This document shows positions 1 through 64,000 of a stretch of 64,000 bases of DNA, in pieces. The position numbers were made by a program, and so were the translations under genes. The stretch is from assembly GCA_963664825.1 (NCBI GenBank), contig OY761614.1, forward strand, positions 1,856,001 to 1,920,000, written 5' to 3'. Under the pieces are notes generated by a model. The model was not told the origin of the DNA. It did no database searches and was given only the letters and a program-made list of their open reading frames with translations. Within the stretch, counting starts at the first letter, position 1; every line of letters begins with the position of its first letter. The DNA comes from an uncultured Holophaga sp. Lineage in GTDB: Bacteria; Acidobacteriota; Holophagae; Holophagales; Holophagaceae.

Positions 1-840
1 AGGGCCTTTCAGCGGGAAGCCCTCGTGCTGGAGTCCAGGGTCGAGGAACGCACGGAGACCCTAGCCCTTCGCAACAAGTCCCTGGAGCGCCTGCATCACC
101 AGCTGAAGCATTCCTTGGAGAGCCGCATGCAGCTCATGCGCACCGTGAGCCACGACCTCCGCTCGCCCTTGACGAGCATCATGCTCTCCGTGGACCGCCT
201 GCGGGATGCGGAGGGCGACCCGTCCTCCGAGGGCAAACTGAACGTCCTGGACCGGGAGGCCCGGCGGATGGAGGCGATCCTCCGGGGCCTGCTGGATCAG
301 GCGCAATCGGAATCTCTCACCGATAGTCTCAATCAGCGCCTATGCCGCCCTTCCGAGGTCATGGAGGGCCTCACCGATACCCTCCAGATGAAGGCCGAAG
401 CCCGCGAGCTCTCCACCCACCTCGACCTGGACCCCCGCGTCGACACAGTCTGGATCCTGGCTGATGCCGCGGCTCTTCAGCAGGTGCTCTTCAATCTCAT
501 CGAGAATGCCCTGAAGTTCACGGACCCACCCGGCACCATCGGTATCCGTTCGGAGGTGGGGGAGGGTACCTGGGCCCTGCAAGTATGGGATACGGGCCGA
601 GGCATCGACCCCTCCCATCGGGAGGACATCTTTCGGGCCTTCCATCAGACCCAGGAAGGGGATGAGCGGAAGGGTTGGGGGCTGGGCCTCAGCATCTGCA
701 AGACCCTGGTGGAAGCCCATTCCGGGCGCATCGAGGTGGTGAGCGAAGTGGGCAAGGGCTCGACCTTCCGAGTGGTCCTGCCCCTGGTCATGCCCGACGG
801 AGCCAAGGGGGAGGGCTCATCGTTGGAAGGTGTGGGCTGA
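1..840 (+). CDS. Sensor histidine kinase, 5'-truncated by window edge
   Basis: H-box SHDLRSPLTSI, N-box QQVLFNLIENALKFT, G boxes DTGRGI and GWGLGLSI; upstream of a sigma-54 response regulator. Confidence 0.9.
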   Translation, partial: RAFQREALVLESRVEERTETLALRNKSLERLHHQLKHSLESRMQLMRTVSHDLRSPLTSIMLSVDRLRDAEGDPSSEGKLNVLDREARRMEAILRGLLDQAQSESLTDSLNQRLCRPSEVMEGLTDTLQMKAEARELSTHLDLDPRVDTVWILADAAALQQVLFNLIENALKFTDPPGTIGIRSEVGEGTWALQVWDTGRGIDPSHREDIFRAFHQTQEGDERKGWGLGLSICKTLVEAHSGRIEVVSEVGKGSTFRVVLPLVMPDGAKGEGSSLEGVG

Positions 841-872
841 CGCCGGGCCCTCCGAGGGCGTACCCTCTAGGG

Positions 873-2252
873 ATGCGTTCCCTCCTGACCATTCTCATCG
901 TGGATGACGAACCGGGCATCCGGCGGAGCTTGGGCGAATCGCTCTCGGAAGAGGGCTACGCCGTGCTCAAGGCCGAGCGGGGCGAGCAGGCCCTGGAACT
1001 TCTGGAGAATTCCGATCCGGATGCCATCCACCTGATGCTGCTCGATATCTGGCTGCCGGGCATCGATGGCCTGGAGACCCTGCAGCGGGCCAAGATCCTG
1101 CGTCCCGATCTGCCGGTGGTGATGATCAGCGGCCATGGCAGCATCGAGACCGCCCTTCAAGCCACGCGCCTGGGCGCCTTCGATTTCCTCGAGAAGCCCG
1201 TGGATCTGGACCGCCTCCTCCTGGTGGTGAGCCATGCCCTCAAACAGGGACACCTGGAGCAGGAGAACCAGCGGCTCCAGCAGGAGGTCGAGCAGGATCG
1301 CTTCTTCATGGCCGAGAGTGCGGCCATGAAACGCCTCCTGGCGGACCTGAAGCTCGTGGCGCCCACCGAAGGGCGCGTGCTGCTGACCGGCGAGAACGGC
1401 AGCGGCAAGGAGGAGGTCGCCCGTCTCATCCATGCCCAGAGCCTTCGGGCCAAGGGGCCCTTCGTGGAAGTGAACTGCGCGGCGATCCCGGAGGAACTCA
1501 TCGAATCCGAGCTCTTCGGCCATGTGAAGGGGGCCTTCACCGGCGCCATCCGGGACCAGAGGGGCAAGTTCCGGGAAGCCCATGAGGGCACCCTCTTCCT
1601 GGACGAGATCGGGGATATGTCCCTCAAGACCCAGGCCAAGGTGCTCCGGGCCCTTCAGGAGGGCCGCATCGAGCCCCTGGGAGGAGGCGGCGCCGTGAAC
1701 GTGGATGTGCGCGTCATCGCCGCCACCAACAAGGATCTCACCGAGGAGATCAAGGCCGGGCGCTTCCGGGAGGATCTCTTCTTCCGTCTGGCCGTGGTAC
1801 CGCTGCGGGTGCCCCCCTTGCGGGAACGGGGGGAGGAACTCATCTCCATGGCCGAGGCCTTCCTGGCCCGCTTCGCCCGCAGCTATGGGCGCTCTCCCAA
1901 GCGCCTGGCCCCGGAGGCCCGGGAAACGCTTCTGCGCCATGATTGGCCGGGCAATGTGCGCGAATTGAAGAACCTCATGGAGCGGGCCCTGATCCTTGGA
2001 CGCGGGTTGGAGATCGGCACCCGGGACCTAGGTCCTCTCGCCGTGCGGCACCTGGCGGAACCCGACCCCTTCGCCTTTCCCGAATTTCCCAGCCTCAAGG
2101 AGGCTCGGGACTGGTTCGAGTCCGTCTACATCCAGCGGGAGCTCAAGATCCAGGGCGGCAACATGACCCGGGTGGCCGATAAACTGGGCCTGGATCGCTC
2201 CAATCTCTACAAGCGCCTCAAAGTCCTGGGCGTCGAGACGAGGGAGCCATGA
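873..2252 (+). CDS. Sigma-54-dependent response regulator (NtrX/NtrC-like: REC, AAA+, Fis HTH)
   Basis: ILIVDDE receiver start at ATG 873; GENGSGKE Walker A; GAFTGA; HDWPGNVRELKN; C-terminal HTH. Confidence 0.93.
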   Translation: MRSLLTILIVDDEPGIRRSLGESLSEEGYAVLKAERGEQALELLENSDPDAIHLMLLDIWLPGIDGLETLQRAKILRPDLPVVMISGHGSIETALQATRLGAFDFLEKPVDLDRLLLVVSHALKQGHLEQENQRLQQEVEQDRFFMAESAAMKRLLADLKLVAPTEGRVLLTGENGSGKEEVARLIHAQSLRAKGPFVEVNCAAIPEELIESELFGHVKGAFTGAIRDQRGKFREAHEGTLFLDEIGDMSLKTQAKVLRALQEGRIEPLGGGGAVNVDVRVIAATNKDLTEEIKAGRFREDLFFRLAVVPLRVPPLRERGEELISMAEAFLARFARSYGRSPKRLAPEARETLLRHDWPGNVRELKNLMERALILGRGLEIGTRDLGPLAVRHLAEPDPFAFPEFPSLKEARDWFESVYIQRELKIQGGNMTRVADKLGLDRSNLYKRLKVLGVETREP

Positions 2253-2399
2253 TCGCGATCAAGTGGGTCGCGACCATGTGGGTCGCGAAGTGCGCTCCAG
2301 TGGAGCGCGCGCAGCGGGGCCCCACAGGGAGCGAATCATGCCTTGGTGGGACGTACCGCTACCCCGCAGGGAGCGAATCAGGCTTCAGCGAGGCCAGAC

Positions 2400-2960
2400 A
2401 TGGCGGATAAGGTCTGGTTCAAGATCGGGGAGGCGGCTCGTTTGGTCGGCGCCACCCCCAAGGAACTCCGCTACTGGGAGAAGGTGATCCCCGAGCTCCA
2501 GCCCCGTCGTTCCAAGGGCAATCTCCGCTACTACCACCAGGAGGATCTGGTCCAGCTGCACCGCATTCGCCAGTGGCTGACCGAAGGGTGCACGGTCTCG
2601 GATTGCCGGGAGCTGCTCCTGGGCTCATTCACGGGCTTTCCCAAATCCCAAACCCCGCTGGAGCCTGGGAATGGGCGGAAGCTGGAGGCTGCGCTGAATG
2701 CCCTGCGGACCCTCCATGCCAGGCTCGTGGTGCCCCTGGACGAAGCCCTTCCCCCGGATGGGAAGCCCAAAAATCCGCCCCGGCGCTCCCGAAAGTCCCC
2801 CTCACCGGCTGCCGGGGCGCTTTTCCTGGACGTGGAAGCAGAGATCGAAATCCCGGAGGCTGTGGCAGTGCCGAAGCGGGTCCCCAAACCCAAGCCCGAG
2901 GAGGAGAGCCAGAGCCCAATGTGGTCGGGAGGCCAACTCCCCCTGGAATGTGAGGAATAA
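2400..2960 (+). CDS. MerR-family HTH transcriptional regulator
   Basis: [29 protein letters not shown]; usual position just before tRNA-Pro(GGG). Confidence 0.85.
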
Positions 2961-2985
2961 TTCCGGTACAAGCCTTCGTCGCGCC

Positions 2986-3014
2986 TTGACCCGGTTCCTC
3001 GATTCCCGTAGACT
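2986..3014 (+). promoter_or_regulatory. Sigma-70-type promoter for tRNA-Pro
   Basis: TTGACC-17 bp-TAGACT, 10 bp upstream of the tRNA. Confidence 0.6.
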
Positions 3015-3024
3015 CAATGATTCA

Positions 3025-3101
<77 letters not shown>

Positions 3102-3104
3102 AAC

Positions 3105-3139
3105 ACAATGGGCACCCAAATGGGTGCCCATTGTCATTT
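3105..3139 (+). terminator. Hairpin terminator after tRNA-Pro
   Basis: ACAATGGGCACCCA-AA-TGGGTGCCCATTGT followed by short T run. Confidence 0.6.
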
Positions 3140-3293
3140 CGCGAGAAGATTCGGACTTCCGAATCGGTGATGGCGCGCGGGTAGCGAAAGCGGAACAGGC
3201 TCCGGGGGAGCCTGGGAAGCGTCCGCCGGAGGCGGTTCGCGCGCGCAGCCAGCACCGCAGGGCGCAGCCGAAGTTCGAATCTTCTCGCGCCGA
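3140..3293. repeat. tRNA-linked element: inverted (3140-3162) and direct (3270-3293) copies of the tRNA-Pro T-arm/acceptor 3' end
   Basis: 3140-3162 is the reverse complement of 3072-3094 with 1 mismatch; 3270-3293 is identical to 3075-3098. Confidence 0.85.
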
Positions 3294-3411
3294 GCAAGCC
3301 ACTCGGAGGGGCGGGCCTTGATGTCGGGATTACAGTAACTCTCGCCGGAGACCGAAAGGAATTTTATCCTGTCCTGTCAATTTCCGTCTGTTCTTTTTCC
3401 TGGAGGTGGCC

Positions 3412-4998
3412 ATGAACTTCCTGAGCCGATTTCCTATTCGTCAGAAGTTCAGGATCATCCTGGCCATCCAGGTCGTTCTCCTGGTCGCGGTGGCCCTGCT
3501 GAGTTGGTTCAGCCTCCAGCGCCTCCAGACCGATTTCAATCAGACCTCCCAGCGCCTGAACCGCGCCGCCAAGCTCACCCAGGTCATCGCCAACGCCAAT
3601 CGCATCCGCATCGTCCATGTGTCCCTCTTCGGCGCCTCCGAGCACCCTGAATATGTGGCCAAGCGCCTCAAGCGGCTGCAGGAGCTGGAGACGGTCTTCG
3701 GCACCGATCTCGAAAAGCTGGAGACCATGGATTGGGACGCATCGGACAGGCCTCGCATCGCCGAGGCCATTGGCCTCCTGCGCCATTACACGGGGGCCTT
3801 CGCTCCCCTGTTTGAAGGTGCCAAGCAAACCCGCAACACCGATGTCACCATCCCCATGGAAGCGAACTATGGGGAGATGAACCAGGCCCGGGATCTGCTG
3901 GATAAGATCCTGGAGGCCCAGCGCAGCGGGGCCGAGGCGCTCACGGCCCAGGACAACCGGTACGTGGACCAGAGCCAGTCCTGGATTTTCGGAGTGGCGC
4001 TGGTGGCGATGATGCTCGGGATGGTCCTCACCACCCTGGTCTCCAAACAGGTGGAGGCCGCGGCCCAGGCCATCGAGAGGGCCATGAGCGCCCTGCATCG
4101 CGGGGATCTGACCCACATCAGCGCCGTGGGTTCCAAGGATGAACTGGGGCACATTTCATCGAGCCTGGATCAGGCCGTCGCCAATCTCAGGAACGATATC
4201 CTGGGCATTTCCGCCATCAGCGAGCGCAATGCCTCTGGCGCCACGGAACTCTCCGCTACCGCCGCGGAACTGAATGCGGCCACCGCGGAGATCAGCCGGG
4301 GCGCCGAGCAACAGCGCCGCGCCGTCGAACAATCCGCTGCGGCCCTCACCCAGATGTCGACCTCCATCAGTGAGGTTCAGGCCAGCACCTCACGTGCCGA
4401 ACAACTGGCGGACGCCTCGCTCCAGGCGGGCGCCCAGGGCCTGGAGAGCACCCAGGACTCCACCCGCGCCATGACAGACATCCAGGAGAGTTCCGGCAAG
4501 GTCAACCGCATCACCATCGTCATCGCCGATATCGCTCGGCAGACCAATCTGCTCTCCCTCAATGCCGCCATCGAGGCCGCCAAGGCGGGCGCACAGGGCA
4601 AGGGCTTCGCCGTGGTCGCCGAGGAGATCCGGAAGCTGGCCGAGCGCAGCGCCTCGGCGGCCAAGGAGATCAGCACCCTCATCCAGGAGAGCAGCGAGCG
4701 GGTGGACCATGGCACCCGCGCCGTGGCCCGAGTGACCACCAGCCTGGACGCGATCGATCGCAATATCCGGGAGTTGGCCGATCAGGTGCGCCTCATCGCC
4801 AGGGCCATGGAGGAACAGTCCCGGGCCAGCGAAGATGTGGTCCGGGCCATGGACACCACCAATTCGTTCACGGAGCGCAACGTATCTGCGACCACGGAGC
4901 TGGCCTCTTCCCTCAGCGAAACCAGCCGCACTGTCGACGACCTCGCCCAGCTTGCCGCGGAACTCCGTCAGCTCACCACCAAGTTCAAGGTGACCTAG
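3412..4998 (+). CDS. Methyl-accepting chemotaxis protein (4-helix sensor, HAMP, MA domain)
   Basis: Two TM segments; [40 protein letters not shown] signalling hairpin; GGAGG RBS before ATG 3412. Confidence 0.95.
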
Positions 4999-5005
4999 CT
5001 TCCGA

Positions 5006-5914
5006 TCACGGGATGGAGGGCTCCGTTCCCCTGGTCCGCAGGATCGGGGGCGGCGGGCAATGCAGTTCCAGGACCTGCTCCGTGCGGGGATGGGGCAGGG
5101 AGAGCCTCAGGGCGTGGAGCCGGTAGCCTTCGTCCCCGGGCAAGGCCCCGCCCGGGCGCAGGCCGCCGCCGGCCGCGTAGAGGGGGTCGCCCACCAAGGG
5201 GTGGCCGCTGGCCGCCATGTGGATGCGGATCTGATGGGGGCGGCCCGTCTCGATATGGACTTCCACCAGGCTCACCTCTTCCCGGCGTTCGAGCACGTGG
5301 ACATGGCTGGTGGAGGGCCTTCCGGCCGCATTGGCGGCATGGACGCTGCCCAGGGTGGGATGGGGCACGGGCCCGATGGGCGTGGTGATGGTGAAGGCGT
5401 CCTCCGGGGGATGACCCTCCACGAGGGCGCGGTAGAGCTTGGTGACGCGGTGTTCGCGCCAACTCGCCAGGACATCCGTAGAGGCCAGGGGCGTGCGCGT
5501 GAAGAGCACGAGGCCCGAGGTGCCTCGGCCGAGGCGGTGGACGGGGGAGGCTCCCGGGTAGTGGCGACGCACGAGAGCCAGCAGCGTGTGTTCCAGGAAG
5601 CCCCCGCCCGGGAGCGTCGGCAATCCCGAGGGCTTGGCCACGGCAAGCAGGTCCTCATCCTGGAAGAGCACGGCGAAGGCCATGGGCACCTCCGGTTCCT
5701 CCCAGGGGGGCCGCATCCAGGAGAGGGACTGCCCCCGCTGGAGGATCTCCTCGGCCCGGGCCCCGTGGCCATCCAGCAGGACGAGGCCATCGGTGATGTG
5801 TGCCTCCCAGGCGGTCCGGGAGCTATGCCGATAGCGCTCCGAGAGGTAATCCAGCAGGGCGCGCTCTGCGCCGCGCCCGGTGATGATCTCGGTGTAGGTG
5901 AAGCCTGCGTTCAT
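5006..5914 (-). CDS. RluA-family pseudouridine synthase
   Basis: VAKPSGL, VHRLGRGTSG (usual catalytic HRLD reads HRLG here), ETGRPHQIRIH, LVGDPLY. Confidence 0.88.
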   Translation of the reverse strand: MNAGFTYTEIITGRGAERALLDYLSERYRHSSRTAWEAHITDGLVLLDGHGARAEEILQRGQSLSWMRPPWEEPEVPMAFAVLFQDEDLLAVAKPSGLPTLPGGGFLEHTLLALVRRHYPGASPVHRLGRGTSGLVLFTRTPLASTDVLASWREHRVTKLYRALVEGHPPEDAFTITTPIGPVPHPTLGSVHAANAAGRPSTSHVHVLERREEVSLVEVHIETGRPHQIRIHMAASGHPLVGDPLYAAGGGLRPGGALPGDEGYRLHALRLSLPHPRTEQVLELHCPPPPILRTRGTEPSIP

Positions 5915-5917
5915 GAT

Positions 5918-7075
5918 TCAGCCCGGATCGGGCAAGCGGAAGTAGAATTGGGTGCCCTGCTCCGGTGTGGAGCTGAAGCCCACCTCTCCACCGAGGATGT
6001 TTTCCCCCAGGAGCTTCATGCTGTAGGTGCCGAGCCCCCGGCCCCGGGGGCCCTTGGTGCTGAAGGAACGCAGGAAGATCCGACTGGCGATGTGGGGGGG
6101 GATGCAGCCTGGATTGTGGACGGTGAAGCGATGGCCTCCGTCTTCGCGCTCGACACGAACTCCCACACTCCCGCCAGAGGGTGTGGCCTCCAGGGCGTTG
6201 ATGACCATGTTGAGGAGAATGCGGTGAAGGAGGCGCCCATCGCTGAGAATCCGGAGCCCTGGCGCTGGTGGTTGGATCTTCAGTTCGCGCTGGGCACTGC
6301 ATTGATGGTTGAGCACGGTGATCCTCAGTTCCTCGAAGAGGTCGGCAACGAAGAGATCCTGTGGGGTCACGCTCAGTTCCCCTCGCTCCGCCTGGAGCAG
6401 AAGGCGTTGGGCCTGCACCTCCTCGGTCAAGCAATCGGTGATGCTCATGATTTTCCTGGCCGCGTCGAGGCGGTCGCTGGTCGGCGACTGCAGGAGTTCG
6501 CTCCAGTTCCGAAGGCCCTGGAGGGTGTTCATCAGATCGTGGAGGAAGATCTGTTCCAGGGCCTCACGGCGCTTCTGGGAGCTGATGTCCCGCATGATGA
6601 GCACCAGAAAATCATGACCGTAGATTTTAAGCGGTGTGGCGCGCACCCAAAATTCGCGGGCATTCCATTTACCGTCTTGGCTGGAGCCCAGGAGGCATTC
6701 CCCCTCGGTAGGGCCGTCCTGCTGCTGGGCTGCCAGGATGGTCAGCAATGCGCCACAGCGCGTACATGCATTAGAAGTGCCGCATCCCTCCGGGCCTTCC
6801 TCCACATGAACGCACTTGAATACTTCCCCGGGGCGAAGGCCGCGGAAGCATGTGGGATCCTCGGCGGCCAGGGCGCGGAAAAGGGCGGCGTTGGCTGCCA
6901 GGATCTGCCTTTGCTCGTTAAGGATGAGCGCATAGCTCTCCACGGCATCGAGTACCGCGCTGACTACGGGGTTCTCCAGGCAGGCCGTGATTTCCCGATC
7001 CAGCTCCGCCCCTTCCAACCGTCCTACAAGGGAACAATGTATGGGTAGTGAAGTTTCAATGCCTTCTGGATCCAC
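5918..7075 (-). CDS. Sensor histidine kinase with Cys-rich PAS-like input
   Basis: IFLHDLMN H-box, NMVINALEA N-box, FSTKG..RGLGTY; Cys cluster in N-terminal half. Confidence 0.8.
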   Translation of the reverse strand: MDPEGIETSLPIHCSLVGRLEGAELDREITACLENPVVSAVLDAVESYALILNEQRQILAANAALFRALAAEDPTCFRGLRPGEVFKCVHVEEGPEGCGTSNACTRCGALLTILAAQQQDGPTEGECLLGSSQDGKWNAREFWVRATPLKIYGHDFLVLIMRDISSQKRREALEQIFLHDLMNTLQGLRNWSELLQSPTSDRLDAARKIMSITDCLTEEVQAQRLLLQAERGELSVTPQDLFVADLFEELRITVLNHQCSAQRELKIQPPAPGLRILSDGRLLHRILLNMVINALEATPSGGSVGVRVEREDGGHRFTVHNPGCIPPHIASRIFLRSFSTKGPRGRGLGTYSMKLLGENILGGEVGFSSTPEQGTQFYFRLPDPG

Positions 7076-7172
7076 AGAACCTCCCGGTCAACTCATCCCG
7101 CGTTCGCTGCGAGGTCCTGGGTTTGTGAAGTCAGCGTGAGCAGGTGAAAGGAAATATGATTATTTTTTTGTT

Positions 7173-7952
7173 TCAAGTCAATAGGATCTGCCAGCCCAGC
7201 CTCAGGATCAGGGCACTGACCACGACGATGAAGACGATGCGCACCCAGGCGCTGCCGCGGCTGAGGGCCGTGCGCGCTCCCAGATAGCCTCCCAGGCCAT
7301 TGCCCACGGCCATTGATAGGGCCACGGTGGGAACCCAGCTCCCCTGGGAGAGGAAGAGCACGAGGGAGGCGATATTGGAGGCCCAGTTCACGCTCTTGGC
7401 CAGGGCCGAGGCCCGCAGGAAATCAAATCCCAGCACCGTCACGAAGAGAAAGATCAGGATGCTGCCGGTGCCCGGGCCGAAGAGCCCATCGTAGAAGCCC
7501 AGGGCGAAGGCGATCACCAGGGCCAGCATCCGCTGGTGGGAGAGGCCGAACCTCGGCGCGTGAAGCCTTCCGGCGTCGGGCTTCAGGAGCGTCCAGGCCA
7601 GCATGACGATCATCAGGGCCACCATGGCGGGCCGCAGGTAGGGATCGAAGCGCCCCGAGAGGTAGTAGGCCAGCGCCACACCCAGGGCGGCGCCGGCCAT
7701 GGCGGCCAGGACCGGTCCCACCATCTCCTGCCAGCGCAGGATGCGCGCCCGCAGGAACTGCGAGGCTGCGAAGGTCGTGCCCGTGCAGGCCACCACCTTG
7801 TTGGTGCCGGAGATGACGGGCCAGGGGTGCCCGGGCAGGCCGATGAGGAGGGCGGGAATCGTGATGAGGCCGCCGCCCCCCACCACCGCATCCACAAAGC
7901 CTGCCAACAGGGCGGCCAGCACGAGGAAGGCGAGGGTCAGGGGGCTGGGCAT
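7173..7952 (-). CDS. TauE/SafE (TSUP) family membrane transporter
   Basis: AGFVDAVVGGGGLITIP, GTNK, GFYDGLFGPGTG motifs; multiple TM helices. Confidence 0.9.
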   Translation of the reverse strand: MPSPLTLAFLVLAALLAGFVDAVVGGGGLITIPALLIGLPGHPWPVISGTNKVVACTGTTFAASQFLRARILRWQEMVGPVLAAMAGAALGVALAYYLSGRFDPYLRPAMVALMIVMLAWTLLKPDAGRLHAPRFGLSHQRMLALVIAFALGFYDGLFGPGTGSILIFLFVTVLGFDFLRASALAKSVNWASNIASLVLFLSQGSWVPTVALSMAVGNGLGGYLGARTALSRGSAWVRIVFIVVVSALILRLGWQILLT

Positions 7953-7987
7953 GGAAAGATTCTATCGTTCGGCCGGGCATTCCGCCG

Positions 7988-8186
7988 CTGTCTCTGATCC
8001 ACGCCGCTGCAAGAGCCCAAGGCTGCACCGCAGCCGGTGACGACCCACCCCTGTCTCTGATCCACGCCGCTGCAAGAGCCGAAGGCTGCATTGCAGCCTG
8101 TGACGACCCACCCCTGTCTCTGATCCACGCCGATGCAAGAGCCCAAGGCTGCATCGCAGCCTTGGGCTCAGCATCGGCGGGATCAG
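7988..8186. repeat. 63-bp tandem repeat (about 3 copies) ending in a long hairpin at the frr stop
   Basis: CTGTCTCTGATCCACGCCG..GCAAGAGCC.AAGGCTGCA..GCAGCC starts at 7988, 8051 and 8114. Confidence 0.9.
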
Positions 8187-8749
8187 ACCTTCAGGATCTC
8201 CGCGTCCTTGCTCTTGGTGGTCTCTTCCACGTCCTTGATGAAGGCGTCGGTCAGCTTCTGGATATCGTCCAGGGCTGTCTTGGCGGCATCCTCGCTGAGG
8301 TGGGCTTCCTTATTCTTCTCCAGCTTCTTGATCTCGTCGTTGGCGTCCCGGCGGACATTGCGGATGGCCGTCTTGATCTCCTCGCCCATCCTGTTGACGA
8401 CCTTGGTGAGTTCCTTGCGGCGGTCCTCCGTGAGAGCGGGGATGGGCAGGCGGATCACGTTGCCGTCATTGCCGGGGTTCAGGCCCAGTTCACTCTTGAG
8501 AATGGCGGTCTCGATGGCCTTCATGGCGCCCTTGTCGAAGGGCTGGATCGCCAGCATAGAGGAATCGGGCACGCTAATGCCCGCGATCTGATTGAGGGGC
8601 ATGAGGGAGCCGTAGTATTCCACCTGGATGTTGTCCAGGATCGAGGGATTGGCGCGGCCCGTGCGGACGGTGGACAGCTCCTTCCGGAGCGTCTCCATGG
8701 AGGATTTCATGCGCTTCTTGGCTTCTGTGAGGATCGTTTCAACGGTCAT
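8183..8749 (-). CDS. frr: Ribosome recycling factor
   Basis: VRTGRANPSILD, LNPGNDGNVIR, LTEDRRKEL, IRNVRRDAN; ATG 8749 with AAGGAG RBS. Confidence 0.97.
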   Translation of the reverse strand: MTVETILTEAKKRMKSSMETLRKELSTVRTGRANPSILDNIQVEYYGSLMPLNQIAGISVPDSSMLAIQPFDKGAMKAIETAILKSELGLNPGNDGNVIRLPIPALTEDRRKELTKVVNRMGEEIKTAIRNVRRDANDEIKKLEKNKEAHLSEDAAKTALDDIQKLTDAFIKDVEETTKSKDAEILKV

Positions 8750-8873
8750 GGGGCTCCTTCGCGCATGCATTTGAATCAGCCGGTTGGGGCCATCATAGCG
8801 CAGGCGCGGGCGGGCCGGTCCTGAAAGGGGGATCGCCTTTCCTCCTCTTCGGCGCTCATCCCTTCCGGGTCCT

Positions 8874-9548
8874 CTAGCCCAGGCAGGTGCTGCAGCGGGC
8901 GCCTCCCTGGAGCCCTGCGAGGACGGTGGGAACGGCCGACAGATCGCGGATTTCCACCAGCTCAGCCTCGGAGTCTGGGCGGGGCCTGTCTTCACGGTTC
9001 AGCCAGAGCACGGTCCAGCCCGCCCCGAGGGCGCCCTGCACATCGTCATTCCAGCTATCCCCAACCATGGCGAGCTGACCCGGAAAGAGGCCGAGTTGCT
9101 GCTGGACGTTTTCAAAGGCGCCGATTTCGGGTTTCAGGAAGCCGGTCTCCGCGCTCAGGAAGCGACTGGGGATCATGCGCGTGAGTTCGAGGCGTTCGAG
9201 AAAGCCCAGATCGAAGCTCTGGGTATTGGAGAGGAGGGCGATGCGAGCCAAGTCCCGAGTGGCCTGCAGGGCCTCGCAAACCTCGGGAAAGCACTGGGTA
9301 TCGACCACGGCGTCGCTGAAGATCTCGGCCATGGCCTCGAACTGGGCCTGGCTCAAATCCAGGCGAGGGCGCCAGCGCTCCAGGAGGGTGGGGGCATCGG
9401 CGTGGGGCTGGACCATGGCATCGCGCTTGAACTGGGGGAAGAGGGGCCGCTGGGCTTCGGTCATCAGGGCGTTGAGCTGGCGGAAGGGATCCCCGCCCCG
9501 ACTGTGGACCAGCGTGTTCCAGAGATCGAAGACGACGGCGCGGATCAT
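8874..9548 (-). CDS. HAD-superfamily hydrolase
   Basis: Motif I VFDLWNTL, LLSNT, KP, MVGDSWNDDVQGA. Confidence 0.88.
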   Translation of the reverse strand: MIRAVVFDLWNTLVHSRGGDPFRQLNALMTEAQRPLFPQFKRDAMVQPHADAPTLLERWRPRLDLSQAQFEAMAEIFSDAVVDTQCFPEVCEALQATRDLARIALLSNTQSFDLGFLERLELTRMIPSRFLSAETGFLKPEIGAFENVQQQLGLFPGQLAMVGDSWNDDVQGALGAGWTVLWLNREDRPRPDSEAELVEIRDLSAVPTVLAGLQGGARCSTCLG

Positions 9549-9555
9549 AGGGCCC

Positions 9556-10047
9556 TCAGTGGCCGGTGGTCTTGGAGGTGCGGATCGGCACCGTGAAGGG
9601 CAGGCCGAAGGCCTCGAGCTGAAGCTGCCCCTCCAAATGCCAGGCGCTCTTCTGGCCGCGGATGGCCGCTCCGAGAGGCCCCCAGGCCTGTTTGAGTTCC
9701 CGGTAATCGAAGCTCAGATCCACGGGCACTTGGGAACGCCCCCCCGGCGCTAGGGTGATGCCCTGGCTGAAGGCCACTTGGCCGATGGGCATGCCCTCAT
9801 CCATGGAGAGCTGGCCGGTGAAACCCCGGGCGCGGAACTGCACCTGGCTTGGATTCTCCACGCCGACCACCAGGCGGAAGGTCACCCGGGAATTCTCCAG
9901 GGGAAAGGAGAGCTGAATTTGGGGTTCCACCCGGTCCAGGGTGAAGCGCAGCTGCCTTGAAGCCTCCTGGTAATTCCGAACCAGGTTCAAGTCCGCGCAG
10001 CCCGTGAGCAGCAGCAGGGCGGGCAGGGCCAGCCAGGGTTTGCGCAT
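9556..10047 (-). CDS. LEA type 2 (WHy) family lipoprotein
   Basis: Lipobox LLLTGC; VENPS motif; start abuts queD stop. Confidence 0.7.
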   Translation of the reverse strand: MRKPWLALPALLLLTGCADLNLVRNYQEASRQLRFTLDRVEPQIQLSFPLENSRVTFRLVVGVENPSQVQFRARGFTGQLSMDEGMPIGQVAFSQGITLAPGGRSQVPVDLSFDYRELKQAWGPLGAAIRGQKSAWHLEGQLQLEAFGLPFTVPIRTSKTTGH

Positions 10048-10394
10048 CAGACACCCCGATAGATCACACAGTTGTCCGTGGTCTCGAAGACTTCGATCTG
10101 GCAGAGCTCCGGCAGCATTGGCTTGAGCTGCTCCCAGATCCACATGGAGATGTTCTCTGCGGTGGAGAGGGGGATCAGATCGTTGAGGAAGTGGTGATCC
10201 AGCCGGTTGATGACCTTCTCCCGGACGACGGTGGAGAGGTCATCGAAGTCAATGATCATGCCCGTCTCGGGATTCACTTGGCCCTCCAGGGAGACGAAGA
10301 TCCTGTAGCTATGACCGTGCAGGTTCCGGCACTTGCCTGGGTGGTTGTAGATGAAGTGGGCGGCCTCGAAACCGTATTCCTTGCGAAGAATCAT
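10047..10394 (-). CDS. queD: 6-carboxytetrahydropterin synthase
   Basis: FEAAH, GKCRNLHGHSY, GMIIDF, LDHHFLND, STAEN, FET motifs. Confidence 0.93.
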   Translation of the reverse strand: MILRKEYGFEAAHFIYNHPGKCRNLHGHSYRIFVSLEGQVNPETGMIIDFDDLSTVVREKVINRLDHHFLNDLIPLSTAENISMWIWEQLKPMLPELCQIEVFETTDNCVIYRGV

Positions 10395-10513
10395 CAGCTC
10401 ACACGAAAAAGCCCCGACGGGGGAAATCGATTCTACCGCCCTCGCCAAGATCCTCACCCCGGAAGAGCCGAGCCTCCCCGGACCCCCTTCTTCATGCGAA
10501 ACTGAACCCATGG

Positions 10514-10590
10514 GCGCCCATAGCTCAGGTGGATAGAGCATCAGCCTTCTAAGCTGGTGGTCGCTGGTTCGAGTCCAGCTGGGCGCACCA
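10514..10590 (+). tRNA. tRNA-Arg(TCT); integration site
   Basis: Acceptor GCGCCCA/TGGGCGC, anticodon arm TCAGC-CTTCTAA-GCTGG, GTTCGAGT, CCA. Confidence 0.95.
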
Positions 10591-10592
10591 AT
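10546..10592 (+). repeat. att core, copy within the intact tRNA
   Basis: CTTCTAAGCTGGTGGTCGCTGGTTCGAGTCCAGCTGGGCGCACCAAT identical to 19621-19667. Confidence 0.95.
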
Positions 10593-10632
10593 GAAAAAGC
10601 CCTGAAACGTAACGGTTTCGGGGCTTTTTGTT
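10593..10632 (+). terminator. Intrinsic terminator supplied by the element after tRNA-Arg
   Basis: AAAAAGCCCTGAAAC...GTTTCGGGGCTTTTT. Confidence 0.75.
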
Positions 10633-10931
10633 GTGGATTTAACGAGGGCGTTTTTGGGGCCTTGGGTGCCTCGTCATCACACCGTCATCACGCCCCCGAC
10701 CAATGCCGACCAATGCCCCCCGATGGCCGGTGCCAGATTCCGGTCATCCGGGTGAGGGGGATGGAAGGGGCCAGCCCTAATGGCTACCCCCCCGATGACC
10801 GCAATCAGATTTCGGTCACACCCCCAAGGGGTGGGGATCCGATCCACCCCCCCAAGGTACCGTCATGACGGTGGCCCCTTGGGTGTGCTCGTCTCGATGA
10901 CGAGTCCAGGGTCGTAATGGCCCCTGAGGGC

Positions 10932-11150
10932 TCACCCCACCAGGAACCACCACGCGGCCCAGCTCCCGCCGGTCAGCAGGGCCAGGGGCACGACACACCC
11001 CGCCATCCGGGCGGCCTTCCTCTGGCGTCCGCTTCGGGACAGGGGTATGCCGATTTGGCGCGATAGCCGTGCCTGAGCCTGAGAGACACCAAGGGCCCGC
11101 CTCCAGGAGAAGGACAGGCCAGGGATGCCGGTGCCACGCTTGCGAGCCAT
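10932..11150 (-). CDS. Small basic protein with C-terminal TM segment (MGE-associated hypothetical)
   Basis: GIPGLSFSWRRALGVSQAQARLSRQIGIPLSRSGRQRK plus hydrophobic tail; AGGAG RBS. Confidence 0.6.
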   Translation of the reverse strand: MARKRGTGIPGLSFSWRRALGVSQAQARLSRQIGIPLSRSGRQRKAARMAGCVVPLALLTGGSWAAWWFLVG

Positions 11151-11250
11151 GAGGGCTCCTGTGAAGGGATGAGACAGCCTACCCCGGAAACAAAATGAGG
11201 GGGCGACAGTGAATGTCATCCCCCTCTATATGCCCGGTTCCCCGTGGCAG

Positions 11251-11649
11251 CTACCACAAGTTCGCCCTGGCCATCTTTGGTTTCAGCACCTTCTTCTTCC
11301 GCGGCGGCTTCCGGGTCCGAGGCCGGGGAAGGTCTTCTTTGACCCCGCCCGTTAGGGCCTTCTGGAGGCTCTCCAGGAGCTCCAGGGCCCTGAAGTAGTT
11401 CGGGCCATAGGTTGGTGATTTCGTGAATTTCGGGGTGTCGTCATCCCCCCCTGTGTCGCCTGTGTCGCAGGTGCGATTGAATCTCACATACCAGGGGAGA
11501 ACTTCCGTCCAGACGTAATAACACCCAGGCCCCTCGCCATGCCGCGGCAAGCCGTAGTAGTGCCAACGGTGGATTGTCCGCTCTGTCCGCTGGAAAATGA
11601 GGGCCAGCTCGGCTTGTTTAATACAGTTAAAGTTGATCGTTAGCATCAT
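11251..11649 (-). CDS. Terminase-small-subunit (Nu1)-like winged HTH protein
   Basis: KQAELALIFQRTERTIHRWHYYGLP...YVWTEVLPWY resembles the gpNu1 DNA-binding domain; start uncertain. Confidence 0.5.
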   Translation of the reverse strand: MMLTINFNCIKQAELALIFQRTERTIHRWHYYGLPRHGEGPGCYYVWTEVLPWYVRFNRTCDTGDTGGDDDTPKFTKSPTYGPNYFRALELLESLQKALTGGVKEDLPRPRTRKPPRKKKVLKPKMARANLW

Positions 11650-11933
11650 ATTTATCCTATGCGAATACGACATGCTTTAAAAATTCAGAGCTAGGTGAAT
11701 GGGGAGCTATGCAGCGATACCCTCCCGCGGCACCCTGGAAGGACCCGCGATCATATAGAGATAGAGGATGGCGATAACCACCACGGTTCCTCATCCACCT
11801 GACGACGACACAGTTTTTCCGTATGTAACTAGGCAAGAGCGGAGGCTGGCGCGATACCCGCCTGGAGATTTCAAAAAACAGGACCCGTGAATTCCGGTCC
11901 CCTTGCCGAGGCATGACGCCGGGAGAGGGGAGG

Positions 11934-12239
11934 TCATAACGGCCTCACCATCCCCGCCCTTCGTCCCGCCTCAGCCCTGGGAAGGCCTGCCAGGTGCTCC
12001 AGGATCGCGGCGCGTTCTTCTCGGAGGTATCGGGCTTCCTCGGGATCGGCGGCGATGCACAGGGCCTCCAGGGTCAGATCAGTGAGGGAGCCAAGAATGG
12101 GGTCTTTCCAGAGCTTCAGCAGTTCTGCCAGATCGGACGGAAGGGGGCCGTTGCTCCGATATCGGAGACGGCCACCCTCGGCCCAGAGGATTACCCCAAG
12201 GTCCCGGACGTAGCGAACCACCTCCGAGGCGTGGGTCAT
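11934..12239 (-). CDS. Small protein with TubC N-terminal docking-like domain, coupled to primase
   Basis: GVILWAEGGRLRY..LAELLK.WK..IL and EERAAILEH..GLPRAEA; ATGA overlap with primase stop. Confidence 0.6.
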   Translation of the reverse strand: MTHASEVVRYVRDLGVILWAEGGRLRYRSNGPLPSDLAELLKLWKDPILGSLTDLTLEALCIAADPEEARYLREERAAILEHLAGLPRAEAGRRAGMVRPL

Positions 12240-14728
12240 GTGATTTCACCCTCGAAGAGGCATTCCCTCCCAGATCCCCCCCCTGAATCCGCAACTGCCG
12301 CTACTTCCAATAATGGTGCGGGTTTAGGGGTCGCGGATTGGTTGCGTGTCGCCGATTGATCCGCAACTGAGCCCGGATTGGTTGCGCCTGAATCCGCAAC
12401 CGCAACTGTTCCGCAACCGCTAGAACCGCATGAATGCTCATAAGTTGCGGGTTGCGGATCTTTGGGGGGGGTGACGGGGGCAAGGTATCGAGAGAACACA
12501 TCATCGAATTGGGACTTCTGATATCCCTTCCTGGTGACACCGTTAATTTTGAAATCCTTCGAACTGATTTCAAATTCTCCCAACCGCTTGGAAAGTTGGC
12601 GTGGGGATAGTTCCTTGCCAAAGGCGTAGCTTGCCCATGGCTTCGTGTCGTCAGAGGTCAAAGCACTCAGAAGATCGGCAGTCGGAATTCTGTCCACATT
12701 TTTGGCGTCAAAGATTTCCTTGATGTCCGAGAGAAGTTCCGTGGATGTCGAAACGGGGTCGTGCTCGGCTCCCGAGATATGCAGCGCAGCGGCTCGAGCG
12801 AGGTTGGGCCACTCGCCATCGGCGAGGTCTGCAATCGCAAGCAATGGCTCCCAGTTGTCCTGGGCACGGTCGTTCAGCTCCTCGGGGAGGTTGGGGCGGG
12901 CCTGCCCGATGGATGGGCCTGCATCCTCGGCAAACCTCGCCAGCTTGGATGCCAATTGAGAGAATGCTTTTGGGTCTGCATGTCGCAACCGCTGGCATTT
13001 CTCCGCGGGTAGCTTGCGCCGAAGGGTCAGCACAATGGCCCTGTCCATGAGAGTGCCTGCAAGGTGTCCGATGCCACTGATGGCCTTTGCGCCCCAGGTT
13101 GAGAACTGCCGAGGTTCGTGGTCGTCTCCCACTGTTCGGATTACGAAAGCGCTTTGTCGCGTGTGCCCCGAATTGATGACACCTCGCAATTCTTCGTTTT
13201 CCTTCAGGAAGGAATCAGCCTCATCGATTAGCAGAGTAGGGCTGTGGGCCTCAATTACTCGATAGACAGCCGCGGGCGAAATGTTCGAGGCCACCAGAGG
13301 ACGGAAGGACAGGCGACCGATCACGTCCAGCAGTTGAGACTTCCCACACCGCTTTTCAGGTGCGGTGATAACCGCCAAGGGCGCTACCTGAAGGTAGTCG
13401 ATACACCAGGTGAACGCGACCCAGAGGGCGACTGCAATAGACGTGCTTGTGTCGCAAATTATGAAACGGTTTACCGTAGCCCGGATATCGTCTAGCAGGG
13501 TAGCGATGTCCACAGGATCGCCCCAGGGCTCTACCTCTGGGAACATCGCAGCCTTCCCTGCATCCACCTGGTGGTCCTTCTGTGACCCAGCAACGGCTTT
13601 GTCGAGCGCCGTGGCTCTGACGCCCAAGCGCTTCGCTTCGATGACCCGGATCTGTTCGTATTCCATTCTCGGCATTGCAGCAAACCTTGCCACAGCATCG
13701 AGAATTTGCTCGGGTTCCGCATTCGTTGGGGAGGTCTGCGAGCCAGGAGAGGATGCCGCGGTCCTCAACAGGTGCCCCCGGTCCTGGCACTTCGGGGCAG
13801 CGTCTTTCACCTTCTTCCGCAGCTCTTCCAGGCTCCAGGGCGGCTTACACCGTGGGTTATAGCGATCCAGTAGCAGAGACAGGGCCTCGTCTTCTGAGAG
13901 ATCGAAGCCGTCGATCAGCTTCAAAGCATCGTTGAATGTCTTGGTGCCCCCTTCAGCATTTTCGCCTTCCCCGGCGATGGAACCGGGGATGTAATCCAGA
14001 TATCGCCCCGCCCGTTCCAGCACCTCTGCACGGTCCAGGGAGGGGGTGAATCGGATTACATCCCCCTCTGGCTTGCTCTTCTTCGGTGGAATAGGCGGGA
14101 ACGCGGCCCGGATTTCGTCCCGTGTGTAGCGTGGTCCATCGGCTGTCAGCAGCTCTACCGGCTGAGGTTCGGCCTTCCGGTGCATGAAGCCTGGCACCCG
14201 AAGCACCCGTTCCACGGTGCAGGCGGCCTTGTCAGCACCGAAGAGTGCAAGCCCATGCTGAATGGCCTTCAATTCCAATTCGTGCTCACCCCGCCGGGCC
14301 TCATCGGCGCATGGCATGGGGGCTATGGCTAGCCAGTAGAGGTGCCACCCGCCGGGCGTCTTGACCACCATGGAGGGGGCCAGGGGCAACCGTGGAAGGT
14401 CGAAAGTTTCACGGGCGTCCTTCGTATCGAGGTCAGCATGCCATCCCCTGAGGAGCTGGATATTCGCCTTCTTCCGGCCCTGGCCATCGGTTTGATTGAC
14501 GGTCACGAAAACACCCGCGCCGGAATGGTTCAGCCGTTCCAGTTCGGGGGCGGCCTCATCGATAGATTGGGACCAGTGCTTTGCAAGTTCGGGGGCCTTC
14601 CGTGTTTTGTCCTCATCAAAGGTCTGCCAGCGCTCTGGGTTGGTCCAGGCATCGTCTTGGCTGCACTGATTCAGGCAAGCCAGAAAGGGGATAGCAGAGC
14701 CCACGAGGCGCTCTCGGAGGTCGATCAT
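12236..14728 (-). CDS. Satellite primase/replication protein (RepB-like primase, PriCT-like, P-loop/DUF3631)
   Basis: GVFVTVN..ADLD, TPGGWHLYW, RVLRVPGFMH; APEKRCGKS Walker A, LLIDEAD; NDRAQDNWEPLLAIAD. Confidence 0.85.
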   Translation of the reverse strand: MIDLRERLVGSAIPFLACLNQCSQDDAWTNPERWQTFDEDKTRKAPELAKHWSQSIDEAAPELERLNHSGAGVFVTVNQTDGQGRKKANIQLLRGWHADLDTKDARETFDLPRLPLAPSMVVKTPGGWHLYWLAIAPMPCADEARRGEHELELKAIQHGLALFGADKAACTVERVLRVPGFMHRKAEPQPVELLTADGPRYTRDEIRAAFPPIPPKKSKPEGDVIRFTPSLDRAEVLERAGRYLDYIPGSIAGEGENAEGGTKTFNDALKLIDGFDLSEDEALSLLLDRYNPRCKPPWSLEELRKKVKDAAPKCQDRGHLLRTAASSPGSQTSPTNAEPEQILDAVARFAAMPRMEYEQIRVIEAKRLGVRATALDKAVAGSQKDHQVDAGKAAMFPEVEPWGDPVDIATLLDDIRATVNRFIICDTSTSIAVALWVAFTWCIDYLQVAPLAVITAPEKRCGKSQLLDVIGRLSFRPLVASNISPAAVYRVIEAHSPTLLIDEADSFLKENEELRGVINSGHTRQSAFVIRTVGDDHEPRQFSTWGAKAISGIGHLAGTLMDRAIVLTLRRKLPAEKCQRLRHADPKAFSQLASKLARFAEDAGPSIGQARPNLPEELNDRAQDNWEPLLAIADLADGEWPNLARAAALHISGAEHDPVSTSTELLSDIKEIFDAKNVDRIPTADLLSALTSDDTKPWASYAFGKELSPRQLSKRLGEFEISSKDFKINGVTRKGYQKSQFDDVFSRYLAPVTPPKDPQPATYEHSCGSSGCGTVAVADSGATNPGSVADQSATRNQSATPKPAPLLEVAAVADSGGGSGRECLFEGEIT
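12290..12460. repeat. CCGCAAC/GTTGCG iteron-like cluster in primase 3' end (putative origin)
   Basis: Many short copies in both orientations, giving a low-complexity protein tail (SATN/VAD). Confidence 0.65.
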
Positions 14729-14925
14729 TCGCACCCCCCGATGATCCCGCGCTCATTCAGGTAGGCACCTGCCACCCCTGCCAGCAGGTTGAAGTCATCG
14801 GTGCGCAGCTCAAGGCGCTGCATCAAGGCCTCGGGACTTGGGAGGGATTCGAGAGCCTTCATGTTGTGGAATTCTTCGAGCACCAGCGAGGCCGCTACAG
14901 CCGAACAAACCGCGGCGGGGGTCAT
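14725..14925 (-). CDS. Hypothetical protein (satellite operon)
   Basis: ATGA-coupled at both ends. Confidence 0.5.
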   Translation of the reverse strand: MTPAAVCSAVAASLVLEEFHNMKALESLPSPEALMQRLELRTDDFNLLAGVAGAYLNERGIIGGCE

Positions 14926-15242
14926 TGGGCGTTTCCCCCTGGCCACGGGAAAAACGGCGCTGGGAAGCATCCGGGTAGACCCTGCATGTGCACCCGATCA
15001 GGGGCGGCCTTCTTGAGAGCCTCGGCAAGATCGCGCCCCATGGGCGAAGCCAAGGATGCTTCGTTGATCCACACCCCGCCCTTGCCGTCGAAATCCATCG
15101 TGAAGATGGCCATCGGGAGGATGGACAAGGGGGCTTCAAGGTAGTGGCCCCAGGGGGCCGTTTCGGCAAACTCCAGGAAGCGTTGGATCAGGGCTTTGCG
15201 TGTCCTGGGGAATTTGAGCATATAGACGGAGGGATCACTCAT
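14922..15242 (-). CDS. Hypothetical protein (satellite operon)
   Basis: 106 aa ORF translationally coupled to neighbours. Confidence 0.55.
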   Translation of the reverse strand: MSDPSVYMLKFPRTRKALIQRFLEFAETAPWGHYLEAPLSILPMAIFTMDFDGKGGVWINEASLASPMGRDLAEALKKAAPDRVHMQGLPGCFPAPFFPWPGGNAQ

Positions 15243-15346
15243 TCGTCACCTTGCGCGAATTCTTCCAGCGCCAAGGTGCTTCCCGTTTCCGGTATGCTTG
15301 GGGCCAGCGTGGGCACGCTGATTTTTCTCGAGGGGGTCTGAGACAT
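15239..15346 (-). CDS. Very small hypothetical protein (35 aa)
   Basis: ATG directly after the AlpA-like stop; stop overlaps next ATG; below ORF-track cutoff. Confidence 0.35.
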   Translation of the reverse strand: MSQTPSRKISVPTLAPSIPETGSTLALEEFAQGDE

Positions 15347-15577
15347 TCAGGCCCCCTTCTCGGTGCGGCTCTCGCACCATGCCTGAAGGTCCGAGAGACG
15401 GTATCGAACGAGTGACCCGCATTTCACCCAGGCGGGGCCGTTGGTGCGCTTGCACCTCCAATCGATTAGGGTCAGGGGGCTGATGGCCAAAAAGGCGGCG
15501 GCCGCTTTGGTATCCATCAATCCATCAAGCGGGTGGGGTTCCGCGTGGGGTGTGGGATTTAGATCGGGTTGGGCCAT
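15347..15577 (-). CDS. AlpA/excisionase-like HTH protein
   Basis: LMDTKAAAAFLAISPLTLIDWR..GPAWVKCGSLVRYRLSDLQAW; GGAGG RBS. Confidence 0.85.
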   Translation of the reverse strand: MAQPDLNPTPHAEPHPLDGLMDTKAAAAFLAISPLTLIDWRCKRTNGPAWVKCGSLVRYRLSDLQAWCESRTEKGA

Positions 15578-15713
15578 GTAGCCTCCAGAGAAGGGCCAAG
15601 CGGGCTTGCTTGGGTCCTTCTCTGGAGGATCAGGTCTGTGCTGGGGTATAGAAAAAACGCAGAAAAGCCCCCATGACGGGGGCGTGTTTTCTGCATGAAT
15701 CGAGTTGATGCCC

Positions 15714-16445
15714 TCAGTCTTGGGCCCGCGCTCCGGCCTCTCGGAATTGCCCATCGGAGGGCTTTTCGCCCGTGGCGGCTTCATGGATGAGGCGGGCCAA
15801 ACGCACTCGCTTTGTGGGTTCCCACTCATGGGCCTCCATCCATTTTTTGCATTTCTTAAGAAGCCAATCCTGGGAGGTTTCCCCTAGCAGCACGTCATCA
15901 AGGGTCTTCCGGCCCAATGCCTTCGCCTTCTTTCTCATCCCGGACGCCTTGCGTCCTGCCCATGCAGACAGGGCTTGGGTGCTCTCCTGCCAGAGCCCAG
16001 GGCCTACAAATTCCGTGAAATGTTCCCCTGAGGTCACTGGGTAGCAGTTCACGAATTCCCCCTCATCCATCGGCGGCAACATTTCGCCACCAGCACGCGA
16101 GAACAGGGCCTTGTCCTCCGCGCTGAAGGCTCTATCCAAGACTTTTCGGGCCCCTGGGCTCAGGTGATTGAGGCGATTGTGGAGGGCCGCGGCACAGTCT
16201 CGGAGGACTTCCAGCTCCTCGGCAACGGCAGCGACACGGCCCGCGTTGCGCTCCGACAACATCATGTCGTAATCCCTCACCAGGGATTCCAGCTCCCGGC
16301 GGGCTTTCGCTTGATCACCAGGGACCAAGATCGGCCATGCCTTCACTAGGCCGATAGCTTCGTCAATCAACGCGTCCCGGCGGAGGCCCCACCGTTCTAT
16401 TCGCTCGATGGCTTCTTGCCCAAGTTCAGGCGGTAGCCAAACCAT
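15714..16445 (-). CDS. Hypothetical protein (243 aa) upstream of alpA-like gene
   Basis: GGAGGT RBS before ATG; coding-like composition; no recognised motif. Confidence 0.6.
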   Translation of the reverse strand: MVWLPPELGQEAIERIERWGLRRDALIDEAIGLVKAWPILVPGDQAKARRELESLVRDYDMMLSERNAGRVAAVAEELEVLRDCAAALHNRLNHLSPGARKVLDRAFSAEDKALFSRAGGEMLPPMDEGEFVNCYPVTSGEHFTEFVGPGLWQESTQALSAWAGRKASGMRKKAKALGRKTLDDVLLGETSQDWLLKKCKKWMEAHEWEPTKRVRLARLIHEAATGEKPSDGQFREAGARAQD

Positions 16446-16466
16446 TCACACCTCCCACCCGGTGCA

Positions 16467-16539
16467 TTCCCGCAAAAGCAAAAGGGGCGCGGCGTTCCGG
16501 TGCGGGAACCGGCTTTCGGGAGCTACCCTAGCCGTGCCG
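16467..16539 (-). ncRNA. Candidate structured cis-regulatory RNA (multi-stem junction) in 5' leader
   Basis: Minus strand GGCACGGC..GGG-TAGCT-CCC-GAAAG-CCGGT-TCCCGC-ACCGG..GCCGCGCC; loop complementary to downstream TGCGGGAA. Confidence 0.45.
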
Positions 16540-16548
16540 ATGGACAGT

Positions 16549-16812
16549 CTACCTTTGTGCTTCCGTCACCGTCTGGTGGAAGGCGATTTCGGAGTATTCC
16601 TCAATCTCCCCCGCGAGGCTATCAAGGCACCCCTGGAAGGCCTTGGCCGTTTGACTGGTGAATGGGGCCCCTTGTGCATACGGCTCCAGGAGGTGAGACA
16701 CCCCCTGCACCTTGCGTTGAATATCTGAGAACGATTCCGCCATGCCATCGGCAAAGTCGAAGGGCGGGATAGGCATGGTTTCAGCGGTTGCAGCAGTCGC
16801 AGCGTGGTTCAC
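16549..16812 (-). CDS. Hypothetical protein (87 aa)
   Basis: GTG start overlapping upstream stop; AAGGAG RBS. Confidence 0.5.
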   Translation of the reverse strand: MNHAATAATAETMPIPPFDFADGMAESFSDIQRKVQGVSHLLEPYAQGAPFTSQTAKAFQGCLDSLAGEIEEYSEIAFHQTVTEAQR

Positions 16813-17195
16813 AGATTCTCCTTCGAGGAAGGGCGCGTGGCCCGGTTGATTTCGTGAGAGACCATCACCAGGGCTTGGCCCCAGGCGCGGCGGAGGGCGC
16901 GAGCGGCGGCGCGGGGGTCCTCCTGGGCCTCCAGGAAATGGGCAGCTTCCTGGGCTATTTCTTGGACCACCGGGGGCAGCTTGGGCAGTGGATCGGGCGG
17001 CACCTGGCCAGCCAAGGCCACACGAATCAGGTCATCCACCACACGCCACACCGGCATCCCGGCGGCCTCAGCATGGGCCTCCAGGATGGAAGCGGCCTCT
17101 GGGCTCAAGTCCAGGCGCATCCTTGCCACCGGGCCACGCTGGGGCCTCCCGCCCCCCTTTCCTTGTCCCACTCCTGGATTCTTGGCCGTCACCAT
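16809..17195 (-). CDS. Ribbon-helix-helix-like DNA-binding protein
   Basis: GGRP followed by RMRLDLSPEAASILEAHAEAAGMPVWRVVDDLIR (beta-alpha-alpha pattern); GAGGTG RBS. Confidence 0.6.
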   Translation of the reverse strand: MVTAKNPGVGQGKGGGRPQRGPVARMRLDLSPEAASILEAHAEAAGMPVWRVVDDLIRVALAGQVPPDPLPKLPPVVQEIAQEAAHFLEAQEDPRAAARALRRAWGQALVMVSHEINRATRPSSKENL

Positions 17196-17264
17196 GGCTC
17201 ACCTCTGCCCAAGAGGATGCTCTCGCGCGCGCGAGGAATCAAGAACGTTTTTGGGGCCCGAATA

Positions 17265-17292
17265 GCTTTCGATAACGTCCATTATGTAACTC
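17265..17292 (+). other. dif-like XerC/XerD site
   Basis: GCTTTCGATAA-CGTCCA-TTATGTAACTC fits 11-6-11 dif architecture with the conserved ATAA/TTATGT core. Confidence 0.55.
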
Positions 17293-17469
17293 AGAACTGC
17301 TCGTAAGTCTAACCATTTCAATGCTGAAATTTCAGCCATGGAATAATCATGTAGTGGGAAGCCTCCGGAGTTTTCGCCCTTTTCGGCGAAAACCTCAAAG
17401 TCCCTGTGCTCAAAAAGTCGGGCACGGGCGAGAGGATGACATTGACTGTCGGGCAGCATCCGACAACAG

Positions 17470-17620
17470 GTGCTCCCCCGCGCGTGAGGGTGGAAGGGTT
17501 TTCCGGAATATTCCGGGAAACTCCACCGGGGTGCTCCCCCGCGCGTGAGGGTGGAAGGGGGGTTATTCCGATTAACACCCCTGGAGGCTGGGTGCTCCCC
17601 CGCGCGTGAGGGTGGAAGGG
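17470..17620 (+). CRISPR. Orphan CRISPR-like mini-array (3 identical 29-bp repeats, 2 unique 32-bp spacers), no cas genes in window
   Basis: GTGCTCCCCCGCGCGTGAGGGTGGAAGGG at 17470, 17531 and 17592 (61-bp period); resembles type I-E repeats but with a weakened hairpin. Confidence 0.55.
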
Positions 17621-17717
17621 GGTCGCGTTTCAAACGCGACCCTTGGCAATGGAGGGTCGGATTCGAAATCCAACCCCCTCCAGTTCGGACTTCTCGATTC
17701 CAAATCGGAAAGTGCGG

Positions 17718-17804
17718 GCTCTCGGCTACCAATCCTCGAACCGGACTCAGATCATCAGCCACATTCCGGAGGAGTGGAAGGGTAGCATTCGGATTGCCAC
17801 CCTC
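17718..17804 (+). pseudogene. Bro-N antirepressor gene fragment
   Basis: In-frame ALGYQSSNRTQIISHIPEEWKGSIRIATL resembles the Bro-N ALGY...HVPEEWKG..I.T[L/P] segment; no start, stop shortly after. Confidence 0.6.
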
Positions 17805-17959
17805 TGGAAGGGGTGAACATTTTGGACCCCCCTTTGCAGGGAACCTCAGAGATATCTCCGGGATGTGCAACCGTACTCATTTGCTCACCCCCCCCAGCGC
17901 AGGGAGACCAAGCCCGGCGGGGTTCTTTCCAGATTCGGAAAGAACCTCGAGGCCTCCAG

Positions 17960-18065
17960 GAAAGGGACAGTTGGGACATCTCTTCCAGTTCTCAAGAAAA
18001 GACTGTCCCACGGCAAACCCTTGCCACCACTATCTAAGGGACTAAAGGGACTAAAGGGACAAGAA
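17960..18065. repeat. GGGAC iteron-like cluster (second origin-like segment)
   Basis: GGGAC at 17964, 17973, 18038, 18047, 18056; inverted GTCCC at 18005; 9-bp phasing. Confidence 0.6.
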
Positions 18066-18109
18066 AGAGATATACCCCCCCTAAGTTTCCCTTCAACCGG
18101 GGCGAGACT

Positions 18110-19450
18110 TCAGGCCCCGGCCTTCTTTCTGGCCTTAGCCTGGGCCTTCCGGCGGGCCTCCAGTTCCTTCTCTGGATCGATCTTGCCGGTCAGGATGCCT
18201 TCGATCCGGGCCCCGATCTTCTCCGCTGCATCGTGGAGGGGTTCCGCGGCGGTCCTGGTGTAAATGTCAGTCACCGATGCTTCCGCATGGCCTAGCAGCT
18301 CCCCCACGAAGCCCTTGAGGCCCAGGTCAGCTCCCACACTGGCGAAGGTGCGCCGGAGATCATGCCAGCCGGGATCTTCTTCTGTAGGTTCACCCTGGGT
18401 TGCCAGCTTTGCGGCCTCCCGGATGCGCTCCCATGGCCCCTGGAGGCCTATGATTGGCTTCCATCCGATTATCTTTCCCTCCTTCCCCTTCTTGTCTTTG
18501 AGTGGGAGGCCGGGCACCACGTAAGGGCATCCAAGGGTAGGTGTGAGGGCCCGGATGTGAGCCAGGAGGGCATTGCATAGATGCACCACTCGAGTCTTGC
18601 CGGTCTTCTTGCCCGTCTTGTGGAAGGCGGGCGGGATGTGGATTTCCCCGGCGTCCAGGTCGATCCACTCCCAGCGCAGGGCCTGAATTTCACCCTTCCT
18701 CATGCCAGCCAGGAGGGCCAGCCGCACGGCAAGGATGTACTTCGGCGCTTCCTCCGAGGCCTTCAGGGTGAGGCCCAGGGCCTTCAGCTCCATATCTGTG
18801 AGGCGTATGGTTCGCTTCATTTCCGGGGCGCGTTTCTTCACCACGGAAACGGGATTGGAGCCCGTAGGCCTCAGCCCCCATTCTTCAGCCCGGTCCAGCA
18901 TCGTGTGGAATACTGCCCTCACGATGTTGGCAATCCTGGGGGTTTTTCTCAGCTTGAAGAGTAAGGCCGATACCTCAGGCGGTCCCACCAGGGCCAGGGG
19001 CATCTTCCCCAGCGTGGGGAGAAGGTCTTTCTTGATCAGCCGGGTAGACTCCTTCGCCCATTTTGGGGAAAGGGTTGGCGTGTGTTCAATGAAGTAGCGG
19101 TCCGCCAGGTCTGAGACGGTGAACGTGCCCCGCTTGGCCGCAGCAGCCGCGGCGCGGGCGTCTGCCTTGGCTTGGCCTGGATCGGTCCCGGCGTTGATGA
19201 GCGTCCAAATGGGGCTATGGGCTATACCGGCCGCGTCCGGGGTCATGGCGGGGAAGGTCCCCATGGTGTGGATCTTCTGCCTTCCATTGAATCGGTAGCG
19301 CAGCACGAAAGATTTCGCACCGGCCTTGGTCACCTGGAGGCAGAGCCCCTTGTATCCCGTCACTGGATAGAAGCGCGTCCCGGCAGGGTCAGCCACCAGG
19401 GCGTTCACATCCGTCTTGGTCAATCGGATGGCCTTCTCGCTGCTCCTCAT
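18110..19450 (-). CDS. int: P4-like tyrosine integrase with N-terminal arm-binding domain
   Basis: GLCLQVTKAGAKSFVLRYR..MGTFP arm domain; AGMRKGEI, HDLRRT, LLGH, DIY catalytic residues; next to att. Confidence 0.95.
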   Translation of the reverse strand: MRSSEKAIRLTKTDVNALVADPAGTRFYPVTGYKGLCLQVTKAGAKSFVLRYRFNGRQKIHTMGTFPAMTPDAAGIAHSPIWTLINAGTDPGQAKADARAAAAAAKRGTFTVSDLADRYFIEHTPTLSPKWAKESTRLIKKDLLPTLGKMPLALVGPPEVSALLFKLRKTPRIANIVRAVFHTMLDRAEEWGLRPTGSNPVSVVKKRAPEMKRTIRLTDMELKALGLTLKASEEAPKYILAVRLALLAGMRKGEIQALRWEWIDLDAGEIHIPPAFHKTGKKTGKTRVVHLCNALLAHIRALTPTLGCPYVVPGLPLKDKKGKEGKIIGWKPIIGLQGPWERIREAAKLATQGEPTEEDPGWHDLRRTFASVGADLGLKGFVGELLGHAEASVTDIYTRTAAEPLHDAAEKIGARIEGILTGKIDPEKELEARRKAQAKARKKAGA

Positions 19451-19620
19451 GGGCCCCTCGAAAATGTGATGACAGGCGTTCCGTCATCACACCATCATCA
19501 CACTTTCGGCCAATGCGCACCAATTAGTTCATGTATGGATCAACCTCATCCATGGCTAAGTTGCTTTGTTTCCAATACAGCCCAATTTGTGCCCATGCGC
19601 TACAAATGGCCTATACCAGA

Positions 19621-19667
19621 CTTCTAAGCTGGTGGTCGCTGGTTCGAGTCCAGCTGGGCGCACCAAT
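19621..19667 (+). repeat. att core, displaced tRNA-Arg 3' half
   Basis: Identical to 10546-10592; lacks the tRNA 5' half. Confidence 0.95.
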
Positions 19668-20295
19668 ATTTTTGAGGCCTCGGTGCTGGACTCGGACCAG
19701 CGAATGGCAGCCGGCCCGCGAGCGCCCCGTTGTGACAGCCTGGGGGGCTGTCGCAACGGATCAAGGCGCGAGTGGTCGCCGGCAACGTTCGAGTCCAGGG
19801 ACCGGAGTATCCCCAGGTGATTCCCTCCTCGCCGGGCCCCGACTTCGCGGGCTCCAGCGGAGCCCGTTGCGTCACCCGGCGGTCGGGAGGACTCGGACAA
19901 GCGAGAAACATCGGTGGCCGGGCTGATTCGGGTCTTCGGCCCTCACCCCTTTGGGGCCGCATTGGCGGTGGCGATGCGGTCCTATCCGCTTCACGGATGG
20001 TGGCCACAGGTGGAGGCAGCCCGCTTCTACGCCGACGCCATTCTTGACTTCTTCCGGTCAGGGATGGGGATCTTGTGGGTCTTCGCCGTCGTTATGGTCG
20101 GCTGGCCGTACTTCCTTTGGTGGCCACTGTGTGATGAAGCACGTCTGAGACCCGCTGAAAGACACTGGACTGGGCACTCCGGCATAGAAAGTAGCTTGGC
20201 GATGAAAGGGGGTTCTCCAGGACCGACCTGACCACAAAAATATCCTTGCAACTCCGAAAAAACGTGTAAACCTATGGGTTGACAAGGACGCCGGA

Positions 20296-20757
20296 ATGCC
20301 AAGTCACACACTCCCATGGATCACCGGGGGATCCCATTGTGAGATCCACTGGCTCTTTGAGGACAACAAATGGGACCCCAAGCCCTACTTTGACGAACAC
20401 CAGTATCCAGGCGCTCAGGTTCGCCTGGAACGCATCGTCAGGCTTTTTGCAGCTTCCGGTCGTCTTCCACGTGACAAAGGACATTGGCGAACAGGTCCAG
20501 CCCCGCAGAACAAACTCTACGAGTTCAAGGACATCTCCAGTGGTCTTCGGCTTCTGGCTTTTAGCTTCACTCAACTTTCTGGCGTCTGCTGGTTCATCGT
20601 GGCGCTTGGGGCAACAAAAGACAGGGGAGACATCACACCTGAAGCTGCGGATCGGGCGATACAAAGACGTCAACGATTCCTTGATGCCAATCATCCTAAG
20701 GGTTTGCCCGAGTCACGATTGCAACCGACCGGCACACAGCCCAGAAAGAGGCGATGA
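20296..20757 (+). CDS. RelE/HigB (Gp49-like) toxin of a putative TAC system
   Basis: KLYEFK..SGLRLLAF..FIVALGATK..P...DRA pattern; first gene, ahead of the HTH gene. Confidence 0.65.
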   Translation: MPSHTLPWITGGSHCEIHWLFEDNKWDPKPYFDEHQYPGAQVRLERIVRLFAASGRLPRDKGHWRTGPAPQNKLYEFKDISSGLRLLAFSFTQLSGVCWFIVALGATKDRGDITPEAADRAIQRRQRFLDANHPKGLPESRLQPTGTQPRKRR

Positions 20758-20758
20758 G

Positions 20759-21220
20759 ATGACTAAGTCCATGAAAATCCATGACAGTGCCATCGACAGG
20801 TTTGAGCAGGCCATCCACGAAGAACAGGACCGGCTTTCCCAAGATTTCTTCCAATCGCTCCAGACTCGAATGGAAGAGCTGAACATGTCCCAGTCCGACA
20901 TGGCTTTCACCCTTGGCAAGAGCCGAGCCTATGTGTCCAAGCTCTTTTCCAAAGGCCAGAACCTGACCATCAAGACGATGGTTGAACTCGCCCAATCCTT
21001 GGACATGAAGGTGGCGATCTCTACCAGGGCCATTTGGCTCGAAGCTATGTCGGTCGCAAAAACGACGCCCTTGCAGTGCAAGGGCTGGACTCCGAATCGA
21101 ACCCTCTCATTGGCGCCCACCCAAGTCAGAAGAACAGGGGCCAAGGGCGACTCCACAAAAGTGTCTTGGGGCGATCACACACAGCAAGCCAAGTCCCCTC
21201 TGCTTCAACAAACAAGCTAG
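20759..21220 (+). CDS. HigA-like XRE HTH antitoxin with long C-terminal extension
   Basis: MEELNMSQSDMAFTLGKSRAYVSKLFSKGQNLTIKTMVELAQSLD, then a tail of about 60 aa. Confidence 0.8.
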   Translation: MTKSMKIHDSAIDRFEQAIHEEQDRLSQDFFQSLQTRMEELNMSQSDMAFTLGKSRAYVSKLFSKGQNLTIKTMVELAQSLDMKVAISTRAIWLEAMSVAKTTPLQCKGWTPNRTLSLAPTQVRRTGAKGDSTKVSWGDHTQQAKSPLLQQTS

Positions 21221-21229
21221 GTGAGAACC

Positions 21230-21796
21230 ATGTTCAAGCTCAACTTCCCTGATACCTCTGCCAAGGAATTCAATCTCGCTGCTACCGTCGCCAAGGTTGT
21301 GGAGTTGACCGATCTAAAAATGGTCGACGGAGAATTCGGCCCCACCCCTCAGGTAGAGAAGAAGGCGAAATCGAAGTCCAAGGATGTGCCCTATGAATTT
21401 GGTTTCAGGTCTCGATTTGATGAAAAAGAAAACCGCCTTGAGGCAATGATCACCATTGAAGGCAGAGACATCCGCAACGCCACCGGTGAGGGCGCTGGCG
21501 GAACCGGCTTGCGGGTTAAGGCAACGTTCCTGTTGACCTACCAAGTGATGGTCGAGCCTCCACCTAAAGATGTCAGAGAAGCCTTTTTCACAGCCTTTGC
21601 TCAAGTCAATGGCCTCATGAATATTTGGCCTTACTACCGGGAGTTCGCTCACGAAGCGGCACGTCGCTTGGGTGTCCCTAACGTAATCGTTCCCCTCCTC
21701 CGCGTGGAGCCCAAACCTGAGCCTAAGGCTCCCCGTGGCCCTGTGAAAGAGAGGAACCCTAAGGCTCTGAGCACCAAGCGGGTTTCCAAAGGTTAA
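21230..21796 (+). CDS. SecB-like chaperone
   Basis: VKATFLLTY..AFAQVNGLMNIWPYYRE..RLGVPNVIVPLL resembles the SecB C-terminal signature (N...[W/F]PY.RE...R.G.P...P). Confidence 0.75.
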   Translation: MFKLNFPDTSAKEFNLAATVAKVVELTDLKMVDGEFGPTPQVEKKAKSKSKDVPYEFGFRSRFDEKENRLEAMITIEGRDIRNATGEGAGGTGLRVKATFLLTYQVMVEPPPKDVREAFFTAFAQVNGLMNIWPYYREFAHEAARRLGVPNVIVPLLRVEPKPEPKAPRGPVKERNPKALSTKRVSKG

Positions 21797-22032
21797 GGCA
21801 GTATCATCCTGCTTTTCTACGCAGCGATCTAAACCCCAAGAATCATCCTCCACGGCGACCACGCGGCCTTCATGTGCTTCGAACCACGTGTTTCTAACGG
21901 GTGTCCTTAATGGGCGTATGGATGTTCATCCACCCGCCTAATTTAGGCTCACTCGCGGGTGGATAGGCGCTCATCGAAGTGGTCTCCGGACACACGAATA
22001 CGCAGCACTGATGCGGATTTAATTCGTATTAA

Positions 22033-22058
22033 ATTGGTACGCCCAACGGGACTCGAAC
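22033..22058 (-). repeat. Degenerate tRNA 3'-end fragment, inverted relative to att
   Basis: Reverse complement GTTCGAGTCCCGTTGGGCGTACCAAT vs tRNA-Arg GTTCGAGTCCAGCTGGGCGCACCAAT (23/26). Confidence 0.7.
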
Positions 22059-22315
22059 GCCATCGGCATGGCCCCGGCCACGACGCTCCGGCAGCCCACC
22101 GGACCTCCGTGCCACGGACATCTTTGGCGAGCGTCGCTGAATGTCAGGAGTTCAATAGCGTCCAGTCACGCTTCACTTGCCCAGCGGTCGAAAACGAGGC
22201 ATAGACTCGCCGAGCGCTTTCCCGTCCATAGCCCCCTTGTGCTGAAACGAATTCCCGTCACTCTGGAACAAGATTCGCGAGCCTCCCCTTGAACCACCCG
22301 CCTCCTTCAGATGCC

Positions 22316-22714
22316 ATGTCCTCCCTGCGTGCCGCGGGGCTGAGGGTCACGCCCCAGCGCCGGGCCATCCTCCAGGTGCTGGAGGACTCGGACCGGCCGC
22401 TTTCCGTGGAGGATATCCGGCAGCGGCTGGAGCAGCACGGCTCCGGCATCCCCACCATCTATCGCAATCTGCAGTGCTTTGTCGCCATGGGTTGGGCCGA
22501 GTCCATCCTGGGCACGGATCAGACCATGCGCTTCGTGCGCTGCCGCTCCGGGTGCCACCATCACCACCTCCAATGCGAAACCTGCGGCCGCACGGTGGAA
22601 GTGGAGGCCTGCGGCGTGGAGGCCAGTCTCGCCGGCATTCAGGCCCCCTCGGGCTTCAAGGTGACTCGTCACCATCTGCAGCTCTTTGGCCTCTGCCCCG
22701 ACTGCCAGAAATAG
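22316..22714 (+). CDS. Fur-family regulator (Zur-like)
   Basis: GLRVTPQRRAIL, TIYRNL, HHHHLQCETCG, GLCPDC. Confidence 0.9.
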   Translation: MSSLRAAGLRVTPQRRAILQVLEDSDRPLSVEDIRQRLEQHGSGIPTIYRNLQCFVAMGWAESILGTDQTMRFVRCRSGCHHHHLQCETCGRTVEVEACGVEASLAGIQAPSGFKVTRHHLQLFGLCPDCQK

Positions 22715-22765
22715 TCCGGCGTGGCAATTCGCCCTTTTTCCGCCTCTTTGCGTCATGCTGGAGGG

Positions 22766-24916
22766 ATGGTAGAACAACAGATCCATGACTGGCTCCGCGC
22801 CGGGGGTCCCGCACCTGAGGCTCCCTCGGAGCCTCAGGTGCGACCCGGTGGTCGCCACGTCATGGACCGCATCTTCGCGCCCCCCGAGGGCCGGATCTTC
22901 AGTTGCTTCCCGGGAGCGGAGGAGAGGCCTGGGCAGCGGCGCATGGCAGAACTGGTCTTCGACGCGGTGCAGGAGGGCGAAGCCCGCTTCTCGGCCTGGC
23001 GCCAATCCGGAGGGGATGCGGAGAGTCGCCCCGATGGCCTGCTTCAGGCCATCGAGGCGGGCACGGGCACGGGGAAATCCCTGGGCTACCTCATCCCGGC
23101 CCTCCAGGCCAAGCGTCATCCGGTGTTGGTGGCCACCCGCACCAAACAGCTCCAGCGCCAACTGCTGGATGACGATCTGCCCCGGGCCCGGGGCATCCTG
23201 GGCCTGGAGGTCAAGGCCGTGCTGGCCAAGGGGCGCTCCAACTACCTCTGCAGGACGGCCTGGGAGGCCCAGGAGGGCAGCCCGCCCAGCGAGATCGCGC
23301 GCCAGGATTTCGGGCTCTGGCAGGCCCTGCCCCAATGGGCCAAGGAGACTCAGACCGGCGACCGGGAGGAACTGGGCCGCTACGGCGAAGGGGAATCCGA
23401 ACTCTGGGACCGCCTCAATGCCCGGGTGGAGCGCTGTACTGGCAAGCAATGCCCCCGCTACGAGACCTGCTTTCTGACCAAGCTGCGGGTGCAGGTGGCC
23501 GAGGCCGATCTGGTCATCGTGAACCATGCCCTGCTCTTGGCGGACCGGGTGCTCCGGGAAAGCGCCTTCGGACAGGTCCTGCCCGATGCTCCCGTGCTCA
23601 TCCTGGACGAGGCCCACGAGATCGAGGAACAGCTCACGGAGAGTTGCAGCGAGGCCTGGTCCAGCCGGGCCATGACCATGCTCTTCCGGGACCTGGAGGA
23701 GGAATGCGCCAAGGATCCCGAGGGTGCAGCGCTGGAAGTTCTGCTAGGGCCCTGGAAGGAGGCCTGGTCGAACCTGCTGGCCCTGGTGCCCCTGGAGAAC
23801 GGGCTGCTGGGCTTCGAGGACCCGCGCCTGCCCTTGAGGGAACTGGCCGACGCCGTGGGGGTCTGGATCAAGGTCGGTCAGGAGGCCCTCAAGGAGGCCC
23901 GTCGCCTCGCCCTGCGCCAGAAGGGGGACGCTCCCGAGGATATGCAGTGGCGCAAGCTCATGGAGCGCATCACCACGGCATTCTCCCGCATGGAACAGAT
24001 ATTCGCCCAGCCCGAGGGCTGGGTGAGCACCCTCAGCCGGGAGGGGCCTCAGACCGTCCTCTTCAAGGCCAATCCCGTGGACGTGAAGCCCTTCTTCCAT
24101 CAGCATCTGCGCCGGGGCTTCGAGACCGTGATCCTCACCAGCGCGACGCTCCGGGATGGCAAGGGCTTCAATGGCCTCAAACTGAGGCTGGGGCTCTCCC
24201 ACGAGGAGGCCCAGCGGGCCGAGCACGTGGAGAGCCCCTTCGACTTCGGCACCCAGGGCCTGCTCTTCGTGCCTCCGGGCATCCCCCAGCGCCAGGCGGG
24301 GCGGAACGGCGTGGGCGAACCCGCCTGGGTGGAGGCGAGCATGGAGGCCATGGGGCGCCTGCTGCGGGCCAGCCGGGGCCGCGCCCTCCTGCTCTTCACC
24401 AGCCGCAAGATGCTGGCGGCCTTCAGGCCCCGGCTGGAATCGGCGCTGCCGTCCATGACCTTCTTCGTCCAGGGGGAGGGCCTCACGCGCCACGCCATGC
24501 TGGAGCGGTTTCGGACCACGCCCAACGCCGCTCTCCTGGGCCTAGCCAGCTTCTGGCAAGGAGTGGATCTGCCGGGGGAGGCCCTTTCCCTGGTGGTGGT
24601 GACGGCCCTGCCCTTCGCGCCTCCGGACGATCCCGTGCTTCAGGCTCGGGTGCGGGAAGCCGACGCCATTCGCCAGGGCCTGGGCTTCGTGGGCATCCAG
24701 GTGCCCGCCATGACCCTCAAGCTCAAGCAGGGCATCGGCCGCCTCATCCGCACCCGCACCGACAAGGGGGTGGTGTGCATCCTGGATCCGCGCATGATGC
24801 TGCCCACGGAAGATTCCAACGGGAAGCGCTATGCCGCCCAGGTTCGCGCCGCCCTGCCGCCCTTTCCCATCACACGGGACTGGGAGGAAGTGGAGGGATT
24901 CCTGGAGGGGCTTTGA
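22766..24916 (+). CDS. DinG/YoaA-family ATP-dependent DNA helicase
   Basis: ERPGQ, EAGTGTGKSLGYL, KGRSNYLC, DEAH, SATL, FWQGVD, LKQGIGRLIR; start uncertain. Confidence 0.92.
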   Translation: MVEQQIHDWLRAGGPAPEAPSEPQVRPGGRHVMDRIFAPPEGRIFSCFPGAEERPGQRRMAELVFDAVQEGEARFSAWRQSGGDAESRPDGLLQAIEAGTGTGKSLGYLIPALQAKRHPVLVATRTKQLQRQLLDDDLPRARGILGLEVKAVLAKGRSNYLCRTAWEAQEGSPPSEIARQDFGLWQALPQWAKETQTGDREELGRYGEGESELWDRLNARVERCTGKQCPRYETCFLTKLRVQVAEADLVIVNHALLLADRVLRESAFGQVLPDAPVLILDEAHEIEEQLTESCSEAWSSRAMTMLFRDLEEECAKDPEGAALEVLLGPWKEAWSNLLALVPLENGLLGFEDPRLPLRELADAVGVWIKVGQEALKEARRLALRQKGDAPEDMQWRKLMERITTAFSRMEQIFAQPEGWVSTLSREGPQTVLFKANPVDVKPFFHQHLRRGFETVILTSATLRDGKGFNGLKLRLGLSHEEAQRAEHVESPFDFGTQGLLFVPPGIPQRQAGRNGVGEPAWVEASMEAMGRLLRASRGRALLLFTSRKMLAAFRPRLESALPSMTFFVQGEGLTRHAMLERFRTTPNAALLGLASFWQGVDLPGEALSLVVVTALPFAPPDDPVLQARVREADAIRQGLGFVGIQVPAMTLKLKQGIGRLIRTRTDKGVVCILDPRMMLPTEDSNGKRYAAQVRAALPPFPITRDWEEVEGFLEGL

Positions 24917-24962
24917 GCCTCGCCGGGCACGTTCACCCCGGTGGCTGTATCCTGATGGGGTT

Positions 24963-25823
24963 GTGATAAGCCGCGCCTCCCTGACCTTAGCCTTGGTTTC
25001 CCTGGCCCTTCCGGCCGGCACGCCGAAGGCCTTCCGCGGCAAGACCTACCTCTACACCTACTACGACCGCCAGGGGAACGTGGTGATCAACAATCTGCCG
25101 CCGGGCTACATGCAGGGGCAGGGGCTCACTTTGAAGCATGTGGGCGTGGGCCATGTGCGCCTGGCCGTCACCCGCCAGGAGATGGCCAAGGTCCTGCGCA
25201 GCCCGGAGCTGCTGGCCCTGGTCGATGAGATCGCCCACGCCTCGGGTGTGGATCCCTTCCTGGCCCGGGCCATCATCCAGGCCGAGAGCGCCTTCAACTA
25301 CAAGGCTAGGAGCCGAACGGGCGCTCTTGGGCTCATGCAGCTGATGCCCGCCACCGCCGAGCGTTTCGGCGTGCTCGACCCCTTCGATCCCCGCCAGAAC
25401 ATCATGGGCGGCACCAAATACCTGCGCTGGCTCCTGGACTACTTCAAGGGTGATCTCACCAAGACCATCGCCGCCTACAACGCCGGAGAGGGCGCCGTGG
25501 ACCGCCATCACGGCATTCCCCCCTTCCAGGAGACCCGGGCCTACGTGCCCAAGGTGATGGATCTCTACTCCCGGAAGCTCGTCCAGGCCGACCCCAAGGC
25601 TGCGGGCTCCATGGCCCTGCTCAAGAAGGGCCGGGGGGGCTTCACCGTGGAGGAGACGCCCCTGCAAGCCAAACCAGCGGGCCAGGAAATCGCCCAGGAC
25701 TCTCATGGCAGCACCCTCTTCCAGTGGGTGGACGCCAACGGGCGCCTCCAGATCAGCGACCAGGCTCCGCCCAGGGGCACCAAGGGAGTCAAGGTCTACG
25801 GCGGCGGCAGCAGCGGAGGCTGA
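24963..25823 (+). CDS. Lytic transglycosylase (SLT) with DUF4124-like C-terminus
   Basis: IQAESAFN, GALGLMQLMP, AAYNAG, ETRAYV; FQWVDANG..ISD. Confidence 0.88.
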   Translation: MISRASLTLALVSLALPAGTPKAFRGKTYLYTYYDRQGNVVINNLPPGYMQGQGLTLKHVGVGHVRLAVTRQEMAKVLRSPELLALVDEIAHASGVDPFLARAIIQAESAFNYKARSRTGALGLMQLMPATAERFGVLDPFDPRQNIMGGTKYLRWLLDYFKGDLTKTIAAYNAGEGAVDRHHGIPPFQETRAYVPKVMDLYSRKLVQADPKAAGSMALLKKGRGGFTVEETPLQAKPAGQEIAQDSHGSTLFQWVDANGRLQISDQAPPRGTKGVKVYGGGSSGG

Positions 25824-25886
25824 GGGGGGAGGCTTGGGCTTCGGGCCTAAACATCGCATCATGCAAGGATGTCTTCCGGAGCGCGC

Positions 25887-27119
25887 ATGAATCCCCGAGG
25901 TCGCAGCGCCATGGCCCTGGCGGGGCTCTTCAGCGTATTTGCCCTGGCCCAGGGGCCTACGCCCGTCAAGCCCACGCAAGCCGAGGCCATGGATGCGGTG
26001 ATCGCGGCCAATCGCAAGGGCGCCAAGCCCAGGCCCGTGGCCCCCGGGATCCCCCTATCGGCGGAGGATCGCCGGAGGGCCAAGGTCTTCCAGGCGGCGA
26101 AAAAGTCCGTGGTCTTCGTCCGCTCGGCCACCAAGGAATTCGCGATCACGGATCTGCGGACGGGCCGCCAATTCGATGTGCCCCCGGGCACGGGGACGGG
26201 CTTCGTCTGGGACGAGCTGGGGCATGTGGTCACCAACTATCACGTGGTCACCGTGGAGGACCAGGATGGCGTGCCCAGCGCCGAGGCCGAGGACTTGACG
26301 GTGACCCTGGCCGATGGGGAGCATTACCGGGCGCGGGTGATCGGGCGGAGCCTGGCCTGTGATATCGCCGTGCTGCACGTGTTCGCGCCGCTGAACCAGC
26401 TGAAGGCCCTGGGGCTCGGTTCCTCCCGGCGGCTGGTGGTGGGCCAATCCGTATTGGCCATCGGCAACCCCTTCAGCCTGGATCACACCCTCACCTCCGG
26501 CATCGTCTCGGGGCTCGGCCGCGAGATGTTGACCACCTATGGGACCCCCATCAGGGACGTGATCCAGACCGATGCCGCCATCAATCCAGGGAATTCCGGG
26601 GGACCGCTCCTGGATATGTCCGGGCGCCTCATCGGGATGAATACGGCCATCACGAGCACCTCCGGATCCAGCGCCGGGGTGGGTTTCGCCATCCCCGTCG
26701 ATACGCTGAACCGCATCGTGCCCGAGCTCATCGAGAAGGGGCGGCACGGCCTACCCGAACTGGGTTTCGAAAATCTGCCGCCCCGAGCCGCGGCGATCCT
26801 GGGCATCACCCAGGGCGTGGCGGTGGCGCGGGTCATGCCCCATAGCTTCGCGGAGCAGTCCGGGCTGAAGGCCTGGGACCTCGAACAGACGAAGGATCCC
26901 GATCATCCCCTGAGGGTGATCGCAAGGGGGGACGTGATCCTGGGCTTCCAGGGCAAGGTCCTTCTCAATTACCTCCATCTCCTGGTGGAGATGGAGGCCC
27001 ATCCCGCGGGTCAGCCCTTCCTGTTCAATGTGCTGCGGGACGGGAAGATCATCCCGATCAGCATCGACCCCTGGCACGAGCGCAAGCAACAACCGCCTAA
27101 AGAGAAGGCCGTCATCTGA
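25887..27119 (+). CDS. HtrA/DegP-like trypsin serine protease with PDZ
   Basis: GTGFVWD, TNYHV, IGNPF, IQTDAAINPGNSGGPL. Confidence 0.92.
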   Translation: MNPRGRSAMALAGLFSVFALAQGPTPVKPTQAEAMDAVIAANRKGAKPRPVAPGIPLSAEDRRRAKVFQAAKKSVVFVRSATKEFAITDLRTGRQFDVPPGTGTGFVWDELGHVVTNYHVVTVEDQDGVPSAEAEDLTVTLADGEHYRARVIGRSLACDIAVLHVFAPLNQLKALGLGSSRRLVVGQSVLAIGNPFSLDHTLTSGIVSGLGREMLTTYGTPIRDVIQTDAAINPGNSGGPLLDMSGRLIGMNTAITSTSGSSAGVGFAIPVDTLNRIVPELIEKGRHGLPELGFENLPPRAAAILGITQGVAVARVMPHSFAEQSGLKAWDLEQTKDPDHPLRVIARGDVILGFQGKVLLNYLHLLVEMEAHPAGQPFLFNVLRDGKIIPISIDPWHERKQQPPKEKAVI

Positions 27120-27147
27120 CGGCCTTCTCTGCGGTTCAAGATTTGGG

Positions 27148-28056
27148 TTACTTCCTGCCCACGTTGATGAGGGGCGTGGCGCCGCCCATGGGAGTGATGA
27201 CCATGTTGCCCTTTTCGCCGATGGCGCGAAGAGCCTGGATGCGCTGGAACTCGATGATCTGGGGCGTGAGGCTGGCGCTGACGATCTGCTGGGCCTTGGC
27301 CTGGCCCTCGGCCTCGATGCGCTTGCGCTCGGCCTCCTGCTTCTCTTTCTGGAGCACGAAGGCCATCTTCTGGGCCTCCTGGTCGGCGGCGATCTTGTCG
27401 TTGATGGCCTTGGTGATCTGGTCGGGCAGGATGACGTTGCGCAGGAGCATTTGCTCCATGTTGATGCCCCGGGCCTCGAAGGAGGCCTTGAGGGTCTTCG
27501 ACACCTGGTCCACGAAGGACTGGCGCTTATTGGTGTAGAGTTCGGTGGCCAGGAGGTTGGCCGCCGCATCCCGGAGGCTCGCGCGGATCTCGCTGCGGAG
27601 AATCTTCTCTTCCACTTCCGGGCCGATCTCCCGGTAGATCTGGGCCACCTTGGCCTGCTGGAGGGAGTAGAAGATCGTGGCGTCCAGCCTCACCGTCAGG
27701 CCATCGCTGGTGATGACCTGAATGGAGTCATCGCCCTTCTTCTGGCCCTCGTCGCCCATATTGGACATGGTGTAGTTCCGGGTGCGCACTTCCATCTCCG
27801 CGACGGTGGCGAAGGGGTTGATGAAGTGCAGGCCCGAGGGCAGGGGCTCGAGGTTCACCTTGCCGAAGAGCACGATGATGCCGGCCTGTCCCACGGGAAC
27901 GATGACGGCCATCGACCCGATGAAGAGCATGGTCCCCAGGGCCAAGGCGCCCCATTGCAGGACTCCCAGCTGTTTCGAGAGGGGAAACTCGGCCTTGGTC
28001 TTGATTCGCCAGGCGGCGATTCCCACCAGGATGAGGAGCAGTGCGATCAATACCAT
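27148..28056 (-). CDS. Prohibitin/SPFH domain membrane protein
   Basis: IVPVGQAGI..FGKV, GLHFINP, QEAERKRIEAEG. Confidence 0.9.
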   Translation of the reverse strand: MVLIALLLILVGIAAWRIKTKAEFPLSKQLGVLQWGALALGTMLFIGSMAVIVPVGQAGIIVLFGKVNLEPLPSGLHFINPFATVAEMEVRTRNYTMSNMGDEGQKKGDDSIQVITSDGLTVRLDATIFYSLQQAKVAQIYREIGPEVEEKILRSEIRASLRDAAANLLATELYTNKRQSFVDQVSKTLKASFEARGINMEQMLLRNVILPDQITKAINDKIAADQEAQKMAFVLQKEKQEAERKRIEAEGQAKAQQIVSASLTPQIIEFQRIQALRAIGEKGNMVITPMGGATPLINVGRK

Positions 28057-28165
28057 GATGCCTCCGGTGGGGTTTCCCACCTTGTCAGAGTTGCCAAGGG
28101 CGGAGGACCCCACAAGGGAATTCGCAAGAGGATCGCCAAAAGGCGGCTCCTATCGGCTCAAGGGG

Positions 28166-29182
28166 CTATTTTCTGGGGGAGGCCGGGAGATAGGCCAGGG
28201 GCACCTTCAGGGACTCCTCCTGGCCTTCGAAGCGGAGGACGAGCAGGGCCCTGGCCTCGGTCTCTCCCGTGCGGAGGATCCCCAGTTTTTGTTCGGGCGC
28301 CGCGGTTTGGGAGCGAGGGGCCAGGGCGAAGCCCTCACCCTCGATGAGGGCGCTCTGGATGGAAAAGGGCCGTCCATCCCGGCTCTTCAGGGCCAAGGGG
28401 AGTTCCTTCACCTGGGCCTCCAGGAAGACCAGACGGCTGGGCGTGGCCTCCACGGGCCTGCGGAGTTTCCAGTCGGCGTAGAGAGTGAAGCGGGGCTGGT
28501 GGGGGGCATTGGATTCGATCACGAGGGTTTCCAGCCCCAGCGCGATGCCGGGGGCCACCTTCCCGGGGCGGAAGGTGAGCCGCAGTTCGGCCCTATGCGC
28601 TCCGGTTTCGATCTCCTGCTCCAGGTAATCCGGCAGGGGCGTCACCAGGTGCACCTGCAGGGGGAGATCGGATTCCCGGGTGAAGAGGAAACTGAGCTGG
28701 GGGCTCTCGTGGGAGGCGATCTCCCCGAAGCTCTTGCGCGCCTGATCCACGGTGAGATCGGGGCGGACGATCATCTCCACGGGCAGCTGGTATTTCCCTT
28801 GCCGGGGATCATCGGTGATGAGGCGCACGCTGCGGCGCTGGGTCCCCACGAAATCCGTGGGATCGATGGCCATGGTGAGGGAGGCCGATTCATGAGGTCC
28901 GATGGGCTTTTCCAGGGCCGGGCCCTGCACGGTCACGCCGGGGGAGAGATCCCCCACCCGGAGGGAGATGGGCGTGGCGCTGGTGTTCTGGAAGGTGTAG
29001 GCGAGGGTCTTCTTCTCCATGGGGCCGACCGATCCGATCGGCACGCGCCCCTTGGGCGTGATGGCCAGCCGGGGCGGGTCGATGGCCTGAACAGGGGCCT
29101 GGACAGGCTCGGCCTTGGAGGGCAGGGGCTGGGCCAGGAGGGCCAGGGGGAGGAAGAGGGTGGCTAGGATTCGTGCCTGCAT
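28166..29182 (-). CDS. Exported protein with Ig-like (DUF1573-like) domains
   Basis: Signal peptide; YTFQNTSATP beta-rich repeats. Confidence 0.6.
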   Translation of the reverse strand: MQARILATLFLPLALLAQPLPSKAEPVQAPVQAIDPPRLAITPKGRVPIGSVGPMEKKTLAYTFQNTSATPISLRVGDLSPGVTVQGPALEKPIGPHESASLTMAIDPTDFVGTQRRSVRLITDDPRQGKYQLPVEMIVRPDLTVDQARKSFGEIASHESPQLSFLFTRESDLPLQVHLVTPLPDYLEQEIETGAHRAELRLTFRPGKVAPGIALGLETLVIESNAPHQPRFTLYADWKLRRPVEATPSRLVFLEAQVKELPLALKSRDGRPFSIQSALIEGEGFALAPRSQTAAPEQKLGILRTGETEARALLVLRFEGQEESLKVPLAYLPASPRK

Positions 29183-29259
29183 GTTGAGCCTTCAGGAGAT
29201 GCCCCTAGTCTGCCTCAAGGGAGGATGGGGGGCGAAGGGTCTTCTTCCGTGGCTCCCCC

Positions 29260-29901
29260 TCAGAACTGAAGGCCGACCCCGAAGGTCCACATGCGCTCGA
29301 ATTCCTGGCCGCTGCCCTGGGCGCCGAGGTATTCGACGAGATCGGCCACCTTGCTCACCTTCACGGGATGGTCCTTGCCGAGGGGCTGCTGGTAGCTGGC
29401 GGCCAGGTAGGGGCTCAGCACAGGGATGGGCAGGCGCCACCGCGAGCCTACCCGCAGCCAGGTGCGGGAGAGGGTGTGGTCCTCGGAAGCGCCGGGAGTC
29501 TCGAATTGGTATTTCTGGAAGCGCTGGATGAGCCCAAGCTCTCCCGCGATGCCCGTGAAGGGGAGCCAGAACTGGGCGTTGACCCCTAGGCCTGCCCCGT
29601 ATTGCTTGAGTGTGGTGGCCTGGTTGACGGCGCCCTGGACCTGGCCATCGGCCTTCCAGTGGGCCACTTCCACGCCCCAGTCGAACTTGAGCACTGGCCC
29701 CATGCGGATGATGCGATGGCTCAGGGTGAAGATGGCCCCGTGTCCCGTGTCCAGGTTTCCCGCGAAGTAATCCGTGGTGCCCTGGATCATGGTCTGGGGC
29801 AGGTTCTGGCCCTTGGGGAAGGGCACTTCCACCCGCAGATCCCAGGCCTGGGCGGAGAGGGGGAGGACGGCAAGGGTGAGGAGGGTTGCGCGCAGGAACA
29901 T
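29260..29901 (-). CDS. Probable outer-membrane beta-barrel protein
   Basis: Signal peptide, alternating beta strands, terminal Phe (FGVGLQF). Confidence 0.65.
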   Translation of the reverse strand: MFLRATLLTLAVLPLSAQAWDLRVEVPFPKGQNLPQTMIQGTTDYFAGNLDTGHGAIFTLSHRIIRMGPVLKFDWGVEVAHWKADGQVQGAVNQATTLKQYGAGLGVNAQFWLPFTGIAGELGLIQRFQKYQFETPGASEDHTLSRTWLRVGSRWRLPIPVLSPYLAASYQQPLGKDHPVKVSKVADLVEYLGAQGSGQEFERMWTFGVGLQF

Positions 29902-30059
29902 GGGAAATGTCTCCGGGACTTCCTGGGAGTTTAGCCGCCAGGGTTACGGGATTCCTCCTATTCCATTCCGAGGCTGAAAACATATTTTTCAGATGTCATC
30001 TTTTTGACTTGAACCTTAGGCCCATGGATCTAGGCTAGTTCCAAGCAACAGGAAACCTC

Positions 30060-31481
30060 ATGCCCGCTTTGCCTCGTCTCCATTGGTCCACTCTGGGTGA
30101 GCCCACCCAGGGCCATGAGCATCGCTGGGCCAGCGCCTGGGAGCTGACGATCGACCGCAATGCCGCGGCCTCGCTGCCTCCGGAGGATACGGATCTCTGG
30201 GTCGTGAGCGCGGATGCCCCGGAGCCTTCCCCTGCCTTGCTCCGGGCCATCGCGGAGGTCTCGGCCCTCCCCGTGCTTCTGCTGCGCTCGGAAACCAAGC
30301 CCGTGCCCGCCCGGGTGCTGGCGGCCTGGAGCGCCCTGGGTTCCGTGCGTTGGGGCATCCTCTCCGGGGATCCTCCCCAGCCTGGCCTCCGGCCCCTGGC
30401 CGCTCATGTGGCGCCCCTCACCGCCGGACAGGCCCTCAGCCTGGGTCTCGTGGGCTTCGGCCCCGCCATGCAGGAGGTCCTGGCCAAGGCCCGGTCCGCC
30501 GCGGCCACCAAGGCCACGGTCCTCCTCCAGGGGGAGAGCGGCACCGGCAAGGAGGTCATCGCCCGGGCCATCCACCGCCTCAGCGCCGAGGCCGATGGCC
30601 CCTTCGTGCCCGTGCACTGCGGCGCCATCCCCGAGAACCTCATCGAATCCGAACTCTTCGGCTACACCAAGGGCGCCTTCACGGATGCCCGCAAGGACAC
30701 CCCCGGCAAGTTCCGGGAGGCCCATGGTGGCACGATCTTCCTGGACGAAGTGGCCACCATGCCCCTGGTGGCCCAGGTGCGCCTGCTGCGGGTGCTCCAG
30801 GAGCGGGAAGTCCAGCCCCTGGGCGGGGGTGGTCCCATCCGGGTGGATGTGCGCGTGGTGGCCGCCACCAATACCGATCTCTGGAAACGGGTGCAGGATG
30901 GGCTGTTCCGGGAGGATCTCTTCTACCGCCTGGAGGTCATCCCCATCACGCTGCCCCCCTTAAGGGCGCGGCGGGAGGAAGTGCCCTTCCTCGCCCAGCA
31001 TTTCCTCAACCGCAAGGCCCGGGAACACGGCCTCTACCCCAAGGCCCTCCATCCCAGTGTGGACCCGCTGCTCATGGCCATGCCTTGGCCGGGCAATGTG
31101 CGTCAGCTGGAAAATGCCATCGAGCGCGCCATTGTGCTCTCTCCTGGCCGTCCGGTGCTTGTCCGCGAGGACTTCACCTTCCTCACGGAGCGCGTGCCCG
31201 ATGGCGCCGAACTCATCGCCAACCTGCCCCCCGTCCGGGAGGCGCTGGGGGTGGAGGCCCCCTCGGCCTCGATGTCCATGGATCTGCCCCCCGAAGGCCT
31301 GGATCTGAACCAGGTGGTCTCCGACGTGGAGAAGAAACTCATGCTCCAGTCCCTCCAGATCACCCGGGGCAACAAGAAGCGGGCCGCCGAGCTGCTGGGC
31401 CTCAAGCGCACGACCTTCTTGGAAAAGATGAAGCGGCTGGAACTCGAAGACGCCGAACCTGTTCCCCAGGACGAGGATTAG
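30060..31481 (+). CDS. Sigma-54-dependent activator (AAA+, Fis HTH; atypical N-terminus)
   Basis: [40 protein letters not shown]. Confidence 0.92.
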
Positions 31482-31617
31482 CCACCGCGAAGGTGCTGAG
31501 GTCTGAGCCCAGAGGGCGAAGAGGATGAAGCGGCTGGAGCTCGAAGACGCCGAACTCGTTCCCCAGGACGAGGATTAGCCGCCGGGCAGGTGCCGAGGGC
31601 TTGGGGCCAGAGGTCGA
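31427..31617 (+). repeat. Degenerate 97-bp tandem duplication of the activator gene 3' end
   Basis: GATGAAGCGGCTGGA.CTCGAAGACGCCGAAC..GTTCCCCAGGACGAGGATTAGCC at 31427 and 31524. Confidence 0.85.
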
Positions 31618-31651
31618 GCCCTGGCGCGCAGGCGTCTGCTAATCTGGAGCC

Positions 31652-32521
31652 ATGGCCAATTCCGATCTCCATTTGCGCTGGCTCCTGGAGGCGCCCTCAG
31701 GCGTCGAGGAGGCCCTCACCGACTGGCTGATGGCGAAGGGCGCCACGGCCACCTACCGGGAGGCCGATCCGCCCTTCACCCTCTTCGCCTATTTCCCGCC
31801 AGGGCTGGAGGCTCCCGACGCTGGGGGATTGGCTGCCTTTGACGGGGTCCGGCTCCTGAGGGCCGAGGCCTTCGCCGACGAGGACTGGCTGGTCAAGAGC
31901 CGGGAGGGTTTCGGCCGCATCGAGGTGGGGCGAGGCTTCCTGGTGAAGCCCCTCTGGGACAAGGACCCCCATTCGGATGGACGCATGCCCATCATCGTCA
32001 ATCCAGGCCTGGCCTTCGGCACGGGGGGCCACGAGACGACCCGGCTTTGCATGGCCATGCTCGAGGACCTGGCCCGGGAGGGCCGCCTGGGCGGCCCCAT
32101 CCTGGATATCGGTTCGGGCACGGGCATCCTGGCCCTGACGGCCCATCTGCTGGGGGGCCAGGCCATCACGGCCTTCGATGTGGATCCCGACTGCGGACCG
32201 GCCATGACCGAATTCATCGCGATGAATGCGGGCGTCCTCAAGAGTGCCAAACCCTTCGAATCCTTCGTGGGAAGGCTGGAGGAGGAACGCTTCCGGGGCC
32301 CCTACCAGGGAATGCTGGCCAATATCCTGCTGGAGACCATCCAGGAGCTCCTGCCCCGCATGGCGGAGATCGCGTCTCCCGGCAGCTGGCTGGTGGCCTC
32401 GGGCATTCTCGCCGATCGCCAGGACGAGGCCCTCGTGAGCCTTGCCACGGAGGGTTTCCGGCCCCTGCGCGTGGTGCAGGAGGGGGCCTGGGTGGCCATT
32501 CTCTGCGAGCGCCTCCCATGA
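31652..32521 (+). CDS. prmA: Ribosomal protein L11 methyltransferase
   Basis: NPGLAFGTGGHETT, LDIGSGTGIL, ANIL, SGIL. Confidence 0.92.
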   Translation: MANSDLHLRWLLEAPSGVEEALTDWLMAKGATATYREADPPFTLFAYFPPGLEAPDAGGLAAFDGVRLLRAEAFADEDWLVKSREGFGRIEVGRGFLVKPLWDKDPHSDGRMPIIVNPGLAFGTGGHETTRLCMAMLEDLAREGRLGGPILDIGSGTGILALTAHLLGGQAITAFDVDPDCGPAMTEFIAMNAGVLKSAKPFESFVGRLEEERFRGPYQGMLANILLETIQELLPRMAEIASPGSWLVASGILADRQDEALVSLATEGFRPLRVVQEGAWVAILCERLP

Positions 32522-33306
32522 ACCCGGATCGGCCCATCGGCGTCTTCGATAGCGGCATCGGCGGCCTCACCGTGGTGCGCGCCCTGCGGCGCCTTCTGCC
32601 GGGTGAATCCATCGTCTACCTGGGGGACACGGCCCGCCTCCCCTACGGCAGCAAGAGCCATCGGACCATCGAGCGCTACACCCTGCAGATGGGGGAGATC
32701 CTCCAGCGCTTCGATCCCAAGCTCCTGGTGGTGGCCTGCAATACGGCCTCCGCCCACGGGCTCCCGGCCCTCCAGGCCGCCAGTCCCTGTCCCGTGTTGG
32801 GCGTGATCGAGCCCGGGGCCGAGGTGGCGGCGCTGGCCAAGGGGCCCGTCGGCGTCATCGGCACTCTGGCCACCATCTCCAGCGCCTCCTACGACAAGGC
32901 CATCCACCGGAGGGATCCGGAAAAGGTGATCCACAGCATGGCCTGCCCGCTCTTCGTGCCCCTGGCCGAGGAGGGCTGGTTCGACGATCCCATCACTGAC
33001 GCCATTAGTCGCCGCTACCTCAACCAGCTGCCCTTCGAGGCCAAGACGGTCGTATTGGGCTGCACCCACTATCCCACGCTGCTGCCCAGCCTGGAGCGCA
33101 CCCGGCCCGGCACCCGCTGGATCGATAGCGGCGAGGTGACGGCCCAGAGCGTGGACCGCCTCCTCCAGGGCAGCCTCGGATACCGCACAGAGAGCGCCCG
33201 GGGTCCCTTGCGCGTCCTCCTGACCGATGCCAGCAGCCGCCTCCGGGAAGTGGGGGAGCGCTTCCTGGGCGAGGCCGTAGGGAACGTGGAGCTGGTGGAG
33301 CTGTAG
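32518..33306 (+). CDS. murI: Glutamate racemase
   Basis: IGVFDSGIGGLTV, PYGSKS, VACNTAS, LGCTHYP. Confidence 0.96.
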   Translation: MNPDRPIGVFDSGIGGLTVVRALRRLLPGESIVYLGDTARLPYGSKSHRTIERYTLQMGEILQRFDPKLLVVACNTASAHGLPALQAASPCPVLGVIEPGAEVAALAKGPVGVIGTLATISSASYDKAIHRRDPEKVIHSMACPLFVPLAEEGWFDDPITDAISRRYLNQLPFEAKTVVLGCTHYPTLLPSLERTRPGTRWIDSGEVTAQSVDRLLQGSLGYRTESARGPLRVLLTDASSRLREVGERFLGEAVGNVELVEL

Positions 33307-33323
33307 GGGATCAGGGTCCTTGG

Positions 33324-35015
33324 TCAGGCCACGACCTCTCCCGGCAGCGTGAAGATCATGGTCGTGCCCTGGCCTTCCTCGCTCTCGATGCGGATATCCC
33401 CGCCATGGTTGCGCAGGATCTCCCGCACGATGGTGAGGCCGAGGCCCGTGCCCTTGCCTTCGGGCTTCGTGGTGAACATGGGTTTGAAGACCTTGGATAT
33501 GAGTTCCGGAGGGATGCCCAGGCCCTGGTCCCGCAGCTTGAACTGCCAGAAGGGCGCGGAGGGCAGGGAGGTGGGATCGGCCTCCACCTGGAGCCGGATC
33601 TCGCCTCCCTCGGGCATGGCGTCCACGGCGTTGTTCACGAGGTTGATGAAGATCTGCTCCATCTGCTTGCGGTCCACCCGGAGCACACAGGATTCGGGCG
33701 CCGTGCAGGCAAAGGTGATGTGGTGCGTGGCCAGGGTGGGCGTCCAGAGCCGCTGCAGGTCGGCCACCAGGGTGGCGAATACCAGGGGCTCCTGCCGGAG
33801 CTTGGGACGGCGCGTGTGGCCCAGGAGCTTCCGCACGATCTCTCCCACCCGTTCGATCTGAGCCTGGATGACCCCGAGGCGATCCCGGGTGCGATCGCTC
33901 AGATCCGCCTGGCCGTGGAGTAGCTGCAGATGGCTGTTGACCAGATTGAGGGGCGTGCCCACCTCGTGGGCGAAGGCCGCCGTCAATTGTCCGGCCACGG
34001 CCAGCCGCTCCTGGACGCCCAGTTCTTCCCGGAGGAGGGAATTGCGCTCCATGAGCTGCTCCAACTCCTGGTTCTTGATCTGCAGCTCCCGCAGGGCGGC
34101 GTCGATGCGGTCCTGGAGATTGGTGTTGAGGCCGCGGATCTCCTCCACCAGGGCCTCCCGTTCCGTCGAGGCGCGTTCCAGCTGGGAAGCCATCTGATTG
34201 AAGCGCAGGGCGATCTGTCCCAGTTCGTCCTTGCGGGCAATGTTGGCCCGAGCGGACGCGTCGCCTCGCTCCAGTTTCCGCATGGCCTCCATGATGCCCT
34301 TCAGTGGATCGCTCAGGATCACGCCCAGGAGCACCCAGAGCAGGATGAATTCGCCCAAAAGCACTGGGGGAAGCAGATACAGCGTGCGTTGGAGGTTCTT
34401 CTCCCAGACCACTTCCCAGCGTTCCAGATCGCAGTAGGTGCGGATCAGGCCGATGGGGGGGTGCCCGGGCTTGGGGTTGTGGATGGGATAGAAGACTCTC
34501 CAGCCCCGGTTCACCTTTCCCTCGGGATCGACCAGGGGCACGATCTCGGCCGTGGGTGTCCCCACGGTCATGTAGGTCGAAAGGCCTGGCTTCCAGTCGA
34601 TGGTGCTGTCGTCGCCGGAGGAGGTGACGAAGTTGATCTGGTCCCTCCCTTCGGCCTTGAAGACATCAATCTGGAAGATCGCTCGTCCGTCTCCTGCCAG
34701 GCTCTCCAGCACCTCTTCGATCTTGCGGGGATCGCTGAAGGTGGGATCCCGGGCCGTGATATCGGCTTCCACGGCCTGGGAGGTCTCGATGGCCAGCTTT
34801 CGTGAATAGGATTCCAGCTCTCTCCGCAGATTCCGGTTGATCTGAAGGGCCACGGCCACCGTGATGCCGCTCGTGAGGATGGCCGTGACGATGAAGAGTT
34901 TGGCATGCAGGCTCTTGAACCAGCCCAGGGGGAGGATCCTGCGAAGGCGGAATCTCACGAGGCGCGATGCCGGGAAGGGGAGAAGGCGGCGGAAGACATG
35001 CCCCCATTCTGACAA
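33324..35015 (-). CDS. HAMP-domain sensor histidine kinase
   Basis: Two TMs, [43 protein letters not shown]; start uncertain. Confidence 0.9.
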
Positions 35016-35104
35016 CAGACCCTTCGCCGCATCGAAAGAAGAAGGGGCTATCGAAGTCCTCGAGATGGCGAACTTTTAGCGTAATATGGCGAGGGAGCTT
35101 TGAC

Positions 35105-37936
35105 ATGGATAGCATCACGATCCGCGGTGCCCGGGAGCACAACCTGAAGAACATCGATCTGGTGCTGCCCCGCAACCGGTTGATCGTCATCACGGGGCTA
35201 TCGGGCAGCGGCAAGTCCAGCCTCGCCTTCGATACGCTCTACGCGGAAGGCCAGCGGCGCTATGTGGAGAGCCTCAGCGCCTACGCGCGGCAGTTCCTGG
35301 ACCAGATGGAGAAGCCCGACGTGGATTTCATCGAGGGTCTCAGCCCGGCCATCTCCATCCAGCAGAAGACCACCAGCCGCAACCCGCGTTCCACGGTGGC
35401 CACCGTCACGGAGATCTACGACTACCTGCGCCTGCTCTTCGCCCGCACGGGTAAGCCTGTATGCGTGGAGTGCGGCCAACCCATCGCCAGCCAGACCATC
35501 CAGGAGATGGCCGACCAGATCCTGGCCCAGCCCGAGGGCACGAAGCTTCAGATCCTGGCCCCCATCGTGCGAGGCCGGAAGGGCGAATTCAAGAAGCAGC
35601 TCCAGGATCTGATGAAACGCGGCTACATCCGGGCTCGGGTGAACGGCGAAATGCACGACTTGACCGAAGGGCTGCCGGAGCTGGACAAGCAGAAGAAGCA
35701 CAACCTCGAGGTGGTCATCGATCGTTTGAAGGTGAGTGCAGCCATCCGCACGCGGCTGGCCGATAGTCTGGAGATGGCCTGCAATCTCGCTGAGGGCAGC
35801 GCCCTGGTGGATCTGGACGGGACGGAACGCCTCTTCTCCTCGAAGCTGGCCTGCAATAACGCCAAGTGCGGGCGCTTCGGCCTGGGGCTTCTGGAGCTGG
35901 AACCCCGCAGTTTCTCCTTCAATACGCCCTACGGGGCTTGCACAGCCTGTGATGGCTTGGGCTTCAAGCGCCAGTTCGCCGAAGAGCTGATCGTGCCCAA
36001 CCCGGCCCTCTCCATCAACCAGGGGGCCATTCAGGCCACAGGCTGGAAGAGCGTCGGCGACGACGGATGGCGGGCCCAGATGATGGATCAGCTCGCTTCC
36101 AAGCTGGATTTCAGCCTGGAGGCGCCCTGGAAGAAGCTGCCCGCGGAGATCCGCGAGATCCTGCTCTACGGCAGCACTCGGGCCATGCGCTTCAAATACG
36201 AGAAGGGCCGCAGCAAGTACGAATTCCTCCACACCTTCGAAGGCGTCATCGGCAACCTGGAGCGCCGCTACAAGGAAACCAACAGCGAGGAGGTGCGCGC
36301 CGAGATGGAGGAATCCATGCGCGTCATCCCCTGCGAAACCTGCCAGGGCCAGCGCCTCAAGCCCGAGGTGCTGAGCGTCTTCGTCGGAGGGAAAAATATC
36401 GCCGAAGTGGTGGAGCAGAGCGTCCGCGAATCCAGGTCTTGGTTCACCCGTCTGAAGCTGGACGGACGGGACGTGGCCATTGCTGAAAAGATTCTCAAGG
36501 AGATCAACGAGCGCCTGGGCTTCCTGGATGATGTGGGCTTGGGCTACCTCACGCTGGATCGCAGCGCGGAGACCCTGTCGGGGGGCGAGGGGCAGCGCAT
36601 CCGCTTGGCCACCCAGATCGGTTCGAAGCTCCAGGGGGTCATGTACGTGCTGGACGAGCCCAGCATCGGTCTCCATCAGCGGGATAACCAAAAGCTGCTG
36701 AAGACCCTCAAGGAAATGCGCGATCTGGGCAACACGGTGCTCGTGGTGGAGCACGACCTGGAGACGATCCTGGAGGCCGATTACGTGGTGGATCTGGGGC
36801 CAGGAGCCGGTGAACACGGGGGATGGCTGGTGGCCCAGGGCACGCCTGCTGAGATCGCCCAGCATCCCGATTCCATCACGGGCCACTTCCTCTGCGGCAA
36901 GGAGACCATTCCCTTGCCATGCAAGCGCCGCAAGGCTCAGCGAGGGCACATCCAGGTGCTGGGTGCCCGGGAGAACAATCTCCAGGACATTGACGTGAAG
37001 TTTCCCATCGGCCTCTTCACCTGTGTGACAGGCGTTTCGGGCAGCGGGAAGAGCACGCTGGTCAACGAGATCCTCTACAAGGCCCTCGCCAACCGGCTCC
37101 ATCAGGGGACCCACGTGGTGGGCCAGCACCGGAAGATCCAAGGCCTGGAGCATATTGACAAGGTCATCGATATCGATCAGGCGCCCATTGGTCGGACCCC
37201 CCGCAGCAACCCGGCGACCTATACGGGCCTCTTCACGCCCCTTCGGGAACTCTTCGCCAAGCTCCCCGAGAGCAAGGCGCGGGGCTATGGCGCGTCCCGC
37301 TTCAGTTTCAACGTGAAGGGCGGGCGCTGCGAGAAATGCGAAGGTGATGGCGTCATCCGCATCGAGATGCATTTCCTCCCGGACGTCTATGTCACCTGCG
37401 AACAGTGCAAGGGCAGGCGCTACAACCGCGAGACCCTGGAGGTTCACTACAAGGGCAAGAGCATCTCCGATGTGCTGGCGATGACTGTGGAAGAGGCGCT
37501 GGAGCTCTTCGCGCCCATTCCCGTATTGGCCAACAAGCTCCAGACCCTCCTGGACGTGGGCCTGGGCTACATCCGCCTGGGACAAAGCGCCACCACGCTA
37601 TCCGGCGGCGAAGCCCAGCGGGTGAAGCTCGGCAAGGAACTCTCCAAGCGGGGTACGGGGCGCACGCTCTACATCCTGGACGAGCCCACCACGGGCCTCC
37701 ATCTCAAGGACATCCAGAAGCTGCTGGAAGTGATAAACCGGTTGGTGGAAACCGGCAATACCCTCGTGGTCATCGAGCACAATCTGGACGTCATCAAGAC
37801 GGCCGATTGGATCCTGGACCTGGGTCCCGAAGGCGGGGCCGCCGGTGGTCAGATCGTGGCCGAAGGCACGCCCGAGGATGTGACGAAGAGAAAGGCCAGC
37901 GTCACCGGTCAGTATCTGAAGCCCTACCTGGTGTGA
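35105..37936 (+). CDS. uvrA: Excinuclease ABC subunit A
   Basis: [25 protein letters not shown], two ABC modules, zinc fingers. Confidence 0.98.
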
Positions 37937-38105
37937 ACGCAGACGTGATGTCCGGGCTTCGCCTGGACATCACGTGGGGGTCAAAGGGGGGACACGGGGC
38001 CCGCCTCTAATCGCACAACGCGCGATTAGGAGCAGGCTCAGTGGAGCCTGCGATAGGCGGGAAGCGAACTCTAGCGAGCGGTCCCCTCTTTCATGGCAAA
38101 TGGGC

Positions 38106-38288
38106 TCAGGCGCTGGTATCCATCCTGGAGCCGATGCCTGTGCTCTGGTTCATCATCTGGACGAGCTGCAGGGCCTGGGTGGACTGGGCATCCAGGGCCT
38201 TCTTCAGCACCAGGACGCCCGCCGATTCTTGTGTGATCGCCTGGTTCTGGGCAGAGACCGAAGCGGGGGTAATGCCTTGCACGTCCAT
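38106..38288 (-). CDS. YjfB-family putative motility protein
   Basis: VLKKALD.Q...A.QL...GIG...D pattern; follows csrA. Confidence 0.7.
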   Translation of the reverse strand: MDVQGITPASVSAQNQAITQESAGVLVLKKALDAQSTQALQLVQMMNQSTGIGSRMDTSA

Positions 38289-38307
38289 GGGAACTCCAGA
38301 CCCTTCC

Positions 38308-38568
38308 TTATCGGTGCTTGGTCAACCGGACTTTAGGGGCACTGCCGCGCAGGAGGGCGGCGGCTTCCTGGATGGGCACCCCCGGGGTGGGGGTCGCGGC
38401 GCGGTTGGCGGCGGCGATGGCCTCGAAGACTTCGCTGCGGTGGACCTGGACTTCCCGGGGGGCCTTGATGCCCAGGCGCACACCCTCCTTGGTGATGCCC
38501 ACGACCATCACTTCGATATTGCCATTGATGATGATGGATTCGTCAGCCTTGCGGGTAATGACGAGCAC
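38308..38568 (-). CDS. csrA: Carbon storage regulator
   Basis: MLVITRK..ESIII..VRLGIKAPREVQVHRSEV. Confidence 0.95.
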   Translation of the reverse strand: MLVITRKADESIIINGNIEVMVVGITKEGVRLGIKAPREVQVHRSEVFEAIAAANRAATPTPGVPIQEAAALLRGSAPKVRLTKHR

Positions 38569-38636
38569 GAGGGGAGCCTCCTTGGGGCCGTTACGAAGTA
38601 CGCAATGCTTTCCGGATTTGTTATCCCTGGCAACGA

Positions 38637-39416
38637 CTAGCGACCCGCGAGGATGGGGAACTGGAGGGGGTAGGTCTCGGTATTCAGCACCACCTGTCGG
38701 CCGATGCGGGTCTTGCCGTTGATGACCAGGGGGCCCGCCAGGTTGGCGGTCATCTTCCGGGGATCCTCCGGGATGACCACCAGGGCCAGGACCAGGGCGT
38801 CGATGGGCGCCTCCAGGGCGAGGATCGCCGCATCCTCTTCCCCCAGCGGTACCTCGTAATCCGGCTGGATGGCCGCCACGTCCATACAGGTGAAGGAGAT
38901 GTCGGGTTCATCCACGGATTGAAGGAACTTGAGAGGATAGCCCCCTGCGGGTTCGAAGAGACGAAAGGAGCGGATCCGAGGGAAGCCCACCAGGCCCGCC
39001 GGAAAGGTGATCAACACCTCCTCCTTGGCATTGAATACGGGGTATTGGAGTTGGAACTGTTTGCTGTCCAGGACCACCTGAACGCCGATGCGGGTGCGGG
39101 TATTGATGACCAGGGGGCCGGCCAGATCGGCCGTCATCTGGCTGGGATCGGCGGGCACGACCATCAGCAGGAGCACCAGCGCGTCCTGGGGGGACTCCAG
39201 GGAAAGCACCTGGGCCACGGAATCCTCCAGGGGCACCTCGTAGTCCATCTTCACGGCTGCGGCGTCCATGCAGGTGAAGGAGAGATCGGGGTCTTCGGTG
39301 CTTTGGAGGAACTTGAGGGGATACCCATCGACGGGTTCGAAGAGCTGGAATGCCTTCCGATCCGGAAATCCGATGAGACCCTGGGGAAAACGGATGATCA
39401 CTTCGTCCTGGGACAT
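38637..39416 (-). CDS. fliW: Flagellar assembly factor FliW with two tandem domains
   Basis: FPQGLIGF..FLQS..MTADLAGPLVIN and FPAGLVGF..FLQS..MTANLAGPLVIN; adjacent to csrA. Confidence 0.9.
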   Translation of the reverse strand: MSQDEVIIRFPQGLIGFPDRKAFQLFEPVDGYPLKFLQSTEDPDLSFTCMDAAAVKMDYEVPLEDSVAQVLSLESPQDALVLLLMVVPADPSQMTADLAGPLVINTRTRIGVQVVLDSKQFQLQYPVFNAKEEVLITFPAGLVGFPRIRSFRLFEPAGGYPLKFLQSVDEPDISFTCMDVAAIQPDYEVPLGEEDAAILALEAPIDALVLALVVIPEDPRKMTANLAGPLVINGKTRIGRQVVLNTETYPLQFPILAGR

Positions 39417-39486
39417 GGCGGCCTCCGAACACTACGGACAAGGCATCGGCTGGGCCGGGGCCTGGTGTTAGTTTAGGCAGAGATCC

Positions 39487-40371
39487 TTAGGAACCGAATA
39501 CATCCCAGAGCGCGTCCAGGCGCTTGGCCCGGAAGCGGGGGTTGGGGATGCAGCGTTCCAGAGCCTCCTTGGATTTGGGAGGATGCTGGACCCGGGCGAG
39601 GATCCAGCGGTTTCCCAGCTCCATCACTGCGGCCACATCCCCCTCGTTGCCCCATTTGAGGCGCAGCTCGGAAAGCAGGTGGGCGCGATGCTCGGCGAGG
39701 GCGCCCAGGCCCATGGATCGGGCCTTTTCCACCACAGGGTGGCGCTCCGGCACCCGGTAGTGATGGATGCGGTTCACCAGATGGCGGATCTCCATGGGCA
39801 GGCGCGCGAGGCGGGGGCCGATCTCGGGATCCTCCTTGCGCAGTTCAGCCTCTTCGGCGAGGCGCCGCAGGAGGGGCAGCAGCAGGGCCGCGTCCCGGGC
39901 CGCATAGCTGATCTGGGAGGACCGGAGGGGCCTCAGCATCCAATTGCTATCCTGCTCTTCCTTCGGGATCTCGATGCCCAGCTTCAGCCGGGCTAGCGTC
40001 TTGAGTCCCGGCTGGGGATAGCCCAGGGCCCTGGCCAAGAGCATCGTATCCATCACGCCGCAGGGCATCACGTCATAGAGCCGCTTGAACACGATGCCAT
40101 CGCCGGAAAAATCGTGGGCGATCCAGGGAATTTCCGCCAAGGCCCGCATGGCGGGCTTCATTAGCGGCCCCAGCGCGATGGGGTCCACGAGCCAGGCCTG
40201 CTCGTGGCTCGCGATCTGAACGAGGGCCATGGCGCAGTGGTGAAAGCCCGTCAGGCTGCACTCCACATCGACTGCCAGGAGGTGGGCCGCGAACCAGTCG
40301 GGCAGCACAACCCCCAGTTTCTCGGGAGTGTCGACGAAGGTGATCGGGAGGTCGTAGCGAGTGAGCGCCAT
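39487..40371 (-). CDS. RNase D-like 3'-5' exonuclease
   Basis: AVDVE, LVQIA, MDT, KEEQDSNW..RPL..Q..YAARD. Confidence 0.8.
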   Translation of the reverse strand: MALTRYDLPITFVDTPEKLGVVLPDWFAAHLLAVDVECSLTGFHHCAMALVQIASHEQAWLVDPIALGPLMKPAMRALAEIPWIAHDFSGDGIVFKRLYDVMPCGVMDTMLLARALGYPQPGLKTLARLKLGIEIPKEEQDSNWMLRPLRSSQISYAARDAALLLPLLRRLAEEAELRKEDPEIGPRLARLPMEIRHLVNRIHHYRVPERHPVVEKARSMGLGALAEHRAHLLSELRLKWGNEGDVAAVMELGNRWILARVQHPPKSKEALERCIPNPRFRAKRLDALWDVFGS

Positions 40372-40450
40372 GAAGACAGTGTGCGACTTTTTCCCGCGGT
40401 TCCAAAGTCGGAATGCGGCGGACCAGCGCTACCATTGCCCGGGGGCGAGG

Positions 40451-40720
40451 ATGAACAAGGCACTCTTCTGGACGACATTCGGAACCGTCTTCCTGGCGGA
40501 GCTGGGCGATAAGACCCAGCTCGCCGCCATGACGGCGACGGCGAAGAGTGGCGCCATCCTGACGGTCTTCTGCGCGGCCAGCGCCGCCCTCGTCTGTGCC
40601 ACGGCCGTGGGTGTCCTGGTGGGAGGCGCGCTCTTCAAACTGGTGCCCGAATTCCTGATCAAGTATCTCGCGGGCTCGCTCTTCATCGGCGTGGGGATCT
40701 GGGTGATCGTGAAGGGCTGA
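40451..40720 (+). CDS. TMEM165/GDT1 (UPF0016) family protein
   Basis: FLAELGDKTQLA signature, 3 TMs. Confidence 0.9.
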   Translation: MNKALFWTTFGTVFLAELGDKTQLAAMTATAKSGAILTVFCAASAALVCATAVGVLVGGALFKLVPEFLIKYLAGSLFIGVGIWVIVKG

Positions 40721-40745
40721 GCCGAAGGTGCAGTTCCCGGCGGCC

Positions 40746-41462
40746 TCAGCGTCCCAGCTGGAACTGCACGGCCCCCAGGATGGCCGCCGGGCAGGTGACG
40801 GCCCGCAGGATACTCGCCCCCAGGGAGATCGGGGCCCAGCCCGCGTCCCGGAGGGCAGATATCTCCCCATCGGTGATGCCGCCCTCGGGGCCGTGGGTGA
40901 AGGCGAGTCCTTCGCGGCGGAGGGTCGGGTTGAGTTCCTCCGTGCGGAGTTCATAGGCCACCCACTTCTGGGAGAGATCCCAATCCAGCAGGGCCTGGAA
41001 GGGAATGGGATCCCGCAATTCGGGGATGGTGCTGCGGTGGCTCTGTTCGCAGGCGGCTACCACGATGCGCCGCCATCGCTCCAGCCGGGGGCCGATCTTC
41101 CGGCTCTCGTACTGGCTGCGGGCGAAGACCACGGGCTGGATGAGCGTGACCCCCAGTTCCACCGCCCCCGGCAACCATTCGTCCCACAGCGATAACTGAG
41201 CCGTGAGGGGCAGGCAGGCGTGGATCGGGATGGGCGGTTCCCGGTTCTCCTCCAGGTGGGCCACCAACCGCGCGGTGGCGCCGTGCCTCCCCAGTTCGGC
41301 GAGATCAGCCTTCCAGGGTCCCGGGGGCAGGAGCAGTTCCAGGGCATCCCCCGGCTGGAGGCGCAGGACGGCCAGGTGTCGCGCCTGTTCCGGTTCCAGA
41401 GGGACGAGGGTGTTCTCGGCAGGAATACCCGGGAAGGCCAGGACGAAGCGGGGTAGGCTCAC
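40746..41462 (-). CDS. rsmE: 16S rRNA m3U1498 methyltransferase
   Basis: HLAVLRL, ELGV, AACEQSHR, GPEGG, SLGASILRA. Confidence 0.9.
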   Translation of the reverse strand: MSLPRFVLAFPGIPAENTLVPLEPEQARHLAVLRLQPGDALELLLPPGPWKADLAELGRHGATARLVAHLEENREPPIPIHACLPLTAQLSLWDEWLPGAVELGVTLIQPVVFARSQYESRKIGPRLERWRRIVVAACEQSHRSTIPELRDPIPFQALLDWDLSQKWVAYELRTEELNPTLRREGLAFTHGPEGGITDGEISALRDAGWAPISLGASILRAVTCPAAILGAVQFQLGR

Positions 41463-41536
41463 GCGGCACTTCCTGTGCCGCGCCCTACGGGCGCCGCCTG
41501 AGGCGGCGTGGCCCTCCGCTCCTGCTTCGGGATCAT
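41459..41536 (-). repeat. 78-bp structured repeat / mini-ORF at the rsmE start
   Basis: Homologous to 59402-59479, with compensatory hairpin changes. Confidence 0.75.
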
Positions 41537-41671
41537 GCGGCACCTCCCGACCGCCGGGTGAGGGCCAACGCTTCGCGAATGGGGGGGAAGAACATGGGAC
41601 TCTCCAGAGGAATCTCTGATTCTAGCGGCGCTCTGGGACTAGGCCGATAAACTGGAGGCTTCGGAGGCTCC

Positions 41672-42643
41672 GTGTTTACTGTTCTGCTCCAATCCGCACC
41701 TCTTTGGGCTTGGCTGGGCTTTCATGCCCTGGTCTTCGTGATGCTGGCGCTGGATCTGGGGGTCTTCAATCGGCGCGTCCATGCCCCGAGTTTTCGCGAG
41801 GCGGCCGTCTGGAGTGCCGTGTGGATCACCCTCGCCTTAGTCTTCAACGGCATCATCTTCCACTGGATGGGTCCCCTCAAGGGCACGGAATGGCTCACGG
41901 GCTATGTGCTGGAGAAGAGCCTGAGTGTGGACAATCTCTTCGTGTTCGTCATGCTCTTCGCAGCCTTCGGCGTGGAGATGAAGAACCAGCACCGCATCCT
42001 CTACTGGGGCATCCTGGGGGCGCTCATCATGCGGGCCGCTATGATCCTGATGGGCACGGCCCTGCTGAACCGCTTCGAATGGATGATGTACGTCTTCGGC
42101 GCCTTCCTGGTCTATACCGGCATCAAGATGTTCTTCGTGGAGGAAGCGGAGTCCGACCCCACCAAGAATGGCATCGTGCGGGCCTTCCGGAAGTTCGTGC
42201 CCTTCGATCCCGAGGGCGGACATCAGCATCTCTTCACGTTGAAGCACCACCGGATGTACGCCACACCCATGCTGCTGGTGCTGATCTCCATCGAAGTCTC
42301 GGATCTCATCTTCGCCGTCGATAGCATTCCGGCGGTGCTGGCCATCACCCGGGATCCCTTCGTGGTCTACACCTCGAACATCTTCGCCATCTTGGGCCTG
42401 CGCAGCCTCTACTTCCTCTTGGCCAAGATGATGGATCGCTTCCATCGCCTGAAGGTGGGGCTGGCCGTCATCCTCACCTTCGTGGGCATCAAGATGTGCG
42501 CGGCGCACTGGCTCAAAGTCTGGATGGGCGTTTCGGACCAGGGGCTGATCCTGGTCAGCCTCCTGTTCATCACCGCCGCCCTGGCCGGCAGCATCGTCGC
42601 CAGCCTGGCCTGGCCCGCGGAACACCCCGGGGACAAGTCGTGA
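41672..42643 (+). CDS. TerC/Alx family membrane protein
   Basis: GYVLEKSLSVDNLFVF, DLIFAVDSIPA, SNIFAILGLRSLYF. Confidence 0.95.
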   Translation: MFTVLLQSAPLWAWLGFHALVFVMLALDLGVFNRRVHAPSFREAAVWSAVWITLALVFNGIIFHWMGPLKGTEWLTGYVLEKSLSVDNLFVFVMLFAAFGVEMKNQHRILYWGILGALIMRAAMILMGTALLNRFEWMMYVFGAFLVYTGIKMFFVEEAESDPTKNGIVRAFRKFVPFDPEGGHQHLFTLKHHRMYATPMLLVLISIEVSDLIFAVDSIPAVLAITRDPFVVYTSNIFAILGLRSLYFLLAKMMDRFHRLKVGLAVILTFVGIKMCAAHWLKVWMGVSDQGLILVSLLFITAALAGSIVASLAWPAEHPGDKS

Positions 42644-43578
42644 AGGTCTGGCGCCATGGCCTGGAAGAGGCCCCCCTCCATTCGGGTCCCACCGTCCTCA
42701 CATTGGGTAATTTCGATGGCCTCCATACGGGCCATCGGGAACTCCTCTCCCTGGCCGTGCGCCGCGCCAAGGAGCGGGGCATCACGGCCACCGTGGTCAC
42801 CTTCGATCCCCACCCGACGGTGGTGGTGGCGCCGGAGCGGAGACCCAAGCAACTCACGACTCTGACCCAGCGCCTGGCGGCCTTCGAGGCCGTGGGTTTG
42901 GATCTCGCCTGGGTGATCCCCTTCAGTCGGGCCTTTTCCCAACAGAGCGCTCAGAGTTTCCTGACGTCCCTGGACCGGGTGTTGGAACCCGTGGAACTCC
43001 ATGTGGGGCGCGCCTTTCGTTTCGGGCGGGACCGGCTGGGGGATCTCCTGGCCCTGGAGGAATGGGGTCTGGAGGCCGGCGTCAAGGTCATGCCCCACGC
43101 CTTCAAGGCCTACGACGAGGGGTGGCTCTCCAGCACCCGGGTCCGGGAGGCCCTCGAATGGGGCGATGTGGACGAGGCTCTCCGCCTTCTGGGTCGGCCG
43201 TACGCCATCACGGGGGTGGTGGTGGAGGGCGATCGCCGGGGCCGCCATCTGGGCTTTCCCACGGCCAATCTCCAATGGGAGCAGGAACAGCTGCCCGGCT
43301 TCGGCGTCTATGTGACCGAGGTGCGAGGCCCCCGGCTGGTCCATCCCCGCCTGGGCCTTACCAACGTGGGCCAGAAACCCACCTTCCAGGGACAGAACCT
43401 CAGCATCGAGACCTTCCTGCCGGATTTCGATGGCGATCTCTATGGCGCCAGGCTAGAACTGGCCTTCCTTCATCGCATCCGAGGGGAAGAGCGCTTCGAG
43501 GGCGTGGAGGCCCTGCGCGAGCGCATCGCCCGGGACGTGGAAACGGGGAGGACGTGGTGGAGGGAACGCCGGGGATGA
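42640..43578 (+). CDS. ribF: Bifunctional riboflavin kinase / FAD synthetase
   Basis: LGNFDGLHTGH, TFDPHP, SSTRVR, GRHLGFPTAN, NVGQKPT. Confidence 0.95.
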   Translation: MKVWRHGLEEAPLHSGPTVLTLGNFDGLHTGHRELLSLAVRRAKERGITATVVTFDPHPTVVVAPERRPKQLTTLTQRLAAFEAVGLDLAWVIPFSRAFSQQSAQSFLTSLDRVLEPVELHVGRAFRFGRDRLGDLLALEEWGLEAGVKVMPHAFKAYDEGWLSSTRVREALEWGDVDEALRLLGRPYAITGVVVEGDRRGRHLGFPTANLQWEQEQLPGFGVYVTEVRGPRLVHPRLGLTNVGQKPTFQGQNLSIETFLPDFDGDLYGARLELAFLHRIRGEERFEGVEALRERIARDVETGRTWWRERRG

Positions 43579-43681
43579 CCCAGCGGGTCTTCTTCGCCGC
43601 CCTGCGGCTCAGGGCTGAATCCACCGGCGCCCGTGGCGCGGCCAGGCCCGCCTCCGGCCCTGAGGCTCCGTTGTGACGACG

Positions 43682-44209
43682 ATGCGTTTGTTCTTCGCCC
43701 TGGACCCGTCTCGAACGCTGAAGGAAGGGCTGATCGCCTTCCAGGCCTCCCATCCGGCCCTGCCCTGGACCGACCCCTGGAGGCTGCATCTCACCCTGGC
43801 CTTCCTGGGGGAGCTTCCAGAAGAGAGGCTTCCGTCCCTAAGGGAGATCGGGACCCGGGTCGCGGAATGCTGCGCGCCCCTCACGCTCCGCACGGCGGAG
43901 TTGGGGGGCTTTCAGCGTCCTTCCAGGGCCCGAGTCCTGTGGCTCGGAGTGGAGAAAAATCCCGCACTGGAATCCCTGGCGGCGGGGCTCCGAGAGGCGC
44001 TTCAGCGGGAGGGCCTCCCGCTGGATGGGAAACCCTTCGCGGCCCATCTGACCGTGGCCCGTTTCCGGGTCCCGACGGATATCGCGTTCTTGGAGCCTGC
44101 GCCGGAACCCCTTGTCTTCCAGGTTCCGGAACTGGTCCTCCTCCGCAGCCATCTGGGGCCCCAAGGGTCTCGCTACGAGAGGATTTGCGCCTTTCCCTTC
44201 CAGGGATGA
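43682..44209 (+). CDS. thpR: RNA 2',3'-cyclic phosphodiesterase
   Basis: MRLFFAL and two HLT motifs. Confidence 0.9.
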   Translation: MRLFFALDPSRTLKEGLIAFQASHPALPWTDPWRLHLTLAFLGELPEERLPSLREIGTRVAECCAPLTLRTAELGGFQRPSRARVLWLGVEKNPALESLAAGLREALQREGLPLDGKPFAAHLTVARFRVPTDIAFLEPAPEPLVFQVPELVLLRSHLGPQGSRYERICAFPFQG

Positions 44210-44244
44210 GGCGCGATCCTTTTCTAGGAGGCTATCTCCCGCGG

Positions 44245-44922
44245 TCAGATGCTGGCCAGCACCTTCTCGAAGGAAGGGTCGGCGCGGTCCTTGAAGAGGG
44301 CCTTGTATTCGGCATAGTCATGCCACGCCTGATCCCGGTCCCCCTTCAGGCGGTGGAGTTCCAACAGGGTGGTCCAGTAGAGGGGGGCCCAGGGCGTATC
44401 GGGCTTGGCGGCATGGCGCAGGGGCTGGAGGGTCGAGGCCACGGCGTCGGCCTGGCCTAGGGCGAGCTGCCGCTGGGCCGTGCGCAGCCGGGCCCAGGGG
44501 TCCGTACCCTCAGGCGCCTGGGGAGCCTTGCCGTCCAGTTGGAGGCGCCAGGAGGCCAGGAGACCCTGGGTGGTGGCCGTGGCTGCGCTCGGGGCGCGCT
44601 TGGCCAGGGCCTCGAGTTGAGGCAGGTGGGCCCGCATGCGCTGCTCCAGCTCAGCGGGGGGCACGGGGCTCAGGCCATCCCCTTGCACTTCCGTGAGGAG
44701 TTCGGCCACGGCCACCTCGTGCTTCTCGAGCACATTGGCGCGCCAGGCCAGGAAGCCGAAGGTGCCCAGCACCAGGACGGCCACGATGCCCGCCCCGATG
44801 AGCAGGGGCTTGAGGAGGGTGATCTGGGAGTCCTCGCCCCGGGCCAGCTTCTGCTGAAAGGCTTGCAGGCTCTGGGCCGGCTTCTGGACCTGGATTTCCT
44901 TGCTCTTGGGATTGGTGGCCAT
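44245..44922 (-). CDS. Membrane-anchored helical protein (YfgM/TPR-like)
   Basis: Single N-terminal TM followed by all-helical region. Confidence 0.55.
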   Translation of the reverse strand: MATNPKSKEIQVQKPAQSLQAFQQKLARGEDSQITLLKPLLIGAGIVAVLVLGTFGFLAWRANVLEKHEVAVAELLTEVQGDGLSPVPPAELEQRMRAHLPQLEALAKRAPSAATATTQGLLASWRLQLDGKAPQAPEGTDPWARLRTAQRQLALGQADAVASTLQPLRHAAKPDTPWAPLYWTTLLELHRLKGDRDQAWHDYAEYKALFKDRADPSFEKVLASI

Positions 44923-44972
44923 TCCGTATGCTCCGAAGCTCCCAGGATGCCCCAGCACCCCTTCCATCGCAC

Positions 44973-45000
44973 TTGAAAAAGCGCCCATCCCTGATAACCT
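44973..45000 (+). promoter_or_regulatory. Sigma-70-type promoter for tRNA-Phe
   Basis: TTGAAA-16 bp-TAACCT, 10 bp before the tRNA. Confidence 0.5.
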
Positions 45001-45010
45001 GACTGTTCCC

Positions 45011-45086
45011 GCCTGGGTAGCTCAGTTGGTAGAGCAATGGACTGAAAATCCATGTGTCGACGGTTCGATTCCGCCTCCAGGCACCA
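45011..45086 (+). tRNA. tRNA-Phe(GAA)
   Basis: Acceptor GCCTGGG/TCCAGGC, anticodon arm ATGGA-CTGAAAA-TCCAT, GTTCGATT, CCA. Confidence 0.95.
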
Positions 45087-45124
45087 AAACGAATGTGGCC
45101 CCTCCGCGGGGCCACATTCGTTTT
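45086..45124 (+). terminator. Intrinsic terminator after tRNA-Phe
   Basis: AAAACGAATGTGGCCCC-TCCGC-GGGGCCACATTCGTTTT. Confidence 0.8.
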
Positions 45125-45348
45125 GGGGAGGCAGAATCGAATCACAGGACCCTGGACTCGGGCCCTGACGGAGGAGGACCGACGACGGAAGCGGGTCCTA
45201 GGGGCCGTGCGGCCGAGCCAGCTGCGAGAGCCGCGCCAGCGAGGGATTCCGCCAGCCACCCAGATATTGAATCTCGCTGGCTTGTCCGCGTCCTCCGATC
45301 GAAGGCCCCGGGGGTGGGTTCAGGGCGGCAACCTCGGCGCCCAGAATG

Positions 45349-45387
45349 TTTCTAGAAAAAAAGTTCTAGAACTATTTTTCTAGAAAG
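45349..45387. promoter_or_regulatory. Probable BlaI-family operator region
   Basis: Three TTCTAGAA palindromes in an AT-rich dyad directly upstream of the BlaI-family gene. Confidence 0.5.
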
Positions 45388-45418
45388 CTCATTCTACTTC
45401 TGACGATACGGAGCGAGC

Positions 45419-45796
45419 ATGCCGAAGCTGCCGAAACCTACCCCTGCTGAACTGGATCTCCTGCGCGTCCTCTGGCGCCTGGGGCCGTCTACGGTGAAGG
45501 AAGTCCACCTCGAGGCCGCGAAGGCACGCGAGATCGCCTATGCCAATGTCTTGCGCCAGCTCCAGATCATGCATGACAAGGGGCTGGTGTCCCGGAACGA
45601 AAGCCAGCGTTCGCATGTGTATGCCCCGGTCCAGGCCAAGGAGGTGACTCGCAAGGGGTTGCTGACGGACTTCATCCGGATGGCCTTCTCAGGGTCCGGG
45701 AAGGAACTGGTGATGGCGGCCCTGCAGGGCGGCCACATCACTCCGGAAGAGCGCTCTGAAATCGAAGCCTTCCTGCGGGGGGAGGCCGAGCGATGA
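45419..45796 (+). CDS. BlaI/MecI/CopY family repressor
   Basis: PTPAELDLLRVLW..GPSTVKEV..M.DKGLV.R..RSHVY..FSGS. Confidence 0.92.
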   Translation: MPKLPKPTPAELDLLRVLWRLGPSTVKEVHLEAAKAREIAYANVLRQLQIMHDKGLVSRNESQRSHVYAPVQAKEVTRKGLLTDFIRMAFSGSGKELVMAALQGGHITPEERSEIEAFLRGEAER

Positions 45797-47538
45797 CGGC
45801 GGGAAGCTCTCCCCTGATTCCGGCGCTGGGGCTTTCCCTCCTGCACTTCCTCTGGCAGGGCTGCCTGGTCTGGGGGCTCACGGCGTTTGCGCTCTGGCTG
45901 GCGCGCCATGCCGGGCCGCGGGTCCGCTATGTCATCGGCATCCTGGGCCTGCTCGTCTGTGCGGCGATGCCCGTTCTTGGGCTGATCGGGCGATTGGAAT
46001 CCCATGCCAAGCCCTCGGACATCCCACCCATTGTCAGGACCCTCGATATCTCAGAACAGAAGGCCATCCAGGCGCCTCGGGTCGTGCGGTTCCAACCCCT
46101 TTCCATGGGCCTGGAAGACAGGCTGCTCAGGCATATGGATCTCGTGGTCCTGGCCTGGCTGGTCGGCATCGGGCTGCTCTCGCTGCGCATCCTTTCCGGT
46201 CTCTTATGGGTACGTCGTCGGCGCCGCGAGAGCGGGGAACCCGTGCCCAGCGTCTGGCAGCGGCGGATGCTGGAACTCGCCGCGCGCATGGGTGTGACCC
46301 GCGCCCTGTGCCTGAGGGTCAGTGCCTCCATCGATACACCCATGGTCCTGGGCTGGTGGAGGCCGGTGATCCTGTTCCCCCTGGGGGCCCTCACGGGGAT
46401 GGACGCTTCGCTCCTGGAGGCGCTCCTGGCCCATGAACTGGCCCATGTCAAACGGCTGGACTATCTCGTGAACCTCCTCCAGCGGGGGTTGGAGACCACC
46501 CTTTTCTACCACCCTGCCGTCTGGTGGATTTCCCGCCAGGTCCGCCAGGAACGGGAATTGATTTGCGATGAATGTGCGGCCAGAACCCTCGGCGAACCGC
46601 GGCGCCTGGTCCTGGCCCTCCAGGAGTTGGACCGGTTCCAGCTCTCCACCCCTCATCTGGCCCAAGCGGCCCACGGAGGCAATCTCATGCGCCGAATCCG
46701 AAATCTCATCCAGCCCGATACTCAGCCCTTCTCCTGGAACGGGCTCCTCCCCATAACCGGTATCGCCATCCTCGCCCTGGCGGGCTCTGTGCTCGCAGCC
46801 CATTCCAAGGACACGAAGGCGCCGGTGGCCCACGCGTCTGAAAAAGAGAATGTCCTGAAGGGACCCATCCAGCAGTTTGCCTTCGGCAAGAAGGATGAAA
46901 AGGGGGTCTCAGGGCATTGGAATACGCGCCATACCAAGGAAATCGAGGCTCTCCAGGCCAAACTCGGTTCGGATGTCCTCTGGTTCAGGGAGAAGGGCGT
47001 CTCCTATGTCATCACCGATCCCAGCAGCGTGGCCCGGGCCCGGGAAATCCACCACCCCGTCGATGAGCTCGGGGGCGAAATGGGGCGCCTCGGCGGGAAG
47101 ATGGGTGATGCCGGAGGCAGGATGGGTGATCTGGGCGGCCAGATGGGAACCCTGGGCGGAAGGCTCGGGGAGATCGGGGGCCGTATGGGGACCGTGGGCG
47201 GGAAGATGGGCACGGTGCAAGGGCGTCTCCATGCCCCGGGGCTGAGCGATTCCGAAAGGCAGGGCCTCGAGACGGAGCTGCAGGCCCTCAAGGGCGAGAT
47301 GCAATCCCTCAAGGAAGAGATGGCCAAGGCCCAGGCGGAGATGAAGCCCCAGATGGAGGCCCTCAAAACCCAGATGAAGGAGCAGAAGGAGCCGATGAAG
47401 GCACTTTCCAGTGAGATGCGCGCCCTGGGTCAGAAGATGAAGGAGGCCAGCAGGCAGGCCAATGACCAGATCGTCCAACTGATCCAGGAGGCCCGCAAGG
47501 CCGGCAAGGCCTCCAGAGCCGTCGATCAGCTGAAGTAG
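45793..47538 (+). CDS. M56 family metallopeptidase (BlaR1-like) with C-terminal Gly-rich heptads and coiled coil
   Basis: LHFLWQG, LAHELAHVKR.D, FYHPAVWW..ERE.ICD; coupled to the BlaI-family gene. Confidence 0.92.
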   Translation: MTAGSSPLIPALGLSLLHFLWQGCLVWGLTAFALWLARHAGPRVRYVIGILGLLVCAAMPVLGLIGRLESHAKPSDIPPIVRTLDISEQKAIQAPRVVRFQPLSMGLEDRLLRHMDLVVLAWLVGIGLLSLRILSGLLWVRRRRRESGEPVPSVWQRRMLELAARMGVTRALCLRVSASIDTPMVLGWWRPVILFPLGALTGMDASLLEALLAHELAHVKRLDYLVNLLQRGLETTLFYHPAVWWISRQVRQERELICDECAARTLGEPRRLVLALQELDRFQLSTPHLAQAAHGGNLMRRIRNLIQPDTQPFSWNGLLPITGIAILALAGSVLAAHSKDTKAPVAHASEKENVLKGPIQQFAFGKKDEKGVSGHWNTRHTKEIEALQAKLGSDVLWFREKGVSYVITDPSSVARAREIHHPVDELGGEMGRLGGKMGDAGGRMGDLGGQMGTLGGRLGEIGGRMGTVGGKMGTVQGRLHAPGLSDSERQGLETELQALKGEMQSLKEEMAKAQAEMKPQMEALKTQMKEQKEPMKALSSEMRALGQKMKEASRQANDQIVQLIQEARKAGKASRAVDQLK

Positions 47539-47596
47539 CTTCGGGCTTGAGCCAGGGGCCCCTCGAATGGGGTATGTTTCTTAGGGAGATCCTTCC

Positions 47597-50500
47597 ATGC
47601 GTGCATTCGTTCCTTCCGCGCTGTTCTGTGTGCTGGCTTCGGGGGCCCTGGTGGCCCAGAAGACGCCCCTCTGGATTCGGCATCCGGCCATCTCTCCCGA
47701 CGGGAAGTCGATCGTCTTCTGCTACCAGGGGGACTTGTATTCGGTGCCGACTCAAGGGGGCACGGCCAAGCCCCTCACGGTGGATGGCTCCCACCACTCC
47801 AACCCGGTCTGGAGTCATGACGGCAAGCACCTCGCCTTTGCCTCGGATCGGGCGGGCAATCTGGACGTCTACGTCATGCCGGCTCAAGGGGGGGAAACCC
47901 GCCGCCTCACCTTCCATTCGGCCAACGATGTGCCCCTTAGCTTTTCGCCCGATGACCGGGAGATCCTCTTCCTCTCCAACCGCCAGCAGGCCAGCAGCAG
48001 CCGCCAGTTCCCCTCGGGCGGCCTCTCCCAGACCTACCGGGTGAGCGTGGAGGGAGGCGAAGCGCGGCTGCTTAGCACCCACGCCATGGAGGCCGCCGTC
48101 TTCGATCCCAGCGGCAAGACCCTCCTCTATCAGGACCTGAAGGGCTACGAAGACCCTTGGCGCAAGCACCACACGTCGGCCGTGGCCCGAGATATCTGGC
48201 AGTTCGAGCTGGCCTCTGGAACGTATACCCAGCTCACCGATTTCGCCGGAGAAGATCGCAACCCCGTCTTCGGTTCGGAGGGCGGCAGCTATTTCTACCT
48301 GAACGAACAGAGCGGCAGCTTCAACGTGGTGCGCGGCAGCCTGAAGGGCGGCGAGGCTCCCGCCCTCCTCACCCATTTCACGCGCCATCCCGTGCGCTTT
48401 CTCAGCGCGGCCCGGGACAATACCCTCTGCTTCACCTATGACGGCGAGCTCTACACTCAGCGGCCGGGAGGCCAGCCCGTGAAGGTGGGCGTTTCCCTAT
48501 CGGTGGATGGCCGTTCGACCCAGGAGCGCATCCTGCCGGTGAATGGGGGCATCTCCGAGATGGCCCTCTCGCCCAATGGCAAAGAGGTGGCCTACATCGT
48601 GCGAGGGGAGGTCTTCGTCAGTTCCGTGGACGGGAAGGTGACGCGGCGCATCACCAGCACGGCTGGTCAGGAGCGCTCGGTGGGCTTCAGCCCCGATGGC
48701 CGCACGCTGGTCTATGCTGCCGAGCGGGGGAAGAGCTGGGACATCTACACCTGCAAGCTGGTGCGCAAGGAGGAGCCCTATTTCTACGCCTCCACCCTGC
48801 TGGAGGAGAAGCCCCTGGTCGCCACCGAGGCCGACGAGTTCCAGCCCCTCTTCAGCCCGGACGGCAAGGAGGTGGCTTTCCTCGAGGAGCGGACAGGCCT
48901 GAAGGTGCTGAACCTGGAGAGCCGCAAGACCCGGACCATCCTGCAGGCCGGTCGGAACTACTCCTACGCCGATGGCGACCAATCCTTCACCTGGTCGCCG
49001 GATAGCAAGTGGCTGCTGCTCTCCATCAACACGGGCCTGGGCTGGCTCCGCGACGTGGCGCTGATGTCGGCGGAGGGTGATGGCGTCGTGCACAACCTGA
49101 GCCGCAGCGGTTTTGCCGATGACGAGCCGCGCTTTTCGCCCGATGGGACCATGGTCTATTGGACGACGGACCGGGAAGGCTACCGCAACCTGGGGCAGAA
49201 AGGCACCACCAGCGACATCTACGGCGTGTTCCTCACGAAGGCGGCCTGGGACCGATTCCAGCTCTCCAAGGAGGACTTCGCCCTGGTGAAGGAGCAGGAA
49301 GACAAGGACACGGAGGCCAAGGCCAAGGCCGACAAGGATGCCAAGAAGGAGGCCAAGCCCCAGCTCGAGCTTGTGAAAATCGACTGGGAAGGGCTGGAGG
49401 ACCGACGGGCTCGCTTGACTACCCACACGACGACCCTGGGCGATGCGGTGGTCAATAAGGCCGGTGACGCCCTGTACTACCTGGCCCGTTTCGAGAAGGG
49501 CTTCGATCTCTGGTCCACCGATCTGCGCACCCACGAGAACAAGCTGGTGGCCAAGCTGGGCGCCAACCGAGTCGGCATGGAGGCCTCTCGGGATGGCAAG
49601 TTCCTGCTGATCCAGGCCGATGGCAAGCTGGTGAAGATCGAAGCGGAATCCGGCAAGCGCGAGGACCTGGTCGTGGCTGGCGAGCTCGTCAACGACCCGC
49701 GGGCCGAGCGGGCCTACATCTTCGAGCATGCCTGGCGCCAGGTGGTGAAAAAATTCTACGTGGTGGACCTGCAGGGCGTGGATTGGCCGTTCTACCACGA
49801 CGCCTACCAGAAGTTCCTGCCCCACGTGGCCAATAACGTGGACTTCCAGGATCTGCTCAGCGAGATGCTGGGAGAGCTGAACGCCTCCCACACGGGCGCC
49901 CGCTTCCGGGCCGCCCAGCCCAATACGGACGCCACGGCGGGCCTCGGCCTATGCCTGGCGCCCACCGAGGGCAAGGGGCTGCGCATCGCGGATGTGCTCA
50001 AGGATGGACCGCTGGATCTCGCGGGCTCCAAGGTGAGGCCGGGCCATCGGCTGATGGCCATCGATGGGGTGGAACTGGGGGCGGGGCAGGACCATAACGC
50101 CCTGCTCAACCGCAAGGCTGGGCAGCGTGCCCTGCTGGCCTTTGCCGATGACAAGACCGGCCAGCGCTGGGAAGAGGTGGTCAAGCCCATCAGCCTGGAC
50201 CGTGAGAACGAGTTGTTCTACAGGCGTTGGGTGGAGCAGAACCGCCGGGAGGTCGAACAGCGGTCCAAGGGGCGGCTGGGTTATGTGCACGTGCGCTCCA
50301 TGAGCGACCCCAGCATGCGCACGGTGATGGATGAGGCGCTGGGCCGCTACCCCAATGCCGAGGCCATTGTGGTGGACACCCGCTTCAATGGCGGCGGCAA
50401 CATCCACGAGCAGCTCTCGGATTTCCTGAGCGGCAAGAAATACTTCGATGTCATTCCCCACGGTCAGGCCTACGGCCGAGACCCCCTGATGAAGTGGACC

Positions 50501-50830
50501 AAGCCCTCCATCGTGCTCGTCAACGAGGGCTGCTATTCGGACGCCCACCTCTTCCCGGTGGCCTACCGCCTCAAGGGCCTGGGCAAGATCCTGGGCATGC
50601 CCGTGCCGGGCACCGGCACCTTCGTCTGGTGGGAGACCCAGATCGACCCCACCCTGGTCTTCGGCATCCCCCAGGGAGGCTGGCGCACGCCCGATGGCAA
50701 GTTCTGCGAGAACAACCAGCTGGAGCCCGATATCCGGGTGCCCAATAGCCCCGCGCTCCTCGCCAAGGGCCGTGACCAGCAATTGGAAAAAGCTGTGGAT
50801 ACGCTGCTAGAAGGCCTCGCGAGGCACTGA
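47597..50830 (+). CDS. Tricorn-like S41 protease (PD40 propellers, PDZ)
   Basis: WIRHPAISPDG, LGELNASH, DTRFNGGG, YSDA, ENNQLEPDI. Confidence 0.93.
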   Translation: MRAFVPSALFCVLASGALVAQKTPLWIRHPAISPDGKSIVFCYQGDLYSVPTQGGTAKPLTVDGSHHSNPVWSHDGKHLAFASDRAGNLDVYVMPAQGGETRRLTFHSANDVPLSFSPDDREILFLSNRQQASSSRQFPSGGLSQTYRVSVEGGEARLLSTHAMEAAVFDPSGKTLLYQDLKGYEDPWRKHHTSAVARDIWQFELASGTYTQLTDFAGEDRNPVFGSEGGSYFYLNEQSGSFNVVRGSLKGGEAPALLTHFTRHPVRFLSAARDNTLCFTYDGELYTQRPGGQPVKVGVSLSVDGRSTQERILPVNGGISEMALSPNGKEVAYIVRGEVFVSSVDGKVTRRITSTAGQERSVGFSPDGRTLVYAAERGKSWDIYTCKLVRKEEPYFYASTLLEEKPLVATEADEFQPLFSPDGKEVAFLEERTGLKVLNLESRKTRTILQAGRNYSYADGDQSFTWSPDSKWLLLSINTGLGWLRDVALMSAEGDGVVHNLSRSGFADDEPRFSPDGTMVYWTTDREGYRNLGQKGTTSDIYGVFLTKAAWDRFQLSKEDFALVKEQEDKDTEAKAKADKDAKKEAKPQLELVKIDWEGLEDRRARLTTHTTTLGDAVVNKAGDALYYLARFEKGFDLWSTDLRTHENKLVAKLGANRVGMEASRDGKFLLIQADGKLVKIEAESGKREDLVVAGELVNDPRAERAYIFEHAWRQVVKKFYVVDLQGVDWPFYHDAYQKFLPHVANNVDFQDLLSEMLGELNASHTGARFRAAQPNTDATAGLGLCLAPTEGKGLRIADVLKDGPLDLAGSKVRPGHRLMAIDGVELGAGQDHNALLNRKAGQRALLAFADDKTGQRWEEVVKPISLDRENELFYRRWVEQNRREVEQRSKGRLGYVHVRSMSDPSMRTVMDEALGRYPNAEAIVVDTRFNGGGNIHEQLSDFLSGKKYFDVIPHGQAYGRDPLMKWTKPSIVLVNEGCYSDAHLFPVAYRLKGLGKILGMPVPGTGTFVWWETQIDPTLVFGIPQGGWRTPDGKFCENNQLEPDIRVPNSPALLAKGRDQQLEKAVDTLLEGLARH

Positions 50831-50848
50831 TACGAGTTGCATTTAAAA

Positions 50849-52178
50849 GGTTCTTCGCGGATTTGCGTGAAGTAGGTCGGCAGTGGCGGATTTCAGGCAT
50901 CTTGGGTTTGTCGAGAACTCGAGATGAAGGAGGCCGCCACTGCCTACCAAAGAGCTTATGTCCCGCTTGGGCGGGTGGAAAGGGCAACGCGTCGGAATCG
51001 TGGAGCGCTTCGAAGCCGGGGTGAAGGGGCCGCGGGCCGAGGTGTGGATCGAGTTGCTTGGGTTCGGCGATCATCCCCGGAAGTGCAGCGGTTGTGGGCA
51101 TTTCGTGCGGAGCGTCCACGACTGGTCAGAGCGGGAGATCCGCGACCTTCCGCTGTTCGACGCCGACACAGTCCTAGTGGTGTGGCGGGCTCGAGTAGCC
51201 TGCCCCCGGTGCGGCCCGAAGCTGGAAGCCCTGGACTGGTTGGAGCCCCATGCCCGGATCACGAACCGGCTTGCCGCGAGCGTGGCGCGGCTTTGCAAGG
51301 TCATGCCCATCAAACAGGTCGCGGAGCACTATGACCTGCACTGGGGCACGGTGAAGGCGATCGACAAGGCTTACCTGGACCGAGAACTTGGGCCCGTGAA
51401 GCTGAGCAAGGCGAGGCTTCTTCTGATGGACGAATTCGCCATCCACAAGGGACAGAGCTATGCCACGGTCATCACGGATGCGGAAACGCGTCGCGTGCTC
51501 TGGGTCGGGAAAGGGCGTGGCCGCGAGGACATCCGCCCGTTCTTCGATCTGATCGGGAAGAAGGGCTGCAAACGGATCCAGGCCGTGGGCATAGACATGT
51601 CGGCGGCCTTCGAAGGCGAAGTCCGGGCGCGCTGTCCCAACGCCGAGATCGTCTACGACCAGTTTCATGTCGTGGCAAAGTACGGCCATGACGTCATCGA
51701 CCGGATCCGGGTGGATGAGGCCAATCGATACCGGCACGACAAGGCCTCGCGGGAGCTCGTCAAGGGCGCGAAGTGGCTCCTGCTGGGCAATTGGGAGAAC
51801 CTGCCGAATCGGGATGCCAAAGTCCGCCTCAACGAGTTATTGGACGCGAACCAGCCTCTGATGACCGCCTACGTGCTGAAAGACGCCCTGAAGGCACTGT
51901 GGCGCTACACGCGGGAGGGCTGGGCTCTGAAGGCCTGGGAGAACTGGATGGAACTCGCCACCTCAAGTGGACTCCAGCCCCTCGTGAAGTTCGCCAAGAA
52001 TCTCGCCCAGCGGATCGACGGAATCCTCTCCCATTGCCGCTGGCCGCTCAATACCAGCGTCCAGGAAGGGATCAACAACAAGATCAAAGTCCTCAAGCGC
52101 ATCGCCTACGGCTACCGGGATGAGGGCTACTTCTTCCTTAAGATCCGTGCGGCCTTCCCCGGAAAAACGTGAAGAACC
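50849..52178 (+). mobile_element. ISL3-family insertion sequence (1330 bp)
   Basis: Terminal inverted repeats GGTTCTTC/GAAGAACC; 8-bp target duplication ATTTAAAA at 50841-50848 and 52179-52186. Confidence 0.95.
50958..52172 (+). CDS. ISL3 transposase
   Basis: CxxC..CPRCG zinc finger, MDEFA, IDMS, YDQFHV, EGINNKIK..KR.AYGYR. Confidence 0.95.
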   Translation: MSRLGGWKGQRVGIVERFEAGVKGPRAEVWIELLGFGDHPRKCSGCGHFVRSVHDWSEREIRDLPLFDADTVLVVWRARVACPRCGPKLEALDWLEPHARITNRLAASVARLCKVMPIKQVAEHYDLHWGTVKAIDKAYLDRELGPVKLSKARLLLMDEFAIHKGQSYATVITDAETRRVLWVGKGRGREDIRPFFDLIGKKGCKRIQAVGIDMSAAFEGEVRARCPNAEIVYDQFHVVAKYGHDVIDRIRVDEANRYRHDKASRELVKGAKWLLLGNWENLPNRDAKVRLNELLDANQPLMTAYVLKDALKALWRYTREGWALKAWENWMELATSSGLQPLVKFAKNLAQRIDGILSHCRWPLNTSVQEGINNKIKVLKRIAYGYRDEGYFFLKIRAAFPGKT

Positions 52179-52197
52179 ATTTAAAAGCATGAAAGTG

Positions 52198-52293
52198 CAC
52201 CACGGAGACACGAAGGACACAGAGAGAGGCCTGAAAGAGCCGCGCGCTTCTTGACTGCTTTTCTCCGTGAACTCAGTGCTTCCGTGGTGAATC
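52198..52293. repeat. Palindromic CACCACGGAG...TCCGTGGTG repeat
   Basis: Tripled CACGGAG-like motifs mirrored by CTCCGTG-like motifs; related copies at 60721 and 62936. Confidence 0.7.
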
Positions 52294-52317
52294 TTTTTTT
52301 TGAACGCGAAACCCTCT

Positions 52318-54843
52318 TCAGGGCTTGGCTGCGGCCTTGGGGGGAACCCCCTGGAGCCTCACCACCAGATCGGGCCATCCGTAGAGTTTCAAGTACAGGA
52401 TCCCATGGCCATCGGGGGGGGCTACCGGGGCGATCTGCCTGCCCTCATGGAAGCCGATCTTCAAAGGTAGCCAGGGGCCCGCGGGGGAGGAGGCGCTTGC
52501 CTCCAGGCAGTCCAGGGCCCCTTCGGCCACCCAGCCCTCACCCTCCTGGCGCAGGCTCAGGATGGTGGGCAGTTCCAGGAAGAGGGCGGGCACAGGCGTC
52601 CAGGCGCTGGCGCCGACGCCCTCGTCCTGGATCTGGATCTCCAGGCGGCCACTGGCGCGGGTGCCGAGGGCTTCCGAGGCCTTGAAATTCGCGAGCAGGC
52701 GCTGGCCGCGCCCCGTCAGGCGCACGGCCGCTGCGGGCAGGGGCACGGCGGCCCCCGGGTCATCGGCGTTCCGCAGCAGCACCTTGGGGCCTCGTCCCAG
52801 GGGGTAGCGCCCCTTGTGCCCGGAGATGGTAGAGACCATCACCGGGGAGGTGGTGGAGACCAGCAGCGTATCAAAGCTCAAGGGGAGGCCCTGGGGGGGC
52901 GCCTGGGGGATCACCTCCAGGGACTGGAGGACGGGACGGGGGGGCAGCAGGCTGGCGCCCTTCACGGGGATCGTGCGTCCATCGGAGAGCTTGAGGGTGC
53001 CCTCCAAGGGGATGCCGGGTTCGCCTTCGAGGGTGCCCTTGGCGGCGGTGAAGAGGCTCCCCTCCGGGGTCTCCCGGGTCCACAGGAAGGTCTGCTCGCC
53101 CAGGAGGAGTGTCTTGGCGCTCCGGAGATTGCGTCCCGAGAGGAGCAGGGAATTCTCTCCCTGGTGGGCCCGGAGGCCGTCCACGGCGGGCAGGGGGTAC
53201 TGGAGCAGGATGGGGACGGAGATGACGGCCGGGAGCTGGTCATTCACGAAGACTTCCAGGAAGCCCGGCCCGGCTTCGGTCTGGAGACTGGAGAACTGGA
53301 TCGTGCAGCCTCCCTCCGGGCCCATCTTGAGGGTGGCCGGGACCGCAGGCCTGCCGCTTCCGCTGGGGCGGAACTGGGCCTTGGCGGCGGCCCGTCCCCA
53401 GGGTGCGGGAAGGGCGAAGGTGCAGGCCTGGTCCTCCATAAAGTGGTCGAGTTCTGTGCGGGAGGGTTTCCAGGTGCCATCCAGGCCCGTGATGCAGGCT
53501 CGCGGGTTTGTCGTTATCGTCTGGAAGCCCCAGCGCCCTTCGATGTGGGCCTGCACATTCAGGAGGCCCTTCTGCTGGAGCTTCTGGAGGGCGGGGCCGG
53601 GTTCGATGACGAAGGCCTGCTGGGTAGGGTTGGGGGTCAGGGGCAGGGGCTCCAGCGCCACGCCTGCGGGGCCCTTTAGGACCAGATGCCAGTCGTGGCC
53701 GAAGATCGCCAGGGGGGAATTGCTCTTGGGGCTGGGCTGGAGCTTGAGCTGCGTGTAGGGCCGCAGGATGCATTCCGAGGGGCCCAGCTCGAACTGGAAT
53801 TCGGGAGTCTCCGCATCGTTCCAGCGGCAGGGGCTGAACACCAGAGCCCCCCGGACATCCCCGGTGGTCTTGATCCAGTCGTCGTAGTAGAGCTGGGCCT
53901 TGAAGCCATCGAAATCCCGGGCCAGGGCCGGCACGTACTGGAATTTGTGGCCCGGCCACAGGTTCTGGAAGATCTGCATCAGATCGAAGGCGATGGCCAC
54001 GTACAGGGAACCGGCGTGGATATCCCCGCTGAGGGTCGAGCCCTCCACCTTCACCGTGCGGTCCGAGGCGTCCGGCGTGGGCACCAGCAGGTTGGTGCGC
54101 TTGAACTCGGAAACCAGGAACTGGAATCGCGCCAGGTTGGAACCGCTGCCCCGGCTGAGGAAGGCCTGGAGATCCTGGGAGACCTGGCCGCCGTATCCCT
54201 TGAGGAAATTGAAGACGGCATGGTCGTAGGAGGCCGCCGATTGGTCCTGGCGGATGGATTCCAGGCCCTTCAGGAAGCGGTCCGCGTAGGCCCGCTGTTC
54301 GGCCAGGTCGCTGAGCTTCAGGCAGATATTGCGGAAGTCCGCCAGGTGGGCGTTCAGGTCCGTGAGGATCTTGCGACGCCCTCCAGAATCCGGGAGCAGG
54401 AAGATCATGGGAATGGAATCGTAGGGCACCGATACCTGGGGCGCGACCATGCCTTGGGGCGTCCTGGATAGGGTTAGGCTCACCACCCCCTTTTCCGTGG
54501 GGGCCACGGTTCGGGGCAGGAAGACCACCACCAGGGTCCAGTCCGCCTGGGTCACCCGGGGGTCGAAGGCCTCCCCGGAGAAGGTGAAGGCGAGGCGGTC
54601 CTGATAGCGCAGCACGGGGGCCTGGAAGAGGGGGAGGGATTCGTTCTTGCGCAGGACCTTGGCCGAGATGGTGATGGGGCCCTTCTGGAAGGCCTCCGTC
54701 AGGGAGGCTTTCGCGGGCTCGGCGGCCTCCTCCGGGGCCTTAGGCGGGGCCTCCGCCAGGCTCGCCCGTTCCGAACCGAACGCCAGGGTCATGACCAGGG
54801 GCATTGCGAGGGACGCGGGACGGGGAAATCGCATGGATGACAC
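52318..54843 (-). CDS. Large exported hypothetical protein (about 840 aa)
   Basis: Long ORF with GC-rich codon usage and signal-like N-terminus; no recognised motif. Confidence 0.7.
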   Translation of the reverse strand: MSSMRFPRPASLAMPLVMTLAFGSERASLAEAPPKAPEEAAEPAKASLTEAFQKGPITISAKVLRKNESLPLFQAPVLRYQDRLAFTFSGEAFDPRVTQADWTLVVVFLPRTVAPTEKGVVSLTLSRTPQGMVAPQVSVPYDSIPMIFLLPDSGGRRKILTDLNAHLADFRNICLKLSDLAEQRAYADRFLKGLESIRQDQSAASYDHAVFNFLKGYGGQVSQDLQAFLSRGSGSNLARFQFLVSEFKRTNLLVPTPDASDRTVKVEGSTLSGDIHAGSLYVAIAFDLMQIFQNLWPGHKFQYVPALARDFDGFKAQLYYDDWIKTTGDVRGALVFSPCRWNDAETPEFQFELGPSECILRPYTQLKLQPSPKSNSPLAIFGHDWHLVLKGPAGVALEPLPLTPNPTQQAFVIEPGPALQKLQQKGLLNVQAHIEGRWGFQTITTNPRACITGLDGTWKPSRTELDHFMEDQACTFALPAPWGRAAAKAQFRPSGSGRPAVPATLKMGPEGGCTIQFSSLQTEAGPGFLEVFVNDQLPAVISVPILLQYPLPAVDGLRAHQGENSLLLSGRNLRSAKTLLLGEQTFLWTRETPEGSLFTAAKGTLEGEPGIPLEGTLKLSDGRTIPVKGASLLPPRPVLQSLEVIPQAPPQGLPLSFDTLLVSTTSPVMVSTISGHKGRYPLGRGPKVLLRNADDPGAAVPLPAAAVRLTGRGQRLLANFKASEALGTRASGRLEIQIQDEGVGASAWTPVPALFLELPTILSLRQEGEGWVAEGALDCLEASASSPAGPWLPLKIGFHEGRQIAPVAPPDGHGILYLKLYGWPDLVVRLQGVPPKAAAKP

Positions 54844-55551
54844 CCACTGAAACAGGGATCCGGGGGCCGGCTCCTCCGTGATTCTACGCTCAGGAAAAGG
54901 GCCGGAAGGCCAGAGGTCTCAGGAACTGAACCATGGACACCGGTGAGAACCCATAGAACCAGTGATAACCGGTGAGGACAGTGAGATCCGGTGGAGCTCC
55001 CATGAGCCAAGACGCTCGTATTCCCATCCTGAAGCCGCTCTCAAAGCTGTATTAGCCGGGGATTCCCGGGGATGGACGAGGATCAAAGCAAGCCAGGAAT
55101 CCGTGAGATTGGATCCCGAACCTTCATCCCCGCAGATCCCCGTCTATCCCCGGCTCAACTCCCCACCCGGCAGCGACGCGGTGCTGGATTTGAACATTGA
55201 TGAACGCCGATTCACGCCGATGGGGCGCGGCCTGCGGATCTTCATCCACGTTCATCTGCGTGCATCAGAGTCGGATTCTTTTTGCAGTGAACCGGCCGCG
55301 ATCCTGGCCTCCCAGTCCCAGGACACCTGCATCCCTGTTCAAAATGTTTTTTCCCTAGATGCGACGGCGCTCTTCATGAGGTCCAGAAAGGAAGGGGGGG
55401 ATTCGTTCTTGCGCAGGACCTTGGCCGAGAGGGTGATGGGGCCTGAAGGCCGTGGGCGCGGAATTGAATGTTTCCTACAACCCGGCGCGCTGGTAGGCTG
55501 GAAGGCTCCTGAGCGCGTTCGCGCCAACGCATTTTTCTTGTCGGATCTTGC

Positions 55552-58281
55552 ATGTCACCTCGCCTTTCCCTCGTTTCCCTTTTGCTGGTCGCCTCCCTTT
55601 CCGCCCAGGAGACCCAGGACCCGAATCTGCTCAATGCCCTGAAGAATGCTGGTCAGCAGGGCAATGTGCCCAATCAGGCCGGGGACGCGCTTCCCAAGGC
55701 TCCCGGTGCGGCTTTCCAGCCGGATGCGGTTCCGACGCGCCAGGAGGAGACCGAAGCCGATCGCCTCGACCGGGAGATCCGCGCCCGCAAGGCCAAGGAA
55801 CGGGGGCCCCTGCGCTTCGCCGCCGATCTCTTCGAGGTGCGTCAGCGGGGCACGGGAGCCACAGAGGGAGGCATCTCCGAGGACTATGTGCTGGGCACGG
55901 GGGACCGCCTGGCCCTCAGCGCCTTCGGAAGCGCCAGTTTCGAGCTGCCCCTCCAGGTGGATGGCCGGGGGGATGTGGTCATCCCCAAGGTCGGCCTCGT
56001 CAAGGTGGGGGGCCTCACCCTGGGGAAGGCTAGGGGCGCCGTCCAGGGCCTGGTGAGCCGCAATTTCTCGGCCACCACCGTCGATCTCACCGTCACCAAA
56101 CTGCGGGAGGTGCGGGTCTTCGTTTTGGGGGAGGTCTACAAGTCCGGTTCCTACCTGGTGCCCAGCCTCAGCAGCCTGGTGAATGTGCTGGGCCTGGCCG
56201 GTGGCCCCACTCCCAGCGGCAGCTTCCGTCAGATCCGCGTGATGCGGGGGGGGCGCCTCCTCCATACGCTGGATCTCTATCCCCTCCGGGCCGAGGGCCT
56301 CGGGAACATGAACTTCTCCCTCCAGAATGGGGACACCCTCTTCGTGCCCCTGGTGGCCAATCAGGTGCTCTTGGAGGGAGCCTTCCAGAGAGTCGTCGCG
56401 GCTGCAGCGGCCCTTCCCCCCAAGGATGGAGTCTTCGAGCAGGATTCCGAGCAGGAGGCCCTCCGGAATCGGATTCGCCAGGAAGAGGCCCGTCTGGAAT
56501 ATTCCCGTTCCGGACAGAACAGCACCAAGACTCTTGCCCTTACACCCGATGCCTTGCGTCAGGAACAGGAGGCCGGACCCCTTTCGCCGGAGGAAAGGAC
56601 CGAGACTGAACTGCGGATCCGGATGCTGAAGGACAAATTGAAGTCCCTGGCCGAGCGCAAGCGGGGAGACCAACGTCTGAGCCCCGAGGAAGCCTTGAAC
56701 GGCCATTCGGATAATGCGGGGCAGCCTTCTTGGCTCAGGACCTGGCAGGCCGAGGGCAAGGCTCCCCAGATGCAGTTCGAGATGCTGCCCGGGGAGACCG
56801 CCGCCGCCGCCCTGCGCTTCGCGGGAGGATTTGCCCTCCAGGCTTTTTCCGAAAGCTTGAATCTCCGCCGCCTGGACGCCAAGGGCGCCATGGACGCCCA
56901 GGATCTCCCCCTGGCCTCCCTCGACCGCACGCCCCTGCAGCGGGGGGATATTCTTTCGGCCCTGCCTCGCCGGGATCACCAGGAGCGCGTGGTGGAAGTC
57001 CGCGGCTGGACCCGGGTGCCGGGGCTCTTCGCTCGCACGGAGGGCTTGAAGGTGGGGGATCTCCTCGGCCGGGATAGCCAGGTGCTCCCCGATACCTACT
57101 TGGGTCGGGGCGAGATCACCCGCACCCTTGCGGATGGCAGCACCCACTTCCTGTCTTTTGATGTGGCCCGGGCCCTGAAGGGGGATCCCGGTCACAACGT
57201 CTCCCTGGAAAACCGGGACCGCGTCGAGCTCTATCGCGTAGACGATCTGCGGCTTCCCAAGCACCTCACGGTGCTGGGGGCCGTCACGAGGCCGGGCACC
57301 TTTGCCTGGCACGAGGGCATGCGCGCGGCCGATCTGCTCTTCCGGGCTGGCGTGCCCCTTCGGGAGGCGGATCGCTTCATCGCCGAACTGGCCCACGCCC
57401 GGGATGGCAAGCCCAGCGAGGTGAGGCGGCTGGATCTCACGAGGCTCCTCTCCACGGAACAGGGCAGTCCCGTGGACCTGAAGGATGAGGCCCTCAATCC
57501 GCTCCTGGAACCCTTCGATCAGCTGAGTATCTACGCGAGACCCGATTACCGGGCCCATCGGACCGTGAAGCTCTCCGGCCAGGTGGTGCGTCCGGGGTCC
57601 TACGTGTTTGACACCGAGCACCCCCATCTCCGGGATCTCCTGGCCCGGGCCGGGGGATTGACTCCCAACGCCATGCCCCAGGCCGGGATCTTCCTGAGGG
57701 CCTTCGCCCAGCAGGACCCCGAGAAGATGCGGGCGGCTCTGGAAAGTGGGTTGGAGGCCCAGGATCCCACGGCCCAGGGCGTCAATAGCATCCTGGAGCG
57801 CCTCTCGGAGACCAAGCGCCAGCCCACCACGGGCCTGCTCCAGAAGAACCCCCTTCTCCACAAGCTGGAGACCGGCAGCCTCAATCGCCTGGTGGTCAAT
57901 CTTCCGGCAGTGCTGGCCGGGGACCGGGAGGTGGATGTGGAACTCCAGGATGGGGACGAGATCATCATCCCCCGCAAGACCGATGCCGCCTACGTGGTGG
58001 GGGAGACGGCCAGCCCCTTCGCCGTCTACAAGGTCAAGAATGGGATGACCGTGAAGGAAATCCTGGTGCTCGCTGGCGGCACCACCCGCAATGCCGACAC
58101 CTGGAATATCCGCCTGCTCAAGGCCGATGGCCGGATCCAGGATTCCTGGGTCTCCTGGCGCAAGGTCGAACCTGGCGATACCGTGCTCGTGCCCCAGCGC
58201 ATCCGCAGGGACACCACCTGGCAGGAGAACCTGACGGCCCTGACGCCTCTGGCCATCCTGATCAATACGCTGAGGAACTGA
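55552..58281 (+). CDS. Polysaccharide export protein with multiple SLBB domains (Wza/KpsD-like)
   Basis: DYVLGTGD Poly_export motif; repeated V.GEV..PG and L..AGG motifs. Confidence 0.9.
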   Translation: MSPRLSLVSLLLVASLSAQETQDPNLLNALKNAGQQGNVPNQAGDALPKAPGAAFQPDAVPTRQEETEADRLDREIRARKAKERGPLRFAADLFEVRQRGTGATEGGISEDYVLGTGDRLALSAFGSASFELPLQVDGRGDVVIPKVGLVKVGGLTLGKARGAVQGLVSRNFSATTVDLTVTKLREVRVFVLGEVYKSGSYLVPSLSSLVNVLGLAGGPTPSGSFRQIRVMRGGRLLHTLDLYPLRAEGLGNMNFSLQNGDTLFVPLVANQVLLEGAFQRVVAAAAALPPKDGVFEQDSEQEALRNRIRQEEARLEYSRSGQNSTKTLALTPDALRQEQEAGPLSPEERTETELRIRMLKDKLKSLAERKRGDQRLSPEEALNGHSDNAGQPSWLRTWQAEGKAPQMQFEMLPGETAAAALRFAGGFALQAFSESLNLRRLDAKGAMDAQDLPLASLDRTPLQRGDILSALPRRDHQERVVEVRGWTRVPGLFARTEGLKVGDLLGRDSQVLPDTYLGRGEITRTLADGSTHFLSFDVARALKGDPGHNVSLENRDRVELYRVDDLRLPKHLTVLGAVTRPGTFAWHEGMRAADLLFRAGVPLREADRFIAELAHARDGKPSEVRRLDLTRLLSTEQGSPVDLKDEALNPLLEPFDQLSIYARPDYRAHRTVKLSGQVVRPGSYVFDTEHPHLRDLLARAGGLTPNAMPQAGIFLRAFAQQDPEKMRAALESGLEAQDPTAQGVNSILERLSETKRQPTTGLLQKNPLLHKLETGSLNRLVVNLPAVLAGDREVDVELQDGDEIIIPRKTDAAYVVGETASPFAVYKVKNGMTVKEILVLAGGTTRNADTWNIRLLKADGRIQDSWVSWRKVEPGDTVLVPQRIRRDTTWQENLTALTPLAILINTLRN

Positions 58282-59258
58282 TGGAAAAGGGAATCCGGGA
58301 AATCCTCATCGGCCTCAAGCGCCCGCTCCAGATCGGCTTCGGTGCGGCCCTCCTGACGGCCCTCATCACCCTCTTCATGCCCAATTACTACCGTTCCGAG
58401 GCGCGGATCCTGCCGGTGGAAACAAAAAACCTTGGCAGCGGCCTCGGCAACCTGGCGGCGGCCGCCGCGGCCTTCGGTGTGGGCGTTCCGAGCGCGGACG
58501 GGGGCGACGCCAATTTCGTCGATATCCTGAGCAGTCGCTGGATGCGGGAAGCCCTCCTGAAGACCCCATTCACCTTCAAGGCGCGGTCCTGGCGCTTCGG
58601 CGCGGAAAAGGCGCGGACCCAGACCCTCTCTGATTACTTGAAGATCAAGAACCTGGACAGGGGCGTCAAGGAAGTGGGGGCCCTGATATCGGCCTCCCGG
58701 GATCTCAAGTCCAAGGTCCTGACCCTCAGCGTGGAGACGCCTGCGCCGGAGCTCTCCCAGCAGGTGGCCCAGCGCACCACGAAGCTCCTGGAGACCTTCG
58801 TCCAGGAAAAGGGCCGCACCCGGGGGGGCTACAAGGCCGCCTTCGCCGAGGCGAGGCTCAAGGAGGCTCGGGACGAGATGGCCCTGGCCGAAGACGAATT
58901 CCGGCGCTTCCTGGATGGCAACCGGAACTATCTCGCCAGTGCCGATCCCTCGGTGCGCATCCGCGGCGCCCGGCTGGAAGCCGAGCTCAAGCTCCGCCAG
59001 CAGCTCGTGATGACCCTCGCCATGAACCGCGAACAGGCGCTCATGGAAGAGAAGAACGATATCCCCATCCTCAACGTGCTGGACCCGGGGAATCTGCCCA
59101 TCGATAAGAGCCGTCCGGCACGCTCCATCATCGTCCTCCTCGCCTTCTTCCTGGTTTCCGCCGGGTCCTGGGCCTGGCTGAACAGGGAATGGATCCGCGA
59201 GCGGCTGCTGGACGCGGAGGACGAAAAGACCGTTACGCCTGAAACGGAGAAAATATGA
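58281..59258 (+). CDS. Wzz/GNVR-type chain-length determinant
   Basis: N- and C-terminal TMs, PNYYRSEARILP, VLDP..P..KSRP.R. Confidence 0.8.
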   Translation: MEKGIREILIGLKRPLQIGFGAALLTALITLFMPNYYRSEARILPVETKNLGSGLGNLAAAAAAFGVGVPSADGGDANFVDILSSRWMREALLKTPFTFKARSWRFGAEKARTQTLSDYLKIKNLDRGVKEVGALISASRDLKSKVLTLSVETPAPELSQQVAQRTTKLLETFVQEKGRTRGGYKAAFAEARLKEARDEMALAEDEFRRFLDGNRNYLASADPSVRIRGARLEAELKLRQQLVMTLAMNREQALMEEKNDIPILNVLDPGNLPIDKSRPARSIIVLLAFFLVSAGSWAWLNREWIRERLLDAEDEKTVTPETEKI

Positions 59259-59479
59259 GCATGAAACAGGGAGGCTCCGCCTTCGCGAGATGCGAGGGGG
59301 AACCCGGCCCGGGGGGCCGGGTGTTAGGCGGAGGGAGCGCCACTTCGCGCAGCGAAGCCCCGCAGGGGATGCAACGCATGCGTTGCATCACAGGAGGGAG
59401 CATGAGCACGAAGCAGGAGCGGAGTGCCACTTCGCGCAGCGAAGCCCCGCAGGGGTGCTGCACAGGAGGTGCAGCATGA
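59255..59479 (+). repeat. Cluster of palindromic repeats forming a coupled mini-ORF between wzz-like gene and rmlA
   Basis: 30-bp GCCACTTCGCGCAGCGAAGCCCCGCAGGGG at 59339 and 59426; ATGA overlaps at both ends. Confidence 0.8.
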
Positions 59480-60219
59480 AAGGTGTTGTTCTAGCGGGTG
59501 GGACGGGTTCCCGCCTCTTCCCCCTCACGAAGGTGACGAACAAGCATCTGCTGCCGGTGGGCTATGCGCCCATGATCTGGCATCCCGTGTGGAAGCTGAA
59601 AGAAGCTGGCGCCGAGGAAATCCTCATCGTCACCGGCACCGAGCACATGGGGGCCGTGGTGCAGTGCCTGGGGTCCGGCAAGGACTTCGGATGCCGCTTC
59701 ACCTACAAGGTCCAGGACGAGGCCGGCGGCATCGCCCAGGCCCTGGCCCTGGGGGAGAATTTCGCAGGGGGGGATTCCCTTTGCGTCATCCTGGGGGATA
59801 ACGTCTTCCAGGACAGTCTGGTGAACGAATTCCAGGCCTTCGAGCGCCAGGGCGCCGGCGCCCGCATCCTGCTCAAGCCCGTCTCCGATCCCCACCGCTT
59901 CGGCGTCGCCGAAGTCGTAGGCGATAAGGTGGTGGGCATCGAGGAGAAGCCCAAGGCTCCCAAGTCCAATCTCTCGGTGACGGGCATCTACTTCTACGAC
60001 TCCCAGGTCTTCGATATCATCCGCCGCCAGAAGCCCTCGGGCCGAGGCGAAATGGAGATCACGGATGTGAACAACGCCTATATCGAGAAGGGCCAGATGA
60101 GCTTCGGCACCTTCCAGGGCTGGTGGTCCGACGCGGGCACCTACCCCAGCCTATCCAAGGCTAATGAACTCGCCCTCGGGGAGGCCATGCCCTTCCCGGA
60201 TATCCCGAGGAAGATCTGA
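59476..60219 (+). CDS. rmlA: Glucose-1-phosphate thymidylyltransferase (short form)
   Basis: GVVLAGGTGSRLFPLT..NKHLLPV, LGDN, EEKP, SGRGEMEITD, WSDAGT. Confidence 0.88.
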   Translation: MKGVVLAGGTGSRLFPLTKVTNKHLLPVGYAPMIWHPVWKLKEAGAEEILIVTGTEHMGAVVQCLGSGKDFGCRFTYKVQDEAGGIAQALALGENFAGGDSLCVILGDNVFQDSLVNEFQAFERQGAGARILLKPVSDPHRFGVAEVVGDKVVGIEEKPKAPKSNLSVTGIYFYDSQVFDIIRRQKPSGRGEMEITDVNNAYIEKGQMSFGTFQGWWSDAGTYPSLSKANELALGEAMPFPDIPRKI

Positions 60220-60722
60220 TGGAATTCAAGAAGGGCCCCATTCAAGGGGTCAAACTGACGCCTCTCAAGAAGTTCGTGGACGAACGAGGCTGGCTGGCGG
60301 AGATCTTCCGCCACGACGAACTGGAGCCTGAATTCCACCCGGCCATGTCCTACGTGAGCGTGACGCTGCCTGGCGTGCTGCGCGGCCCCCACGAGCACGT
60401 GGACCAGGCCGATCTCTTTGCCTGGGTGGGGCCCGGGGACTTCAAGCTGACCCTCTGGGACAACCGTCCCACGAGTCCGACCTACCTGAACCGCATGGAG
60501 CTCTGTCTGGGCATCAACAATCCGGGCTCCGTGGTGGTGCCCAAGGGCGTAGTGCACTGCTACCGCTGCGTGAGCCAGGAACCCGGCTTCGTCATCAACT
60601 GTCCCAACCAGCTCTTCGCCGGGGAAGGCAAGAAGGCGCCCATCGACGAGATCCGCCACGAGGATGATGCCGAGAATCCCTTCGTCCTGGACGAAGCCGC
60701 GCGCAGGGTCCACACAAAATGA
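60219..60722 (+). CDS. rmlC: dTDP-4-dehydrorhamnose 3,5-epimerase
   Basis: DERGWLAE, PGVLRGPH, WDNRPTSPTY, PKGVVH. Confidence 0.88.
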   Translation: MEFKKGPIQGVKLTPLKKFVDERGWLAEIFRHDELEPEFHPAMSYVSVTLPGVLRGPHEHVDQADLFAWVGPGDFKLTLWDNRPTSPTYLNRMELCLGINNPGSVVVPKGVVHCYRCVSQEPGFVINCPNQLFAGEGKKAPIDEIRHEDDAENPFVLDEAARRVHTK

Positions 60723-60849
60723 TTCACCACGGAGAACACAGAGGAGCACGGAGGAAGCACGGAGAAAAGGTCATCCCATCCATGGCTTTGCCCGCATTTA
60801 TCAAGGCTGTTTTTTCTCCCCGTCCTTTGTGCATGAGTGGTGAATCCCT

Positions 60850-61716
60850 GTGAGGGTCGTCGTCGCAGGGGGAAGCGGCCAGTTGGCCCGGGCGATCCGG
60901 GAGACCTGGACCGGTCACGAGTTGATCTTCCCACCGGAAACGGAACTGGATCTCTCCCGCCCGGAAGCCATCCAGAAGGTGCTCCGGGAACTCCAGCCCC
61001 AGATCGTCCTCAACTGCGCCGCCTTCACCCAGGTGGATCGCTGCGAGACCGAAGAAACCACGGCCACCCTCATCAATGGCAGGGCCGTGGGCTGGCTGGC
61101 GGAAGCCTGCGATGATCTGGGCGCCAAGCTCGTGCAGATCAGTACGGACTACGTGTTCGACGGACAGGGCACACGGCCCTACCGGGAGAGCGATCCCACA
61201 AGTCCCGTTTCGGCCTACGGCCGCACCAAGCTCCTGGGGGAGCGCGCTGCCCTCTCTGCAAGGCGCCATCTGGTGGCCCGCACGGCCTGGCTTTTTGAGG
61301 CCTGGGGCAAGAACTTCTTCCTCACCATGGTGAACGCTGGCCTTCAGGGCCGCACCCTGCGTGTGGTGGACGACCAGAGGGGCACGCCCACCACCTGTCG
61401 AGCCCTGGCCCGCCAGCTGCAGATGGCCGTAGACGAGGACTGGCAGGGACTGGTGCATGTCACCTGCGCGGGTGAAACCACCTGGCACGGCTTCGCCGCA
61501 GAGATCTTCCGCCAGACGGGCATCGAGGCCCATCTCACACCCTGTGCCAGCACCGAATACCCCACACCCGCCCGCCGTCCTGCCTACTCGGTGCTGGATG
61601 GCAGCCATCGCAGCGAACTGGGCACGGACCTCATGCCCCCATGGCAGGAGGCCCTGGCGGAAGTGGTGCGGAATCTCCCAGACTTCCCCACACTATCAGG
61701 GGGGGAACGTCCATGA
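60850..61716 (+). CDS. rmlD: dTDP-4-dehydrorhamnose reductase
   Basis: GGSGQLA, NCAAFTQVD, ISTDYVFDG, YGRTK, DQRGTPT, ARRPAYS. Confidence 0.95.
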   Translation: MRVVVAGGSGQLARAIRETWTGHELIFPPETELDLSRPEAIQKVLRELQPQIVLNCAAFTQVDRCETEETTATLINGRAVGWLAEACDDLGAKLVQISTDYVFDGQGTRPYRESDPTSPVSAYGRTKLLGERAALSARRHLVARTAWLFEAWGKNFFLTMVNAGLQGRTLRVVDDQRGTPTTCRALARQLQMAVDEDWQGLVHVTCAGETTWHGFAAEIFRQTGIEAHLTPCASTEYPTPARRPAYSVLDGSHRSELGTDLMPPWQEALAEVVRNLPDFPTLSGGERP

Positions 61717-62261
61717 GCCTGCCTCAAACGCGTCACCCGGGGTACACCCTGCAGGATTGGGAAACCTGGGAAGGCCATTGGGAACTGATCCACGGAATCG
61801 CCTACCCCACCTACGGGATTCCCAGCTTGGAACATCAGCGCGTCAGCGTGAACCTGGCCTCCGATATCCTGATGGCCTTGAAGGAAGCCAAGGGCCGAAT
61901 CGGAGGCGGCGAATGCGAGGTATTCCCGGCCCCGGTGGATGTCTTCTTGGGAAATAGTGTGGTCCAGCCCGATCTCGTAGTGGTCTGCGATCCTGCCAAG
62001 AAGTCCGATCGGGGCATCGCGGGCCCTCCCGATCTGGTGGTGGAGATCCTGAGCCCCAGCACCGCGTCCAAAGACATGACTCGTAAATGGTGGCTTTATG
62101 AATCAGCCGGAATCCCAGAATATCTGATCGTGGATCCCCTGGAGCGCCTCGGAAAACTCCTCCGCCTGGAGGCAGGCCGGTATCTGGAGGCCACGCGCCT
62201 GGAATGGGGTGAGGTCGTGACCCTCCTGGGGGGCAAGATCACCGTTCCCCTCGGGTCCTGA
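61713..62261 (+). CDS. Uma2-family PD-(D/E)xK endonuclease
   Basis: ELIHG, HQ, VQPDLVV, PDLVVEILSPST..D..K..Y..GIPEYLIVDP. Confidence 0.92.
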   Translation: MSLPQTRHPGYTLQDWETWEGHWELIHGIAYPTYGIPSLEHQRVSVNLASDILMALKEAKGRIGGGECEVFPAPVDVFLGNSVVQPDLVVVCDPAKKSDRGIAGPPDLVVEILSPSTASKDMTRKWWLYESAGIPEYLIVDPLERLGKLLRLEAGRYLEATRLEWGEVVTLLGGKITVPLGS

Positions 62262-62309
62262 ACTCATTAAATGTGTTATTATTTTTTTGAATCAGGAAGG
62301 AGCCCATTC

Positions 62310-62546
62310 ATGACCATCTGGCGCGATCGCATTACCAGCGACACGACCGTATGCCACGGACAAGCTTGCATCCGGGGGACACGCATTCCCGTGGCTGTCG
62401 TGCTTGATAACCTCGCGGCGGGTCTCCGGGTCGAAGAAATCATCATCAGCTATCCCAGCCTCCAGCCTGAAGATATCCAGGCCGCCTTATCCTATTGTGC
62501 TGAGATCGCCCGAGAGCGCATCGTCATCCTCCCGGAATCCGCATGA
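62310..62546 (+). CDS. DUF433 family antitoxin-like protein
   Basis: RIT.D..VCHGQACIRGTRIPV, YPSL..EDI.AAL.Y. Confidence 0.92.
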   Translation: MTIWRDRITSDTTVCHGQACIRGTRIPVAVVLDNLAAGLRVEEIIISYPSLQPEDIQAALSYCAEIARERIVILPESA

Positions 62547-62923
62547 GCCAGCAGGATGGGCCGTGTGGCCCGAAATTCAAACTGGACGAGAACCTGCCGG
62601 TAGAGGCCGCTGAGGCGCTCCGCAAGGCGGGTTACGATGCCGTGACGGTGCTCGAGCAGGCCCTGGGGGGTGCGAAGGACGATCGCGTGGCGGACGTCTG
62701 TCGTCATGAGAACCGAGTGCTGGTGACCCTGGATCTCGATTTCTCCAACATCCAGACCTATCCGCCCTCCTCGCATTCCGGCGTCATCGTTCTCCGCCTC
62801 CCCTGTCAGGACAAGCCCGAAGTCCTGAAGGCCATGACCGCGTTGATCCCCCATCTACCCCAGGAACCGCTGGCCGGGCATCTTTGGGTGATGGACGAGC
62901 ACAAAATTCGAATCAGAGGCTGA
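62543..62923 (+). CDS. DUF5615 PIN-like toxin
   Basis: FKLDENLP, G.KDD, RVLVTLDLDF, GVIVLR; coupled to DUF433. Confidence 0.9.
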   Translation: MSQQDGPCGPKFKLDENLPVEAAEALRKAGYDAVTVLEQALGGAKDDRVADVCRHENRVLVTLDLDFSNIQTYPPSSHSGVIVLRLPCQDKPEVLKAMTALIPHLPQEPLAGHLWVMDEHKIRIRG

Positions 62924-62980
62924 TTCAGCCTTTTCCTCCGTGGTGAATCTTCTTTCCTTAGTCTTTCTTGGTGAATTCTC

Positions 62981-63955
62981 ATGTCTGAAACCATCCTCAT
63001 TACAGGCGGCGCCGGCTTCATCGGCTCGAACCTCGTCCACCGCTGGCATCGGGAGCATCCCCAGGACCGCATCCTGGTGCTGGACAAGCTCACCTACGCC
63101 GCCGACCGCACACAGATAGAGGGTCTTGAAGGGGTCGAACTCGTTGTCGGGGATGTGCAGAACCTGGAACTGGCCCGCCACCTCATCGAGCGCCACGGCG
63201 TGAGGAAACTCTTCCATCTGGCCGCGGAAAGTCACGTGGACCGCAGCATCACGGGGCCCGCGGAATTCATCCAGACCAACGTGGTGGGCACCTTCTCCAT
63301 GCTGGAAGCCGCCCGCCAGGCCTGGGCGGGCGACACGAGCTGTCGCTTCCTGCACATCAGCACAGACGAGGTATATGGATCGCTCGGTGAGACGGGCAAG
63401 TTCTCCGAGACGATGGCCTACGCCCCCAATAGTCCCTACAGCGCCAGCAAGGCCAGCAGCGACCATCTGGTGCGGGCCTATCACCACACCTATGGCCTGA
63501 ATACCGTCACGACCAACTGCTCCAACAACTATGGCCCCCGCCAGCACCCGGAGAAGCTGATCCCCCTGGCCATCACGCGCATGGCCAAGGGCGAGCCCAT
63601 CCCCATCTACGGGGATGGCCAGAACGTGCGGGACTGGCTCTTCGTGGAGGACCACTGCGCGGCCCTGGAATTAGTGATGCTGAAGGGCGTCAGTGGCGAG
63701 ACCTACTGCGTGGGGGGCGATAACGAGCGGACGAACCTGGAGCTCATCGATCTGCTCTGCGACGCGGTGGACAAGCATCTGGGGCGAGCCCAGGGGACGA
63801 GCCGCAGGCTCAAGACCTTCGTAAAGGACCGGGCGGGACATGACAGGCGCTACGCGATTGATGCGGGGAAAATCCATATTGATTTGGGTTGGGAACCAGG
63901 AATCGCCTTTGTCGACGGCTTGGGGGAGACGGTCGCCTGGTACCTGAAACAATGA
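62981..63955 (+). CDS. rmlB: dTDP-glucose 4,6-dehydratase
   Basis: TGGAGFIGSN, DKLTYA, AAESHVDRSI, STDEVYG, YSASK, DRAGHDRRY. Confidence 0.96.
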   Translation: MSETILITGGAGFIGSNLVHRWHREHPQDRILVLDKLTYAADRTQIEGLEGVELVVGDVQNLELARHLIERHGVRKLFHLAAESHVDRSITGPAEFIQTNVVGTFSMLEAARQAWAGDTSCRFLHISTDEVYGSLGETGKFSETMAYAPNSPYSASKASSDHLVRAYHHTYGLNTVTTNCSNNYGPRQHPEKLIPLAITRMAKGEPIPIYGDGQNVRDWLFVEDHCAALELVMLKGVSGETYCVGGDNERTNLELIDLLCDAVDKHLGRAQGTSRRLKTFVKDRAGHDRRYAIDAGKIHIDLGWEPGIAFVDGLGETVAWYLKQ

Positions 63956-64000
63956 CGCAAACGCGAAGCCTCACCAAAAATTCGATCTACAACCTGGTAG
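63952..64000 (+). CDS. Start of probable Wzx-type flippase (truncated by window edge)
   Basis: ATGA-coupled; MTQTRSLTKNSIYNLV resembles flippase N-termini. Confidence 0.5.
   Translation, partial: MTQTRSLTKNSIYNLV

Follow-up and report, generated by a model that had tools for sequence, protein, structure and literature searches.

The satellite element and its cargo slot

The window (the whole stretch of 64,000 nucleotides that was analysed) contains a 9.1-kb element whose ends are a 47-bp exact repeat of the 3' part of a tRNA-Arg(TCT) gene. One att core lies in the tRNA gene itself (10546–10592, plus strand; tRNA 10514–10590) and its copy closes the right end (19621–19667, plus strand). The genes lie on the minus strand and include a tyrosine integrase (18110–19450), ORF128 (16809–17195), an excisionase-like HTH_17 gene (15347–15700; Pfam match below cut-off, phrog_66), a TubC_N gene, and a primase with RepB_primase and DUF3631 domains (12236–14734) that carries the element's own iteron-like repeats at its 3' end. 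A small HTH-like ORF common to relatives (11251–11673, minus strand), presumably small-terminase-like, belongs to no family found and has HTH look-alikes at 0.90–0.91. An int-alpA RNA-like motif at 16469–16538 (minus strand) scores 28.9 bits, below the Rfam gathering score of 35.8.

None of the 11 element ORFs matches a structural phage family in Pfam or PHROGs, and several have no family at all. Because no structural phage gene was detected, the element looks like a PICI-type satellite; its tRNA integration, att repeats, integrase, excisionase, primase, and size are those of a phage satellite, in line with the setting proposed in a first-pass annotation of this DNA. No excision joint was seen among the public-run contigs examined, which show presence and not absence. 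Just outside the right att site, a lower-GC patch at 20279–21796 holds an HTH_3 gene and an ORF that we take to be SecB-like, perhaps together a toxin-antitoxin-chaperone module. A tandem array of ∼54-bp units lies at 7937–8174 (array-like at C1:1864051).

ORF128, the first operon gene, is likely a ribbon-helix-helix regulator, with 55–86% identity in four relatives and ribbon-helix-helix look-alikes at 0.90 as a lead only; homologue searches returned few loci (1 weak, 6, 3, and 0). Next to it lies a conserved promoter-like box (17214–17242, minus strand) with a TTG-led hexamer, a 17-nt spacer, and an xAxxxT hexamer. Its spacer has a CG-repeat palindromic core, the same layout occurs in all 12 elements extracted, and a strict sigma-70 scan missed it. 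A 28-bp dif-like site follows at 17264–17291, where putative XerC and XerD arms surround a 6-bp centre as in dif and pdif sites; it is 24/27 identical to a host site that sits at the GC-skew maximum. Among satellites, the arms of this site are conserved and the central 6 nt are variable. The gap between ORF128 (17195) and the integrase stop (18110) is a slot of variable cargo, and here the cargo is an array of palindromic dyads.

A dense array of dyads

The first-pass annotation had described dense adjacent dyads at 17319–17895, and its 11 quoted motifs are all found at the exact coordinates. With a stringent definition of a dyad (9 or more of 11 positions paired), we found 9 in 17300–17960 against 0.79 ± 0.88 in dinucleotide shuffles, none of 500 of which reached 9; the runner-up among the 660-bp windows of the 3.47-Mb genome holds 7. 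With the definition relaxed to 8 of 10 pairs, the stretch holds 10 dyads and 18 genome windows have 11, so that its density is high but not unique.

Two long ORFs of 223 and 166 aa span the array; they have no Pfam family and both run through the repeats described below, and we rejected them as real proteins. No PHROG matched at E < 0.1 in 19 frame segments of the array, no promoter or terminator was found inside it, and no Rfam match was found within it at E ≤ 5, including RNAs of the P4 CI, c4, or isrK kind.

The array extends past the end given earlier, with an AntA-type dyad at 17921–17946 followed by iteron-like short repeats (17955–18065) that are unlike the element's own; similar pieces lie beside the integrase in the G008 genome and at locus L125. 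A second, smaller cluster lies at the far end of the element (10720–10910), with 6 dyads against 1.58 ± 1.15 in shuffles (0/500). The first-pass account of the array's composition was thus incomplete, as it omitted this cluster, the 13th dyad, the foreign iteron-like repeats, the dif-like site, and three identical 29-bp repeats.

A palindrome inside antirepressor genes

Our library, drawn from viral contigs and the host family, comprises 187 distinct domains of the Bro-N, AntA, and Rha types, among them the best 80 of 580 viral Bro-N domains, the best 80 of 311 viral AntA domains, and 30 of 60 family Bro-N matches. In 166 of the 187 domains the best dyad is centred at codons 28–56, and at least 10 of 12 positions pair in 141 of 187 domains versus 13 of 185 downstream control stretches. 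The site is hypervariable: 61 different forms occur in the viral Bro-N domains, 29 in the viral AntA domains, and 20 in the viral Rha domains.

The arms co-vary. Positions 4–7 of the Bro-N arms are paired in 66–71 of 75 sites versus 21–35 by column shuffling, and a formal count over 60 selected sites gave 84.6% of cells paired versus 66.8% (0/500 shuffles; slid controls 38–69%), counts that are inflated by kinship and by the picking of sites as best dyads. Among 1064 cells, 962 pairs are Watson-Crick, 16 are G-T, and 26 are A-C. Since G-T is not favoured over A-C, the symmetry appears to be that of double-stranded DNA rather than of an RNA hairpin.

In a Bro-N model (pLDDT 89), the site is predicted to encode strand 42–49, the first strand of a beta-hairpin (wing); a first fold, from four sequences, reached pLDDT 42 and was discarded. 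The modelled fold resembles the Mbp1 and DdrC DNA-binding domains at modest Z-scores of 5.8–6.7 (below 8). A Foldseek search with the model returned nothing at E ≤ 0.001, which counts against a role of the array as decoy, and sequence search found no solved structures of Bro-N or AntA relatives. The model makes it plausible that the palindrome serves as an operator and also encodes part of the protein's DNA-binding surface.

A possible precedent is a gene of phage HK022 with Rha-like and ANT domains, which has a short dyad at the matching position. Roi of HK022 reportedly binds a site within its own gene, as Clerget and Boccard are said to have found in 1996. The HK022 dyad has arms of only 5 bp, which counts against the precedent, and its equivalence to the Roi site is a candidate one. 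The likeness lies in a Rha-like and ANT regulator that reportedly binds within its own gene; the difference is that HK022 has one site in one phage's gene, whereas many sites lie here outside genes, in a satellite without such a gene.

Origin of the array units

Eight of the array's 16 units match library genes at 22–26 of 26 nt, at most 2.5 nt from the centre of the in-gene site, a level that 1 of 600 random genome dyads reaches (22 of 26). Three of the mapped units are of AntA, two of Bro-N, and three of Rha type. The remaining eight score 17–19 of 26, which is background, and two of these are flanks of mapped units.

From left to right, the first dyad (U1, 17323–17336) is at background (19/26); its left part overlaps a motif common to relatives, and the Rha label once given to it (LKFQP) was not confirmed. 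An AntA gene fragment on the minus strand follows at 17345–17430, formed by dyad U2 (23/26 at the site centre) and its upstream flank (the "U3" dyad), which matches an AntA gene of the G150 genome at 25/25; the AntA model scores 36.6 bits. Some 12 separate dyads had been counted earlier; those at 17370 and 17403 read as this single fragment. After U4 (17447–17465; 18/26, background) come the three 29-bp repeats at 17470, 17531, and 17592, with the 32-nt units S1 (AntA type, 22/26) and S2 (Bro-N type, 23/26) between them (17470–17620). S3, a Rha-type dyad at 17619–17646 (plus strand), matches a library site at 26/26 and gene 58 of Gordonia phage Apricot (Pfam Phage_pRha) at 28/28.

U5 (Rha or Bro-N type, 22/26) and U6 (Rha type, 23/26) are butt-joined at 17651–17716 (plus strand), followed by a Bro-N gene fragment of ∼29 codons (17716–17803, plus strand; 22.3 bits) that ends in dyad U8 (24/26). 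The imperfect dyads U9–U11 (17804–17900) are at background (18–19/26), with the best match of U9 falling at codon 42 of a Bro-N gene, and U12, an AntA-type dyad on the minus strand, closes the series at 17914–17952 (23/26; AntA model 35.6 bits). Judged from the flanks, U2 and U12 lie on the minus strand and S2, S3, U6, and U8 on the plus strand. Of the dyads listed in the first-pass annotation, those at 17323, 17403, 17447, 17808, and 17849 do not rise above background in the library.

When three covariance models (AntA, Bro-N, and Rha) were built without the array, array units came top in the window. Across this genome, the AntA and Bro-N models give matches in the array alone (50 candidates per genome scored). 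Within the second cluster, the dyad at ∼10828–10852 is of Bro-N type, with a best match of 21/26 lying 2.5 nt from the Bro-N site and a Bro-N model score of 20.3 bits, third in the window. Four other units of that cluster have no mapping, one is borderline (20/26), and blastn against phages gave four weak matches, none in an antirepressor. A public run, X7, has another allele of the left-cluster Bro-N-type dyad at 10838–10854 (one contig, depth 3.1).

Blastn of the array against annotated phages gave 21 records, of which 15 carry an antirepressor or Rha-like annotation and 19 fall on just two units. We rejected a Gordonia or Lactobacillus donor: the 21 records represent two groups of phages, and 21/21 nt of the same dyad also occur in a Rha gene of the host family. 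Blastn of sub-regions gave, beyond Lactobacillus-type matches, only weak ones (E 5–8), one of them in a Gordonia antirepressor. Tblastn of the Bro-N fragment gave no match, and tblastn of the AntA fragment gave four records at E 8–9, one annotated as anti-repressor. An exact scan of viral contigs gave no match to S1 or S2, so no exact donor was found, which counts against the decoy reading. Accordingly, the earlier statement that the units come from many phages holds for three protein families and lacks an exact donor phage.

A single decayed Bro-network gene as the source was ruled out, since the same site is hit eight times, in three families, and on both strands, rather than in colinear order along one gene. 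The preference of units for antirepressor genes (8/16 versus 1/600 controls) likewise upholds the origin in phage regulators that had been proposed, and an origin of the units in the in-gene palindromes of Bro-N, AntA, and Rha genes is well supported by these sequence comparisons. In the host genome, neither an AntA nor a Rha gene was found, and Bro-N gave one divergent match; there is therefore no resident target at present, which also counts against the decoy reading.

The 29-bp repeats and CRISPR

The three identical 29-bp repeats account for ∼90 of the array's 580 bp and recur with a period of 61 (29 + 32). The same genome has a complete-looking type I-E cas operon (genes named from ORFs) with a 109-repeat array (G000:C1:461208–476300), and all 108 spacers of that array are 32 nt, giving the period seen in the satellite. 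Identical repeats with spacers of host length are thus present, as in a CRISPR mini-array, but the satellite repeat is only 19/29 identical to the host repeat and thus not near-identical. The promoter box of the satellite matches its repeat equally well (14–21 of 30 identical), and as a candidate Cas6e-type hairpin that repeat folds at −8.5/−10.0 versus −14.5 kcal/mol for the host repeat (z about −0.4). No copy within three mismatches occurs in 132 relatives, no exact copy occurs in viral contigs, and plasmids gave one weak unrelated match. S1 and S2 have no exact protospacer in viral contigs, the nearest genes matching at 22–23 of 26. The host array's spacers are not dyad-rich, as 3 of 108 reach 8 of 10 pairs.

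As far as they are described in the available part of PMC11656645, mini-arrays of mobile elements carry host-identical repeats. The satellite array shares with them few repeats, the 29 + 32 geometry, the lack of cas genes, units pointing to phages, and a type I-E host, and differs in that its repeat is not host-identical and has an apparently weak hairpin, most of its units are repeat-less, and all are one kind of palindrome. We did not adopt the CRISPR mini-array label, given the 19/29 repeat, its apparently weak fold, the lack of a near copy in relatives, and its likeness to the promoter box. From its sequence, the repeat could derive from a CRISPR repeat that decayed or from an operator box that was copied. 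A second small I-E-like repeat array, a more canonical mini-array, lies in another integrated element of this genome, beside a tRNA gene (G000:C1:2797580–2797730); its repeat resembles the host's more closely and has a folding energy of −13.7 kcal/mol.

Relatives and variants

Related satellites keep ORF128, the promoter-like box with its palindromic core, and the dif-like site, followed by variable cargo that may be a tail-like gene, other ORFs, or almost nothing. A dense array occurs in none of 17 related regions, so relatives spread without one, which counts against the decoy reading. No second AntA-type or Bro-N-type cluster was found in 132 family genomes (50 candidates per genome scored). 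Single dyads of antirepressor type do occur outside antirepressor genes, in G019, G008, G016, G086, and G091. Bro-N-model matches in relatives below ∼28 bits were discarded as mostly terminators or chance (10 of 29 loci inspected).

In the public run X2, which may share the window's sampling campaign, the element is identical over 10563–19650. Run X6 comes from another study; one of its contigs passes from the first repeat directly into S3, without S1 and S2 (single contig, depth 2.4). On another X6 contig, changes at 17928 and 17939 hit both members of one pair and keep the symmetry, while a further change at 17942 breaks one pair (depth <3; 66 further differences beyond those listed). Over the pieces listed, and if they belong to one element, X6 diverges at 11 of 530 nt in the array versus 16 of 271 in the neighbouring coding gene. 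Each being a single contig at depth <3, the X6 variants are hints. Comparison among homologous satellites, as the first-pass annotation had envisaged, thus gave a one-repeat form of the array in one contig, but no dense array in the 17 regions. No RNA data set is listed as containing the stretch.

Candidate functions of the array

The geometry of the repeats invites reading the array as a degenerate CRISPR mini-array, in which the host I-E Cascade would make guides against a site common to many phages and the repeat-less units would be relics. The 61-bp period and the I-E operon agree with this, as do the more canonical mini-array in a second integrated element and the X6 form, which would reflect gain or loss of whole repeat-unit blocks (one contig, depth 2.4). 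We nevertheless consider it improbable: the repeat departs from the host-identical ones of mini-arrays as described in the available part of PMC11656645, folds more weakly, is equally close to the promoter box, and is absent from relatives (within three mismatches) and, exactly, from viral contigs; six of the eight mapped units lack repeats on both sides; and no protospacer, hence no PAM, was found. Self-complementary spacers would also presumably make poor guides. A donor library is unlikely as well; here the cassettes would recombine into the antirepressor palindrome of a co-infecting phage and change wing and operator together. It would account for the natural flanks of up to ∼29 codons, the hypervariability of the site in nature, the variant alleles of two units in other samples, and the dif-like site and integrase flanking the array, yet neither element nor host has a recipient gene, most flanks are <15 nt, and it is not obvious what the satellite would gain. 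The match of 28/28 to a Gordonia phage, moreover, could be convergence, because a symmetric site has few free positions.

The array lies upstream (80–700 bp) of the regulator-excisionase-primase operon's conserved promoter box, where it might act in cis as a multi-helper sensor on which helper antirepressors dock and switch on the adjacent operon. One site per specificity would suit such an OR-gate, but the box is kept in relatives without an array, the dif-like site lies between array and box, and a second dyad cluster sits at the element's far end, so we give this reading little credence. That the array is a by-product, a cargo slot in which recombination-prone palindromes piled up as functionless scars of phage DNA, we rate as quite improbable. 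Its confinement to one lineage, the iteron-like scraps in the slot, and the half of the units that are unassigned or imperfect would fit; all eight matches, however, centre on the same 23-bp site instead of spreading over genes, and X6 shows fewer changes in the array (11/530 nt) than in the neighbouring gene (16/271; pieces listed, if one element) and one symmetry-keeping double change. A role as antisense or small regulatory RNA directed at antirepressor mRNAs, in the manner of P4 CI or P1 c4 RNA, is very unlikely. Satellite Bro zones do hold immunity RNAs, according to the available part of PMC10111431, and transcripts reading through from the integrase could cover the array; against this stand the mixed orientation of the units, natural sites without G-U bias, and an array with no Rfam match at E ≤ 5 and no promoter or terminator inside.

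The reading we favour, tentatively and at slightly under even confidence, is that the array is a collection of borrowed double-stranded operators acting as decoys, which would titrate helper antirepressor and Rha proteins when the satellite replicates. At a fixed codon position, Bro-N, AntA, and Rha genes contain a DNA dyad whose arms co-vary; this dyad is predicted to encode the first wing strand of a winged-helix domain, and the protein would bind the dyad in its own gene and so limit its own synthesis. The satellite carries at least eight different such dyads, of three families and in both orientations. While integrated, it would offer one site per specificity, with little effect; after excision, many copies could lift the self-repression of whichever helper is present, and the over-expressed antirepressor or Rha protein would either induce the helper or impair it, to the advantage of the satellite. 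Helper proteins docked just upstream of the operon promoter might add a role in cis.

Strict symmetry, units in mixed orientation and centred on one site, and location in a cargo slot all fit protein-binding sites better than RNA guides. Among the four functions that the first-pass annotation had offered, decoys fit best and antisense RNAs worst, because of the mixed orientation and the lack of G-U bias. A decoy role gives no account of the exact 61-bp period, which counts against it.

A wider proposition, which we regard as possible yet doubtful, is that the palindrome read by Bro-N, AntA, and Rha proteins is at the same time the DNA that encodes their recognition strand, so that operator and specificity would shift together, and that satellites keep an updatable library of such self-coding operators with which they jam the lysis-lysogeny decisions of many unrelated phages. 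It would make the array a system of multi-phage interference that is non-coding and protein-free. Temperate phages very commonly carry antirepressor and Rha genes, and the targets of the N-terminal domains of these regulators are little known. The in-gene palindrome offers a predicted operator for each protein, readable from the gene, making the binding question directly testable, and the array shows that another element has collected precisely such sites. If the decoy bank is real, it would represent satellite-phage conflict without protein or guide RNA, invisible to annotation pipelines.

Comparison with known systems

Our literature search, which covered mainly open-access articles, found nothing on in-gene antirepressor palindromes or arrays of them. 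The Bro zone of Gram-negative PICIs and P4 eta, as covered in the available part of PMC10111431, holds Bro-network genes, CI RNA, seqA, and C4/isrK-type RNAs, and neither "dyad" nor "palindrom" occurs in that paper's main text. Like the array, it is a satellite region in the integrase-replication interval tied to the Bro network (Bro-N, AntA, Rha); it differs, on the same partial account, in having proteins and RNAs, whereas the array is non-coding, has no Rfam match, and consists of palindromic sites only.

P4-like satellites have hotspots of anti-phage cargo, and pdif modules are known. The slot described here resembles these in being variable, beside the integrase, and bounded by a dif-like site, but its cargo is non-coding and one dif-like site per element was seen. 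An internal dif-like site at the edge of the cargo slot, despite tRNA integration by the element's own integrase, also occurs at loci L054–L058, L062, L063, and L120–L125. The same slot in L054 (4628–7324, G008) is occupied by a coiled-coil, tape-measure-like ORF of 898 aa together with Bro-type dyads and an excisionase-like ORF. In L061 (∼5940–6050, G004), tandem palindromic repeats lie between the integrase and the dif-like site and one isolated 19-bp dyad is also present, and the slot of L058 (8000–9900, G024) carries an AT-rich three-gene cassette that by eye resembles a defence module.
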